From an uncultured Pelagibacteraceae bacterium (lineage in GTDB: Bacteria > Pseudomonadota > Alphaproteobacteria > Pelagibacterales > Pelagibacteraceae): a stretch of 64,000 bases of DNA. Positions 1-64,000 of this stretch are shown piece after piece. Within the stretch, counting starts at the first letter, position 1; each line of letters starts with the position of its first letter. The notes under the pieces are model-generated. The model had not been told where the DNA came from. It saw only the letters and a list, made by a program, of their open reading frames with translations, and made no database searches. Position numbers and translations under genes: made by a program. The stretch spans positions 6,039 to 70,038 of the forward strand of contig CACGCL010000004.1 of the NCBI GenBank assembly GCA_902571525.1, written 5' to 3'.

Positions 1-311
1 CTTGGTCTTAAGGTAATATTCCTAAGATATGCAGCAAAACCACAAATTAATAAATATGTCAAACTGCTGATACCTATTGGCAACCCAATTACGACATCAT
101 TAATAAGTCCAGCAATAAAAACTAGCACATAATTTAAGCTACCTTCACCTTTTAAACTCCAATAAAATATTAGTATATATGGAAAATTAAATGAGAAATA
201 TTTGAAATTTAAATAATTAAAATCAAACTCATTTAAAACTGAGATATAAAGTAATAATATTGGGCCTAATGATAAAATTTTTTTTGAAATAGGTAATTTT
301 GAAAAAGCCAT
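1..311 (-). CDS. mreD: Rod shape-determining protein MreD (partial, runs off window start)
   Basis: ATG at 311 read by hand: MAFSKLPISKKILSLGPILLL...FIAGLINDVVIGLPIGISSL; hydrophobic; lies directly after mreC. Confidence 0.85.
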   Translation of the reverse strand, partial: MAFSKLPISKKILSLGPILLLYISVLNEFDFNYLNFKYFSFNFPYILIFYWSLKGEGSLNYVLVFIAGLINDVVIGLPIGISSLTYLLICGFAAYLRNITLRP

Positions 312-315
312 AAAT

Positions 316-1164
316 TTAGTCTAGATTTTCATATAAAACTATTTTTACTAACCTTAACTGTGAGAAATTTGAATGGAATAAAACATAGCTCTCATTGTTA
401 TCATCTATCAAATTTATTTTGCCAATTGGTATTCCTGATTTAAATATTCCACCTGAGCCAGAAGAGTAAATTTGATCACCTTTCTCAAAATTAACTTTAT
501 CTACTTGTGTATATTGCAGTTTGCCCAAGTTTTGACCAGTACCTGTCAAAATTGATTGTATGCTATTGGGTTCGATTGAAACTGGTATTTTGCTATTTAG
601 ATCAGATAATAATAATACTCTTGAGGTTCGATAATTAACCTCTACGACTTTACCGATTAAAAATTCTCCATCTAAAACTGCCATTCCCAATTTAACTTTG
701 TCTTTACTGCCTCTATTAACAATTACAGACTTCAAAAATGGGCTTTGTTTATCTACTAATACTTTGGCTAAAATTTCTGAAGAAACATCAACGATGTCCT
801 CTATTTTAGACTTCAGTAACCTATTTTCAGAAATTATAAAATCATTGTTAAAGCTTTCAGCTTGCAAAGCATTAAAATCCTTTTTAAGTTTTTTGTGATC
901 ATTATATAAATTTATATGAGATAAAGTTAAATAGTAAGTATTCTTTATAAAATTTTCTGGGACGGAAATTATAAATGTAGCACGGTAAACAAATTCATTT
1001 AGTCCCAATTTTAAAATATTTATACCTTTAAAATTATACTTCCCTAAAATTAAAATTATTACAGAGACAGATAATAAAACCAGGAGCGAAAATCTCTGCT
1101 TAGTTCCTTTTTTTAAAAAGGCAGATCTGATTGCAATTATGAAATCATCTCTGTTAGTTTCCAT
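316..1164 (-). CDS. mreC: Rod shape-determining protein MreC
   Basis: N-terminal TM helix, coiled coil, NRGSKD..GMAV, SGSGGIF motifs; follows mreB. Confidence 0.95.
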   Translation of the reverse strand: METNRDDFIIAIRSAFLKKGTKQRFSLLVLLSVSVIILILGKYNFKGINILKLGLNEFVYRATFIISVPENFIKNTYYLTLSHINLYNDHKKLKKDFNALQAESFNNDFIISENRLLKSKIEDIVDVSSEILAKVLVDKQSPFLKSVIVNRGSKDKVKLGMAVLDGEFLIGKVVEVNYRTSRVLLLSDLNSKIPVSIEPNSIQSILTGTGQNLGKLQYTQVDKVNFEKGDQIYSSGSGGIFKSGIPIGKINLIDDNNESYVLFHSNFSQLRLVKIVLYENLD

Positions 1165-1173
1165 TTTATTATC

Positions 1174-3784
<2,611 letters not shown>

Positions 3785-3855
3785 AAATTTACGTAGCGAA
3801 TATACAACCTATCGGTTAGATTGCAAAATAAAAGTGAATTTTTTTAAAATTGGCT

Positions 3856-5208
3856 TTATTTTCTAATCGTACAATTTTTGTTTTCCAAAGATTTTATAAT
3901 ACTATCAATTAATTCTTTCCCCTCAACTACTCTACCCCACCCTATTCGATAGTTTTGTTCTTCAAAGATATTATTGAACTCCCAAATTACTTGTTCATCT
4001 TTTGTCAAATATATTACTCTACCATAATCAGTTTCTTCAACTAATAAAGATTTGTCATTTAATCTATCTGATAATCCTGCAGTAGGAGTATTAATATTCA
4101 GTTTTTTAAATACATTTTCATACTTATTATAAAAATCTTTAGTCTCGAAATTATAAATCAATAACTCGTTATTTTTTGTATTAGACTCACCTGAGGAATT
4201 TGAAAAATTATTATTATTAAAAACGGATATTTCTTTTTCTGAAAAAAAATCTATATCATGTTGATGTCCCATTGGGCCATATATCACATTTATAATTTTA
4301 TTATTTTTAGGTCTGTAGTGAATTATCATAGACCTATGTCTTAAACTCAAAAATAAGTCATCTTTTTTCCAAAATTTTGTATCGTTATTTGCAATTTCTA
4401 TATCATTAAGATGCGTAGGGTCATTGAACAACTTTCTATCAATCCCGAAAATCAATCCCTGTAAATTATTTTCTTGGAAAATTGAAATTAATGATTTGTT
4501 GAATAACATCTTGCCCTCTGGTGAAAATTTTGCTATCCCATCCTCCATAAAATCCTTATCATCTTTTAATATATTTTTATCAATCGTCTTGTCATGTAAA
4601 TGTGATGGAGACCAAATATTTCCCTCATTATCGAAGCTATTTGAGTGATGCACAGTTATTTCATTATTAACCCAAACTAATTTATTACAAAGATTTAATT
4701 TAAATAGTGACCCTCCTCCTTTGGCAATCATACTTCCGTCATTTAAAATTAAAGGGTGATCTATTTGAAATCTTTCACCAAAAAGATTTTCTTTTTTAAA
4801 ATTTAATCTATTTTCAGAGTTCTTTAAATTATTAAAAATAATATTTTGATCGACATAATAAGTATGAAGTAAATCGAAGTTTCTTATTTTCCTTAATTCA
4901 ACAATACTTTCTTTAATTGAGGCATCATATCGAGAAATTAGATATAAAGCATCGTTGTTGTATTTATTTAAAATTTTATTAACTAATTTTTTTGAATTAG
5001 AATTTGAAGAAGTTCTTTGTGGATCAATATTTTCAGTGTTTAATAACCAGGATATTCTGGCAGGTAATCTTGAAATTTCTAATGCAGTTAATGAAATTAA
5101 TCCTAATTTTCTATTTCCCTCTAATTCCTGTCTTACCAATACTCCAAAAGAAAATGTAATGGCCAATATAAGCAATAACACCAACCACAATTCTATTTTT
5201 TTGAACAT
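3856..5208 (-). CDS. Membrane-anchored arylsulfotransferase (ASST-like beta-propeller)
   Basis: N-terminal TM helix; VHHS, DPTHLNDI, LSLRHRS, HQHD motifs typical of ASST-like proteins. Confidence 0.75.
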   Translation of the reverse strand: MFKKIELWLVLLLILAITFSFGVLVRQELEGNRKLGLISLTALEISRLPARISWLLNTENIDPQRTSSNSNSKKLVNKILNKYNNDALYLISRYDASIKESIVELRKIRNFDLLHTYYVDQNIIFNNLKNSENRLNFKKENLFGERFQIDHPLILNDGSMIAKGGGSLFKLNLCNKLVWVNNEITVHHSNSFDNEGNIWSPSHLHDKTIDKNILKDDKDFMEDGIAKFSPEGKMLFNKSLISIFQENNLQGLIFGIDRKLFNDPTHLNDIEIANNDTKFWKKDDLFLSLRHRSMIIHYRPKNNKIINVIYGPMGHQHDIDFFSEKEISVFNNNNFSNSSGESNTKNNELLIYNFETKDFYNKYENVFKKLNINTPTAGLSDRLNDKSLLVEETDYGRVIYLTKDEQVIWEFNNIFEEQNYRIGWGRVVEGKELIDSIIKSLENKNCTIRK

Positions 5209-5211
5209 TTT

Positions 5212-6162
5212 TTAACTTTTTTTTAATTTGATATAAACTTCATTACATTTATTTAGTAATTGAGAATTTGCAACTTTTATTTCGTGCACCCTTTTATCAT
5301 TAGCAATAAATTCCTGATCATCAATCGATAATTCAAAATTTATCTTTTTCCTATATTCTGCTTTCTCACAAAAATCTTCATAACAGACCATTATCAAATT
5401 TTTTAAATGTTTATTTTTATCTAAAATATTATGATAAAACAAATTCCATTGCTCCAACCAATAATTAATGTGTTGGATATCATCAAACATTTTTGGAGAA
5501 AACCAAGGTTTATGGTTTAATCCAAATTCATAATGCCCTAAATAGTTTGTATATCTCAAAGTAAAATTATCTTTCTTTTGCTCAAAACAAAAATTTTCAT
5601 GTTGTTTCATCATAGATATCGCATGTGATAATGGATCTCTGAAAGGAATAACAAACTTTGAATTAGGAAAAATTTTATCTAAATCATCTAATCTTTGAAA
5701 ATTATAATTGTTTTTTGATAAATACCTTTTATTTCCATATTTGGTTATTATTAAATTTATGTAATCAACTATTTTTTCTTGCCAATTATCTTTGAATGTA
5801 GCAAAAAATACTTCTTCAAATGCTTCTGGACTATTTAGGTCATAAAAAACTGCATCGTTGTGCATTCTTGTGATCTTATTAATATTTTTTTTTTTGGAAA
5901 TTTTAGAATAAAAATTTGGAGACATAACAAAAGGCATATCTAAATATTTTAAAGAGGAAAATTTTTCTGATTTGTAAATATATTCTAATAGCATTGTGGT
6001 ACCAGATCTAGGCAATCCAGTTATAAATATGTGTGGATTTTTATTTATTTTTTCTTGTTTGTTAAGAAAAAATAAAATTTCAAGCTCGTATAGAGATTTT
6101 TTAATAAGTTTATTTCCCAAACAAATATCATGAAGTTTTTTTTCAAAATAATTATATTTCAT
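5212..6162 (-). CDS. PAPS-dependent sulfotransferase family protein
   Basis: 5'-PSB motif FITGLPRSGTTML; 3'-PB motif RDPLSHAIS; VCYEDF. Confidence 0.85.
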   Translation of the reverse strand: MKYNYFEKKLHDICLGNKLIKKSLYELEILFFLNKQEKINKNPHIFITGLPRSGTTMLLEYIYKSEKFSSLKYLDMPFVMSPNFYSKISKKKNINKITRMHNDAVFYDLNSPEAFEEVFFATFKDNWQEKIVDYINLIITKYGNKRYLSKNNYNFQRLDDLDKIFPNSKFVIPFRDPLSHAISMMKQHENFCFEQKKDNFTLRYTNYLGHYEFGLNHKPWFSPKMFDDIQHINYWLEQWNLFYHNILDKNKHLKNLIMVCYEDFCEKAEYRKKINFELSIDDQEFIANDKRVHEIKVANSQLLNKCNEVYIKLKKS

Positions 6163-6513
6163 TTTTTATAAAATCTAATTTTGATATAAATTATCGATAT
6201 TATTATTGTTAATAAAATTATCTTCAAATTCAAAAAAAATTCCATAAAATCATCTTTTAAATAATCAGTTAAGTATAATATGGCCAAAAAAATAATTATG
6301 AATGTAATTATTTGTAAAGAATATTTTAATGTTTCAAATGAGTGTTTTCTTAAATGTTTCTCTTTATAGTCGTCAGAAAAATCTTTGGAGAATACTATTT
6401 TAAAAATCTCCTTGATTAATTTTTCCAAATCTGAAAAACAAAAATTTATTTTGAAAAAAAAAAAATAATTCAATTCCTATGATGGAAATAAATAAAATTA
6501 AAAATAAATTCAT
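6159..6513 (-). pseudogene. Small multi-TM protein frameshifted in a T12 tract
   Basis: ATG at 6513 gives MNLFLILFISIIGIELFFFF. Removing one T from the 12-T run (6454-6465) joins it in frame to ORF 6159..6473. Confidence 0.6.
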
Positions 6514-6518
6514 AATTA

Positions 6519-6749
6519 TCAAACACTATTCTTATCATCTATGTTTTTTTCTTCATCATTTTTATTTTTTCTTTTTTTTAAAAATCTTTTTATTGGAAAC
6601 CATAATAATCCAAAAAATGCAGCAAATATAGCAACCAATATACCTATCATTGCAGCTAGTACCCCACCCCCCATTCCAGGACCAATGTAACCAAAAGCAA
6701 CATCAAAAGATAAGATAAAAAAAATAGATAAAAACAACAAAGTCTTCAT
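6519..6749 (-). CDS. Small membrane protein with signal-peptide-like N-terminus and YIGPG motif
   Basis: MKTLLFLSIFFILSFDVAFG-YIGPGMGGG, then a TM helix and a basic tail; ATG 6749 is 4 nt after the ilvC stop. Confidence 0.7.
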   Translation of the reverse strand: MKTLLFLSIFFILSFDVAFGYIGPGMGGGVLAAMIGILVAIFAAFFGLLWFPIKRFLKKRKNKNDEEKNIDDKNSV

Positions 6750-6753
6750 AAAT

Positions 6754-7788
<1,035 letters not shown>

Positions 7789-8337
7789 TTATTTGAAAAT
7801 TTCAGAACCTCTTGTCATAGCTACTGCACCAGTTCTTGATACACTCACTAATCCAAATTTTTTTAAATCTCCCATCATCGTATCTATTTCTCGTCTTAAT
7901 GCAGTTATTTGAAGAACAACTGATTTTTGAGTTTTGTCTAATACTACTGGATTAAATTTTTTGCAAATCTTTATTGCTCTATTTCTTTTTGAGGCATCAG
8001 CAACTATTTTTAATAATGCCATTTCTTTAAAAATAATTTTTTTGTCACCCCTCATGAAATCAGCTACTTTATGTACTGGCACTAATTTACCTAATTGTAA
8101 TTTTATTTGCTCTATTACTTGAGGTGTGCCTGTGGTTACAATTGTAATTCTTGATATTCCCTTCTTGAGATCTACTTCTGCAACTGCTAATGACTCTATA
8201 TTATACCCTCTTCCAGAGAATAGCCCTACCACTCTTGCCAACACACCTGCTTCATTGTCTACCCAAACTACTATTATATGAGTATCTAATTTACCTTTTT
8301 TGCCAGGATCACTATATGCTGATTTTGATTTAGCCAT
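7789..8337 (-). CDS. ilvH: Acetolactate synthase small subunit
   Basis: NEAGVLARVVGLFSGRGYNIESL ACT domain. Confidence 0.95.
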   Translation of the reverse strand: MAKSKSAYSDPGKKGKLDTHIIVVWVDNEAGVLARVVGLFSGRGYNIESLAVAEVDLKKGISRITIVTTGTPQVIEQIKLQLGKLVPVHKVADFMRGDKKIIFKEMALLKIVADASKRNRAIKICKKFNPVVLDKTQKSVVLQITALRREIDTMMGDLKKFGLVSVSRTGAVAMTRGSEIFK

Positions 8338-10103
8338 TAAACTAAAGTTTTTCCTTTTCCAGTAATTCTATTTTCTTTTTGATCATTAGGTCCCAACAAC
8401 ATTTGGTTATGAGGTTTGCCTGATGGAATCATAGGAAAACAATTCTCCTCTTTGTCGACCAAACAATCAAATATTACGGGTTTTTTTACATTAATCATTT
8501 CTTGAATTTTTTGATCTAACTCATCTGGTGTTTTAGCTCTAATTCCAACACATCCATAAGCCTCAGCAAGTTTTACAAAATCTGGAAGTGCTGCTGTATA
8601 ACTTTCAGAATAATTCTTTTCATGAAGTAATTCCTGCCATTGTCGAACCATTCCCATATATTCATTATTTAATATAAAAATTTTTATAGGTAAATTATAC
8701 TGAACAGCAGTCGACATCTCTTGCATAGTCATAAGCACAGAAGCTTCACCAGCAATATCAACTACTAATTTATCAGGATGAGCTATTTGCACTCCCACGG
8801 CTGCTGGTAATCCGTAACCCATTGTCCCTAGACCACCTGAGGTCATCCATCTATTTGGTTTGTTAAATTTATAATGTTGAGCTGCCCACATTTGATGTTG
8901 TCCAACCTCTGTTGTAATAAATGTATCTTTATTTTTTGTTAATTCGTAAAGTCTTTGTATTGCATATTGAGGCTTTATTGTTTTATCACTATTAATAAAG
9001 TTTAAAGAATTAACAGATCTCCATTTTGCAATTTGCTCCCACCATTTTGAGGTATTTTCATTATTAGATTTTAAAAAATTTGGTTTATTCTTTTTAATCG
9101 TTTTAATTAATGAAGATATAACATCTGAAACATCACCAACAATTGGTAAATCTACTTTTACGTTTTTATTTATTGATGAAGGGTCAATGTCTATATGAAC
9201 TTTTTTAGACTTAGGAGAAAACTCATCAATTTTTCCAGTTATTCTATCATCAAATCTTGCACCTATGTTAATCATAAGATCACAATCATGCATTGCATTA
9301 TTTGCTTCATACGTTCCATGCATACCCAGCATTCCTAAAAACTGATTATCGTCTCCTGGAAATGATCCTAAACCTTGAAGCGTGGAGGTTATTGGAAAAC
9401 CAGATATTGAAACTAGTTCTCTTAATTGTTGACTTGCTTTTGGGCCAGAATTAATTACACCACCACCTGTATAAAAAATGGGTTGTTTTGCTTTGCCCAT
9501 CATTTCAACTAGTTTTTCTATATCTTTTTGTGAGAATCTATTATTTGTTTTCCCATTAAGTTCTTTTTTTTTTTTTTTATTTGTATATTTTGTTTTTTGA
9601 AATTGAATATCTTTAGGGATGTCAACTAGAACTGGTCCTGGTCTACCAGTTGTTGCAACTTCAAAAGCTTTGTGAATTGTTTTTGCTAAATCCTTAACGT
9701 CTTTTACTAACCAATTATGTTTAGTGCACGGTCTTGTTATTCCTGTTGTATCACATTCTTGAAAAGCGTCTGTACCTATTAAATGTGTTGGAACTTGGCC
9801 TGAAATGCAAACTAATGGTATCGAGTCCATATAAGCATCTGTTAAAGCTGTTACTACATTTGTTGCGCCTGGGCCAGATGTAACTAAAACAACACCCGCT
9901 TTTCCACACGACCTTGCATAACCTTCTGCAGCATGTCCTGCTCCTTGTTCGTGTCTTGCTAATATATGTTTAATACTTTCATGATTTTTTAACTCATCAT
10001 AAATTGGTAATACAGCGCCACCAGGATAACCAAAAATAAATTCAACTTTTTGGTCTTCCATACATTTAAAAACTATTTCGGCACCTGTATATAATTTTGA
10101 CAT
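8337..10103 (-). CDS. ilvI: Acetolactate synthase large subunit
   Basis: FGYPGG, RHEQGA, TSGPGATN, GQHQMW, GMVRQWQ. Confidence 0.97.
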   Translation of the reverse strand: MSKLYTGAEIVFKCMEDQKVEFIFGYPGGAVLPIYDELKNHESIKHILARHEQGAGHAAEGYARSCGKAGVVLVTSGPGATNVVTALTDAYMDSIPLVCISGQVPTHLIGTDAFQECDTTGITRPCTKHNWLVKDVKDLAKTIHKAFEVATTGRPGPVLVDIPKDIQFQKTKYTNKKKKKELNGKTNNRFSQKDIEKLVEMMGKAKQPIFYTGGGVINSGPKASQQLRELVSISGFPITSTLQGLGSFPGDDNQFLGMLGMHGTYEANNAMHDCDLMINIGARFDDRITGKIDEFSPKSKKVHIDIDPSSINKNVKVDLPIVGDVSDVISSLIKTIKKNKPNFLKSNNENTSKWWEQIAKWRSVNSLNFINSDKTIKPQYAIQRLYELTKNKDTFITTEVGQHQMWAAQHYKFNKPNRWMTSGGLGTMGYGLPAAVGVQIAHPDKLVVDIAGEASVLMTMQEMSTAVQYNLPIKIFILNNEYMGMVRQWQELLHEKNYSESYTAALPDFVKLAEAYGCVGIRAKTPDELDQKIQEMINVKKPVIFDCLVDKEENCFPMIPSGKPHNQMLLGPNDQKENRITGKGKTLV

Positions 10104-10141
10104 TTTACCAATCTAGCTGAAGTTGTACTGATTGGTCAAGG

Positions 10142-11053
10142 TTAACTAATCTTTTTTAGAAAAGAATTTAGGTTGTTTGGTGCAATCCTGCGCCAGTCTT
10201 TCATATGACCTCTTGACCAAGTCATCTGCCTTTTAGCATATTGCCTTGTTTTTATAGTAATTTTTTCCTTAATAAGACTTAAATTCGTCTTATCAGGTTT
10301 CAATTCGTTTATTTCTCTAATTCCAATTATTTTAAATGAGCTATTCGCTTTTTTTACTTTTAATTTGTTAAACCTCTTTACTTCTTGAATAGCTCCTACT
10401 TTGATCATTTTTTCTACTCTATTTGACAGATTTTTAACAACCTCATCTCTTGAAATATCAATAAATATTTTCTCAAATTCCTTATTTTGAAAATGAATTT
10501 TTGTATTCTTAAACCAATTATTTAAAGATTTATTTGTTTGAATATAAACTTCATAAGCTCTAATAGATCTATTTTGATCATTGATATTGATATTATTTTT
10601 ACACAAAGGGTCTAATTTTATTAATCTTTTGTAAAAATTTTTTTGACCAATTTTTTTTTGTAACTTTCTTACTTTATCTCTATTTCTCTGACTTATTTTG
10701 GGTATTTTTACTAAACCATCAACTAAAGATTTAAAGTAAAGCCCCGTGCCACCAACAATTATCGGTACTTTTTTTCTTTTCTTTATTTCTGAAATTTTTT
10801 TAAGGCTTTTTTTTAACCATTCACCTACTGAAAAATTTTTTTTAACACTAAGAAAACCGTATAAATGATGTTTAATATTTGATTTATCTTTTAAAGTTGG
10901 CCTGGCATTTAAAATTTTGATTTCTTTAAATATTTGCATACTGTCGGCATTAATAATTTCACCATCAATTTTTTTAGCAAGCTTAATTGCAAATTTAGAT
11001 TTACCTGAGGCCGTAGGTCCTGAAATTAAAACTATTTTGGACTTGATGTCCAT
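10142..11053 (-). CDS. miaA: tRNA dimethylallyltransferase
   Basis: GPTASGKS, DSMQ, VGGTGLY, YAKRQ.TW. Confidence 0.97.
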   Translation of the reverse strand: MDIKSKIVLISGPTASGKSKFAIKLAKKIDGEIINADSMQIFKEIKILNARPTLKDKSNIKHHLYGFLSVKKNFSVGEWLKKSLKKISEIKKRKKVPIIVGGTGLYFKSLVDGLVKIPKISQRNRDKVRKLQKKIGQKNFYKRLIKLDPLCKNNININDQNRSIRAYEVYIQTNKSLNNWFKNTKIHFQNKEFEKIFIDISRDEVVKNLSNRVEKMIKVGAIQEVKRFNKLKVKKANSSFKIIGIREINELKPDKTNLSLIKEKITIKTRQYAKRQMTWSRGHMKDWRRIAPNNLNSFLKKIS

Positions 11054-11054
11054 A

Positions 11055-12461
11055 TTAATCCAATTTTACACCAATATATCTTTTTTGATTTTGATTATTA
11101 AATATCGCAATTAGTATGGTTTTATTTTGTGATTTTAATGCTGAGTTGACTAAGTTATTTAGTTGATTTGCAGACCTAATTTTTCTTTTACCTGCTTCGA
11201 CGATTATGTCGTTTACTTTCAGATAGTTTATTGGACTATCAGGTTCTATTTTGGTAATAACTAAACCTGCTACATTTGGTGGTAGTTGTCTTTGAATTAT
11301 ATCTTCTTTTGTTGTTGGTCTGACCTCAATTTTTAAAGCATTTATAACCTCAACTTTTGGAATATTTGGAGTTTCTGCTTTAAAATCTTCCGAAGTTTCA
11401 AGTCTACCAAGAGTAATAGTTTTTGTTATTTCTTTTTTATTTCTCCATACTTTTAATTTAACAACTTTACCAACTTTTGTTTGAGCAACAATTAGTGGCA
11501 ACTCCTGCATTTCATTAATTTTTTTTCCGTCAAATTCTAAGATTATATCCCCATCTTTAATTCCTCCTTTATCTGAAGGACTACCCGGAGCAACACTCGC
11601 AACTAATGCACCTCTTGCTATTCCTAATTTCTCAATTTCTGCAATTTCTTTAGTAACGTTTTGTATTCTAACACCTAACCATCCTCTTTTAGTCTCACCA
11701 AACTCAATTAGTTGATCTATAACTTTTTTTGCACTATTTGATGGGATTGCAAAACCAATACCTATCGATCCTTGTTGACCAAGTATTGCTGTATTTATTC
11801 CTATTACATCTCCATCCATATTAAATAAAGGTCCACCTGAGTTTCCTGTATTAATCGATGCATCTGTTTGAATAAAATCTTCGTATCTGGATAAACCTAT
11901 ATTTCTATTTCTAGCCGAAATTATTCCTGAGGTAACTGTACCTCCTAATCCAAAGGGATTTCCAATCGCAATAACCCAATCACCTATTCGTGATTTATCA
12001 GAATCTGCAAACCTAACTGGTTTAAATTTATCATCAGATTTTATTTTTAATACCGCAACATCTGACAACGGGTCAGCTCCAATTATTTCTGCTTTATATT
12101 CTTTGTCATTACTAAACCTAACAACTATATCTTCAGCACCTTTTATTACATGATTATTTGTTATAACTGTTCCATTGCTATCTATTACAAAACCAGAACC
12201 TAAGGCGCTCGCTTTTCTTTTCTGTGGTGACCCAAATTCTTTAAACATATCTCCAAAAGGGGATCCTGGGGGAAACTCAAATGGAAAAGGGTTAGTATTT
12301 TGAACTACAGTTGTTGTGGTGGAAATGTTTACGACTGATGGCATTAACTTCTCTGCTAGGTCAGCAAATGAACCTGGTCTATCTTGTGAATTTGTTGGTA
12401 AAATTGTTGCTATTGAAAACAACAATATTAAAGTAAAATATTTTTTCAAAATTACTCTCAT
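11055..12461 (-). CDS. degP: Do/DegP family serine endoprotease with 2 PDZ domains
   Basis: TNNHVI, QTDASINTGNSGGPL; likely start ATG 12461 overlaps the upstream stop (ATGA). Confidence 0.92.
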   Translation of the reverse strand: MRVILKKYFTLILLFSIATILPTNSQDRPGSFADLAEKLMPSVVNISTTTTVVQNTNPFPFEFPPGSPFGDMFKEFGSPQKRKASALGSGFVIDSNGTVITNNHVIKGAEDIVVRFSNDKEYKAEIIGADPLSDVAVLKIKSDDKFKPVRFADSDKSRIGDWVIAIGNPFGLGGTVTSGIISARNRNIGLSRYEDFIQTDASINTGNSGGPLFNMDGDVIGINTAILGQQGSIGIGFAIPSNSAKKVIDQLIEFGETKRGWLGVRIQNVTKEIAEIEKLGIARGALVASVAPGSPSDKGGIKDGDIILEFDGKKINEMQELPLIVAQTKVGKVVKLKVWRNKKEITKTITLGRLETSEDFKAETPNIPKVEVINALKIEVRPTTKEDIIQRQLPPNVAGLVITKIEPDSPINYLKVNDIIVEAGKRKIRSANQLNNLVNSALKSQNKTILIAIFNNQNQKRYIGVKLD

Positions 12462-12646
12462 AAAACTTTCATATACCAAATGATTAAAAAGCCAAATAAT
12501 GCAAATAAAAATCCTCCAAACCTTAATTGGGCATCATTTATTAACTTTAATTTTTCTAACATATTTCTCATTTTTGAGGGAAATAAGGCGTACAAAGCAC
12601 CCTCTATAAATAAGAATAGTCCAAAAGCGACTATTATTTCTCTCAT
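12458..12646 (-). CDS. DUF2065 (YjeT-like) small membrane protein
   Basis: GLFLFIEG..ALFP, LRFGG; usual position after hflC. Confidence 0.85.
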   Translation of the reverse strand: MREIIVAFGLFLFIEGALYALFPSKMRNMLEKLKLINDAQLRFGGFLFALFGFLIIWYMKVL

Positions 12647-12650
12647 ACTC

Positions 12651-13520
12651 TTACTGATTTGATTGTTTCGCTTTTATGTCTCCAAAGAACTTAAAAAATT
12701 CACTATCTGGTGAAAGTATAAGTGAGGTCTCGCCGCCTATTAGCGCTTTCTCGTATGCTTGCATTGCTCTATAAAAAGCGAAGAACTGTGGATCTTGTCC
12801 AAAAGCATCTGCAAATATTTTGTTTCTTTTTCCATCTCCTTCACCCTTCATGATTTGAGATTTCTTTTCAGCATCAGCAAGAATTACAGTAACTTCTTTA
12901 TCTGCAGTTGATGTAATAGTAACTGCCATTTCTGCTCCTTTAGCTCTGAACTCTTTTGCTTCTCTTTCCCTTTCAGTCTGCATTCTTCTATAAATTGCAT
13001 CACTGTTTGCTTGTGGTAAATCAGCTCTTTTAATTCTTACGTCTACTATTTTAATCCCAAAATTTTCAGCTTCATTATTTACGCCTTCTTGAATTAGTGA
13101 CATTTGTTTTGTTCTATCCTGAGATAATAAAGTTTGTAATTCTTGTTGACCTAAAACGTTTCTTATTCTTGAATTGATAATTGTGGAAAGTCTTGATCTA
13201 GCAACTCTTTCATTGCCAACTGAAATGTAAAATTTTAATGGGTCGATAATTTGAAATCTCGCAAAAGCATCAACTATCAAACGTTTTTGATCTGAGGCAA
13301 TTACCTCTTCTGGCGGTGTATCTAAATTTAATATTCTTTTATCTAGATAAACTACGTTTTGAATAAAAGGTAATTTAAAATTTATACCAGGTTTTAAAAT
13401 TATTTTTTTAGGATCACCAAACTGTAATACAATGGCTTGATTAATTTCTTTAACAATAAAGATTGAAAAAAAGGCTGTAACTGCTATTACAAGTATTATT
13501 GGTATTGCAAATTTTTTCAT
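12651..13520 (-). CDS. hflC: FtsH modulator HflC
   Basis: SPFH domain, RMQTEREREA, FYRAMQAY. Confidence 0.95.
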   Translation of the reverse strand: MKKFAIPIILVIAVTAFFSIFIVKEINQAIVLQFGDPKKIILKPGINFKLPFIQNVVYLDKRILNLDTPPEEVIASDQKRLIVDAFARFQIIDPLKFYISVGNERVARSRLSTIINSRIRNVLGQQELQTLLSQDRTKQMSLIQEGVNNEAENFGIKIVDVRIKRADLPQANSDAIYRRMQTEREREAKEFRAKGAEMAVTITSTADKEVTVILADAEKKSQIMKGEGDGKRNKIFADAFGQDPQFFAFYRAMQAYEKALIGGETSLILSPDSEFFKFFGDIKAKQSNQ

Positions 13521-13521
13521 A

Positions 13522-14619
13522 TTAATTAGTTTTCTTCTTTAATTCTGGTAATGGTAGATAAGGAACAACTCCAGATCCTGAGTCTTTATCTATTATCACT
13601 TTATCTATATCAGCAAGAACTTTTTCCATTGTCTCTAAATACATTCTCTCTTGAGTTACTTCTTTTGCTTTTGCGTATTCGGTAAATATTGATATAAATC
13701 TGCTTGCTTCACCTTCTGCTTTTGCAACAACTTCCTTTTTATAAGCTTCAGCAGCTTGAAGTATTTTTGCAGCTTCACCTCTTGCTCTTGGAATAACATC
13801 ATTTGCATAGGCCTCGGCTTCATTTTTTGATCTCTCCATGTCTGCTCTAGCTGCTTGAACATCTCTAAATGCATCGATAACTTGATCTGGTGGGTCAGCT
13901 TTTTGTGTTTGAACCTGTGTTACTTGAATACCACTTTGATATTCATCTAAAATTTCTTGAATAATGGTTTCTGTTTCTTGCTCTATTACAGATCTTCCTT
14001 CAGTTAGAATAGGTTGTATATTACTTTTAGCTATCACTTCTCTCATTGCCGTTTCTGCTGCAGCTTTTACAGTTCCCTCTGGATCTTGAATTTTAAATAA
14101 AAATTTCCCTGCATCTTTAATTACCCAAAATACTGAAAAATCAATGTTAACAATGTTTTCATCTCCAGTTAACATTAAACTTTCCTCTGGAACATCTGCT
14201 ACTACACCTGAACTAAATCCTGTATCTCTTTCTGATCTAAAACCAATATCAATTCTGTTAACTTTTGTAACTTTTGGCGTAATTACGCTTTCGATTGGGA
14301 AAGGTATGTGATAATTCAAGCCTGGTTGGGTTGTTGTAACAAACTTTCCAAATCTTAAAACCACACCCTGCTCATCCGGTAGAACACGGTATAGACCACT
14401 CAAAGCATAAATTATTAATAAAATTGAAATTCCAAAAATTAATGGTTTACCACCTTTGGACGCACCGCCGGGTAAAAACTTATTTATTTTATCTTGTAAA
14501 GTTTTAATAATCTCGTCTATATTTGGAGGAGTTGGGCCCCTTCTTCCAGAGCCGTTTCCGCCGCCACCTGGAGGGGATCCCCAAGGGCTACCACCTCTAC
14601 TTCTAAAATCGTCAACCAT
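13522..14619 (-). CDS. hflK: FtsH modulator HflK
   Basis: PW/G-rich N-terminus, MLTGDENIV, AFRDVQAA, RMYLETME. Confidence 0.95.
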   Translation of the reverse strand: MVDDFRSRGGSPWGSPPGGGGNGSGRRGPTPPNIDEIIKTLQDKINKFLPGGASKGGKPLIFGISILLIIYALSGLYRVLPDEQGVVLRFGKFVTTTQPGLNYHIPFPIESVITPKVTKVNRIDIGFRSERDTGFSSGVVADVPEESLMLTGDENIVNIDFSVFWVIKDAGKFLFKIQDPEGTVKAAAETAMREVIAKSNIQPILTEGRSVIEQETETIIQEILDEYQSGIQVTQVQTQKADPPDQVIDAFRDVQAARADMERSKNEAEAYANDVIPRARGEAAKILQAAEAYKKEVVAKAEGEASRFISIFTEYAKAKEVTQERMYLETMEKVLADIDKVIIDKDSGSGVVPYLPLPELKKKTN

Positions 14620-14700
14620 GCACTTTATATAGTGTCTTTGTTGGGAAAAACAAGTTTAGTATGTTAAAAGTACAACAAAATAACCGGACTTAATGTAGCA

Positions 14701-15498
14701 ATGATAGGAAAACCTTACAAAAAAACCTTCGTTAAAAACCCGATTTCAGGTACCAAGTTTACAATTGCAATTTCGAGCGCCAAAGGAGGTGTTGGTAAAT
14801 CAACTTTCGCAACAAATTTAGCCTTAGCATTAAAAAATTTAGGTTGTAAGGTTGGTTTATTGGATGCAGATATTTATGGTCCATCATTACCAAAACTTTT
14901 TTCGATTAACCAAAAACCTGAGAGTGATGGGTCAAATTTAAAACCTATCGTTAAATACGATATTCAATGTATGTCAATCGGTTTCTTAACTGACGAACAA
15001 ACGCCAATGATTTGGAGAGGTCCAATGGTAACTAGCACTATCAAAACTTTTGCCCAAAAAGTAAGCTGGAATAATTTAGATTTTATAATTGTAGATATGC
15101 CTCCAGGCACAGGTGATACTCAACTAACATTTGCACAAGAAATCGAAATGGATGGAGCAATTATAGTTTCAACTCCTCAAGAGCTTGCACTTCAAGATGT
15201 TAAAAGAGGAATTAGAATGTTTGATAAATTGGGGGTAAAAATTATTGGATTAGTAGATAACATGAGTTTTTTTAAAGGAGAGGATGGAAAAAAATATCCT
15301 ATTTTTGGTGAAGGTGGGGTTAAAAGGACTGCTGAGGAATTTAGTAAAGAATTTTTGTGTGAAATTCCAATTGATCCTGACGTTGGAAAATCTGGTGATC
15401 AAGGTAAACCAATTGTAGAAAGTAATCCAGATAATGAAATTTCTAAAATTTATTTAGATATAGCAAAAAAAATTAAGTCCTCTTTTATTGAAAACTAA
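14701..15498 (+). CDS. mrp: Mrp/ApbC Fe-S cluster carrier ATPase
   Basis: KGGVGKST, DADIYGPS, WRGPM, DMPPGTGD. Confidence 0.95.
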   Translation: MIGKPYKKTFVKNPISGTKFTIAISSAKGGVGKSTFATNLALALKNLGCKVGLLDADIYGPSLPKLFSINQKPESDGSNLKPIVKYDIQCMSIGFLTDEQTPMIWRGPMVTSTIKTFAQKVSWNNLDFIIVDMPPGTGDTQLTFAQEIEMDGAIIVSTPQELALQDVKRGIRMFDKLGVKIIGLVDNMSFFKGEDGKKYPIFGEGGVKRTAEEFSKEFLCEIPIDPDVGKSGDQGKPIVESNPDNEISKIYLDIAKKIKSSFIEN

Positions 15499-15500
15499 TT

Positions 15501-17621
15501 TTATTTTAAAGTATAGACTTTTAAAAAGATACCGTATTTAGGATCTTCGGCAAAAAAATCTAGATTGCTTGATACATCAAAGTTTAAATTGTTATAATTG
15601 CTTTTATAAGAGATTTCAGTTGAAGTTTCATGAACAGAGAGTACATATGATGAATTATGTGAGGATCTATAATCTCCCGCAATTAAAAAATTGTCATTAT
15701 AACCGCCTCCTTTGGATTGATCTCTAGTGTACTTCGTCATTAATTTAAAACCGCTATCTGTAATTAAATCAAAACCTATACCAGCATGAATACTATGAGT
15801 GTCATTATTAATGTTATCTAGAGTGTATTTGTCTCCGCTTGATGCATATGAAAATTTTTGTTTTGTTGATGGGCTCATATCAGCAGAGTAATTAAAATCA
15901 AAAAAAGGCAAAAAAGATTTATTTTTTAGTTCAAAGTTTTTATCAATATTGGCGCCAACTGAAGTAATAAAATTTCCAATATATTGATCTTTAAATTTTA
16001 AATTTAAACCTACAGCGCCAGTTTCGGTATATTCTGCAAAGTGCGTTAGACCGTAATCTATTTTTATTTTAGGTGTAAAATTTAAATTATTTTTTGAAAG
16101 AGTATCTCTTAAACTAAAAGAACCATATAATTGTTCCCCAGACCTCTCGCCTTTGGTTGAAGTAGAGCCGCTATTATTAATTAAATCAGAATTTATAAAA
16201 CTTAAGCCTAACAAGTGATCAATAAATCTTTCTTCTCCTTTTGGTTTAGTCTCATAAAAAGTTAGACTAAATGCACTCATATTCAATGCACTTCCAAGGT
16301 TTCCCACGTCAACATCATCACTTCCAAATCGTAACGCGATACCTCTCATTATATTATCTTTGCCTCTTTTATCTGCACCCAGAGTAATTGCTGAGGTATT
16401 GATATTTTTCGAAGATGAAACGGAGGTATCACCTATTTTACCTACACTAATAGTCCCTTCACTCCATAGAGACCAATTAGAATTTTGATTGTCTTTGTTT
16501 GAAGAATCATAATTAGATAAATAAACTGGTAACAACGTTTTAGATAAAGAATTTAAAACTTCATTATTAAATTGAAAATTAATATTTTGATTAGTTAAAT
16601 TTCCTCTATTGTTATTTCTTCTTAACCATCCCATACGATTCATCACGGGATATGTGGTGTGTTGTATTAGTTTTTTTGCACTTTCAGATTGAGATTCTAT
16701 TGATGCTACATCATCTTTATTTGCTTTTGGATCAATGCATTTAACAACTCCAAAACCACAAGTTAAATCATATTGATAGACACCTCGATTTGCGTCAGCA
16801 TTGTTAAAATCTGTGACAATCATTTTAGAACCATCTGAACTAAATGTAATTCCTCCTAGGCTAACAACATCGTCTATAATATGCTCCCCTTCATAATTTA
16901 CAGTTGCAGTTAGATCAAACGGATTTGATAAACTAAATTCCAGAATAGTATCTTCCTTATTTCCGGTTATAAACATTTTTGAACCATCAGAGCTGAATTC
17001 TAACCCTTGTGAAAATGCTTCAATTGAAGCCAAGTCACCATTATGACCTATATAATCTGTTGTTAAAATCGGATTTGATAAGTCAAATGCACTTGAAAGT
17101 GAATACTGTTTAATTGAATGTTTACTACTATTTCCATCTGCGTCAAAAATGAAAATCTTTTGACCATCATTACTAAATGCAAATGACCTCATCTCCAACC
17201 CACCTTCAAAATCTTGTGGGCTTCCAGATACTAATGAACAAGTAGAAATGTCGTAGGGTGTGGTTAATGAATACTTATCTATAGTCTCTGTGGCTTTTGT
17301 ATCAAGTACAAATATTGCAGTTCCATTAGAATTAAATCTAAACGCTAATGCATCATGTTCACCTTCTAGATCACATGTTTTCGATGCATATGTTGCCGTA
17401 GTAACAGTAAAAGGTGTTGTCAAATTATACATATAAATTTGATTTTGTATTATGCCGGTAATGTACATTTTAGTTCCATCGGGATTAAATAAAACGCCAG
17501 TTGGGTTCCTCTGTTGGGAGTCGTCCCAGTTATGTTGCCCTACAAAAGAGGAAACAGCACCAAAGGTAGTTGTGTTTGAAAAAACTAAAATAATTAAAGA
17601 TATTATTTTAAAATATTTCAT
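15501..17621 (-). CDS. Autotransporter with a five-repeat beta-propeller-like passenger
   Basis: Signal peptide from ATG 17621; five F..DG.K.(F/Y)I...YSL..PFD repeats; barrel region from WSLWSEGTISVG; aromatic C-terminus. Confidence 0.8.
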   Translation of the reverse strand: MKYFKIISLIILVFSNTTTFGAVSSFVGQHNWDDSQQRNPTGVLFNPDGTKMYITGIIQNQIYMYNLTTPFTVTTATYASKTCDLEGEHDALAFRFNSNGTAIFVLDTKATETIDKYSLTTPYDISTCSLVSGSPQDFEGGLEMRSFAFSNDGQKIFIFDADGNSSKHSIKQYSLSSAFDLSNPILTTDYIGHNGDLASIEAFSQGLEFSSDGSKMFITGNKEDTILEFSLSNPFDLTATVNYEGEHIIDDVVSLGGITFSSDGSKMIVTDFNNADANRGVYQYDLTCGFGVVKCIDPKANKDDVASIESQSESAKKLIQHTTYPVMNRMGWLRRNNNRGNLTNQNINFQFNNEVLNSLSKTLLPVYLSNYDSSNKDNQNSNWSLWSEGTISVGKIGDTSVSSSKNINTSAITLGADKRGKDNIMRGIALRFGSDDVDVGNLGSALNMSAFSLTFYETKPKGEERFIDHLLGLSFINSDLINNSGSTSTKGERSGEQLYGSFSLRDTLSKNNLNFTPKIKIDYGLTHFAEYTETGAVGLNLKFKDQYIGNFITSVGANIDKNFELKNKSFLPFFDFNYSADMSPSTKQKFSYASSGDKYTLDNINNDTHSIHAGIGFDLITDSGFKLMTKYTRDQSKGGGYNDNFLIAGDYRSSHNSSYVLSVHETSTEISYKSNYNNLNFDVSSNLDFFAEDPKYGIFLKVYTLK

Positions 17622-17681
17622 TACTAAATCTTTCTTAAAAAAACTAATTTTAATCACTGATATAAAAAAAGTATTATTATT

Positions 17682-17795
17682 CTAAATCAATTTACAGTTA
17701 AGTTCTAGGGTAGACATAAGCTCATACTGCTCTCTTTTTGATAGGCTTGATTTTTCAGACACTACTTTTTCATTACTAATTAGTCTTTGGACGTT
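17682..17795 (-). pseudogene. Relic copy of the thyX 3' end
   Basis: Translates NVQRLISNEKVVSEKSSLSKREQYELMSTLELNCKLI*; aligns without gaps to the ThyX C-terminus (15/36 identical, stop codons in register). Confidence 0.85.
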
Positions 17796-17803
17796 TTTTT
17801 AAA

Positions 17804-19678
17804 TTAGTTGTTGATTAAATTTTGAGTTTTAAGATTTATGATAAATTCTTTAAACTTTGGTGCTAGTGTCTCCGATCCTTCAACCACTAAGTGACTTGCA
17901 TCACGATATAACAATAAATCTTTATCTTTATCGTAAACTGTACATTTTTTTTGAGGACACAAAATATTATATGAATTAAATATAAAAACTCTATTACTTT
18001 TCATTTCAAATTTTTCAATTTCACTAAATAATTTTTCCAAAGACCTTTTTTGATAATCTTGGGATTTATCAACAGAACAATCTATTTGTTGAATTAGACA
18101 TTTAAATGGTTGGTATTTATTTTTTGGGTATGGAGTAGATTTAAAAAAAATAAACTTTACTTTATTATTAAATTCTGGATATCTTAAAGAAATTTTTTCC
18201 AGTTTTTTTAAATTATCAATGTTAGTAACGTATATAATTTCAGAAAATTTATCAAACAGCTTATTAACTTGATTAACTGAGATATTATAGTCTGTTGCAT
18301 GTTTGTAGTAAACGTTATCTAAAAAACTCAATTTATTAAATATTGGGATAAATTGCGCTGTATGACTATTCCCTTCAATATAAAAAAGGGTTTTATAATT
18401 TTTTTGTCTTAAACACTCGTTTTTCAAATCATCCTGATTTATTGAAAAAACCTTTGAACTATCCTCACAATGATCATAAATTTTATTTTTTCCTAAATAT
18501 ATCAATTTATTAAAAGGAACTCTGTTATTCCAATTATGTTTATAATTTAGATAATTTACTTCGTGGATGTAATTTCTTATTTTTGCTTTTAAACTGTTGT
18601 CAAAATATTTAATATAAATCAAAGAAGTTAAAACTATTAAAAATATTGAAATACCAAAAATTATGAATTTTTTTATTTCTTTAAATTTGAAATATCTAAA
18701 TTTTTGTTCAATAAATTTGTAAGTAACGACAGAAAGAAGTGTTGTAAATATAAAGCTTAGAATAACATCTAAATAAAAATTATTCACAACATATAAATCT
18801 AAAAAAAACAGAATAGGAAGGTGCCATAAATAGAAAGAGTATGAAATATTACCAAAGTAAACAAATACCCCATTCTCAATAAATCTCGATCTTGAAAAGG
18901 AAACAATAAACAAGCCACTTAAAAGTACTATAATTAAATTGAGATAAAAATAGTTATATTCATATCCACTGAAAACTAAAAAAATTATTATGATGAGTGA
19001 AATATATGACAACGTATTGTTTTTTTTAATTCTATAGGCATTTAAGAATAAAATACCTCCGAAAATTAATTCCCAAAATCGTAAGGGTGACAAATAAAAT
19101 CCAAATACTGGATTTGTTTCAATTTGTGATTTAAAGAAAAATAATGAAATAAAGAATATTAGTATGAGTGTTATTTGTAAATTTAATATTTTATTTTTTG
19201 ATAATGAAAAAATTGAAAAAATTAAAAAGGGATAAAATAAATAAAATTGTTCTTCAACTCCTAAAGACCACGTGTGCGCCAAAGGATCATCAAATACATT
19301 GTCGAAATAACCAATACTATGAACTATGTAATATAAGTTTGATACACCAAGAAGTGCACTAATAGTTTCGTTCCAAAGAGAAAGGTCAGGGGGTCCAAAT
19401 AATAAATAAATTACATAAGTAAGACTAACTATAAAAACTAAATTAGGAATTATTCTTTTAAATCTTTTTAGATAAAATTCAGACAAATTTATTTTTTTAT
19501 CAATTTCGTAATTTTGAAAAATTCTTTGAGTAATCACAAATCCTGATATTACAAAGAATATATCTACCCCTAAATATCCCTTTTGAAAAAAAGGTATATT
19601 AGTATGGTATAAAAAAACAAATATAACTGAAAGACCTCTTAAAAATTGTACATTTTTCTTATACTGAAAATCAAGCAT
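17804..19678 (-). CDS. Acyltransferase-3/SGNH fusion (OafA/OatA-type O-acetyltransferase)
   Basis: LRGLSV..V..YH, GVDIFFVISGF, HTWSLGVEEQFY; SGNH part GNSH...DASHL. Confidence 0.92.
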   Translation of the reverse strand: MLDFQYKKNVQFLRGLSVIFVFLYHTNIPFFQKGYLGVDIFFVISGFVITQRIFQNYEIDKKINLSEFYLKRFKRIIPNLVFIVSLTYVIYLLFGPPDLSLWNETISALLGVSNLYYIVHSIGYFDNVFDDPLAHTWSLGVEEQFYLFYPFLIFSIFSLSKNKILNLQITLILIFFISLFFFKSQIETNPVFGFYLSPLRFWELIFGGILFLNAYRIKKNNTLSYISLIIIIFLVFSGYEYNYFYLNLIIVLLSGLFIVSFSRSRFIENGVFVYFGNISYSFYLWHLPILFFLDLYVVNNFYLDVILSFIFTTLLSVVTYKFIEQKFRYFKFKEIKKFIIFGISIFLIVLTSLIYIKYFDNSLKAKIRNYIHEVNYLNYKHNWNNRVPFNKLIYLGKNKIYDHCEDSSKVFSINQDDLKNECLRQKNYKTLFYIEGNSHTAQFIPIFNKLSFLDNVYYKHATDYNISVNQVNKLFDKFSEIIYVTNIDNLKKLEKISLRYPEFNNKVKFIFFKSTPYPKNKYQPFKCLIQQIDCSVDKSQDYQKRSLEKLFSEIEKFEMKSNRVFIFNSYNILCPQKKCTVYDKDKDLLLYRDASHLVVEGSETLAPKFKEFIINLKTQNLINN

Positions 19679-19695
19679 TTTAAGTAATATTTTTT

Positions 19696-20643
19696 TTAAA
19701 CGATCTTATCTTTCAAATCAAAAGCTACCATAAGCTCATTCCATTCTCTTTTAGAAAGGCCTGATTCATCAATTGAAATTTTTTGACCTTTAATTAATTT
19801 TTGAAGTATCAATTTTCCTTTAGAAGAAACTTCTGTGCCACCCACTCTATAATCTATAAAAGCGTCATAAGTAATAGGTGTCCATTTTTTTAAAGTATCC
19901 AACATTATGTCAGCATAAACTCGAATTTCATATTGTGCATGGTGATCTGCTCTTAATCTTAAAAAATTCATCAAATTTAATAAGTCTGTTTTCCAGTACC
20001 ATTGAGTATAAGTATTCAAAGTCAAATTCATTCTTGCAAGTTCTCTGGCAAGACCTTTTTTATTTTCGTCAATGGTTGATCCATCATATTTTTCGTTAAG
20101 CATAGTTTCGTAGTTTGTATAAGTTCTTTCAGCATCATTTTTTAAAAGTTCTAACACCTCTTTAGCTTGATCACCTTCAAGAATATCTCCTCTTCCTTGT
20201 CTATTACTTGATGACTGTGCGGCAAGATTATTTATAGATGGTAAATAAAATTCTTTATCTAAAATTGAATATCTTGCAGAATATTCATTTACATTCGCTG
20301 TTCTATGTCTTATCCATTGTCTAGCGATAAATATCGGTAGCTTTACATGATATTTAATTTCACACATTTCAAATGGGGTGCTGTGCCAATGTCTCATTAA
20401 ATACTTTATTAAACCACTGTCTGTTGATACTTTTTTAGTCCCCTTACCATATGATACTCTTGCTGCCTGAACTATTGATGTATCGTCTCCCATGTAATCT
20501 ATCACCCTAACAAATCCATGATCAAGCGCAGGGATTGCCTCATAAAGAATATTTTCAAGTTCTGGTACTGTTACTCTTTTAGTAGAATTTTGTTCAGATT
20601 GCTGATTTTTAATATCTTTTAATTGTTCTTTAGTTAATTTCAT
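19696..20643 (-). CDS. thyX: FAD-dependent thymidylate synthase
   Basis: AARVSY, H.TPFE, RQWIRHR, NEYSARY; start set at ATG 20643 (MKLTKEQ). Confidence 0.97.
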
Positions 20644-20683
20644 GAATTTTATTGAATCTATTACAATAGTTTTTATATTATAA

Positions 20684-20945
20684 GTGTTGGTTTTCCAACT
20701 ACGACGATAAACGAATTTCGTAATAAACATTGCGGACGTGGGGGCAGTACCCACCACCTCCACCAAAAACTTACAACTTATGGGGGTGAACTAGGATCGA
20801 CGGATGTCTAAAAGTCTTTCTTTCGTTCGGAATAGTTCCACCGTGACGGGCTATTTATAATTGCAAATAATAAATTTGCACTTGCAGCTTAATTAATTTT
20901 TTAATTAAGTTACGGGGTTTGGGGCACCTGGCAACAGAACGCCCC
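20684..20945 (+). ncRNA. ssrA: Two-piece (circularly permuted) tmRNA
   Basis: Acceptor piece ends CACCTCCACCA at 20765; 16-nt spacer; coding piece starts GGGGGTG at 20782 (G3-U70 pair); tag ANNKFALAA* at 20863-20892; 5' end approximate. Confidence 0.93.
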
Positions 20946-20951
20946 TTTTTT
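20921..20951 (+). terminator. 3' hairpin and U-tract closing ssrA
   Basis: GGGGC...GCCCC followed by T6. Confidence 0.65.
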
Positions 20952-20980
20952 ATTATATAATAAATATATAGTTTAATATT

Positions 20981-21277
20981 ATGTTTTCAGGATTTTTTGC
21001 TTTATTTATAATTTATCTCTTGCATCAATATATAACTGCATGGATTAAATATTATAATAAGACAGATGAAAGATTTGGAAATTCTGTATGGAGATGGTCA
21101 TATGACTACCAGGTAAAAGGAATTAGAGATGTCTCGGACTTAGATGATAAAGAGTTTGTAAGAAAAAGGAGAATTAGAAACAGAACTGTCTCATTTATGT
21201 ATTGGAATTTTTTTATTGGTTTTACTGTTTCTATGTACTTAATAAGTGATGTACTGATGTTTATTCTAAATAATTGA
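20981..21277 (+). CDS. Hypothetical 2-TM membrane protein
   Basis: 98-aa ATG ORF fills the gap; hydrophobic at both ends. Confidence 0.65.
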   Translation: MFSGFFALFIIYLLHQYITAWIKYYNKTDERFGNSVWRWSYDYQVKGIRDVSDLDDKEFVRKRRIRNRTVSFMYWNFFIGFTVSMYLISDVLMFILNN

Positions 21278-21279
21278 AA

Positions 21280-21651
21280 TTAAACTAAAAATTTTTTTAA
21301 ATCTGGCTTAAAATATTTTGGTCCTTTCATAACTTTTCCTTGTTCATTATAAATTGGATTTCCATCATCACCTAATTTGCTCATATTAGATTTTTGAACT
21401 TCCTCAAAACAGTCATCTAAATTAATACCAAATGCATGCCCAGCACCATATGTAACATATAAAATATCTGTCAGAGCATCTGCCACTTCTTTTAAATCTT
21501 TTTTTAAAATAGCTTCTTTGAATTCGTTAAGCTCTTCTTCAATTAAGTTAATTCTTAAATCATTAATTTTATCACTACTTAAGCCTGCTTTATTTTTAAT
21601 ATCTTGCCCAAATGTAGACATAAAAATTCCAACTTTTTCGAAATTTGTCAT
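21280..21651 (-). CDS. MazG-like/PRA-PH family nucleotide pyrophosphohydrolase
   Basis: LIEEELNEF..A, EVADALTDILYVTYG, SNMSKL, GKVMKG. Confidence 0.88.
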   Translation of the reverse strand: MTNFEKVGIFMSTFGQDIKNKAGLSSDKINDLRINLIEEELNEFKEAILKKDLKEVADALTDILYVTYGAGHAFGINLDDCFEEVQKSNMSKLGDDGNPIYNEQGKVMKGPKYFKPDLKKFLV

Positions 21652-21708
21652 AGCTCTCCTATATGATTCTTTTTATTTTTAATGTATAAGATAAATATTA
21701 TTATCCAA

Positions 21709-23097
21709 ATGAAATTTAGAAAAGAGTACGATACTATTGGAAAAATTAACGTCCCTAACGATAAATATTGGGGAGCATCAACTGAAAGATCTAAAAAGTT
21801 TTTCGATATTGGCGAAATTTTTGTTCAAAAAGTATTAATAAAATCAATTGCAATTATTAAGAAGTCTGCAGCAATAGTTCACAAAAAAGACAAACAAATT
21901 AATGCAAAAATTGCAAACGCAATCATAAAAGCATCTAATGAGGTCATCAAAGGCAAGCTTCAAAATAATTTTCCTTTAAAAGTTTGGCAAACTGGATCTG
22001 GTACTCAAACCAATATGAATGTAAATGAGGTTATCGCTAACAGAGCTATAAAATATTTGGGCGGAAAATTAGGTTCAAAAAAACCTGTTCATCCAAATGA
22101 TCATGTAAATAAGTCCCAATCTACAAATGATGTTTTTCCAACAGCAATGCATATAGCAATAGCTTTGGAGACAAAAAGTAAGCTATTACCGAGTTTAGAT
22201 CTTCTAAATAAAGAATTAATGAAGAAAGTAAAAAAGTTCAAAAAAATAATAAAGGTGGGTAGAACACATTTACAAGATGCGACTCCTCTGACACTTGGGC
22301 AAGAGTTTTCTGGTTATCAATCACAGCTAAACGATTGTATTACAAGAATAAAAATTGCAATTAAAGAAATACATTTTCTAGCTCAAGGAGGGACAGCTGT
22401 GGGTACAGGTATAAATACAAAGAAAAACTTTGATAAGAAAATTTGTAGAGAAATTAGTAAATTAACAAATTTGAATTTTAAGCCTTCTAATAATAAATTT
22501 GCAGCTCTCGCAGCACATGACTCAATTGTAAATTTTTCTGGAACTCTGAATACTACAGCAGTTTGTTTACTAAAAATCGCAAATGATATTAGATTTCTTG
22601 GATCAGGACCAAGAGCTGGTTATGGTGAATTAAATCTACCTGCAAATGAGCCCGGTTCTTCTATAATGCCCGGTAAAGTAAATCCAACTCAATCAGAGGC
22701 AGTTACCATGGTATGTGTTAAGGTAATTGGCAATCATACAGGTATCACAATAGCAGGATCTCAAGGCCAATTTGAGCTTAATGTATTCAAACCTTTAATT
22801 GCTCATAATATCTTACAGTCAATTGACCTAATTGCAGACAGCTCAAAAAATTTTGCAAAATTTTGTATTAAAGGCATAAAAGCTAACAAAAATAAAATCA
22901 AAAATGATTTAGAAAATTCTTTAATGTTAGTAACTGCGCTGGCACCGACTATAGGTTACGACAAGGCAGCGAATATTGCAAAAAAAGCTCTAAAGAATAA
23001 TACCACTCTAAAAGCTGAGGTAATTAAAAGTGGTCTAATGAACGAAAAAGAATATCACAAAATTGTAGATCCAAAAAAAATGATTCAACCAGCATAG
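21709..23097 (+). CDS. fumC: Class II fumarate hydratase
   Basis: WQTGSGT, GRTHLQDA, GSSIMPGKVNP. Confidence 0.98.
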   Translation: MKFRKEYDTIGKINVPNDKYWGASTERSKKFFDIGEIFVQKVLIKSIAIIKKSAAIVHKKDKQINAKIANAIIKASNEVIKGKLQNNFPLKVWQTGSGTQTNMNVNEVIANRAIKYLGGKLGSKKPVHPNDHVNKSQSTNDVFPTAMHIAIALETKSKLLPSLDLLNKELMKKVKKFKKIIKVGRTHLQDATPLTLGQEFSGYQSQLNDCITRIKIAIKEIHFLAQGGTAVGTGINTKKNFDKKICREISKLTNLNFKPSNNKFAALAAHDSIVNFSGTLNTTAVCLLKIANDIRFLGSGPRAGYGELNLPANEPGSSIMPGKVNPTQSEAVTMVCVKVIGNHTGITIAGSQGQFELNVFKPLIAHNILQSIDLIADSSKNFAKFCIKGIKANKNKIKNDLENSLMLVTALAPTIGYDKAANIAKKALKNNTTLKAEVIKSGLMNEKEYHKIVDPKKMIQPA

Positions 23098-24653
23098 TAA
23101 GATATTATTTTATTTGCAAATATCTTAAATTCTATCCAATTTGAAATTTTAAAACCACCATTGTTAAATTCATAAATCAATTCATCAATTTCTGGAAATT
23201 CTTCATTTTTAAAACTTTCATTGGTAATATTCAAAATTTTAAAATCGTTACTAGTTAGATTAATTAATATCTCAAAACTTATTTTTTTTAAATCGTGTCT
23301 ATTTTTTTTGGGAACTACAAATTTATTATAGAATCTATCTAAATCGTTTATAACAAAATCAACATTACTCTTAAAAATTATATTATTTTTTTCCTCATAT
23401 AAAATTCCTTTTTTTACAATTAAATTTGCAATTTTGTCATTTAAGAAAGTTGAATTATTAAATTCAAGTGTTTGACCCTTAAAATTTATATTCATTTTGA
23501 GGTTATCAAAAAATGGATTATTTTCTAACTTTTTTACATTTAGATTTATTTTACCGTTGAAATTTTCATTCAAGATAAAGTCATTAGATAGAATTTCTTT
23601 TAAAATTGAACTGTTCGAGAATAATCTTTTAATTTTTAGACTATCTATGGTGGAATCTATGCTAAAATTAAACGGATTTAAAAATATATTACCAGAGTAA
23701 ACAAATTTATTATTACCTATAAATGAGTTGTTTGACTCAAAATTAATTTTATCTGAATTCAAATTATAATTAATAATATATCTAGATCTATTTAAATAGA
23801 CTTGTAATTTATTTATACTTTTTTTATCGATAAATCTTGATGAATTTAAAATATTAAGATTAATTTTTTTAAACTTTAAGTTGGTGCTTTGCTCCGAATT
23901 TTTCAAATCCTGTTTCCATGTAATTTTAAAAGGAATATTAAAAATTTCTCCCTCAGATAATAATACATCATTATTGTTTTTATCATTATATTGCATATGG
24001 ACTTTTTTAAGGTTTAAAAATGATATTGTTCCCTTGTCTATATCTTGAAAGAATAAATTTGCCCTTTTAATAATTATAGTTTTTTCTTTAAAACCATTTT
24101 TTAAAAAATTTTCTATATAAGCTATATCAGATTTACTGATAAAAAAATTCGTCTCGAAAAGTTCAACAGATTTTAATTTTAATTTTCTTCTTTTTAAAAA
24201 ATTTGTTTGCACTAAATAAAGTTTTAATTTTTTTACTTCTGCAATTTCTTTTTGAAAATTATTATTATTATTAAATATAATTACATTATCTATTTGAAAA
24301 TGTGGTTTAGGAAGTATTGAGTAATTAATTTCAGGAGTAAGTGAAAACTCTATTCCATATTGCTCTTTAAGTAATTTAGCAAGATAGTTTTGATCTGATT
24401 TATTATGTATTATCCCCGGAAAAGATAGATAAATAAGGTAATAAAAGAATAATAAACTTAAAAAAAAAATTAGATATCTTATTTTTAATCTCTTTAAATT
24501 AAATTTGCTAAGCAATTCAAAGGTTTTTTTTTTAATGCTATATATTTTTGAGCGATATTTTAAAATTTGGAAAATATTACTAATTTTTTTGGTCAATTTA
24601 ATTTTTCTAAAAAAACTTGATAAAAAATTTAATTTCAATTTAAAATTTTTCAT
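23085..24653 (-). CDS. AsmA-like envelope protein
   Basis: N-terminal TM helix, YSILPKPH motif, beta-rich body. Confidence 0.55.
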   Translation of the reverse strand: MKNFKLKLNFLSSFFRKIKLTKKISNIFQILKYRSKIYSIKKKTFELLSKFNLKRLKIRYLIFFLSLLFFYYLIYLSFPGIIHNKSDQNYLAKLLKEQYGIEFSLTPEINYSILPKPHFQIDNVIIFNNNNNFQKEIAEVKKLKLYLVQTNFLKRRKLKLKSVELFETNFFISKSDIAYIENFLKNGFKEKTIIIKRANLFFQDIDKGTISFLNLKKVHMQYNDKNNNDVLLSEGEIFNIPFKITWKQDLKNSEQSTNLKFKKINLNILNSSRFIDKKSINKLQVYLNRSRYIINYNLNSDKINFESNNSFIGNNKFVYSGNIFLNPFNFSIDSTIDSLKIKRLFSNSSILKEILSNDFILNENFNGKINLNVKKLENNPFFDNLKMNINFKGQTLEFNNSTFLNDKIANLIVKKGILYEEKNNIIFKSNVDFVINDLDRFYNKFVVPKKNRHDLKKISFEILINLTSNDFKILNITNESFKNEEFPEIDELIYEFNNGGFKISNWIEFKIFANKIISYYAG

Positions 24654-24694
24654 AATGTGTTAATGATTTATATTAGTTAAATTTATTAATTAAA

Positions 24695-26724
24695 ATGACA
24701 AATCTTAAATATTTAGATAATTTAAATAAATCTCAAAAAGAAGCTGTTTTACATATCAGGGGGCCGCTTCTAATCGTTGCTGGAGCTGGATCCGGAAAAA
24801 CTAAAGTACTTACTTCAAGAATAGCTCATATATTAAAAGAGAACAAAGCGTTTTCTAGTCAAATATTATCCGTAACTTTTACAAATAAAGCTGCTCGGGA
24901 AATGCAAAACAGAGTAAGCAAAATTCTTAATGATAAACAGGTTGGGTTACCTTGGCTGGGTACTTTTCACTCAATATGTGCTAAAATTGTGAGAAGACAT
25001 GCAAGAGCTGTTAATCTAAATCAAAACTTTACAATTATTGATCAAGATGACCAATTAAGACTTATTAAATCGATATGCGCATCAGAGAATATAGATACAA
25101 AAAAAATTTCTCCAAATTATATAATAGCTTTAATTAATAAATGGAAAAATTTTGGCTGGTATCCTGACGATGTCGTCTTAAAAAAAGGTGAAAATCTTGA
25201 AAAAAATTTGTCGAAAATTTACAATATCTATCAAGCGAAACTCACAAATTTAAATGTTTGTGATTTTGGTGATTTAATTTTACATTGTGTTTCAATTTTA
25301 GAGAAAAACCAAGATATAAATGAAATGTACTCTAAAAATTTCAAATATATTTTAGTAGATGAGTACCAAGATACAAACTTAATTCAAAGCAAATGGTTAA
25401 AACTTCTAACAAAAAACCACGACAATATTTGTTGTGTTGGTGACGATGATCAGTCAATTTATAGTTGGAGGGGAGCGGAAATAAAAAATTTTTTAGAATT
25501 TGATAAAATTTATAAAAATACAAAAATTATTAGACTTGAAGAAAATTATAGATCAACACAAAACATTCTTAATGTTGCATCAGGGCTCATTTCAAATAAT
25601 GAGAATAGATTAGGAAAAAAACTTAAATCAAATCAGAGTTTGGGAGAATTAATTAACCTCAACTGTTTTAAGAACGGAAAAGATGAAGCGATTAGTGTTT
25701 CAAAAATCCTCGAAAATCAGATTTCTAAAAAATATAGATTGAATAATGCTGCTATATTAGTTAGGGCTATTTATCAAACAAGAGAATTTGAGGAAAGATT
25801 CCTTAAAATTGGTTTGCCTTATAGAATACTAGGGGGTGTTAAATTTTATGAACGTGCAGAAATTAAAGATTGTATTGCATACCTTAGAGTGGTTCATCAA
25901 AATAAAGATGATTTAGCTTTTGAAAGAATACTTAATGTACCAAAAAGGTCTATAGGTGACACATCATTTAAAAATATAAGTGAATATGCAAAAAATAATA
26001 GTTTAAGTCTTGAAAAATCATCAAAAAATCTAATCAGTTTAAATAAGATTAAACCTAAAACAAAAGTAGGTTTGTTTAATTTTTTGAATTTATTGGAGAA
26101 ATGGAGAAATGATTATTTTAATAAAAAAATTGATCACATAAAATTACTCCAGATAATATTAGATGAGTCTGGATATTCTTTAATGTTAAAAAATAAAAAA
26201 GATTTAGAGAATGAAAATCGGCTAGAGAATATAAAAGAACTACTAAGTGCAATGAAAGAGTTTGACAATTTAGAAAGTTTTTTAGAACATGTTGCTCTTG
26301 CAACATCAATTGACAACGATTGGGAAGGTGAAAAAGTTAATTTAATGACAATGCATGCTTCTAAAGGTCTTGAGTTTGATGTAGTGTTTCTTCCAGGTTG
26401 GGAAGAAGGTTTATTTCCACATCAAAAATCTATAGATGAAAAGGGACAACAGGGTCTTGAAGAAGAAAGAAGACTTGCATATGTTGGAATTACAAGAGCT
26501 AAACACGAAGTGTTTATATCATTTTCACTTAATAGATTTTATCAAGGAGATTGGATAGACAGTATTTCATCTAGATTTATTGATGAATTGCCAGAAAAAT
26601 ATATTAATAAAATTAATAATTATGAGAGAGAAGAAGACGAATTTTTTGATTTTAATCAAGACTTAGAAAATGATGGAGATGTTTATAGAAGCCCTGGATG
26701 GTTGAGATATCAAAAACGACTAAA

Positions 26725-26728
<4 letters not shown>
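24695..26728 (+). CDS. uvrD: ATP-dependent DNA helicase UvrD/PcrA
   Basis: AGAGSGKT, VDEYQD, GDDDQSIY, ENYRS, EEERRLAYV. Confidence 0.95.
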
Positions 26729-30420
<3,692 letters not shown>

Positions 30421-30424
30421 TTAA

Positions 30425-31255
30425 TTAATACAAAAGCTTTTTAAATTTTTTAAACATTCCATCTTTTTCTTTTTTTATTTCTAATTTTGATTTGTAATTT
30501 TTATTATAAATTTTATAAGTCTTCGTATACCACTCACTTGATTGATAATTGTACCCTAACAATGACGCATATTTTTGAGACTCTTCTATTAATCCAAGTC
30601 TATAGTAAAGTTCAACCAACCTATGAAGCGCCTCATCTATAAATGAGGTTTCTTCATAGTTATTAACAACGTTCTTGAAACGATTAATAGCCGCAATCCA
30701 TTTTTTTTTTTTTATATAGTGTATACCAATATACATTTCCTTTGACGCAAGATAATCCTGTATTAAATCCAATTTATAAGTCGAGTCTAAAGCAAAATCT
30801 GTATCTGGGTAATTTTTTACGATAAATTTAAATTTATCCTCAGCTAATATTAATGGCTCTAAATCTTTTTTTTCATCAACGATTTTTTCATAATATACCA
30901 TTCCTAATAGATAGTGAGCGTAAGATATATCTTTTTCATTTGGATAAACTTTTAAAAATCTTTTTAATTCATACTCAGCATCAAAATAATAATCTTGAGA
31001 ATAATAAGCATATGCTGCCATTAGTGCAGCTTTTGGAGCCCACACAGACTGTGGGTACAAAAGCTCAGCTTCATTAAACTTTTTAGCAGCAAATAATACA
31101 TCTCCGTTTTCTAACTCGGTATACCCTTCTTCAAAAGCCTCTATCATTTGAGTTTCTATGTTTTTTTCTTTGACAATCGAAACTTTGTCATTTTTTGAGC
31201 AAGAAATTAATAAAATTATTAATATTAATTTAAAAAATTTATTTAAAATTTTCAT
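30425..31255 (-). CDS. bamD: Outer-membrane assembly lipoprotein BamD
   Basis: Lipobox LISC, TPR repeats, AAINRF, EALHRLVE. Confidence 0.93.
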   Translation of the reverse strand: MKILNKFFKLILIILLISCSKNDKVSIVKEKNIETQMIEAFEEGYTELENGDVLFAAKKFNEAELLYPQSVWAPKAALMAAYAYYSQDYYFDAEYELKRFLKVYPNEKDISYAHYLLGMVYYEKIVDEKKDLEPLILAEDKFKFIVKNYPDTDFALDSTYKLDLIQDYLASKEMYIGIHYIKKKKWIAAINRFKNVVNNYEETSFIDEALHRLVELYYRLGLIEESQKYASLLGYNYQSSEWYTKTYKIYNKNYKSKLEIKKEKDGMFKKFKKLLY

Positions 31256-31295
31256 TTTCTAGATTATTAACAGATAAATTATAAAGCTTAAATAT

Positions 31296-32216
31296 TTATG
31301 CTATAGATTTTAATGGATTCTTTATTAAAAAGGAATGTGGTATATTTTTTTCTTTTAATTCAATAATTGAAAAATTCTCATTATTGCTTAATAATTCTCT
31401 TAAACCTTGATTTGTTACGTTATGACCACCTTGGCTTGATGTAATTTTGCCAACCATTCTATGGCCTGCAAGATAAATATCTCCCAAGCAATCTAAAATT
31501 TTGTGATTAACGAATTCTTTTGGGTTTCTTAATTTTTCAGAATTAAGTATTTCATTACCTTTTAAAACTATGGCGTTATCTAAACTTCCTCCTTTAGCTA
31601 AACCTATCTTTTTAAGTTTTTCAATATCTTCAAATAAACAAAAAGTTCTTGAATTGTACATGTCGTTCAAATCGTCTATATAAATGTTTTTTTTATTTCT
31701 TTGATTTAAGATTGAATTTTGTTCGTACTTTATTTCAAAATCAATTTCTAAACTTATTTTATTTGGTTCAAAGGTAATAAATTTTTCACCATCCAAGTAG
31801 GTAACTTTTTTATTGATCTTAATAATTCTTATTGGAAGATCACTAATTTTAAAACCTACATCTTCCAGGGTCTCTACAAAGTTTTTTGCTGAGCCATCCA
31901 TAATTGGTAATTCTTCTGAATTTAAATCAACTACAAGGTTGTCAATACCTAATCCATATAGCGCAGCCATAAGATGTTCAACTGTTGACACGCTTGTGCC
32001 ATACTCATTTGTTAATTTAGTGCAATAAGATGCGCTTGAGACATTGAACACATTTGGATAAACTAGGTTGTTGCTGTTTAAATCTGATCTTCTAAATATT
32101 ATTCCTGTATTTGGCGGTGCTGGAAATAGGGTCATAAAAACTTTTTTCCCCGAGTGTAGTCCGACACCATTAAATTTCGCTATACGTTTAATGGTTTTTT
32201 GGTTTAAGACTGACAT
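31296..32216 (-). CDS. lpxC: UDP-3-O-acyl-GlcNAc deacetylase
   Basis: GVGLHSG, TVEHL.AAL, HKILD..GD. Confidence 0.97.
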   Translation of the reverse strand: MSVLNQKTIKRIAKFNGVGLHSGKKVFMTLFPAPPNTGIIFRRSDLNSNNLVYPNVFNVSSASYCTKLTNEYGTSVSTVEHLMAALYGLGIDNLVVDLNSEELPIMDGSAKNFVETLEDVGFKISDLPIRIIKINKKVTYLDGEKFITFEPNKISLEIDFEIKYEQNSILNQRNKKNIYIDDLNDMYNSRTFCLFEDIEKLKKIGLAKGGSLDNAIVLKGNEILNSEKLRNPKEFVNHKILDCLGDIYLAGHRMVGKITSSQGGHNVTNQGLRELLSNNENFSIIELKEKNIPHSFLIKNPLKSIA

Positions 32217-32282
32217 ACTATGTTTATAGATGTTTGTAATTATTAAGAAAAAACAAGTAATATTACAAAAAAATACAATTAA

Positions 32283-32993
32283 TTAATCAAATAATCCAAA
32301 AATCTTATTAAAAATACTTGTTTTTTTTGGCAAAGCCTCTGTGAGAAATACTTCTGATTGATTTTCCCCGTTCAAAATTTTATTAGCTGATATGCACATT
32401 GTATCGTCTCTATCACTAATTAAAAATCTCTTAGCATAATCATAGGACACAATTTTATTAATATTAATTTTACACTCATTAAATAATCTTTTCACTTTAT
32501 TTATCAGCTCTTTGTCTAGGCAAATAAACTCTATTTCTAAAACTATTTTTTTAAATCTTATTTCATTTGGTAAATAACTATAAACTCTATCATCAATTAC
32601 ATATTTGTTAATTATTATATGCGTAATAGATAAATTTTTTTCATTATTATCAAATTGTTGGATCATACTCTGTACAAGATTTATAACAATTTTTTTATCA
32701 AGCACTTTCTCATCAAAAACATTTTTTATGCTAAATAGTATATTTTGATAAGATTTTGATTGAATAGATATATTTCCATCATTTAAAAAAAAACCTAATC
32801 TTTTTTCCAACTTACGGATATTTTCTTTAAGTAAATTTTGTATAACTTTAAAATTCAGGTTGTTCATTAAATTATCGGGAATCTCGAACTCAATAATATT
32901 TGAATACTTTTGTTTTCCTTTTTCAAAAAAACAAATATAAATTTTATTATCTGAAATTCCAAAATAAAAATCTCCTTTTTCAGAGTTATTCAT
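32283..32993 (-). CDS. ftsA: Truncated/degenerate FtsA-like protein
   Basis: Follows ftsQ; HII...Y.ID 1C-like segment; C-terminal amphipathic helix IFNKIFGLFD; no ATPase motifs seen. Confidence 0.6.
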   Translation of the reverse strand: MNNSEKGDFYFGISDNKIYICFFEKGKQKYSNIIEFEIPDNLMNNLNFKVIQNLLKENIRKLEKRLGFFLNDGNISIQSKSYQNILFSIKNVFDEKVLDKKIVINLVQSMIQQFDNNEKNLSITHIIINKYVIDDRVYSYLPNEIRFKKIVLEIEFICLDKELINKVKRLFNECKININKIVSYDYAKRFLISDRDDTMCISANKILNGENQSEVFLTEALPKKTSIFNKIFGLFD

Positions 32994-33660
32994 ATTTTAT
33001 TATTTTATTTTTAATTCTTAGATCGATAATCTTAGAACTAGCAAATTTTTTTCTATTTAACAAATTGTGACTGTAATTAATAATTTCCTTAGTGTACTTA
33101 ATTGGAAATTTGATAATAACACTGTTATTTAAATTAATATCAAATCTTCCACTTTTAAAAAAAATAATTTTTTCAACTTTTTTATATTCAAATTTAGATG
33201 ACTTTAGTAAATTAATTACATGAAATACTTCACTAAAATTATCTGAGCCTAAGACAATTGGTAAGCTATTATTTTTTATTTTTGTGTTCAACATTCTACC
33301 ATTATCTCCTAGAATAATCTTAGAATCTTGAATTTCTATTATGCATAAAGGTTTTGCTGGGATAAAATCTAATATTAATGCATTTGGGTAATTTTTTTTA
33401 ATACTTAAATATTTTATATCATTTCTATTAACTAATTTCGTAAAATAATCTTTTTTTAAAAAAAAAATATTTTTTCCATTGATATTTTTAATTTGGTTAT
33501 TGATTTTTTTATTTTTATCATCAGAAAGTCCACTAACATATATATGTTTAACACTAAATATATTTACACTTATAAAATTATAATTATTAGTAGAAGTTAA
33601 AAATAATACTAAAAAGCTATAAAAAATTAATTTGTATTTTTTATCTTTTAGTAGATGCAT
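32986..33660 (-). CDS. ftsQ: Cell division protein FtsQ
   Basis: TM helix, POTRA-like K.YP..L, terminal IDLRI. Confidence 0.85.
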   Translation of the reverse strand: MHLLKDKKYKLIFYSFLVLFLTSTNNYNFISVNIFSVKHIYVSGLSDDKNKKINNQIKNINGKNIFFLKKDYFTKLVNRNDIKYLSIKKNYPNALILDFIPAKPLCIIEIQDSKIILGDNGRMLNTKIKNNSLPIVLGSDNFSEVFHVINLLKSSKFEYKKVEKIIFFKSGRFDINLNNSVIIKFPIKYTKEIINYSHNLLNRKKFASSKIIDLRIKNKIIKYE

Positions 33661-34555
33661 CTTTTATCATCCAGTTTATTAAAGATTTAAAATTTATGCC
33701 TTTGTGTGCAGCTATTTCTGGGACCAATGATAAGTTAGTCATTCCAGGTTGGGTATTAAGTTCTAGTAAATAAAATTTATTTTTATAAAATTTAAAATCA
33801 GATCTTGTTATTCCTTTGCAACCTAATAATTTGTGGGCTTTTAATGCAATTTCATTAACTTTTTTAAAATTTCTTTTACTAAGATCTACAGGAATTATGT
33901 GTTTTGTTTTTGCATTTGTTTGATATTTTGCTTTGTAATCATAAAACTTTCTTTTTGGCCTTAGTTCTATTGCGCCTAATTTTTGATTTCCCATAATTGC
34001 AACTTGAATTTCTCTTCCTGAAATAAATTTTTCAATAAGAAATTCATTATAGTTCCTCATTTTTTTTAGATTTGCTGATAAAGATAATTTATTATTACAT
34101 ATAAATACATCTAAACTAGATCCTTCATTAATTGGTTTTATAACAACCGGGTAGCCTAGATAATTTTTAATTTTTGCAAAATTTATTTTTTTAGTGCCAT
34201 TTTTAATTTTTAGGTAAGAAGGAGTTAATATTTTATTTTTTAAAAAAATTTTTTTAGATATCTCTTTGTCCATTGCAGACATTGAAGAAATGACACCTGA
34301 GTGCGTATATTTTATTCCTAATGTTTCTAAAATCGATTGGATATAACCGTCTTCTCCAAATCTGCCGTGTAAAGCATTAAATATTACATCTGGGTTAAAA
34401 TTTTTTATTGTCTTAATAAAATTATAACATGGATCACAAAACTTCACTTTATGTACTTTTTTAATTGCCTTAATAACAGCTTTAGATGATTTAAGACTTA
34501 TAACACGTTCTTTAGAATACCCACCGCCTAAAATTAAAATCCTTTTTTTTTTCAA
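33641..34555 (-). CDS. ddl: D-Ala-D-Ala ligase
   Basis: GG.S.ER..S, LHG..GEDG, YDY.AKY, ELNTQPGMT. Confidence 0.96.
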   Translation of the reverse strand: MKKKRILILGGGYSKERVISLKSSKAVIKAIKKVHKVKFCDPCYNFIKTIKNFNPDVIFNALHGRFGEDGYIQSILETLGIKYTHSGVISSMSAMDKEISKKIFLKNKILTPSYLKIKNGTKKINFAKIKNYLGYPVVIKPINEGSSLDVFICNNKLSLSANLKKMRNYNEFLIEKFISGREIQVAIMGNQKLGAIELRPKRKFYDYKAKYQTNAKTKHIIPVDLSKRNFKKVNEIALKAHKLLGCKGITRSDFKFYKNKFYLLELNTQPGMTNLSLVPEIAAHKGINFKSLINWMIKDASTKR

Positions 34556-35463
34556 TTAACAATCTCCAATTCTAATTCAAGAGATATTCCAGTTTTATCT
34601 TTTACTTTGTATTTGACAAAATTGATCAAATTATTCATGTTTTCGAATGATGCATTTTTAGAATTAATAAAAAAATTGCTGTGCTTATCTGAAATTTTCG
34701 CATCGCCAAAATTTGTTTTAATATCTACACTTTCCCTAATAAGCTCCCACACTTTTTTTTTTGTTTGAGCTTTTGGATTTTTAAATGTGCTACCCCCAGT
34801 TTTTACTCTTAAAGGTTGTGAATTTTCTTTTTTTTGCTTAAATTTATTAACTGTATCCTCTATCTCTTTTCTATCTTTTTTAAAAGTTTTAAAAGACGCA
34901 CTTAAAAAAATTAAATTTTTTGGAAGACTTATTTTTCTATACTCAAAGTTAATATTCTTTGAGTCAATTGTATATACTTTACCATCGTAATCCATAACCT
35001 GTACCGAGAGCAAAACATCTTTAAACTCTTTACCAAAACAACCTGAGTTCATCCTAATACCGCCCCCTACTGATCCAGGTATACACGATAGAAATTCCAG
35101 ACCACTTAAATTATTATTGGTCGCAAAATCTGAGACATTCTTATCCAAGATAGAGCAACCGGCAATAACAATGTTGTCATTCATTAAAGATATTTTGTTA
35201 AAATTTTTACCTAATTTGATAAAAATTCGATTTTGAATATTTTCTGATATCAATAAGTTTGAACCTGCACCTAAAAGAAAAAAATCATTATCATTTTTTT
35301 TCAAATATACCAGAAATTCTCTTAATTCATCTAATGTTTCTGGAACAAAAAAAATTTTTGCATTTCCACCAATATTAAGCCAAGTATGATTCTTTAAATT
35401 ATAATTTAATCTTATTTTACCTTTAATATTTTTTGTAAAAGTATCTAGGTCTTTTAACGTCAT
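34552..35463 (-). CDS. murB: UDP-N-acetylenolpyruvoylglucosamine reductase
   Basis: GAGSNLL, IPGSVGG..RMN.G, GGSTFKNP, KHSNF. Confidence 0.96.
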   Translation of the reverse strand: MTLKDLDTFTKNIKGKIRLNYNLKNHTWLNIGGNAKIFFVPETLDELREFLVYLKKNDNDFFLLGAGSNLLISENIQNRIFIKLGKNFNKISLMNDNIVIAGCSILDKNVSDFATNNNLSGLEFLSCIPGSVGGGIRMNSGCFGKEFKDVLLSVQVMDYDGKVYTIDSKNINFEYRKISLPKNLIFLSASFKTFKKDRKEIEDTVNKFKQKKENSQPLRVKTGGSTFKNPKAQTKKKVWELIRESVDIKTNFGDAKISDKHSNFFINSKNASFENMNNLINFVKYKVKDKTGISLELELEIVN

Positions 35464-36860
35464 TGTCTCATTAAGTTGGGCAATTCTTTAATCCAGTTTG
35501 ATATAGATCCTGCTCCCATTCCAATTGTTATTTTCTCATCATCTAAATATTTTTTTAAGAACTTTGCTAATTCATATTGATTATTTACCATAAATACTTG
35601 AACTTTAGATTTATTGGCAATTTGTTCTGCAAGTTTACCATAATTTAAATTTATTTTTAAGTTTTCTCCTGCTTTATAAATAGGACATAGAATTACAGAG
35701 TCTGCCTTTTTAAAAGATAAACAAAACTCTTTTTTCAAATCATTTAGTCTAGAAATTCTATGTGGCTGAAAAATACATATTATTTTTTTTTCTTTATAAC
35801 TATTACTAACTCCATCTAAAACCTCTCTTATTTCTGTGGGGTGGTGAGCATAATCATCAAAAACTTCTGCGCCATTGTAAGTAAATATTTTGTTAAATCT
35901 TCTCTCTACACCTTTGAAGTTTTTTAGACTATTTTTCAATATAACTGGGGATATGCCAATAAAAAAGGATACAGCTATTGCAGCTGTAGCATTTTTTATA
36001 TTATGGGATCCTATTAAAGGAATCACAAATTTTTTTAAAACAAATTTTTTTTTATTTGGAAGATTCATTTCAACATCAAAGATAGATTTATTTTTTTTGA
36101 ATGAACAATTTTTAATTTTAAAATTTGAACCATTGTTAAATCCATAAGTAAGTATGTTTTTAATTTTACCTATTTTGTGAATATCTCTAATGTTCTTATC
36201 ATCTAGACAAACAAATGTTTTACCAAAAGATGGAACTTTAAGCATAAATCTTATAAATTGCTTTTTAAGTTCATTTAAAGATTTGTAGTAATCCATGTGT
36301 TCTCTATCAATATTTGTTACTACGGCATAAGTTGATGGAACTTTTACAAAACTTCCATCAGACTCATCTGACTCTAATACACACCACTCGCTTTTTCCCA
36401 GTTTAGCTGAGTTTTCTAATGAATTAATTACCCCACCATTTATGATGGTTGGATCTAATTTAGCTTTACCAAATATAGATGCTATTAAAGACGTGGTGGT
36501 AGTTTTGCCATGAGATCCTGAAACAACAATGTTTTTTTTGAGTGATGTGATATGTGCTAACATATCTCCTCTTGTATAAATAGGTAAATTTTTTTTTTTT
36601 GCTTGCTTGATTTCAATGTTATTATTTTTAATTGCTGAGGAAATTACTAAAATCGTTGCTTTTTTGATATTTGATGATGCATGTCCTAAATAAAATTTAA
36701 TTTGAAACTTCTTTAACCTTTCTATATTTTTATTAGAAGATTTGTCGCTGCCCTGCACTTTAAAACCTAGCCTCATCATTATTAATGCTAGTCCACTCAT
36801 ACCTATTCCGCCTATTCCAACAAAATGTATTATTTCGGATTTTGCTAAGTTTATATTCAT
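35460..36860 (-). CDS. murC: UDP-MurNAc-L-Ala ligase
   Basis: GIGGIGMS, GSHGKTTT, DESDGSF, DDYAHHP. Confidence 0.97.
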   Translation of the reverse strand: MNINLAKSEIIHFVGIGGIGMSGLALIMMRLGFKVQGSDKSSNKNIERLKKFQIKFYLGHASSNIKKATILVISSAIKNNNIEIKQAKKKNLPIYTRGDMLAHITSLKKNIVVSGSHGKTTTTSLIASIFGKAKLDPTIINGGVINSLENSAKLGKSEWCVLESDESDGSFVKVPSTYAVVTNIDREHMDYYKSLNELKKQFIRFMLKVPSFGKTFVCLDDKNIRDIHKIGKIKNILTYGFNNGSNFKIKNCSFKKNKSIFDVEMNLPNKKKFVLKKFVIPLIGSHNIKNATAAIAVSFFIGISPVILKNSLKNFKGVERRFNKIFTYNGAEVFDDYAHHPTEIREVLDGVSNSYKEKKIICIFQPHRISRLNDLKKEFCLSFKKADSVILCPIYKAGENLKINLNYGKLAEQIANKSKVQVFMVNNQYELAKFLKKYLDDEKITIGMGAGSISNWIKELPNLMRQ

Positions 36861-37924
36861 TTTGAAATTAAATTGTTTAATTGATTAGAATTTGAATTCC
36901 AATCATATCTATTGTGAAAATTATTCATATTCTTTTTTTTTTGAAATATCAATTTTTTATTTTTAATCAAATTTTTAACAAATTTATATAAAAAATTTTT
37001 TTTTATATCAGTTTCCCTAATTAACCAGCCTAGATTTTTGTTAACATAATATTTTGCATTAAAAAATTGGTGATCATCTTTGGCATGAGGATAAGGAATT
37101 AATAAAAAAGGGGTTTCTAAAAATACTAATTCATTTACAGTTGATGCACCAGATCTTGAAATAGCAAAATCACATCTTTTTATAATTTTATGTAGGTCAT
37201 GGTTATAAGAAAATGCATAGAAGTCTATATTATTTGAAACATAAAAATTTTTTAGTTTTTTTAAATTTTGAATACTTGTTTGATGATAAATTTTGATTCT
37301 AAATTTTTTTGATAATTTAATTAAATCCTCATTAAATAGTCTATCAAATTTTTTTGCTCCTTGACTTCCCCCTATTATCAATAAAGAAAATAATTTTAAT
37401 TTTCTCTTCAAATTTTTTTTTGTTAAAATAATCTCTTTTCTAATTAAGGGATTAATTACTAAATTTTTATGACGCATTTTTTTTGGGAAATTTTTTATTT
37501 TTTTGTTATATGTAAATATTTTCTCACAAAAATTTAATAAAAATAAATTAGATCTACCTATAACTAAATTGGGCTCAAAGAGAAAAATCTTTAAATTTAA
37601 AAATCTAGCGGCTAAGCAAACAGGAACTGACATGTAACCTCCTGTTGATATTAATATTTCAATTTTATTTTTATTTAAAAATAAATATGACTTTATTATT
37701 GATAAACTAAATTTAATCAAAAATGGTATGAAACTTATTACATTGTTGCTCAATTTTGGTACTTCAATTTCTTTAATTTTGTATTTCCTTTTATTAATAT
37801 AATTAATCCCCCTTTTATCGCTGGTAATTATAATCTGATTATTATGTGCTAAATAATCATATAAAATTTGTGCTGGAATTACATGACCTCCGGTACCTCC
37901 AGTGCTAATAATTATTTTTTTCAT
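36857..37924 (-). CDS. murG: MurG glycosyltransferase
   Basis: GGTGGH, GGSQGA, RSGAST, HQ..NA. Confidence 0.96.
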   Translation of the reverse strand: MKKIIISTGGTGGHVIPAQILYDYLAHNNQIIITSDKRGINYINKRKYKIKEIEVPKLSNNVISFIPFLIKFSLSIIKSYLFLNKNKIEILISTGGYMSVPVCLAARFLNLKIFLFEPNLVIGRSNLFLLNFCEKIFTYNKKIKNFPKKMRHKNLVINPLIRKEIILTKKNLKRKLKLFSLLIIGGSQGAKKFDRLFNEDLIKLSKKFRIKIYHQTSIQNLKKLKNFYVSNNIDFYAFSYNHDLHKIIKRCDFAISRSGASTVNELVFLETPFLLIPYPHAKDDHQFFNAKYYVNKNLGWLIRETDIKKNFLYKFVKNLIKNKKLIFQKKKNMNNFHNRYDWNSNSNQLNNLISK

Positions 37925-37928
37925 AAAT

Positions 37929-39047
37929 TTAAATTTTTCTTTTAGTAAAGTTTAATATCAACCCTGCAAGAATTGAGGAGCTTAATATCGAAGATCCACC
38001 GTAACTTAAAAAAGGTAAAGTCATTCCTGTTGTTGGTAAAAATCTTATATTAACACCAAAATGAATTAATACCTGGAATATAATTAATAATATTGAGCCA
38101 ATTAAAATAAGTTTATTAGTATTATTTTTTTCTGATGGTATTTTTTTAAATATTCTAAAAATTAAAAGTAAAAAAATTAATAAAATAAACAATATAAAAA
38201 AAACTCCAAATTCTTCAGAAATTACTGATATAACGTAATCTGTGTGTGCTTCAGGGACCCTGGTATTTAATGTTCCTTCTCCAATGCCTTTTCCAAAAAA
38301 ACCTCCATCGCTTATAGCCTCTGTGGCTTTTTCTGATTGATAATTACCTTTTGATTTCACGTCAAAAAAAGCTGTTATCCTATATTTGATATATGAAAAT
38401 TTTGGTATATAGAAAACTAAATAACCCACTATTGACAAAAAGATAAATGTTAAAAAATTAAATAAATATAAATTAATTCCTGAAACAAATATAAGACTTA
38501 ACCATACACAGCTGATCAGTAAAGTTTGACCAATATCTGGCTGAAATACTAAAAATATTAAAATAGGTATAACAATCAAAGTGCTTAAAAAAAATTTTAA
38601 ATAAATATTTGATGTAAATCTAGATCCAATTATTAGTGACAAAAAAATTATTAAAAATGGCTTTAAAAACTCTATCGGTTGAAACCTTGGTATAATCGGG
38701 AAATCTAACCATCTTTTTGACCCTTTAACTTCAACTCCGAAAATTGGGACTAATAATAACGACAGAAAAAAAATAATGAATACGAATATACCTATTTTAT
38801 AAACATTTTTTTCAGGGATAGCTGAAAAAAAAATAATTAGAATTAAGCCAATAATCACATAAATAAAATGTCTTAGGAAAAAATAGTAGCTATTTGTATC
38901 TAATTTAGAAGAGGCAATTAAGGATGTTGATACTAGAGAAAAAAAAATACCTAAAATAATTAATAATATAAATAAAAAAAATATTACTTTATCTAAATTT
39001 TTCCACCAATCATAAATGAAATTATCGTAAAAATTTCTGCTTTCCAT
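37929..39047 (-). CDS. ftsW: SEDS peptidoglycan polymerase FtsW
   Basis: G.KRW, QP.EF.K, QPD.G, PEAHTDY, SYGGSS. Confidence 0.95.
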   Translation of the reverse strand: MESRNFYDNFIYDWWKNLDKVIFFLFILLIILGIFFSLVSTSLIASSKLDTNSYYFFLRHFIYVIIGLILIIFFSAIPEKNVYKIGIFVFIIFFLSLLLVPIFGVEVKGSKRWLDFPIIPRFQPIEFLKPFLIIFLSLIIGSRFTSNIYLKFFLSTLIVIPILIFLVFQPDIGQTLLISCVWLSLIFVSGINLYLFNFLTFIFLSIVGYLVFYIPKFSYIKYRITAFFDVKSKGNYQSEKATEAISDGGFFGKGIGEGTLNTRVPEAHTDYVISVISEEFGVFFILFILLIFLLLIFRIFKKIPSEKNNTNKLILIGSILLIIFQVLIHFGVNIRFLPTTGMTLPFLSYGGSSILSSSILAGLILNFTKRKI

Positions 39048-40332
39048 AAAAATTTGCCTTTTTAATTAATAAATTAAAATATCTTCCACGATGTTCAAAA
39101 TTCTTGAATTGGTCAAATGAGGCAGCTGCAGGACTAAACAGAATAGTTTTTTCTTTTTTATCTTTTTTAATATCATTTTTAATTGTTAAAATTGCATTCT
39201 TTAAATTTTTTGAATATTTAAAATTAATTTTATTTTTGAATTCGTTGCTAAAATAGAAATTATTTGATCCAATTATATAAGCTTTTACATTTTTGTGATA
39301 TTTTTTTTTTAAGACAAATTTATCTCCCTTCTTATAAAGACCACCAACAATCCAGTAAATATTTTCATACGAAGATAAGAGACCGTTAGTTGATGAAAAA
39401 CTAGTAGATTTTGAGTCATTAATTATTTTTAGGTGAAGCTTATCATATATGATTTGTTTTCTAAATTTTAATCCTTTAAATGAATTAAGAGACTTAAATA
39501 TTGTATTATTAGGAATTTTAAATTGCTTTGATATTTTATAAACAAAATGAATATTATTTAAATTATTTTTGTCTAATAAATAATCATTCTTTATTTTTCT
39601 TTTAAAAAAATCCATTTTATTATAATTTATTTTTATTATTTTAGATTTAAAATTTTTATTCGATATATGTTTACTAATTATAGGGTTATTTTTTTCTATA
39701 AATGAATATTTATTTTTTTCTTGCTCATAAATTAATTTAAGCTTTGCTTTTGTATAATTATTTAAGTTTCCATGTCTTTCTAAATGGTCAACGCTTAAGT
39801 TTAAAATTGCTGCATAATCAGTTCTAAAAAATTTATTATAAGATATTTGATAAGATGATGCTTCAACAATAAAAACAGTATTTTTTTTGATTTTTTTTTC
39901 TTGTAAAGGTGGTTTTCCAATATTACCAACTAATCTGACATCTATTTTTTGTGATCTGAAAATATTGTAAAGCATTTGGCACGTGGTAGATTTACCATTA
40001 GTTCCAGTAATAGTAATTTTTTTATTATGTGGATAGCATTTTTGAAAAATATCAAGTTCAGTAATTATTTTTTTCCAATTTTTTGTTAAATATCTTTTGA
40101 GATAGCATTTTTTAATATCTATACCTGGACTCAAAATAATATAATCGAATTTTGATTTAATAACATCATTTTTTTTTAAAAAAAAATTTTTATTCTTTTT
40201 ATTTTTTAATGAATAATCATCATCAAAAATTTTAACAAAACTTTTTTTTTTTAGAAATTTTAGACATGAATTACCTGAAAGTCCTAAGCCATAAATAAGT
40301 ATTTTTTTTTTAACAAAAAATTTAGAGAACAT
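39022..40332 (-). CDS. murD: UDP-MurNAc-L-Ala-D-Glu ligase
   Basis: GLGLSG, TGTNGKSTT, DHLERH, NDSKST, SPAAASFDQF; start ATG 40332. Confidence 0.95.
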   Translation of the reverse strand: MFSKFFVKKKILIYGLGLSGNSCLKFLKKKSFVKIFDDDYSLKNKKNKNFFLKKNDVIKSKFDYIILSPGIDIKKCYLKRYLTKNWKKIITELDIFQKCYPHNKKITITGTNGKSTTCQMLYNIFRSQKIDVRLVGNIGKPPLQEKKIKKNTVFIVEASSYQISYNKFFRTDYAAILNLSVDHLERHGNLNNYTKAKLKLIYEQEKNKYSFIEKNNPIISKHISNKNFKSKIIKINYNKMDFFKRKIKNDYLLDKNNLNNIHFVYKISKQFKIPNNTIFKSLNSFKGLKFRKQIIYDKLHLKIINDSKSTSFSSTNGLLSSYENIYWIVGGLYKKGDKFVLKKKYHKNVKAYIIGSNNFYFSNEFKNKINFKYSKNLKNAILTIKNDIKKDKKEKTILFSPAAASFDQFKNFEHRGRYFNLLIKKANFYGKQKFLR

Positions 40333-41417
40333 TATCTTAATTTTAATGTTGCAAGTCCAATCATTGCTAAAATTAAAGAAATGATCCAAAATCTTATTAC
40401 CACAGTAGACTCTGGCCAGCCTTTTTTTTCAAAATGATGGTGTATAGGAGCCATCATGAATATTCTTTTTCCAGTTAGCTTAAAAGAAATTACTTGAACA
40501 ATTACAGAAACAGCTTCTAAAACAAATAGCCCTCCTGTTATAGCTAAAACTATTTCATGTTTTGTAACAACGCCAACAGCACCTAAAGAACCTCCTAATG
40601 CTAAAGAACCAGTGTCACCCATAAATATTTTTGCTGGTGGTGCGTTAAACCAAAGAAAGCCTATTGATGCTCCAATGATCGCTCCACAAAAGACAGCAAC
40701 TTCGCCTACTCCTTCAATGTAAGGTATTAAGAGGTATTCTGCAAAAATAATATTGCCTGATACATAACTTATAAATGCAAAACATCCTGCAACTAAAATT
40801 ACAGGCACAGTAGCTAATCCATCAAGACCATCAGTTAAATTAACAGCATTAGATGAGCCAACAATTACAAATAAATAAAAAGGAATAAAAAACCACCCTA
40901 AATTTATTACTAAATTTTTAAAGAATGGTACGTATAGATTATTAGTTAAATGCGAACCAATAAATTTATATAATATTACTAAAGAAATTAGACTAAGTAT
41001 AATTTGTATAATAAATTTTAATTTTGATGAAATTCCAGTAGAATTATTTCTTTTAATTTTTTTGTAATCATCAAAGGCCCCTAATATTCCAAATGAAAAT
41101 GTTATAAAAATTAGTAACCAATTATAAGGGTTGTACAAGTCTGACCATAAAAATACTCCTCCAAAAAGACCTATCAAAATTAAAACACCTCCCATTGTGG
41201 GTGTACCTATTTTTTTAATAAGATGGTCTTTTGGTCCGTCTAACCTAATTGGATTTGTAATTTTTTTTGTAGAAAAATAATTTATAAACTTATCACCAAT
41301 TAAAAAAACTATTACCATTGAGGTAATAACAGCTAGTCCTGTTCGTACAGTTAAAAAATTAAAGAAATTTAAAAAAGAATATGTATCAGAATAATTAGTT
41401 AATAAATCGTAAAGCAT
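40332..41417 (-). CDS. mraY: Phospho-MurNAc-pentapeptide transferase
   Basis: GTPTMGG, DDY.K, NLTDGLDGL, FMGDTG, PIHHHFE. Confidence 0.98.
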   Translation of the reverse strand: MLYDLLTNYSDTYSFLNFFNFLTVRTGLAVITSMVIVFLIGDKFINYFSTKKITNPIRLDGPKDHLIKKIGTPTMGGVLILIGLFGGVFLWSDLYNPYNWLLIFITFSFGILGAFDDYKKIKRNNSTGISSKLKFIIQIILSLISLVILYKFIGSHLTNNLYVPFFKNLVINLGWFFIPFYLFVIVGSSNAVNLTDGLDGLATVPVILVAGCFAFISYVSGNIIFAEYLLIPYIEGVGEVAVFCGAIIGASIGFLWFNAPPAKIFMGDTGSLALGGSLGAVGVVTKHEIVLAITGGLFVLEAVSVIVQVISFKLTGKRIFMMAPIHHHFEKKGWPESTVVIRFWIISLILAMIGLATLKLR

Positions 41418-44239
41418 TATAGACTTTTAATTATTTTATTTAATCCTGTTGAATTTGATCCTTTTACCATTAAAAAACTATTATTTGGTAAATCATTATT
41501 TATTAATTTATAAATATCCATTTTATTTTTTAGTATTCTCCCTCTAATTTGTGGTTTTAATTTGTTAAATGTGTGTTTGATTTTTTCACCATAAATATAG
41601 GTTTTGTTTATTTTTGATTTATTTATATAATTTGCAATCTTGATGTGTAATTTTTTTGAATGTTTTCCTAGTTCAAGCATGTCGCCTATTAATAGAAATT
41701 TTTTGTGATTTTGCTTAAACAGAGCGTCGTACCTTTCTAAAGCAAATTTTAATGATAGTGGATTTGAGTTATAGCTTTCATCAATAAGTGTTAATTTTTT
41801 TGTTCCTTTTTTTAAATTAATTAATGATCCTCTACTTTTAGGAATATAAAATCCTGAAAATAAATTCTGTTTCAGACTTTTAATGTCAAAGTAAGCACTA
41901 AGGATACTTAATGATGCAAGGATATTATCAATGTAATTAGATAGATGTTTTGAAACTGAGAAGGATTTTATTATTCCTTTGATTTTAATATTAATTATAA
42001 AATTTTTTTTATATTTTCTTAGACTCAGAAAGACAACATCAGCTTTATTATTGACTTTACTAAATGTTAAAATTTTTAGTCCACGATTTTTTGATATTTT
42101 CAGAAAAAGTTTGTAATATCTATCATCCATGTTAATAACCATTGTTCCATTGGTGATAATATTATTTATTATTTCCGATTTAGCGTTTGCAATTTGATTT
42201 AAATTACTAAAATTTTTTATATGAGCATATGAAATATTTGTGATTAAACCAAGGTTAGGTCTAATTAACTTGGTCAAATAATCTATTTCACCTTTTTTGT
42301 CCATACCAACTTCTAACACAGCAAATTTTGCACTTTCCGGTGTGTTAAAGATACTTAAGGGGACTCCATACTTATTGTTAAAAGAGTTTTTCGAAAAATA
42401 TGTTTTTTCTAGTTTTTCTAGACAAAAACCTGTTAACTCTTTTACAGATGTTTTTCCTGCTGAACCAGTTATTGCTATTGTGTTGATATTTGTTGATTTT
42501 CTAAAAGCTGAATTAACGCTATTAAATAATCTTAGTGGTTTTTTATAAAATATTATTTTTGAATTTTTAAATTTTTTATTTGATACAGCCAGAGCTGCGC
42601 CATTTTTTATTGCTTCAATTGCAAACTTATTTCCATCAAATTTTTTACCTTTAACTCCGAAAAATATTGAATTTTTTTTAATTTTTTTTGAGTTAATTGA
42701 AGCTGACTTAAGATTTTTCTTTTTATTGATAATATTGTGACCTAATACTTCATTTATAATATTTGTTTTAATTGAATTTGATAAATCATTGTTTTTTTTT
42801 TTAATTGCTTTTAAAATTTCAATTTTATCAGAAAAGAAAAATTTTTTTTTGTACTCTTGAAAATTTTCATGACCCTTTCCTGCTACTATTAGGACATCGC
42901 CTGAATTTAATTTTTGAATAGCTGTACTTATAGCTTTACCTCTTGAAGGAATTTCAAAAAATTTTTTTAATTTCAAACCTTTTTTAACTTGATCTCTTAT
43001 TAGTTTCGGACTTTCAAAACGCGGGTTGTCATCTGTTAGATAAATACTGTTGAAATATTTTCTTGCTATAGCCCCCATCATTGATCTTTTCTTTTCATCT
43101 CTATTGCCACCACAACCAAAGACAAGAGAAATTTTACTTAAAGGGAATTCTTTTCTTATATTCAGTATTAAAGTTTTAAGAGCATGAGGTGTATGTGCAT
43201 AATCTAGTATAACTTTTGCTTTGTTTTTTAAATTCCCAACTTTTTCAAGTCTTCCGCTTATTGGTTTAATTTTATATATTGATTTTATAATATTATTTAT
43301 TTTTATCCCTGATAAATAAGCCGCAACTATTGCAAACAATAAATTTTTAATTTGAATATCACCTATAAGTGAAGTTTTAAATGTATAATTTTTTTTATTT
43401 ATTGTAAAATAAATTTTTTTTTGATCATTAATCTTTTTTACATCTTTTATATTTATAAATGATTTTGAATTGCCTAAAGTATATTTTTTTAAATTTTTTT
43501 TCTTTGAAATCTTGTTTAATATAGTTGACTCTTTGATGCTATCTTCAAAAATTATATTGCCTTTACGACTCAATAATTCATTAAAGAGTTTTAGTTTTGA
43601 ATTTAGATAATCTTTAAAAGTTTTATGGTAATCTAAATGATCTCTTGATAAATTTGTAAATATTCCTGACTTAAATTTTATATTATTTAATCGATACTGT
43701 CTTAGCCCATGACTTGACGCCTCCAATATTACATTATCAATCTTTAATTTCTTTAATTTATGCAGCAGTTTATGAATACTAATGGGATCTATAGTTGTAT
43801 TATTTGTCTTTAGTTTAAGCTTTTTTGAAAACACACCTAATGTTCCAATTGAAGCAGCTTTTTTATTATTTATTGATAAAATTTGTTCATAGAAATTAGC
43901 AACTGAAGTTTTTCCATTCGTGCCTGTTACAGCTGTTATATTTTTAGGCTTTAATTTATAATATCGGCTGGAAACTTCTGATAATAATTTTCTAGGATTT
44001 TTATCTTTAATAAACAGAACGTTTTTTTTATCAAACCCCTCAAATTTTAAGTTTGAAATTATCGTCTTCGCTCCATTATTTATTGCATCATTTATATAAT
44101 TGTTGCCTTTTGAATGATTACCATTTATTGCAAAAAAAATATCATTTGATTTACAAGCTTTGCTATTAAATTTTATATCTTTGAAATAAATTTTTTTATA
44201 TTTTTTTTTTATATTTGTTAATACTTTGCCTAATAACAT
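41417..44239 (-). CDS. murE: Fused MurE-MurF ligase
   Basis: N-half TGTNGKT, DYAHTP, DDNPR, GKGHE (MurE); C-half TGSAGKT, DESYNSNP, GDMLELG, KGSNS (MurF). Confidence 0.93.
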   Translation of the reverse strand: MLLGKVLTNIKKKYKKIYFKDIKFNSKACKSNDIFFAINGNHSKGNNYINDAINNGAKTIISNLKFEGFDKKNVLFIKDKNPRKLLSEVSSRYYKLKPKNITAVTGTNGKTSVANFYEQILSINNKKAASIGTLGVFSKKLKLKTNNTTIDPISIHKLLHKLKKLKIDNVILEASSHGLRQYRLNNIKFKSGIFTNLSRDHLDYHKTFKDYLNSKLKLFNELLSRKGNIIFEDSIKESTILNKISKKKNLKKYTLGNSKSFINIKDVKKINDQKKIYFTINKKNYTFKTSLIGDIQIKNLLFAIVAAYLSGIKINNIIKSIYKIKPISGRLEKVGNLKNKAKVILDYAHTPHALKTLILNIRKEFPLSKISLVFGCGGNRDEKKRSMMGAIARKYFNSIYLTDDNPRFESPKLIRDQVKKGLKLKKFFEIPSRGKAISTAIQKLNSGDVLIVAGKGHENFQEYKKKFFFSDKIEILKAIKKKNNDLSNSIKTNIINEVLGHNIINKKKNLKSASINSKKIKKNSIFFGVKGKKFDGNKFAIEAIKNGAALAVSNKKFKNSKIIFYKKPLRLFNSVNSAFRKSTNINTIAITGSAGKTSVKELTGFCLEKLEKTYFSKNSFNNKYGVPLSIFNTPESAKFAVLEVGMDKKGEIDYLTKLIRPNLGLITNISYAHIKNFSNLNQIANAKSEIINNIITNGTMVINMDDRYYKLFLKISKNRGLKILTFSKVNNKADVVFLSLRKYKKNFIINIKIKGIIKSFSVSKHLSNYIDNILASLSILSAYFDIKSLKQNLFSGFYIPKSRGSLINLKKGTKKLTLIDESYNSNPLSLKFALERYDALFKQNHKKFLLIGDMLELGKHSKKLHIKIANYINKSKINKTYIYGEKIKHTFNKLKPQIRGRILKNKMDIYKLINNDLPNNSFLMVKGSNSTGLNKIIKSL

Positions 44240-44251
44240 TAATTTAAATTC

Positions 44252-45901
44252 TTAGTACTTTGTGGCTAAAATAGGTCCTATTTTATCAATAATTTTTCCA
44301 GCTATTTCTACAGATGTCCATCCTGCGGTATTAAATGGGGTGCCTTTATAAGATCCAGGCTTATTACGATATTTATAAATGTAATCTTTCGAAAGTTTTG
44401 TATCTTCTAATAAAACTATTAAAACATACTTTGGACTCGAAATTGGAAATACAGAAGCAAAGGTATTAATTTTTTTTTTAGTGTATATCCCATTCTCAAC
44501 TATCTGAGCAGTCCCTGTTTTTCCTCCTACTTCGTATCCCTCAACATCAGAAAGGCTCGCTGTACCTTGTTGGACAACTTTTCTAAACATTGCATTAATT
44601 TCCTCACTTATATCTTTATTTAAAATTTTTTTTTTTTTACCATAAAATTCTTTTTTGATAAGTGTTGGTTTAATTTCGTAGCCTCCATTTGATAAGATTG
44701 CATAACCTTTTGCCAATTGAATAGGAGTTGTAGTAATTCCATGTCCATAAGATACAGTTTTAAGTTTACAATTTCGCCATTTAAAGGGGATAGGTTTACC
44801 AATTTCATGAATATCAAAATTTAATTGGCCTAAGATTCCAATTTTCTCCAAAAAGTTTTTTAAGTTTTCTTGCCCTATAATTTGACCGATTTTTACTGAT
44901 CCAATGTTACTTGAATAGATCAATATGTCCTCCACGCTTAAATTATTTGATAAATTTTCATCATACTCTGAGATAGTTCTGCCTCCACATTTCAATTTTT
45001 TTTCAAGATTTAAAAACAAGTCTTTTGTAGAAATTAATCCATAGTTTAAACCAGCTGCAATTGTAAATGATTTAAAAACAGATCCAAGTTCATATACGCC
45101 CTTTGTTGCACGATTAATATAATTAGCATCTGATATATCTTTCCTGCTATTTAAGTTAAAATCAGGTACAGATACTAAAGATAAAATTTCACCATTATTT
45201 ATATTCATTAATATACCTGCTCCACCAACGTTACCAAAAATTTTTTGAGCATTCATTAGTTCATTTCTTATTATGAATTGTAAATTCTTATCAAGAGTTA
45301 ATGTTAAATTGTATTTGCTTTTCTTAAGTTGTTTGTCAAAAGATTTTTCGATACCAGAGATACCATTGTTTTCATCATCAATTTGTCCTACAACGTGTGA
45401 AAAAAGGTTTTTATCTGGATATATTCTGGTAATTTTTTTTTCAAGCCTAATTGACTTTTCTCCTAAAAGTTTAATTTCATGATATCTTTCAGGTGTTATT
45501 TTTTTTTCAATATAAAAAAATTTTTTTCCATAAATTTTTTTTTTAATCATATCGAAATTTTTATTTGGAAAAGTATATTGGAGTTTTAGTAATAATTTTT
45601 TTTTATCTTTGACTAATATTGGATCTACACCAACATTTGTTGTAAACACAGATTTACTTATATAATCACCATTTCTATCAATGATGTCAGCTCTGTTTAT
45701 TTGATTTGTCTTATATGTGTTATTTTGAAGAGTTTTTGTGGATAGATAAATGACCCTCGTTGAATATAAAATAAATAAAAAAAAAATTGCTATAAAAATA
45801 AATGTAACTCTATTAAGATTTATTATAAATTTGTCCTTATGAAAATTATCTAAGTTCGTATTTGATTTGCTAATTATTATTCTATTATTTTTATTATTCA
45901 T
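44252..45901 (-). CDS. ftsI: Penicillin-binding protein 3
   Basis: RADIIDRNG, SVFK, SSN, KTGT motifs. Confidence 0.93.
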   Translation of the reverse strand: MNNKNNRIIISKSNTNLDNFHKDKFIINLNRVTFIFIAIFFLFILYSTRVIYLSTKTLQNNTYKTNQINRADIIDRNGDYISKSVFTTNVGVDPILVKDKKKLLLKLQYTFPNKNFDMIKKKIYGKKFFYIEKKITPERYHEIKLLGEKSIRLEKKITRIYPDKNLFSHVVGQIDDENNGISGIEKSFDKQLKKSKYNLTLTLDKNLQFIIRNELMNAQKIFGNVGGAGILMNINNGEILSLVSVPDFNLNSRKDISDANYINRATKGVYELGSVFKSFTIAAGLNYGLISTKDLFLNLEKKLKCGGRTISEYDENLSNNLSVEDILIYSSNIGSVKIGQIIGQENLKNFLEKIGILGQLNFDIHEIGKPIPFKWRNCKLKTVSYGHGITTTPIQLAKGYAILSNGGYEIKPTLIKKEFYGKKKKILNKDISEEINAMFRKVVQQGTASLSDVEGYEVGGKTGTAQIVENGIYTKKKINTFASVFPISSPKYVLIVLLEDTKLSKDYIYKYRNKPGSYKGTPFNTAGWTSVEIAGKIIDKIGPILATKY

Positions 45902-46163
45902 TATAGTCTTTCAAAATAATAAATTTTTTAAATTTTAAGGTAATTAAATTTTCTTCAAAGAATATCTTTTTTAAATAAAACAACCTCTCGGGTGAACTTA
46001 AAAAATTGTTTTCTAATAAAATTAATTCTTTTTTATCAGATAATGTTTTGATATCTTCCTCAAGAATATAAATTTCTGATTCAAGCTCACGAGTAGAAGA
46101 TTTTGTTAATGAGGTGAGCACAATCAAAATTAATATAAGAAAGATAATAAAATAATTTTTCAT
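45894..46163 (-). CDS. ftsL: Cell division protein FtsL
   Basis: TM helix, coiled coil, LSSPERL; between rsmH and ftsI. Confidence 0.75.
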   Translation of the reverse strand: MKNYFIIFLILILIVLTSLTKSSTRELESEIYILEEDIKTLSDKKELILLENNFLSSPERLFYLKKIFFEENLITLKFKKFIILKDYNE

Positions 46164-47164
46164 ATTTTAGAGATCAACTTTTCAATTTCTAAAAGATAAT
46201 TAAATTTTTCAAATATAAAATTTGTTTTTACACCTTTATTACTTATTCTTTTTACAGCTCTTAATTTAGCTGATCTAGAAGGTGGATTTTCTTCAATTTC
46301 TATTAGTGAAGGTGTTATTGGTTTTTTATTAATTAAATTAAAGGAAATATCTTCTTTAATGTAAATTGGTAAATACCTAGAACCTTTTTCAATTTTAGAA
46401 ATGTTATTAAAAAAAAATTTACAAATTCTGTCCTCAATAGAATGAAACGTTACTGTTGCAATTATACCATTTTCTGTAATAAGATTACATGATTTAGACA
46501 ATCCTAATATTAGCTCGCTTATTTCATTATTTACTAAAATTCTAAGTGCTTGAAAAACTTTAGTTGATTTATTTTTTCTTGTAAAATTTTTTTTAGTTGA
46601 ATTAATCGTATTAACAAGATCCTCTGTAAGAATTTCCTTATATTTTCTTTGTTTAATTATATTTCTTGATATAAGTTTTGAATCTTTTTCCTCCCCAAAA
46701 TATTTAAATATTTTATCTAAGTCATTGGCTGATAAATTTTTAATTATATCATGAGCTGAAAATTTATTGTGACCCATTTTCATATTTAATTTTCCTTTAA
46801 AATTAAATGATAACCCTTTTGATGAATCTTTTATTTGATCATATGAAAAACCAAGGTCAAAAATTATACCACTTATTTTTCCTTTGGTTGGAATAGTGTC
46901 TATTTCACTAAATTTTTTATTAAAAAATTCAAATCTATCTTTAAATTTATTTTTGAATTTCTTCGCGACATTTTTTGATTTTATATCTCTATCTAAAGCA
47001 ATAACTTTAGTATTTGGAAATTCTAGTATTTTTTTTGTATACCCGCCTTGCCCAAAGGTACAATCAATAAAAGTGCCACCATTTTGAGGGGAAATAATAC
47101 TTAATACTTCTTTAAGTAGCACCGGATAATGTAAACTCTTTTCCGGTAGAATGGTGGCACTCAT
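46160..47164 (-). CDS. rsmH: 16S rRNA m4C1402 methyltransferase
   Basis: H.PVLL.E, DCTFGQGGY, FQALRI.VN.E, RSAKLR. Confidence 0.96.
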   Translation of the reverse strand: MSATILPEKSLHYPVLLKEVLSIISPQNGGTFIDCTFGQGGYTKKILEFPNTKVIALDRDIKSKNVAKKFKNKFKDRFEFFNKKFSEIDTIPTKGKISGIIFDLGFSYDQIKDSSKGLSFNFKGKLNMKMGHNKFSAHDIIKNLSANDLDKIFKYFGEEKDSKLISRNIIKQRKYKEILTEDLVNTINSTKKNFTRKNKSTKVFQALRILVNNEISELILGLSKSCNLITENGIIATVTFHSIEDRICKFFFNNISKIEKGSRYLPIYIKEDISFNLINKKPITPSLIEIEENPPSRSAKLRAVKRISNKGVKTNFIFEKFNYLLEIEKLISKI

Positions 47165-47182
47165 TTATTTTTTCAAAGACCA

Positions 47183-48658
47183 TTAATTTTTTTGTCTTCG
47201 TAAAAATGCGGGAATCTCTAATTCATCTTCTTCAGATTCTGTATCGAGGATTTGTTCATTAACTTCATTTCCTATTTCAGTTTCATTATTAAAAAGTTGC
47301 GGGCTCTCCTCACCTAACTCAAAATTTTCAAGTCCGTTTGTAATATTATTACTAGTTGTGTTTTGATTATTCTTAATATTCTCCTCTAGATTAAGTGGTA
47401 TTTCTTCTCTATTTATAGATTTACTGCTCTCTGCTTCCTCACTTAACTCTTCTGACTCCAAATTATTTAATACCATATTCTCTTCAACCATAGAATTTAT
47501 AAGATCATTTTCAGTATCTTTTATTTCCTCATTATTTACTTGCAAAGCGTTAGCTCCACTTGTGCTTGGTATAAAATTTGAATGATTATTATTGTAGTTG
47601 CTACTTTTTGGTACAACTGAAGATTCATAATATCCTGGATTTCTATTTTGTATTCTGTGAACCATGTTAATTACAGATTTAGATTCCGGCTGTTGTCCGT
47701 CAAGAGCTGTTGCAACAATTGAAACTCTCATAATACCATCAAGAGCAGGGTCGGTTATAGCACCTATAATAAGTTCTGCCTCTGGATCAACTTCTGCTCT
47801 TACTTTGTTAACAGCCTCGTCAACTTCAAAAAGTTTAAGATCTTTTCCACCAGTAATATTCACTAATAAACCTTTTGCTCCTTTTAAAGTATAGTCATCA
47901 ATTAATTGATTTGTTATTGCCATTTCTGCTGCTTTAGCAGCTCTTCCTTCTCCCTCTGCTTCACCAGTCCCCATCATAGCTTTGCCCATTGAGCTCATTA
48001 CATGCTCAACATCAGCAAAATCTAAATTTATAAGACCAGGTCTAACCATCAAATCTGTTATACTTTGTACTCCGTGTAGTAATACATGGTTTGAAAGTTC
48101 AAAAGATTCTTCAAAAGTTGTTTGATCACTCGCTACTTTAAATAAGTTTTGATTAGGAATTACAATTATTGTATCAACATGTTTTCTAAGCTCCTCTAAA
48201 CCTTGTTGTGCTCTTCTCATTCTTGATGGGCCTTCGTATAAAAAAGGCAAAGTTACCACTCCAACAGTTAAAATATTTAGCTCTTTTGCTGCTCTTGCAA
48301 TTACATGTGCAGAACCTGTTCCAGTTCCACCTCCCATTCCAGCAGTTATAAAAACCATGTTTGCACCTTGCAATATATTTATTATTTCGTTTAAAGACTC
48401 ATCTGCTGCAGCTTGTCCAATGTCTAATTTTGATCCAGCTCCTAAACCTTTTGTTAAATTCAATCCAATTTGAATTTTTTGCGTTGCTTTACTATGTTTT
48501 AAATCCTGAGCATCAGTATTAACTGCAATAAATTCTACTCCTTGTAATCCACTATCAATCATACCATTGATTGCATTTCCTCCAGCTCCACCTACACCTA
48601 AAACTAATATTCTAGGTTTCAATTCTTTGATATCTGGTGTTTTAAAATTAATAGTCAT
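47183..48658 (-). CDS. ftsZ: Cell division GTPase FtsZ
   Basis: [25 protein letters not shown]-terminal [10 protein letters not shown]. Confidence 0.99.
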
Positions 48659-48669
48659 ATTTCCCCCTT

Positions 48670-49125
48670 TTAGTTATTTAATTGACGTTCCCATTTAAGG
48701 CTAGCTCTGTGAATATTTGATTTCCGTTTTGCAGTTACCTTAAATTTTTCGAAGTTAGCAGGTTCCCATATTTGAAATGTTTTTCCTTGCCCAACAAACA
48801 AAATTATATTCTTAATTTTTGCGTGTTTTAAAAGTTTAGTTGTTATTAAAATTCTTCCTTCGTTATCGAATTGCAGATTAATACTTTCAGAAAGGATTGA
48901 GGTTGCAAAATAATCTTTTTTTTCCTCGAATGGATTAAGAGAGTCAATTGTATTTGAAATTTTTTCTATTCTATCTTGAGGCCACGCCTCTATACAGCTA
49001 TTGTTAAAAGATGGAAAACAAATAACCCCGTTATAGCCTAAATTTGATAAATAAGATCTAAAACTAGCAGGCACAGATACCCGTCCTTTTTTGTCTAGTT
49101 TGTTTTGATAAGTAGATAAAAACAT
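48670..49125 (-). CDS. mraZ: Transcriptional regulator MraZ
   Basis: [20 protein letters not shown]. Confidence 0.95.
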
Positions 49126-49126
49126 A

Positions 49127-49195
49127 TTCCATAATTTCCCTTATCCCTTAATTGGGAATATATGGGATATTATGGGTTTTTATAAGTACAGTCAA
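49127..49195 (-). promoter_or_regulatory. dcw promoter with MraZ-box-like repeats
   Basis: TTGACT-N17-TAATAT on the minus strand (49195-49167); three TGGG(A/T) boxes at 10-bp period (49153, 49163, 49173). Confidence 0.7.
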
Positions 49196-49256
49196 TAGTT
49201 GTTTTTATTAATGAAAGAATTAGAACAAAAAAGAAACTAGAATATTATTATAGGAA

Positions 49257-49612
49257 TGCCAGATAAACTATAAGCCGGGTTCTGTCATTTAAACTTATCA
49301 TTTATCTAGGCTTTAAGTCTCCTTAAAGCTCAAGCAACCAACCCTGATGACTAACCAAAGACTGTTTTTTGCTATTAGCAATGTCATCTCTACTTGGTCT
49401 TGCTTCCAGTGGGGTTTTCCATGCGCTTATTGTTACCAATAAAGCCGGTGTGCTCTTACCACACCTTTTCACCCTTGCCTTGATAAGGCGGTATATTTTC
49501 TGTGGCACTATCCCTAGGGTTGCCCCCGCCAGGCGTTACCTGGCACTGTGTCTTTGCAAAGCCCGGACTTTCCTCTTTATATTTTATAAAGTGATAAGTC
49601 ATTTATCTGGCA
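49257..49612 (-). ncRNA. rnpB: RNase P RNA (class A)
   Basis: GAGGAAAGTCCGGGC near the 5' end, GACAGAACCCGGCTTA near the 3' end; P1 helix GCCAGATAAA/TTTATCTGGC. Confidence 0.96.
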
Positions 49613-49659
49613 AATTGAAAATATATTATTTTTTTTGGTTTTCAATACTAATTAAACCT

Positions 49660-50379
49660 CTATTTATTTAAATTTTTTGCTATTTTTAAACATTCAAGGT
49701 CTGATTTTCCATTAATCAATTGTGGTCTAAATCGTCTTTGAAAAGCTTTAATAACGAATGAAATTGAATTAATTTTATTTTTTTTAAAAAAATAACCAAT
49801 TTTTATTAAATTATCTAAAAATAATTTATTTTCTAAATTATTTATATCTTTAAGTCTATATCTTTTTAAAATTTTTTTATTTAAGGAATGCCACATACCA
49901 ATACGGTATTTTGAAAAAAATTCCCAAGGAAATTTTTCGCCTGGATCTTTTTTTCGATCTGGAGCAATGTCTGAATGACCCAAATGGTGCTCTCTTTTTA
50001 TTTTGTATTTTTTTGCTAACTTTAAAGATAAATATTTAACGGAATTTATTTGCTTCTTATTAAAACTCTTATACCCATATTGATGACCGGGGTTGTGGAT
50101 TTCAATTCCAATTGAATATTTATTTAGCTTTTTTACTTTTTTCCAAGATGAAATTCCTGCATGCCATGAAGCATAAAGGTCTGGGACTAAATTAATGATA
50201 GATCCATTTTCTTTTATAAAATAATGACTACTTACTTTGGAGTTTCTATTAGACAGTCTTTTAAGTGCAGATTTTTCAGTCTTCATCCCAGTATAGTGAA
50301 AAATTAAAAATTTTATATTTTCTTTTTTTCTCTTAATTGCATCAAAATTTGGGGAATAAAAATGTTCAATTTCAATCAT
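49660..50379 (-). CDS. N-acetylmuramoyl-L-alanine amidase (AmiD/AmpD family)
   Basis: HYTGM, VSSHY, WHAG.S.W, SIGIE, GHSDIAP.RK.DPG, AFQRRF. Confidence 0.92.
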   Translation of the reverse strand: MIEIEHFYSPNFDAIKRKKENIKFLIFHYTGMKTEKSALKRLSNRNSKVSSHYFIKENGSIINLVPDLYASWHAGISSWKKVKKLNKYSIGIEIHNPGHQYGYKSFNKKQINSVKYLSLKLAKKYKIKREHHLGHSDIAPDRKKDPGEKFPWEFFSKYRIGMWHSLNKKILKRYRLKDINNLENKLFLDNLIKIGYFFKKNKINSISFVIKAFQRRFRPQLINGKSDLECLKIAKNLNK

Positions 50380-50454
50380 TTGAAGGTTTTTTTACATATA
50401 ATATTATTTAAATTATCAATTTACTTTGCTAAAATATAGATTATAGAAGCTTAA

Positions 50455-51216
50455 ATGATTAAAAGTTTTAAGATTATTATATCTGTTCTCACAATACAAT
50501 TTTTAGTTGTATCAACTTCTTTGGGGGAAGAAAAAGAAGTCAAGGATTGTTTTGAAAAGATAAATAGAGCAACTTTTGCATTTAACATGGCCTTAGATAA
50601 AGTCTTATTTAGACCAGTTGCTTTAGGTTATAGAAAATTGCCCTCGCCTATTAGAACTGGAACTAGTAATGCATTAAATAATTTATCTAATTTAGTCACT
50701 ATTCCAAATAATATATTACAGGGTGATTTAAAAGCAGCAGGCAACAATACGATACGTTTAATTATAAATACTACAATTGGAATAGTTGGAATATTTGATC
50801 CAGCTAACACTTTAGGTTTTGAAAAATTAGAAAAAGAGGACTTTGGTCAAACTTTTGGTGCAATGGGAGTAGGAGAAGGTTGTTACTTAGTTTTGCCAGT
50901 AATTGGTCCATCAACTGTGAGGGATGCTTTTGGCTCTTTGGTTTCAATGAGCGGTGGAGATGCATGGTATAACCTGACTGTCAAAAATGATACACAATAC
51001 TTTAAAGAATCTGATTATTATTATTCTAAATTAACAGAAGGTGTAGACTTCAGAGCAAAAAATTTAGAAACTTTTGATAGTTTAGAAAAAACCTCTGTAG
51101 ATTTTTATGCAACTGTAAGAAGTTTGTATCTCCAAGATCGAGATAGAAAAATAAACAATCTTAAAATTAAGACTGATACTTTAGACGACAGTGACTGGGA
51201 CTCATTAGATAAATAA
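50455..51216 (+). CDS. mlaA: MlaA/VacJ family protein
   Basis: E..NR..F.FN, EDFGQT.G..G...G.YLVLP..GPST.RD. Confidence 0.92.
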   Translation: MIKSFKIIISVLTIQFLVVSTSLGEEKEVKDCFEKINRATFAFNMALDKVLFRPVALGYRKLPSPIRTGTSNALNNLSNLVTIPNNILQGDLKAAGNNTIRLIINTTIGIVGIFDPANTLGFEKLEKEDFGQTFGAMGVGEGCYLVLPVIGPSTVRDAFGSLVSMSGGDAWYNLTVKNDTQYFKESDYYYSKLTEGVDFRAKNLETFDSLEKTSVDFYATVRSLYLQDRDRKINNLKIKTDTLDDSDWDSLDK

Positions 51217-51226
51217 ATAGCGAAAT

Positions 51227-51826
51227 ATGACAAATTTAAGAATAAAAATAATTATCGTAACACTATTTTTTTTTATTAACTTAAATTCAAATTCTATAGC
51301 AAATGTGTCCTCTGATTTTATTAATGATATTACTTCTAAAGCTAGTAATATTTTATCTAGCCAAGATACTGAGGAATTTAAAATCCAAGAACTTATTAAA
51401 ATTGGACAAAACTCAGTTGATATAGATGGGATCGGATTTTATACTTTAGGTAAACATAGAAAAAATTTAAGTGATGATCAAAAAAATGATTTTAAAAAAA
51501 TTTTTAGAGAATATTTCCTTAAAAGTTTTTCAACAAGATTAGTTGAATATAAAGAGGCAAAAATTGTTGTAATTTCTGAAGATGTTAAAAATGAGAAATA
51601 TACAATTGTAAAAAGTAAGCTTTTAGCAACGTCCAATAGACCAGAAGTTGCTATCGACTGGAGGGTTTATACAAAAGATCCATCAAAACCGTTGATAAGA
51701 GACTTGATTATCGAAGGACTTAGTTTAGCTAGAACTCAAAGAGAGGAATTTAATTCTATAATTGTGAATAATGATGGTAATATAATTGCTCTTTTTACTA
51801 GTTTAAAAGAGTTTAATAATAAATAA
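51227..51826 (+). CDS. mlaC: MlaC/Ttg2D phospholipid-binding protein
   Basis: Signal peptide, IDWRV, DLIIEGLSL...QREEF. Confidence 0.9.
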   Translation: MTNLRIKIIIVTLFFFINLNSNSIANVSSDFINDITSKASNILSSQDTEEFKIQELIKIGQNSVDIDGIGFYTLGKHRKNLSDDQKNDFKKIFREYFLKSFSTRLVEYKEAKIVVISEDVKNEKYTIVKSKLLATSNRPEVAIDWRVYTKDPSKPLIRDLIIEGLSLARTQREEFNSIIVNNDGNIIALFTSLKEFNNK

Positions 51827-51861
51827 TCTAAAGAATAATTTTATAAAACTAAAAATAGATT

Positions 51862-51938
51862 TGGTGGGCCCGCCAGGACTCGAACCTGGGACCAATACAT
51901 TATGAGTGTACTGCTCTAACCAACTGAGCTACAGGCCC
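51862..51938 (-). tRNA. tRNA-CAT, most likely Ile2 (lysidine-modified)
   Basis: Cloverleaf GGGCCTGTAG...CTCATAA...TTCGAGT...CCCACCA; resembles Ile2 more than elongator or initiator Met. Confidence 0.88.
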
Positions 51939-51989
51939 TTAATTAATTTTATTTATATCAAAAAAAAAGTTTTTTCAATTTTAAATTTT

Positions 51990-52064
51990 TGGTGGGCCGT
52001 GTTGGTTACGCTCCAACTACCCCTGCAATGTCAATGCAGTACTCTACTATTGAGCTAACGGCCC
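51990..52064 (-). tRNA. tRNA-Val(GAC) with non-canonical D and T loops
   Basis: Perfect acceptor, anticodon (CTGCA/TGCAG, loop TTGACAT) and T stems; encoded CCA. Confidence 0.88.
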
Positions 52065-52100
52065 TAAATTTAAAAATAATCTAAAAATTTTTTATTAAAA

Positions 52101-53360
52101 TTATTTTTTAAAAAAAACATTCGTTTTTTTATTTACAGCATACATTATGGATAAGTTTAGAATAAACAAGCTTATATTGAAATCACTAAAAAAAGAACCT
52201 GAAGGTATAAGTGGTAAAAAATTAGTAATTAAAAAAGTAAAAGCACCAATTTGTAAATAATTTTGAGAGAGAATAATGACTTTTAAGTGTTGAAAAATTA
52301 ACACAAAAAATACAGACAACAATAAAAAGGTTCCAATTAATCCATGCTCAGACAAAAATTCAAAATAAATTTGATGCGGATGTGTAACACAATAATAATT
52401 ATTTTTTTTAACTTTTTCTTTTTCACCGCATGTTTCTATTCTATAATTTTTATTACCCACTCCTAATAAGGGATAATTTTTGAAAACTGCAAAACCTGAC
52501 TTATAAAGTTTTATGTAAATATTATTTTCTAAATTTTGAAATTTTTTTTCTGTAAAAATTTTTGAAAGGATTTGACCATGATATCTATTTTTAAGATAGT
52601 CAGAATTGAGTACTGTTATTATAATTATAATTGGCAAAATAATTAAAAAAAGTAACTTTGTTTTTAAATCAAAAATATCAATTAGGTGTATAAACAATAA
52701 TAAACCAAATACAGCTTTAATAGAATTAGATCTTTCACCTGTAATTATTATTGAAAAGATAAATATTAATATTATGGCCAAAAATATTATTTTTCTAAAT
52801 TTTTCTTTTTTTATAATCTCCAATATTTGTCCCAATATTAAAAATATAAAACCATTTAAAAATGCACCGGCTATTGGTTCATCTTTAAAAAAGCTTACAA
52901 CTCTAAGTCCATGAGGCTGCTCAACACCCTCTAAATAAATTGCTCCCCATCCAAAAATATTAGCTCCGGTAATTCTCTCAAAATTAACATCAAAAACGAA
53001 AATAAGAAAAATTATTGTCCAAAAATAAAATATTTTCAAATTTTTTTTTTTAATATAAAATAAGTAATTAATTGCCAAAAATAATATTATAAACCTGATA
53101 AAACCGAAATTTCTTAATACACTAGTTTCAAAATTTAGTGAGATAAAAGTATTTAATATAAGATATAAATATAAAATTAAAAAAATCTTAATAGTATTAT
53201 TTTCCAGCAAATATTTAAAATGATCGTATTTAAAAAAAAAATATAAATATATAACACCTAATAAAACAATATTAACAATAGAGACTGCCGATCCAATAAT
53301 TATAGATATAGGTAAAAATGTTAATAAAATAAAAAAAATATTATCTTTAATAATTTTCAT
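52101..53360 (-). CDS. waaL: O-antigen ligase family protein
   Basis: Multi-TM; SFF.DE, TGERS, GVG.KNYR, HPHQ.Y.E.LSE.G. Confidence 0.85.
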   Translation of the reverse strand: MKIIKDNIFFILLTFLPISIIIGSAVSIVNIVLLGVIYLYFFFKYDHFKYLLENNTIKIFLILYLYLILNTFISLNFETSVLRNFGFIRFIILFLAINYLFYIKKKNLKIFYFWTIIFLIFVFDVNFERITGANIFGWGAIYLEGVEQPHGLRVVSFFKDEPIAGAFLNGFIFLILGQILEIIKKEKFRKIIFLAIILIFIFSIIITGERSNSIKAVFGLLLFIHLIDIFDLKTKLLFLIILPIIIIITVLNSDYLKNRYHGQILSKIFTEKKFQNLENNIYIKLYKSGFAVFKNYPLLGVGNKNYRIETCGEKEKVKKNNYYCVTHPHQIYFEFLSEHGLIGTFLLLSVFFVLIFQHLKVIILSQNYLQIGAFTFLITNFLPLIPSGSFFSDFNISLFILNLSIMYAVNKKTNVFFKK

Positions 53361-53542
53361 ATCATAAGCATTACAGTTAATTGTACAAAATTATCATAAG
53401 AATGCATTTGCTTGCCCAAAAATTTATTCCCTTTTTTTAAAAAATCTTCAAAACCAATCAAATTATTTTCAATGTGTATGTGCTTCATTACATTTTAAAA
53501 TATAAAACTTTTTCTTATAACTATAAGTAATTTATTGCTCAT
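53361..53542 (-). pseudogene. Heavily degraded 5' remnant, possibly an NAD-dependent epimerase
   Basis: ATG 53542 MSNKLLIVIRKSFIF*, then fragments such as LIGFEDFLKKRE*; several stops. Confidence 0.3.
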
Positions 53543-53549
53543 TTGTAAG

Positions 53550-53890
53550 TTATGTTATTTTGTGAATTTTATTTTTATTATACCAATTTATTGTTTTCAT
53601 GAGAGATTTATCGAAATTACTAAACTTAAAATTTTAATTAATTTTTTTATTTTATCAATATTTTTTAACTTTTCTAATTTTTTAAAGTTTTTATTGTTCT
53701 TTAAATCTATCTTAAAAAATTTGAAATTTTTTTTTCTATTTAGCTCAATTAATCTTTTTTTTTTTAACTTTTTAGAATAATAGCTATCAAGCTTATCTAT
53801 GCCATAAACTTTATTATTATGATTTTTAATTAATTCTAAACATAATCTTGATCCAATAAATCCTGCAGCACCTGTAATTAAAATTTTCAA
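53550..53890 (-). pseudogene. NAD-dependent epimerase with central deletion
   Basis: N-terminus MKILITGAAGFIG..GID...YY...K..R joined to C-terminal NIDKIKKL, then in a shifted frame FDKSLMKTINWYNKNKIHKIT*. Confidence 0.8.
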
Positions 53891-54726
53891 GAAAATAAAA
53901 TTTTTTTAAAGTTTTTTATTGATTTGTACATAAATATAATAATTATCAAGATAATACTTTGGCCATTATTATATCTAATCTTTAGTTCTTCCATAAATAA
54001 TTTTCTAAATTTAATTTTACTAGAGTAGCCTCCTCTCCTAAAATTACCTGTAATTTCATCTTTTTTTGTAGAAGTTCCTTTCATTTTTTTTTTTACAATC
54101 ATTCTATAAAAATAATCATAATCAGCATGGTACTTATAATTAATATTATAAAGACCTATTTTTTTTGCTGAACTTCTTCTTAAAAAAAAACCTGAAGAAT
54201 GGCTAGAGTAAAAACCCCAACTATAATAAATTTTCTCTGGTCTATATCCATAAAGAATACCCCAGTGTTTTTTTACACTTCCAAAAATAAAATCTATTTC
54301 TTTATTGTTTAACTCATTAATATATTTAGCTATAATTTCTAAAGCATTATCTAAATAAGTATCATCAGAATTTACAATTCCTATAAAGTCACCTTTAGCT
54401 AAAGACATACCTTTGTTAAATGCATCATAAATACCTTTATCTTTTTCACTTATCCAATAATCAATTTGACTATCATACCTCTTAATAATGTCTAAAGTTT
54501 TATCTGATGAGCCACCATCAATTATTATATATTCAAAGTTTCGAAATTTTTGATTTAAAACACTTTTAATTGTTTCTTCTAAAAATTTTTCATTGTTATA
54601 AACGACTGTAATTATTGAGAAAAGAGGTTTGAAATTAACAACGGATTCATTATTAAGTCTTTTTCCCCCTTGAATTACGTTTTTTTTTAAAAAATTTCTA
54701 AAATTAAGTTCATTATCCATAATCAA
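53887..54726 (-). CDS. GT2 glycosyltransferase (WcaE-like)
   Basis: FSIITVVYN, IDGGS.D, DKGIYDAFNKG, NSDD; start could be ATG 54720. Confidence 0.9.
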   Translation of the reverse strand: MIMDNELNFRNFLKKNVIQGGKRLNNESVVNFKPLFSIITVVYNNEKFLEETIKSVLNQKFRNFEYIIIDGGSSDKTLDIIKRYDSQIDYWISEKDKGIYDAFNKGMSLAKGDFIGIVNSDDTYLDNALEIIAKYINELNNKEIDFIFGSVKKHWGILYGYRPEKIYYSWGFYSSHSSGFFLRRSSAKKIGLYNINYKYHADYDYFYRMIVKKKMKGTSTKKDEITGNFRRGGYSSKIKFRKLFMEELKIRYNNGQSIILIIIIFMYKSIKNFKKILFS

Positions 54727-55025
54727 AATAATCTTTTATTAAGTAAATTTTTTAAAACATCATCTATACTGTTTTTAGCTTCCCATCCTAAATTTTTTTT
54801 AGGTTTAGGCGATGTTGAAATTTTATCATTAAATAACATTTTTTTGGCAAACCTGATGTTTGATTTGTCTAAAGAATTTAAAAAATTATTGATATGAACT
54901 GGCGCAAAAATTTTCGCATTAATTGAGTTTATAGTATTTAATTCATTTACCAAATTTACAAAATATCTTGATGGCCCTCCATATTTTTGATGTACAAAAA
55001 TTTTGTGATCAAAAAAAATTTTCAT
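54723..55025 (-). pseudogene. Deletion chimera: GT4 N-terminus plus epimerase/dehydratase C-terminus
   Basis: MKIFFDHKIFVHQKYGGPSRYF (GT4 start) fused to KPKKNLGWEAKNSIDD (extended-SDR tail); 100 aa. Confidence 0.65.
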
Positions 55026-56116
55026 AAATTTACAAAAAGATTCTTATATTTCTCTAAATTATTTTTTTTATCAAAGCGCCAAAGATTATTATAAGTTCTT
55101 CTTCGCATTTTATCACACTTAGATTTATTACTCGCATAAAAAAGAATTTTGTTAGCTAATTGTTTGTAATTCCTTATACCAAATAAGAGCCCCCCCTTCC
55201 CATTTAGTAAAATTTCAGATGGACCAGTTTGACATTTAGATGATATTATAAATTTTTTTAGAACTGATGCCTCTAAAAGAACATTAGGTAAACCTTCAAA
55301 TGTAGAGGTTAAAACAAATACATGTGCTGACTTTATATATGGAAAGGGATTTTTTAAAAATTTTAATATTTTTACTTTTTTCTTTAAATCATTTTGATTA
55401 ATAAAATCTTTCATTTTAAGATAATTTTTGCCTCTCCCAATTATAATTAACTTAAAATTAATTTTATTTTTTATTAAATTAACACCCTTTAAAAGAGTAA
55501 AATGGTCTTTTTGCTCTGTAAATCTTCCAACATTAATTAAATTCAAGGAATTCTTTTTATAAAAAGAATTTTTAATTTTTTTTTTTGATTGTTTAATAAT
55601 ATTTGCTTTATCTAGTGGATTATAAATAACGATAGCATTTATATTAAATTTTTTTTTTAATTCAAATTTAAATTCAACACTATTTACAATTGTTTTGTTT
55701 GCAAACTTTAAAAAACTTTTAAATATTTGTTTTTTAAAAAAATTATTTGACCAACCTATGGGTGCTGAATTAGACCTTAAAATTATTTTTATACCTAATA
55801 ATTTACACAAGATTAAGCAGTATATGTTTGCTTGAAAGGAAAAAACGCTAATTCTTCTATCTCTAAGTAAGCAGAAAAACAAAATTATTAAACAAACTAA
55901 ATATTTTATTTTCCTACTAAATATGGACCAAAAATTAAAATATGGAGTTATGATTTTGATCTTTTTGTTAAATCTATTTTTATATTCTTTTGAAGTTGTA
56001 ACAAGATAAACATCTTTAAATTCTTTAGCAAAATAATTTGCAACTATGAATAAATTTTTTTCAACACCACCACCCTCGATTGATGGCATAAAAAATAAAA
56101 TTTTTTTATTAATCAT
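55022..56116 (-). CDS. GT4 glycosyltransferase
   Basis: GGGVEK, NVGR...QK, FEGLPNVLLEA. Confidence 0.92.
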   Translation of the reverse strand: MINKKILFFMPSIEGGGVEKNLFIVANYFAKEFKDVYLVTTSKEYKNRFNKKIKIITPYFNFWSIFSRKIKYLVCLIILFFCLLRDRRISVFSFQANIYCLILCKLLGIKIILRSNSAPIGWSNNFFKKQIFKSFLKFANKTIVNSVEFKFELKKKFNINAIVIYNPLDKANIIKQSKKKIKNSFYKKNSLNLINVGRFTEQKDHFTLLKGVNLIKNKINFKLIIIGRGKNYLKMKDFINQNDLKKKVKILKFLKNPFPYIKSAHVFVLTSTFEGLPNVLLEASVLKKFIISSKCQTGPSEILLNGKGGLLFGIRNYKQLANKILFYASNKSKCDKMRRRTYNNLWRFDKKNNLEKYKNLFVNL

Positions 56117-56161
56117 TAATATTTTATTATTTAAATACTTTATGTATGATAATCAATATAT

Positions 56162-56429
56162 ATGAAATTAATATCAATAATAATTCCTTATTATAAAAAA
56201 AGTAAATATACTCAAAACACTTTAAATTCTATATTTTCTAAATATAAAACGTTCAACAAAAAATATCGGAAAAAAAGATATTCAATCTATAAATAATGCT
56301 ATAGAAAAAATTATTTCAAACATTGAATATAAAAATAAATGTATTCAAAAAGGATTAATTAGATTAAAAGAATTTTCTTGGAAAAAAAGCGCAACAGAAA
56401 CTTTAATTGTATATAAAAAAATACTTTAA
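56162..56429 (+). pseudogene. Deletion chimera: GT2 N-terminus plus GT4 C-terminus
   Basis: 56162-56296 MKLISIIIPYYKKSKY..TLNSI...*; in another frame 56277-56429 DIQSINNAIEKII...KEFSWKKSATETLIVYKKIL*; not in the ORF track. Confidence 0.75.
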
Positions 56430-56432
56430 AAT

Positions 56433-57248
56433 TTAATTAAATTTTTCAATCCATTCTACATCATTATTCAATGTATAACTTCCATAACAAAAAGCTCTTT
56501 CTGCAAGCTCATTATGAATAGTCTCAGCCTTATGAAATGAGACTGGATTTGATTGAAATATTATTAATTTACCAGCCTCGGGTTTAATTTTATGTTTTAG
56601 TAAAACATCTTTCATATCTGGCACCACTATTTTATAATTGCTTAATTTATTCTTATTTTTATAAATTTCCAAGCAACCACCATCATTTTCATTTAGGTCA
56701 TTTAAATATAATAAAAAAACTATAATTCTTGAATTTTTGTCTCTATGGATTGGCGTAACATAACCTTTTTTAGCATAACAAAATATTAAATCAAAGAAAT
56801 AAAAATTAAATAAATTTTGAAACCAGTTAGGTAATTTTTTATATATAAAACTATTCAACCGTTGAAAAAAATTGTGTTTATGAATGCCTCTTTTATACTC
56901 ATAAAAATCTGGTTTAAATTTTTTTGGTAAATTTTTAATTTCATATTTTGTTGATGATTGAAGTGGTATATTTTTTAATTGTTTAATAAAATATTCAAAA
57001 GTACTCTTATTATTTAAAAAGTTATATATGTCATTAAAAACTTTATTTTTTTTTATAAAATCATTAAAATTTGTTGAACCTTTCCTAATATTTTTTCTAC
57101 CACCATCTTTCATTTCGTCAAAAATAGATTTCTTTAAAATATCAGTTGCATTCTTGGACTCTTCAATATCAAGAAAATTAGTAAATTCTAATATAGGGTA
57201 AGGATCATTGTAAACCTTAACATTTGATAATCTTTTTTTTGATGTCAT
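56433..57248 (-). CDS. 2OG-Fe(II) oxygenase
   Basis: HRD...LLYLN...GG.LE, SFH, terminal R motif. Confidence 0.85.
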   Translation of the reverse strand: MTSKKRLSNVKVYNDPYPILEFTNFLDIEESKNATDILKKSIFDEMKDGGRKNIRKGSTNFNDFIKKNKVFNDIYNFLNNKSTFEYFIKQLKNIPLQSSTKYEIKNLPKKFKPDFYEYKRGIHKHNFFQRLNSFIYKKLPNWFQNLFNFYFFDLIFCYAKKGYVTPIHRDKNSRIIVFLLYLNDLNENDGGCLEIYKNKNKLSNYKIVVPDMKDVLLKHKIKPEAGKLIIFQSNPVSFHKAETIHNELAERAFCYGSYTLNNDVEWIEKFN

Positions 57249-57266
57249 ATCTTACCTTGTAATAAA

Positions 57267-57950
57267 TTAAATTTTTTTATAAAAGATTTTATATTTTATT
57301 TTTTTAAATAATTTGATAATATTATAAATAAGAAAGTTATAAAGCCAAACTTTTTTTTTACTTACTTTGCTATCTTTCACTTTTTTTAAGATACATAAAC
57401 CATTTTCATTTCCATTATATTGAAAATTAATAGAGTCAAAGTTTGAATAATAAAATTCTTCTACAGCTTCCCTAGACAAATCAGAAACAATTGAATTAGA
57501 TAAACTTTTGATTTTTCTATATGGATAAGCGGAGGTATCATCTACAAAAATAAAACCTCCTACATTAATATTTTCGAAGTATGATTCTAATAATAATTTA
57601 ATATGATTTGGTTCGTGATAGCTATCTATATATAATAAATCTATTCCTTTTTCAATTATTTCTGGAAATAATTCAAAAATTTTTTTTTTATTTATGTCAT
57701 TAACTTGAGAAAAAAACCAGTTAGGATGACTTAAAATGTTTGAACAATCCTTGATATCAAAAGAAAAAACTTTACATCCAACCTTATCGGACGCTAATAG
57801 AAACGCTTTAGTGGAAGTTCCCCTGTCAACACCAAATTCAACAACTGTATTAAACTTATGATTCACAATAGCATAGTGCATAATTGAAAGGTGATTTTCT
57901 TTATCTGTTTCAATAATTCTAGATATTTGTTGATGTAAATCGTTATTCAT
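57267..57950 (-). CDS. Class I SAM methyltransferase (Methyltransf_24-like)
   Basis: VEFGVDRGTST, IDSYH, GGFIFVDD. Confidence 0.85.
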   Translation of the reverse strand: MNNDLHQQISRIIETDKENHLSIMHYAIVNHKFNTVVEFGVDRGTSTKAFLLASDKVGCKVFSFDIKDCSNILSHPNWFFSQVNDINKKKIFELFPEIIEKGIDLLYIDSYHEPNHIKLLLESYFENINVGGFIFVDDTSAYPYRKIKSLSNSIVSDLSREAVEEFYYSNFDSINFQYNGNENGLCILKKVKDSKVSKKKVWLYNFLIYNIIKLFKKIKYKIFYKKI

Positions 57951-58570
57951 TTTGAAAGTAATTTCCTAACATAATTTTTAATTGAGTGGGTCCTAGAAAA
58001 TATTTTTTTGGACTCTTCAAGTGTTTCATCATTATTTTTTATAATTTTTGCCATACCTGATCCAACAAAGGAAAAAAAAACATTTATATTTTTTTGGTTA
58101 GAAATTATTATTTCATTAATCATCTCAAACGTTTCTCTATTATTGATCTCGCTATTAAAATGATTCCTATAATTATTTTTTGAATACGGAATCCAGCAAA
58201 CATCATCAACAAACATATAGCCACCGATCTTTAAATTTTCATAGTAATGATAGATTATTTTTTTTACATGTTTAGCATTATGAAAAGAGTCAATTAAAAT
58301 TGCGTCAAATTTTTCAGGAATATTTTTATGTATATACTCAAAATTATCGTCTCTGGATTGAATAAATTTCCATTTATCATTATTTGAAACTTTAGAGCAA
58401 TCATCAATGTCAACAGAATAAATCTTTCCATTATTTTTGTCACATATTTCGATAAATCTTTTTGTGGAAATTCCCTCTCTAACACCAAACTCTAAAAATT
58501 TAGGATTTTTAATATTTGCTAGATCAGAAAACATAAAGTCATCAAGTTTTTTTGAATATTCATCAGACAT
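57947..58570 (-). CDS. Class I SAM methyltransferase (Methyltransf_24-like), paralog
   Basis: LEFGVREGIST, IDSFH, GGYMFVDD. Confidence 0.85.
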   Translation of the reverse strand: MSDEYSKKLDDFMFSDLANIKNPKFLEFGVREGISTKRFIEICDKNNGKIYSVDIDDCSKVSNNDKWKFIQSRDDNFEYIHKNIPEKFDAILIDSFHNAKHVKKIIYHYYENLKIGGYMFVDDVCWIPYSKNNYRNHFNSEINNRETFEMINEIIISNQKNINVFFSFVGSGMAKIIKNNDETLEESKKIFSRTHSIKNYVRKLLSK

Positions 58571-58910
58571 TTGTATTTAAAATGTTGATTAATTGATTGT
58601 GGTGTCTAAAGGTTGTAAATTGCCTTACTTTTTTCTTTGAATTAATTTTAAAATTTTTCAAATTATTTTCATTTAGTTTTAAAAAATAATTAAATTTTTC
58701 GTCTAAAATTTTTGACGTTGTTAAATCAACTATCTTAATATTATGTATATTCATATTTTTTTTAAAAAAATTCCATTCACCAGCTACATTTAAAATGATT
58801 GGCTCAAAATCATTTTTGGAGTATTTTTTTAAATTTTCAGCAGAATTTATCATAGACCTTATAGTTGCTACTTTTGATATAAATGGAGACCAGTAATATA
58901 CAAATTTCAT
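58563..58910 (-). pseudogene. Glycosyltransferase (probably GT4) with in-frame central deletion
   Basis: GT-B-like N-terminus YYWSPFISKVATI..INSA joined directly to a C-terminal-type helix KINSKKKVRQFT..HHNQL..IL; only 115 aa, no donor-binding motif. Confidence 0.6.
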
Positions 58911-59066
58911 AAATGTCTATTTAATTAGTAAAATGTGCATAATTCACTAATATTATAAAAAACTTTAAAACACATTATGCCTTATAAATGCTTTTATTAA
59001 ATGTTTTTATAAATATATTCAACACTAATAAAATAAAGATCTTTAAATTTAAATAATTTTAATAGT

Positions 59067-59771
59067 ATGAATTTTAATGATAAAAAATTTGTAATGGTAT
59101 TAGGATCTAAGCCCTACTCAACCTTTCCTGATTTGCAGGTAGAAAAAATTTATGCAGCAAATGGTGCATCTGAAAGAGCAAATATTTACAAAAAGAAATA
59201 TCCAAATACTCTGCTCTTCTCACTAATTGGTAGTAGAGAATTTGAAAAAAATGTTGATGTTCAAAAAAGAGTCTTGGAATCTAATCCTGATCAGGTAATT
59301 TCAAGATCAGGATTGATAAATTTTAAAAAATATAATTTTTCAGATAAAACAAAATTTAAATATTTTTCTCCATTTAAACAATTTTTTTTTCAAAGTAAAT
59401 TTTTTAAGTTTAATTTTATTGATATTTTAGTTAAAGAGACTTTTTATGAAGAAAAAATTTTTAATAGATTTTTACATTTTTTTAAATCTCTAAAAAAAAG
59501 AGAAATAAATGGAGTTTCAACCGGTTTTTTTTCAATTCTTTATGCATTAGAAATGAATAAAAATCATAATGTCATTATCTCTGGAATTGGTATGAGTGGT
59601 GGTGGACATTATTATAATAAAGACTCTTCAAGGTATCAAAAAAGATCAAATGTTGATAAAGCGTTAATTAAAAATTTAAGAAAAAAATTTAAAGATAGAC
59701 TTTTTACTGCTGATAATGAATTATATGAAAACACAGGCATAAACTATATTGACTTAAAAACTTTTGTATGA
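59067..59771 (+). CDS. Hypothetical protein with sialyltransferase (GT29)-like motifs
   Basis: VMVLGSKP near the N-terminus; STGFFSILYAL...VIISGIGM...HYY. Confidence 0.5.
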   Translation: MNFNDKKFVMVLGSKPYSTFPDLQVEKIYAANGASERANIYKKKYPNTLLFSLIGSREFEKNVDVQKRVLESNPDQVISRSGLINFKKYNFSDKTKFKYFSPFKQFFFQSKFFKFNFIDILVKETFYEEKIFNRFLHFFKSLKKREINGVSTGFFSILYALEMNKNHNVIISGIGMSGGGHYYNKDSSRYQKRSNVDKALIKNLRKKFKDRLFTADNELYENTGINYIDLKTFV

Positions 59772-60667
59772 AAAAAAAATTTGTTGATCCATATATTAAA
59801 AAGAAATTAAAAAAAAGCGATGAAGTTTTTCAATTTTTTCCAAATACACTAATACCTATGCCATCAGAGATCGAGATAAGTGAGTCTGGAACTTGTAATA
59901 GAAAATGTTCATTCTGTCCTAGAAGTGCAGAAGATTTTAAAGACGTTAAAGAATTTATTGATACTGAATTATTTGAAAAATTGATTTATGAGTTAAAAGA
60001 TTATGATTACTGCGGGACAATTAGATTTTCAGGTTTTGTGGAGCCTCTTTTAGATAAAAACATTTTTAATCTTTTAGAAATATGCAAGTCAAAACTTGAA
60101 AAATCAAATATCGAAATGGTAACAAATGGTGACGTATTAAATTTTCATAGATTAAAAAAACTTTTTGAGTCTGGATTAGATAAGTTATTAATAAGTGTTT
60201 ATGATGGTCCTGAGGATGTAATTAAATTTGAAAAACTTTGTAATCAAGCTAATTTAAAAAAAAATCAATATTTTATTAGACATAGATATTTACCTCCAGA
60301 AGAAGATTTTGGTATTACTTTAAGTAATAGAGCTGGAATGATGGCAAAAGCAGAATATAAAATTTCAGAATTAAATACTTCACTTAAAAAGCCATGTTAT
60401 TATCCAAGTTATACTTTTTTTCTTGATTACAATGGAGATGTTTTGATGTGCCCACATGACTGGGGAAAAAAAAATATTCTTGGTAATCTCAAAAATAAAA
60501 ATTTTAAGGAAATTTGGCTATCGAAAATTTCAAATATCAGTAGAAATAAATTGCTGAAGGCAGATAGAGACTTTTCACCTTGTAACGTTTGTGATGTAAC
60601 TGGAACATTAATTGGGGTAAAACATGCCCAGGCGTGGAAAAAAATTGAAAAAAATAAAAAATTATAA
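59768..60667 (+). CDS. Radical SAM protein with SPASM/twitch domain
   Basis: CNRKCSFC, GFVEPLL, VTNG, C..P....G.V..C..D, PC..C. Confidence 0.92.
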   Translation: MKKKFVDPYIKKKLKKSDEVFQFFPNTLIPMPSEIEISESGTCNRKCSFCPRSAEDFKDVKEFIDTELFEKLIYELKDYDYCGTIRFSGFVEPLLDKNIFNLLEICKSKLEKSNIEMVTNGDVLNFHRLKKLFESGLDKLLISVYDGPEDVIKFEKLCNQANLKKNQYFIRHRYLPPEEDFGITLSNRAGMMAKAEYKISELNTSLKKPCYYPSYTFFLDYNGDVLMCPHDWGKKNILGNLKNKNFKEIWLSKISNISRNKLLKADRDFSPCNVCDVTGTLIGVKHAQAWKKIEKNKKL

Positions 60668-61367
60668 AAAAATTTTAATTCTTGGAGCTAGTTCGGATAT
60701 AGGAATTGAAATAACAAAAAAATTTTTAGAAAATAATTGGAAAGTTTATGGTCACTATTATTCCAACAATAGACCTTTCACTAAATTTAAAAAATCAAAT
60801 TTTCATCCTATAAAAATTAATTTTTTAGACAAATCAAAAAATATAGAAAAAAGGTTAAATGTTATAAAAGATATTAAATTTGATGCTTTTATAAATTTAA
60901 CTGGCTTAATTGATAATAAAACTTTTGAAAATTTTAAGATAAAAGATATGCTTAATACCTTTAGGGTAAATACAATTGTCCCTCTTTATATTCTTAAATT
61001 TATAGTAAAAAAAATGATCCAAAACAAATTTGGTCGAATTTTATTAACTTCAAGCATAGGAACAAAATTTGGTGGAGGAAAAAATACATTTAACTACTCA
61101 ATTTCTAAAAAAGCTAATGAATTTATCCCAAGAAATTATAAAGACTGGGCAAAAAATAATGTTTTAATAAATTCTTTAATAATTGGAGTTACAAATACTA
61201 AAATTCATAAAAAGGTCTCAAGAAAAAATATTCTTAAGAGATCAAAATTAATACCGATGAATAGAATGGCCGATCCCAAAGAAATATCAGAATATGTGAG
61301 TTTTTTACTTAGTGAAAAAAATACCTATATTACAGGTCAGGTTTTATCAATAAGTGGTGGGGAATAA
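60645..61367 (+). CDS. SDR family oxidoreductase
   Basis: GASSDIG, SS, YSISK catalytic motif, YITGQ; start uncertain (TTG 60645 or ATG 60624). Confidence 0.88.
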   Translation: MKKIKNYKKILILGASSDIGIEITKKFLENNWKVYGHYYSNNRPFTKFKKSNFHPIKINFLDKSKNIEKRLNVIKDIKFDAFINLTGLIDNKTFENFKIKDMLNTFRVNTIVPLYILKFIVKKMIQNKFGRILLTSSIGTKFGGGKNTFNYSISKKANEFIPRNYKDWAKNNVLINSLIIGVTNTKIHKKVSRKNILKRSKLIPMNRMADPKEISEYVSFLLSEKNTYITGQVLSISGGE

Positions 61368-61384
61368 TTTTAAAAGTAGAAAAA

Positions 61385-62608
61385 TTGAAAAAAAAAATTA
61401 AAGTCTTACAAATTGTTGGTGGTAACTACTCTAATGGAGCATTTCAAGGTGCAAACATTCTTCATAAAACTTTAATAAATCAAGGGGTTGAGTCAGTTTT
61501 ACTTAATGATACTTGCTCAATTAAAAAACAATATAATATAAAAATAATGAGTAATAATGTAGTTTTTATTATAGATGGGTTTTTCAAAAAAATTTTGTCC
61601 AAGATTTTTATTTATATAGAAAAATTTTTAAAATCTATTTTTCTTCATACTCCAAGGGAAACTTTCACAATTGGATTACTTGGTTTTGATATAACAAAAT
61701 TAGATGAATATAAAAAAGCAGACATAATTCATATTCATTGGTTGAGTGAGGGTTTTATTAATATAAAGTCTTTATCTAAAGTCAACAAACCAATAGTTTG
61801 GACAATGAGAGATATGTGGGCATTTACAGGAGGATCACATTATCAAATGGATTTTCAAAAATATGAGCAAGGTCACATTTCTAAATTTCTTAAAAAATTA
61901 AAAAAAAAATATTACAATCAAAATTTTAATTTTGTTTCAGTTAGCAAGTGGTTAAAAAATGAAGCAGAAAATAGTATTGTTTTAAAAAGCTTTAATATAT
62001 ACCATATTGATAATAATATAGATTTTAATGATTTTAATTTTCTCCAAAAAGAAGATGCAAAAAAAATTTTAAACATAGATACTAATAAACAAATTATTTT
62101 ATATGGAGCTCAAAACCCGCAAAGTAAAAGAAAGGGTTGGCAAATTTTTTTAAACGCAATTAAGAAGATAGATAATAAAAAATATTTTTTATTAATTTTT
62201 GGTAATTTTTGGTCACAAAAAGATCTTAATGATATTGGAATAGAATTTAAAAGCTTGGGTTTCATTCAAAATAAAGATTTATTAAGTGCAGCTTATTCAA
62301 GTGCAGATATCTTTGTTGCAACTTCAATAGAAGATGCTTGGCCTAAAACCTTTGCAGAATGTATGTATTGTGGTACTCCAGTTGTTTGTTTTGACAAAAC
62401 TAGTATTTCTGAGATTGTAAAACACAAATTAAATGGTTATGTGGTAAGAAATTTAGATCCTAATTCACTAAGTGAGGGCATTGAGTGGCTTTTATATAAA
62501 ATGAAAAATGATCCAATCAAAAAAGATGTGATTAGATCAGAAATTCTTAACTTTGATTCAAAAAAAATAGCGAAAAAATATATAAAGTTTTATGAGGATT
62601 TAGTTTAA
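61385..62608 (+). CDS. GT4 glycosyltransferase (WcaC-like)
   Basis: DIIHIHW, VWTMRDMW.FTGG.H, RKG, ED..P....E...CGTPVV. Confidence 0.88.
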   Translation: MKKKIKVLQIVGGNYSNGAFQGANILHKTLINQGVESVLLNDTCSIKKQYNIKIMSNNVVFIIDGFFKKILSKIFIYIEKFLKSIFLHTPRETFTIGLLGFDITKLDEYKKADIIHIHWLSEGFINIKSLSKVNKPIVWTMRDMWAFTGGSHYQMDFQKYEQGHISKFLKKLKKKYYNQNFNFVSVSKWLKNEAENSIVLKSFNIYHIDNNIDFNDFNFLQKEDAKKILNIDTNKQIILYGAQNPQSKRKGWQIFLNAIKKIDNKKYFLLIFGNFWSQKDLNDIGIEFKSLGFIQNKDLLSAAYSSADIFVATSIEDAWPKTFAECMYCGTPVVCFDKTSISEIVKHKLNGYVVRNLDPNSLSEGIEWLLYKMKNDPIKKDVIRSEILNFDSKKIAKKYIKFYEDLV

Positions 62609-62655
62609 AAAATAACTTCTTTACTTAATTTATTTTTTTAACTAAATATTATTTG

Positions 62656-64000
62656 ATGTGTGGTATAGCTGGATATTTTAATAAAAAATCTTCTCATGAA
62701 GACATTCTAAATACAATAAAAAAAATGAACAAAATTCAAATTCACAGAGGTCCAAACAGCCATGATCATTTTTTGAATTCTGAAAAAAACTTAGGTCTAA
62801 TTATGTGTAGATTATCAATTTTAGACTTGGAATTAGGAATTCAGCCGATGACATCAAAAGATAAGAGATATACTATAATTTTTAATGGTACTATCTTAAA
62901 TTCACCAGAGCTTAGAAAAAAATTAGAAAAAACTGGAGTAAAGTTCTTCACAAATAATTCTGATACAGAGGTATTGTTACAAATGATAATTAATTATGGA
63001 AAAGAAGCGCTAAAAGAATTAAATGGATCTTTTTCTTTTGCATTTTACGATAATATTAGAAAAAAATTATTTTGCGCTAGAGATCGTTTTGGATTAACAC
63101 CATTTTATTATTATTGGAAAAATGGCAAATTTTTATTTGCATCTGAATTAAAGGCTATATTGTATTCGAACCATTGTTCTAATAATATTGATATTCAAAG
63201 TTTAAATGATTTTTTAAGTTTACTTTGGGTACCTGGACCAAAAACAATTATAAAAGATATAAAAAAACTTCCTGCGGGAAATGTATTGGAATTAGATCTG
63301 AATGAAGAAAAATTAAGGATAGAAGAGTGGTGGGATATTGAAATTTTAGATAAAAATTATGCTAAATTAGATACATTAATCGAAGAACTAAGAGATGTTT
63401 TAGAAAAATCAGTAATTAGATCTACTTTATCTGATGTTCCTTTAGCTTGTGGCTTATCTGGAGGTTTGGACTCACAAGCTATAACGGGTTTATTAGCAAA
63501 AAATAATATCAATATAAATACTTTTACTCTAGGTTTTAAAGGATTTAAGTCAGGAGATTTAAATGAAACTAAACTAGCAAGTATAGCTGCAAAACATTTT
63601 AAAACAAACCACACAGAAATTGCAATGAATACAAAAAACTATTTTGAAGATCTAGATAAAATGATTTATCATTTAGATGAACCATATGGCGGTGGCTTAC
63701 CACTTTGGCATATTTTAAAACAATCAGGTAAAAAATTTGGTGTAATTTTAACGGGTTTAGGAGCGGATGAGCTATTTGGAAATTTTGGAAGATGGACACT
63801 TTTAGAAAAAACGATGTTCAACTTGTTCAATAATAAATATCAATTTGACATGCTCTTTTTTAATAGAAAATACTTTTTTTCAGAAAAATTTAAAAGTAAG
63901 ATTATCTTAAACAACTCAAGCAACCCAACAAGTCAATATTTGCTAAACATTATGAACAAAAAAAAATACTATGATATACGAAACAAAATTATGTATTTAG
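62656..64000 (+). CDS. asnB: Asparagine synthase-like amidotransferase (partial, runs off window end)
   Basis: ATG 62656 MCGIAGY, HRGP, RLSI.D, SDTEV, ARDRFG, LSGGLDS, GADELFG; open to the window end. Confidence 0.93.
   Translation, partial: MCGIAGYFNKKSSHEDILNTIKKMNKIQIHRGPNSHDHFLNSEKNLGLIMCRLSILDLELGIQPMTSKDKRYTIIFNGTILNSPELRKKLEKTGVKFFTNNSDTEVLLQMIINYGKEALKELNGSFSFAFYDNIRKKLFCARDRFGLTPFYYYWKNGKFLFASELKAILYSNHCSNNIDIQSLNDFLSLLWVPGPKTIIKDIKKLPAGNVLELDLNEEKLRIEEWWDIEILDKNYAKLDTLIEELRDVLEKSVIRSTLSDVPLACGLSGGLDSQAITGLLAKNNININTFTLGFKGFKSGDLNETKLASIAAKHFKTNHTEIAMNTKNYFEDLDKMIYHLDEPYGGGLPLWHILKQSGKKFGVILTGLGADELFGNFGRWTLLEKTMFNLFNNKYQFDMLFFNRKYFFSEKFKSKIILNNSSNPTSQYLLNIMNKKKYYDIRNKIMYL

What the first reader, a model, noticed from the sequence alone, without database searches (positions are those of the whole stretch)
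53361..58910. Series of 'hollowed-out' genes that keep only their 5' and 3' ends in the surface-glycan island
Seen: at least four short ORFs or remnants (53550-53890, 54723-55025, 56162-56429, 58563-58910) each join a recognisable enzyme N-terminus directly to an enzyme C-terminus, with the catalytic middle missing. They are interleaved with intact genes. Three still overlap the start or stop of a neighbour (TTGA 53887-90, ATGA 55022-25, 58563-70). Ordinary decay would more often give scattered stops or one-sided truncation. Inference: the ends are kept either to preserve translational coupling and promoters, or as homology anchors so glycan cassettes can be exchanged or restored by recombination with no integrase. 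The latter would be a serotype-switching route I do not know to be described.
Basis: partly seen in the sequence, partly recalled or inferred. Interest (0 to 1): 0.85.

Follow-up and report, generated by a model that had tools for sequence, protein, structure and literature searches.

The report
Deletion scars in SAR11 O-chain island
The short 'hollow' genes are real: they are the leftovers of two internal deletions and one inversion that knocked sugar-building genes out of a marine SAR11 bacterium's surface-glycan cluster, likely ordinary gene loss that changed its coat and not a cassette-swapping system.

Summary
All four remnants exist and are not amplification or assembly chimeras. Their fused proteins occur as 5 (R1), 2 (R2) and 6 (R4) alleles in independent assemblies, and metagenome contigs bridge R2, R3 and R4. 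Only R1 (epimerase) and R4 (GT4) join both ends of one gene. R2 and R3 are cross-gene chimeras at the two ends of an inversion: R2's start and R3's end come from one 369-aa GT4. Intact parent alleles exist, and contigs with the un-inverted layout occur in the same seawater run. The start/stop overlaps are ancestral: 127 of 231 intact neighbour pairs overlap. In such operons 93% of simulated neighbour-sparing deletions leave both ends. The stubs evolve without protein constraint (pN/pS 0.89 against 0.11) and match their parents no better than neighbouring genes do. I found no att repeats, nearby recombinase or alternative centres. The anchor/serotype-switch idea is unsupported; frame retention for translational coupling is plausible but unproven. 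This is deletion decay in a Pelagibacterales O-chain cluster, like the Salmonella wzy remnants, but unusually dense and recent. The scan has noted deletion-fused remnants on other DNA, none here.

The parts
51862..52064 (-). tRNA-Met and tRNA-Val(GAC) at the left edge of the low-GC glycan island
   Evidence: ARAGORN; Rfam; GC falls from about 0.28-0.30 to 0.21
52101..53360 (-). O-antigen ligase / Wzy_C family gene, intact, last gene of the leftward unit
   Evidence: PF04932 E 3e-17; 39-member cluster; pN/pS 0.16 against G151
53361..53549 (-). R0: old, decayed remnant with only the N-terminus (residues 4-36 of about 274) of an NAD-dependent epimerase-like gene; stops and frameshifts; also a remnant in G151
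   Evidence: E 2.6e-5 against the G153 gene; 17% diverged from G151, like synonymous sites
53550..53890 (-). R1: NAD-dependent sugar epimerase, residues 1-81 joined to the last ~34 residues (centre of about 211 aa deleted); junction near 53648-53653; 1-nt frameshift near 53631 in this genome
   Evidence: Pfam Epimerase/GDP_Man_Dehyd N-terminal match; five alleles, three in frame; intact 3' part in G151 and 324-aa homolog in G153; T inserted behind 53631 in contigs of three runs
53887..54726 (-). Intact GT2 glycosyltransferase (277-279 aa); TGA overlaps R1's TTG
   Evidence: PF00535; pN/pS 0.14 against G151
54723..55025 (-). R2: in-frame 100-aa chimera, GT4b residues 1-74 (55025-54804) fused to the last 26 residues of a GMD-like dehydratase (54803-54723); left junction of the inversion, at an imperfect K-[LI]-K-K-x-L microhomology
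   Evidence: 69-70 of 74 identical to P0125/P0169; 22-23 of 26 to P0165/P0167/P0168; bridged by contigs in runs X1, X2, X3; two alleles
55022..56116 (-). Intact GT4a (364 aa), carried inside the inverted segment
   Evidence: PF00534; opposite orientation relative to GMD/GT2 in G151, G153 and contig 6 of run X1
54804..56254 (.). Inverted segment (GT4b 5' stub, GT4a, divergent intergenic spacer, GT2b 5' stub); right end approximate (56226-56273)
   Evidence: X1 record 6: bases 1-274 on 54528-54801 (+), bases 1341-1482 on 56085-56226 (-), 1066 other bases between; G151 layout predicts about 1067
56162..56429 (+). R3: GT2b N-terminus (about 56162-56254) joined out of frame to the last ~51 residues of GT4b (56274-56429); scar over the right inversion junction, convergent with the 2OG gene
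   Evidence: 44 of 51 identical to the C-terminus of P0125/P0169; same junction in L033 and in contigs of X2, X3, X6; GT2b was already a stub in G151
56433..58570 (-). Three intact genes downstream of R4: two Methyltransf_24 genes and a 2OG-Fe(II) oxygenase
   Evidence: alleles
58563..58910 (-). R4: in-frame 115-aa remnant of a 380-aa GT4 (GT4c), residues 1-72 joined to 336-380 at a shared Glu-Lys (58695-58700); 265 codons including the Glycos_transf_1 domain deleted; stop overlaps the next start
   Evidence: 68 of 72 and 42 of 45 identical to P0170; six alleles, all 115 aa with one junction; bridged in X1, X2, X3, X6; 1 synonymous and 5 non-synonymous changes against L033

Best explanation
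The remnants are scars of two internal deletions (R1, R4) and one inversion with DNA lost at its ends (R2, R3), which removed four sugar-building genes from one haplotype of a SAR11 O-chain cluster; short repeats likely guided the breaks, and the ends likely survived only because the neighbouring genes overlap them. Shown: intact parent alleles with the same ends exist; the un-inverted layout exists in G151, G153 and a seawater contig; junctions are shared by all hollow alleles; stubs drift without protein constraint. Inferred: breaks arose by RecA-independent slippage or illegitimate recombination at 6-15 nt microhomologies (E-K at R4, K-I at R1, K-[LI]-K-K-x-L at R2); the inversion joined GT4b and the GMD-like gene, and a later deletion of about 1.8 kb erased its other junction (R3), so it can no longer flip back; the losses shortened or changed the glycan and were fixed either under phage pressure or because losing one transferase made the others useless.
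For: Parents: P0043/P0170 for R4, P0125/P0169 for R2-N and R3-C, P0165/P0167/P0168 and G151 for R2-C, G151/G153 for R1. Inversion: X1 record 6 with 1066 bases between the two matches, against about 1067 expected from G151; among 80 loci fetched with the GT4a alignment the commonest upstream neighbour is a divergent GT2 (27 loci). Overlap is the default (127 of 231) and 93% of neighbour-sparing deletions leave both ends (simulation). Stubs R3N, R3C and R4 against L033: 2 synonymous, 8 non-synonymous, pN/pS 0.89; seven intact genes 29 and 14, 0.11; Fisher p 0.005 on 2/8 against 35/15. R1 alleles carry a frameshift (2 of 5) or Gly7Asp in the NAD-binding motif (2 of 5). Older remnants are not two-ended: R0 is N-only and the G151 GT2b stub is joined to an internal piece, residues 47-92 of 272. 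An independent hollow epimerase (P0295) turned up among the best 150 hits.
Against: The stubs are shorter than one uniform deletion predicts: only about 11% of simulated deletions remove 65% or more of a gene, yet R1 and R4 both do (0.12 and 0.09). Two-ended scars were 1 of 10 remnants in the 93 other distinct loci, so this density is atypical, although C-termini are harder to detect. All 8 alleles of R2 and R4 keep their frame. All-site divergence of the stubs (10 in 597 nt, 1.7%) is somewhat below the synonymous rate of neighbours (2.8%), so mild constraint is not excluded. L033 does not cover R1 or R2, so the neutrality test omits them; R1-N against G151 gives pN/pS 0.21, like an intact gene, as expected if the deletion is younger than that split. 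Microhomologies at R4 and R2 are read from parent proteins, and R1's N side from distant homologs, not from parent DNA. The selective cause is untested.
Confidence: 0.7

Rival explanations
1. R2 and R4 are kept by selection as in-frame ribosome bridges: their amino acids do not matter, but an open frame from the upstream stop (or promoter) to the overlapping downstream start preserves translational coupling and avoids polarity on GT2, the ligase and the methyltransferases.
For: R2 overlaps GT4a's stop and ends 2 nt before or overlapping GT2's start; R4's stop overlaps the next start. 2 of 2 R2 and 6 of 6 R4 alleles are open, whereas R1 (followed by the decayed R0) is frameshifted in 2 of 5 and R3 (a dead end, convergent) is out of frame.
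Against: In-frame share of short repeats is 0.40 at 6 nt and 0.52-0.58 at 12 nt, so 3 of 4 in frame is not unusual. Only about a dozen changes are seen among R4 alleles, too few to expect a stop. The ligase persists behind the stop-riddled R0 in both haplotypes. No expression data.
Confidence: 0.2
2. The ends are retained as homology anchors so that cells can regain or swap the missing centre by recombination with co-occurring intact haplotypes, giving integrase-free glycotype switching.
For: Filled alleles with 93-95% identical ends exist, and contigs of the un-inverted and probably filled haplotype occur in run X1 beside the hollow one. Reversible loss and regain of an O-antigen gene is known in Salmonella (PMC12074656, abstract), and replacement islands exchange by homologous recombination (PMC4033161, abstract).
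Against: Stubs are no closer to filled alleles (86-95%) than intact neighbours are (88.5-95.6%) and drift at pN/pS 0.89. Kilobases of intact flanking genes offer better homology. Both filled alleles of each gene have the same centre. R2 and R3 are inversion junctions between different genes. No long direct or inverted repeats at the junctions; one tyrosine recombinase on another contig and no resolvase in a 78% complete assembly. G151's mosaic boundary is inside intact GT4a (83% falling to 72%). Whole-cluster swapping is reported as rare in this order (PMC11898729, section 6).
Confidence: 0.06
3. The short ORFs are new functional small proteins, for example dominant-negative or scaffolding fragments of glycosyltransferases.
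For: R4 and R2 are open in all alleles seen.
Against: Only one close cluster at 63-202 aa; pN/pS 0.89; no Pfam or NCBIfam family matches R2 or R4; the sugar-donor-binding domain is deleted; R1 alleles break the frame or the glycine-rich motif.
Confidence: 0.03
4. The junctions are amplification (MDA) or assembly chimeras.
For: An inversion with deletion is the typical MDA chimera (recalled), and the genome is a fragmented 31-contig assembly. One of the runs laid could be the source sample (warning).
Against: The same junctions occur in diverged alleles from NCBI, JGI, ENA, Logan and Tara collections, in L033 at 99.2% identity, and in contigs of four runs from two studies dated 2014 and 2025.
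Confidence: 0.01

Closest known systems
Pelagibacterales O-chain biosynthetic cluster (OBC), Ib.4-type location (PMC11898729; sections 5 and 6 and term passages read)
   Same: Low-GC glycan cluster ending at tRNA-Val and tRNA-Met beside cell-wall genes (ftsZ, ampD-like, mlaA/mlaC-like); glycosyltransferases, sugar enzymes and O-antigen ligase; long vertical persistence of a type.
   Different: The paper's main text has 0 occurrences of 'deletion', 'truncated', 'pseudogene' or 'inversion'; it compares gene content and does not describe scars. Its supplements were not read. The rRNA end of the island is not on this contig.
wzy remnants in Salmonella group B1 and D1 O-antigen clusters (PMC3715488; passages read)
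   Same: A superseded gene between two needed genes is degraded by serial deletions; intact parent and remnant forms coexist as different serotypes.
   Different: There an IS element is involved and one gene is lost; here four genes are lost, with an inversion and no IS seen, and two scars stay in frame.
Reversible wzy excision in Salmonella Typhimurium DT8/DT30 (PMC12074656; abstract and outline read)
   Different: It depends on perfect attL/attR direct repeats, recurs and was shown to revert. Here junctions share only 6-15 nt, each deletion appears to be a single inherited event, and reversion is not shown.
Replacement flexible genomic islands exchanged by homologous recombination (PMC4033161; abstract and outline read)
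   Same: Surface-glycan island, integrase-free exchange, phage as the proposed driver; G151 is mosaic relative to the window.
   Different: Exchange uses conserved flanking genes; the boundary seen here is in an intact gene, not at a stub.

Membership tests
Pelagibacterales OBC, Ib.4-type | One end at tRNA-Val and tRNA-Met next to peptidoglycan/cell-division genes | tested here: met
   definition in PMC11898729 section 5
Pelagibacterales OBC, Ib.4-type | GC near 24% against about 29% for the genome | tested here: met
   0.205-0.26 over 52-64 kb; larger contigs 0.27-0.31
Pelagibacterales OBC, Ib.4-type | Glycosyltransferases, nucleotide-sugar enzymes, ligase/polymerase | tested here: met
Pelagibacterales OBC, Ib.4-type | Other end at the 16S-ITS-23S operon | not testable with these tools
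   contig C4 ends 252 bases after the window; L033 extends it without reaching rRNA
Deletion-derived pseudogene remnants | Full-length parent allele with the same ends | tested here: met
Deletion-derived pseudogene remnants | Catalytic region missing | tested here: met
   parents carry PF00534 and GT4/GMD matches; R2 and R4 match no family
Deletion-derived pseudogene remnants | No purifying selection on the protein | tested here: met
   pN/pS 0.89 against 0.11 for R3 and R4; R1 frameshift and Gly7Asp alleles; R2 not tested at DNA level
Deletion-derived pseudogene remnants | Short microhomology at the junction | tested here: inconclusive
   shared dipeptides/motifs in parent proteins and the 3' side in G151 DNA; parent DNA for the 5' sides not obtained
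att-flanked reversible excision (Salmonella wzy type) | Perfect direct repeats flanking the excised DNA | tested here: not met
   parents share only a dipeptide at R4; only AT-rich imperfect repeats in the region
att-flanked reversible excision (Salmonella wzy type) | Reversion to the intact state | not testable with these tools
   needs long-read haplotypes or co-culture
Phase-variable invertible segment | Inverted repeats at both ends of the segment | tested here: not met
   no arm pair at both junctions among the 25 longest of 119 pairs listed
Phase-variable invertible segment | Dedicated invertase nearby | tested here: not met
   one PF00589 match on contig C2, no PF00239 match, assembly 78% complete
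Phase-variable invertible segment | Both orientations with otherwise identical sequence | tested here: not met
   the other orientation differs by 6% and has 1066 extra bases

The most novel reading that the evidence does not exclude
SAR11 edits its O-chain by hollowing genes in place, and the terminal stubs act as landing pads through which the co-occurring intact haplotype can refill the centre, giving a reversible, integrase-free glycotype switch under phage pressure. Intact and hollow haplotypes do co-occur and share 93-95% identical ends, so refilling of R1 and R4 is mechanically possible; nothing here shows that it happens or that stubs are kept for it.
Probability: 0.06. Interest if true: 0.75.

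Novelty: new member of a known kind. Interest (0 to 1): 0.3.

Why it matters
It is a resolved example of how an O-chain type in SAR11 changes from within: parent and reduced haplotypes are both recoverable, four genes were lost in datable steps, and the reduced form persists at about 1% divergence in runs eleven years apart. The OBC paper suggests that the phage arms race acts on single genes rather than by swapping whole clusters; this pair of haplotypes makes that testable. It also shows that a streamlined genome carries pseudogene scars for long periods and that such short fused ORFs should not be annotated as new small proteins. The mechanism itself is ordinary.

Tried and rejected
MDA or assembly chimera: rejected. 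Four genes each hollowed in place: rejected for R2 and R3. My interim view that R2 and R3 came from two separate GT4 genes with no inversion: rejected by P0125 and X1 record 6. In-frame bias as proof of selection: not significant. Promoter scan: 47 sites against 52.5 +/- 9.1 in shuffles, uninformative. Repeat searches gave only AT-rich chance matches. Searches for DNA of the fully filled right-hand haplotype failed: 151 relatives, 401 genus genomes, 400 genomes around G151, viral contigs twice, JGI metagenomes gave only L033 and one weak hit. Putative N-termini in the L060 and L019 remnants were not confirmed (E 0.1-0.7), so they are not counted as two-ended. The codon comparison of R1's C-part was misaligned and is not used. 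160 short ORFs in gaps across G000 were compared only with island proteins; only R1, R2 and R4 matched, which does not test core genes. Contig depths (about 41 against 10 in X1) are not cell shares and are not used as evidence. Literature searches for this pattern found no description: 0 papers; no relevant title in the listings; the library lacks most subscription papers. No structure or complex prediction was run.


Full report
Setting. The window is G000:C4:6039-70038 of a 924-kb, 31-contig assembly, 78% complete. Loci fetched with its GT4a protein carry Pelagibacteraceae or Pelagibacter titles almost throughout. After ftsZ, an ampD-like amidase and mlaA/mlaC-like genes come tRNA-Met and tRNA-Val, then a stretch of 21-26% GC with an O-antigen ligase, glycosyltransferases, methyltransferases and sugar enzymes. 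This fits the relocated O-chain cluster described for genomospecies Ib.4 (PMC11898729, section 5 read).

The observation. Translation and BLAST against relatives confirm four joined fragments. R4 matches a 380-aa GT4 at residues 1-72 and 336-380. R1 matches an epimerase at both ends. The overlaps are as stated.

They are real. Exact look-up found R4 in a cluster of 6 alleles, all 115 aa; R2 in a cluster of 2; R1 in a cluster of 5, three of them in-frame 113-aa ORFs. The metagenome locus L033 is 99.2% identical from 56088 onward and has the R3 and R4 junctions. Six of 24 listed runs, from two studies, hold half or more of the words. In the four runs laid, listed contigs bridge R2 (X1, X2, X3), R3 (X2, X3, X6) and R4 (all four); none listed bridges R1, but 5887 rows were not shown.

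What they are. R4's parent is P0043/P0170: 68 of 72 and 42 of 45 residues are identical to P0170, and the two pieces overlap at Glu-Lys. R1's parent has an intact 3' part in G151 and a 324-aa homolog in G153; the pieces probably overlap at Lys-Ile. R2 and R3 are different. One 369-aa protein (P0125/P0169) matches both the first 74 residues of R2 and the last 51 of R3, which lie on opposite strands, while R2's tail belongs to a 316-aa GMD-like dehydratase. Contig 6 of run X1 matches 54528-54801 forward and 56085-56226 in reverse with 1066 other bases between. G151 has that layout on two overlapping contigs: GT4a diverging from a GT2b stub, then an intact GMD-like gene, GT2 and epimerase; its spacing gives about 1067 bases (my arithmetic). 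G153 has the long form with a whole GT2b and further genes. So the window's haplotype carries a derived inversion whose left junction is R2, at an imperfect K-[LI]-K-K-x-L repeat, and whose right junction was erased by a further deletion (R3). No intact GT4b or GT4c was found elsewhere in G000, which is incomplete. That P0125 lies beside the 2OG gene and P0170 beside the methyltransferase is inferred only from equal contig lengths.

Why both ends remain. Among intact co-directional glycan genes less than 90 nt apart in the survey loci, 127 of 231 pairs overlap and 185 of 231 lie within 10 nt. A deletion that spares both neighbours must therefore start and end inside the dispensable gene; in a simple simulation 93% of these leave at least 10 codons at each end. 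Against this, only 11% remove 65% or more of the gene, and both R1 and R4 do, which suggests a preference for large deletions or more than one step. Three of four junctions were in frame, but 40% of repeats of 6 nt or more and 52-58% of those of 12 nt or more are in frame in these genes. The pattern that R2 and R4, which feed intact coupled genes, stay open while R1 and R3 do not is suggestive only.

Are the ends conserved? Against L033 the R3 and R4 stubs show 2 synonymous and 8 non-synonymous changes (pN/pS 0.89); seven intact neighbours show 29 and 14 (0.11); Fisher p 0.005 with part of an eighth gene added. All-site divergence of 1.7% is a little under the synonymous 2.8%, so mild constraint cannot be excluded. 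R1 and R2 are outside L033; R1-N against G151 gives 0.21, dominated by time before the deletion. Stubs match filled alleles at 86-95%, neighbours match their alleles at 88.5-95.6%. The old remnant R0 is N-only, full of stops and 17% diverged from its G151 copy. In G151 the GT2b stub is joined to an internal piece of another GT2. G151's similarity to the window drops from 83% to 72% inside intact GT4a. No long repeats mark the junctions; the assembly has one tyrosine recombinase on another contig and no resolvase.

How common. I surveyed 99 loci (95 distinct, including the window and L033; 1.64 Mb). Of 281 internal gaps, 247 of at most 1.5 kb were searched with libraries of protein ends: at E<=1e-3, 41 had an N-terminal and 12 a C-terminal hit, against 1 and 1 in reversed controls. 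By hand I dropped start-extension artefacts (families f12, f34, f63, f75), frameshifted but complete genes (in L016, L022, L025, L028/L058, L042, L064, L098), probable intact singletons (L024, L063, L070, L098) and hits weaker than 1e-3. Ten remnants remained in the 93 other loci: five N-only (L020, L060, L067, L083, L098), three C-only (L025, L060, L098), one pair of C-ends on opposite strands (L092) and one N plus C-proximal piece (L036). Remnants are thus a regular feature of these islands, mostly one-sided and decayed; four young two-ended scars in 5.5 kb is unusual. C-ends are harder to detect, so two-ended cases may be undercounted. One unrelated hollow epimerase, P0295, appeared among 150 listed hits.

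Mechanism. Most likely, short-repeat-mediated deletions and one inversion removed an epimerase, a GMD-like enzyme and two GT4s. The inversion also put GT2, R1 and the ligase downstream of GT4a instead of the GT2b stub (from the sequence; promoters not located). The result would be a simpler glycan; phage escape or loss of purpose after a first knock-out are the inferred drivers. High pN/pS in glycosyltransferase genes and mostly gene-overlapping deletions are reported for lake bacterioplankton (PMC9426551, passages).

Comparison and novelty. It works like the serial-deletion wzy remnants of Salmonella (PMC3715488, passages). It is not a member of att-flanked reversible excision (PMC12074656, abstract) or of phase-variable inversion. 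That paper and a 2026 Arctic preprint (10.64898/2026.10.07.757358, term passages only) do not mention deletions, pseudogenes or inversions in their main texts; supplements were not read. Other searches found no account of this pattern in SAR11. Earlier notes of this scan describe similar deletion-fused remnants in other genomes and nothing on this stretch; I did not check them.

Verdict. Real, partly misdescribed, and best read as recent deletion and inversion scars. New member of a known kind; interest 0.3.

Noticed in passing
window 20648-20983 (+): Two-piece (permuted) alphaproteobacterial tmRNA with tag peptide ANNKFALAA.
   Followed up: no
window 49255-49610 (-): RNase P class A RNA between mraZ-like and ampD-like genes; the short ORFs listed there are likely spurious.
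   Followed up: no
L033, window-equivalent 64491-65245 (-), just beyond the window: Two short ORFs (95 and 84 aa), the first with a P-loop start; G151 has a 253-aa or longer homolog at the same place (L166), so this may be another broken gene in the same haplotype.
   Followed up: no
G000 contig C22 (4.7 kb): Holds an intact GT2, MraY-like gene and membrane protein in the order that G153 has downstream of GT2b, so the module missing behind the GT2b stub may survive elsewhere in this genome; C15 holds a canonical GMD-like pair.
   Followed up: partly
L092:1059-1411: Two C-terminal remnants facing each other on opposite strands between intact genes: a probable second case of inversion plus deletion in a SAR11 glycan island.
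   Followed up: partly
L036:13527-14218: Decayed remnant joining a GT4d N-terminus to a GT4a-type C-proximal piece in one frame.
   Followed up: partly
L016 (G013): Several frameshifted glycan genes in a closed genome; homopolymer sequencing errors are as likely as real inactivation.
   Followed up: no
window 55022-56116; alleles P0016 and P0017: In one 7.7-kb contig GT4a is split into 181 and 174 aa at a poly-A run: a further loss in the hollow haplotype or a sequencing error.
   Followed up: no
window 50455-53360: The ligase cluster has 39 members while the adjacent core mlaA/mlaC-like proteins are singletons at 90% identity, yet G151 matches across the tRNAs at about 90%; the island edge seems to be shared more widely than its flank.
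   Followed up: no
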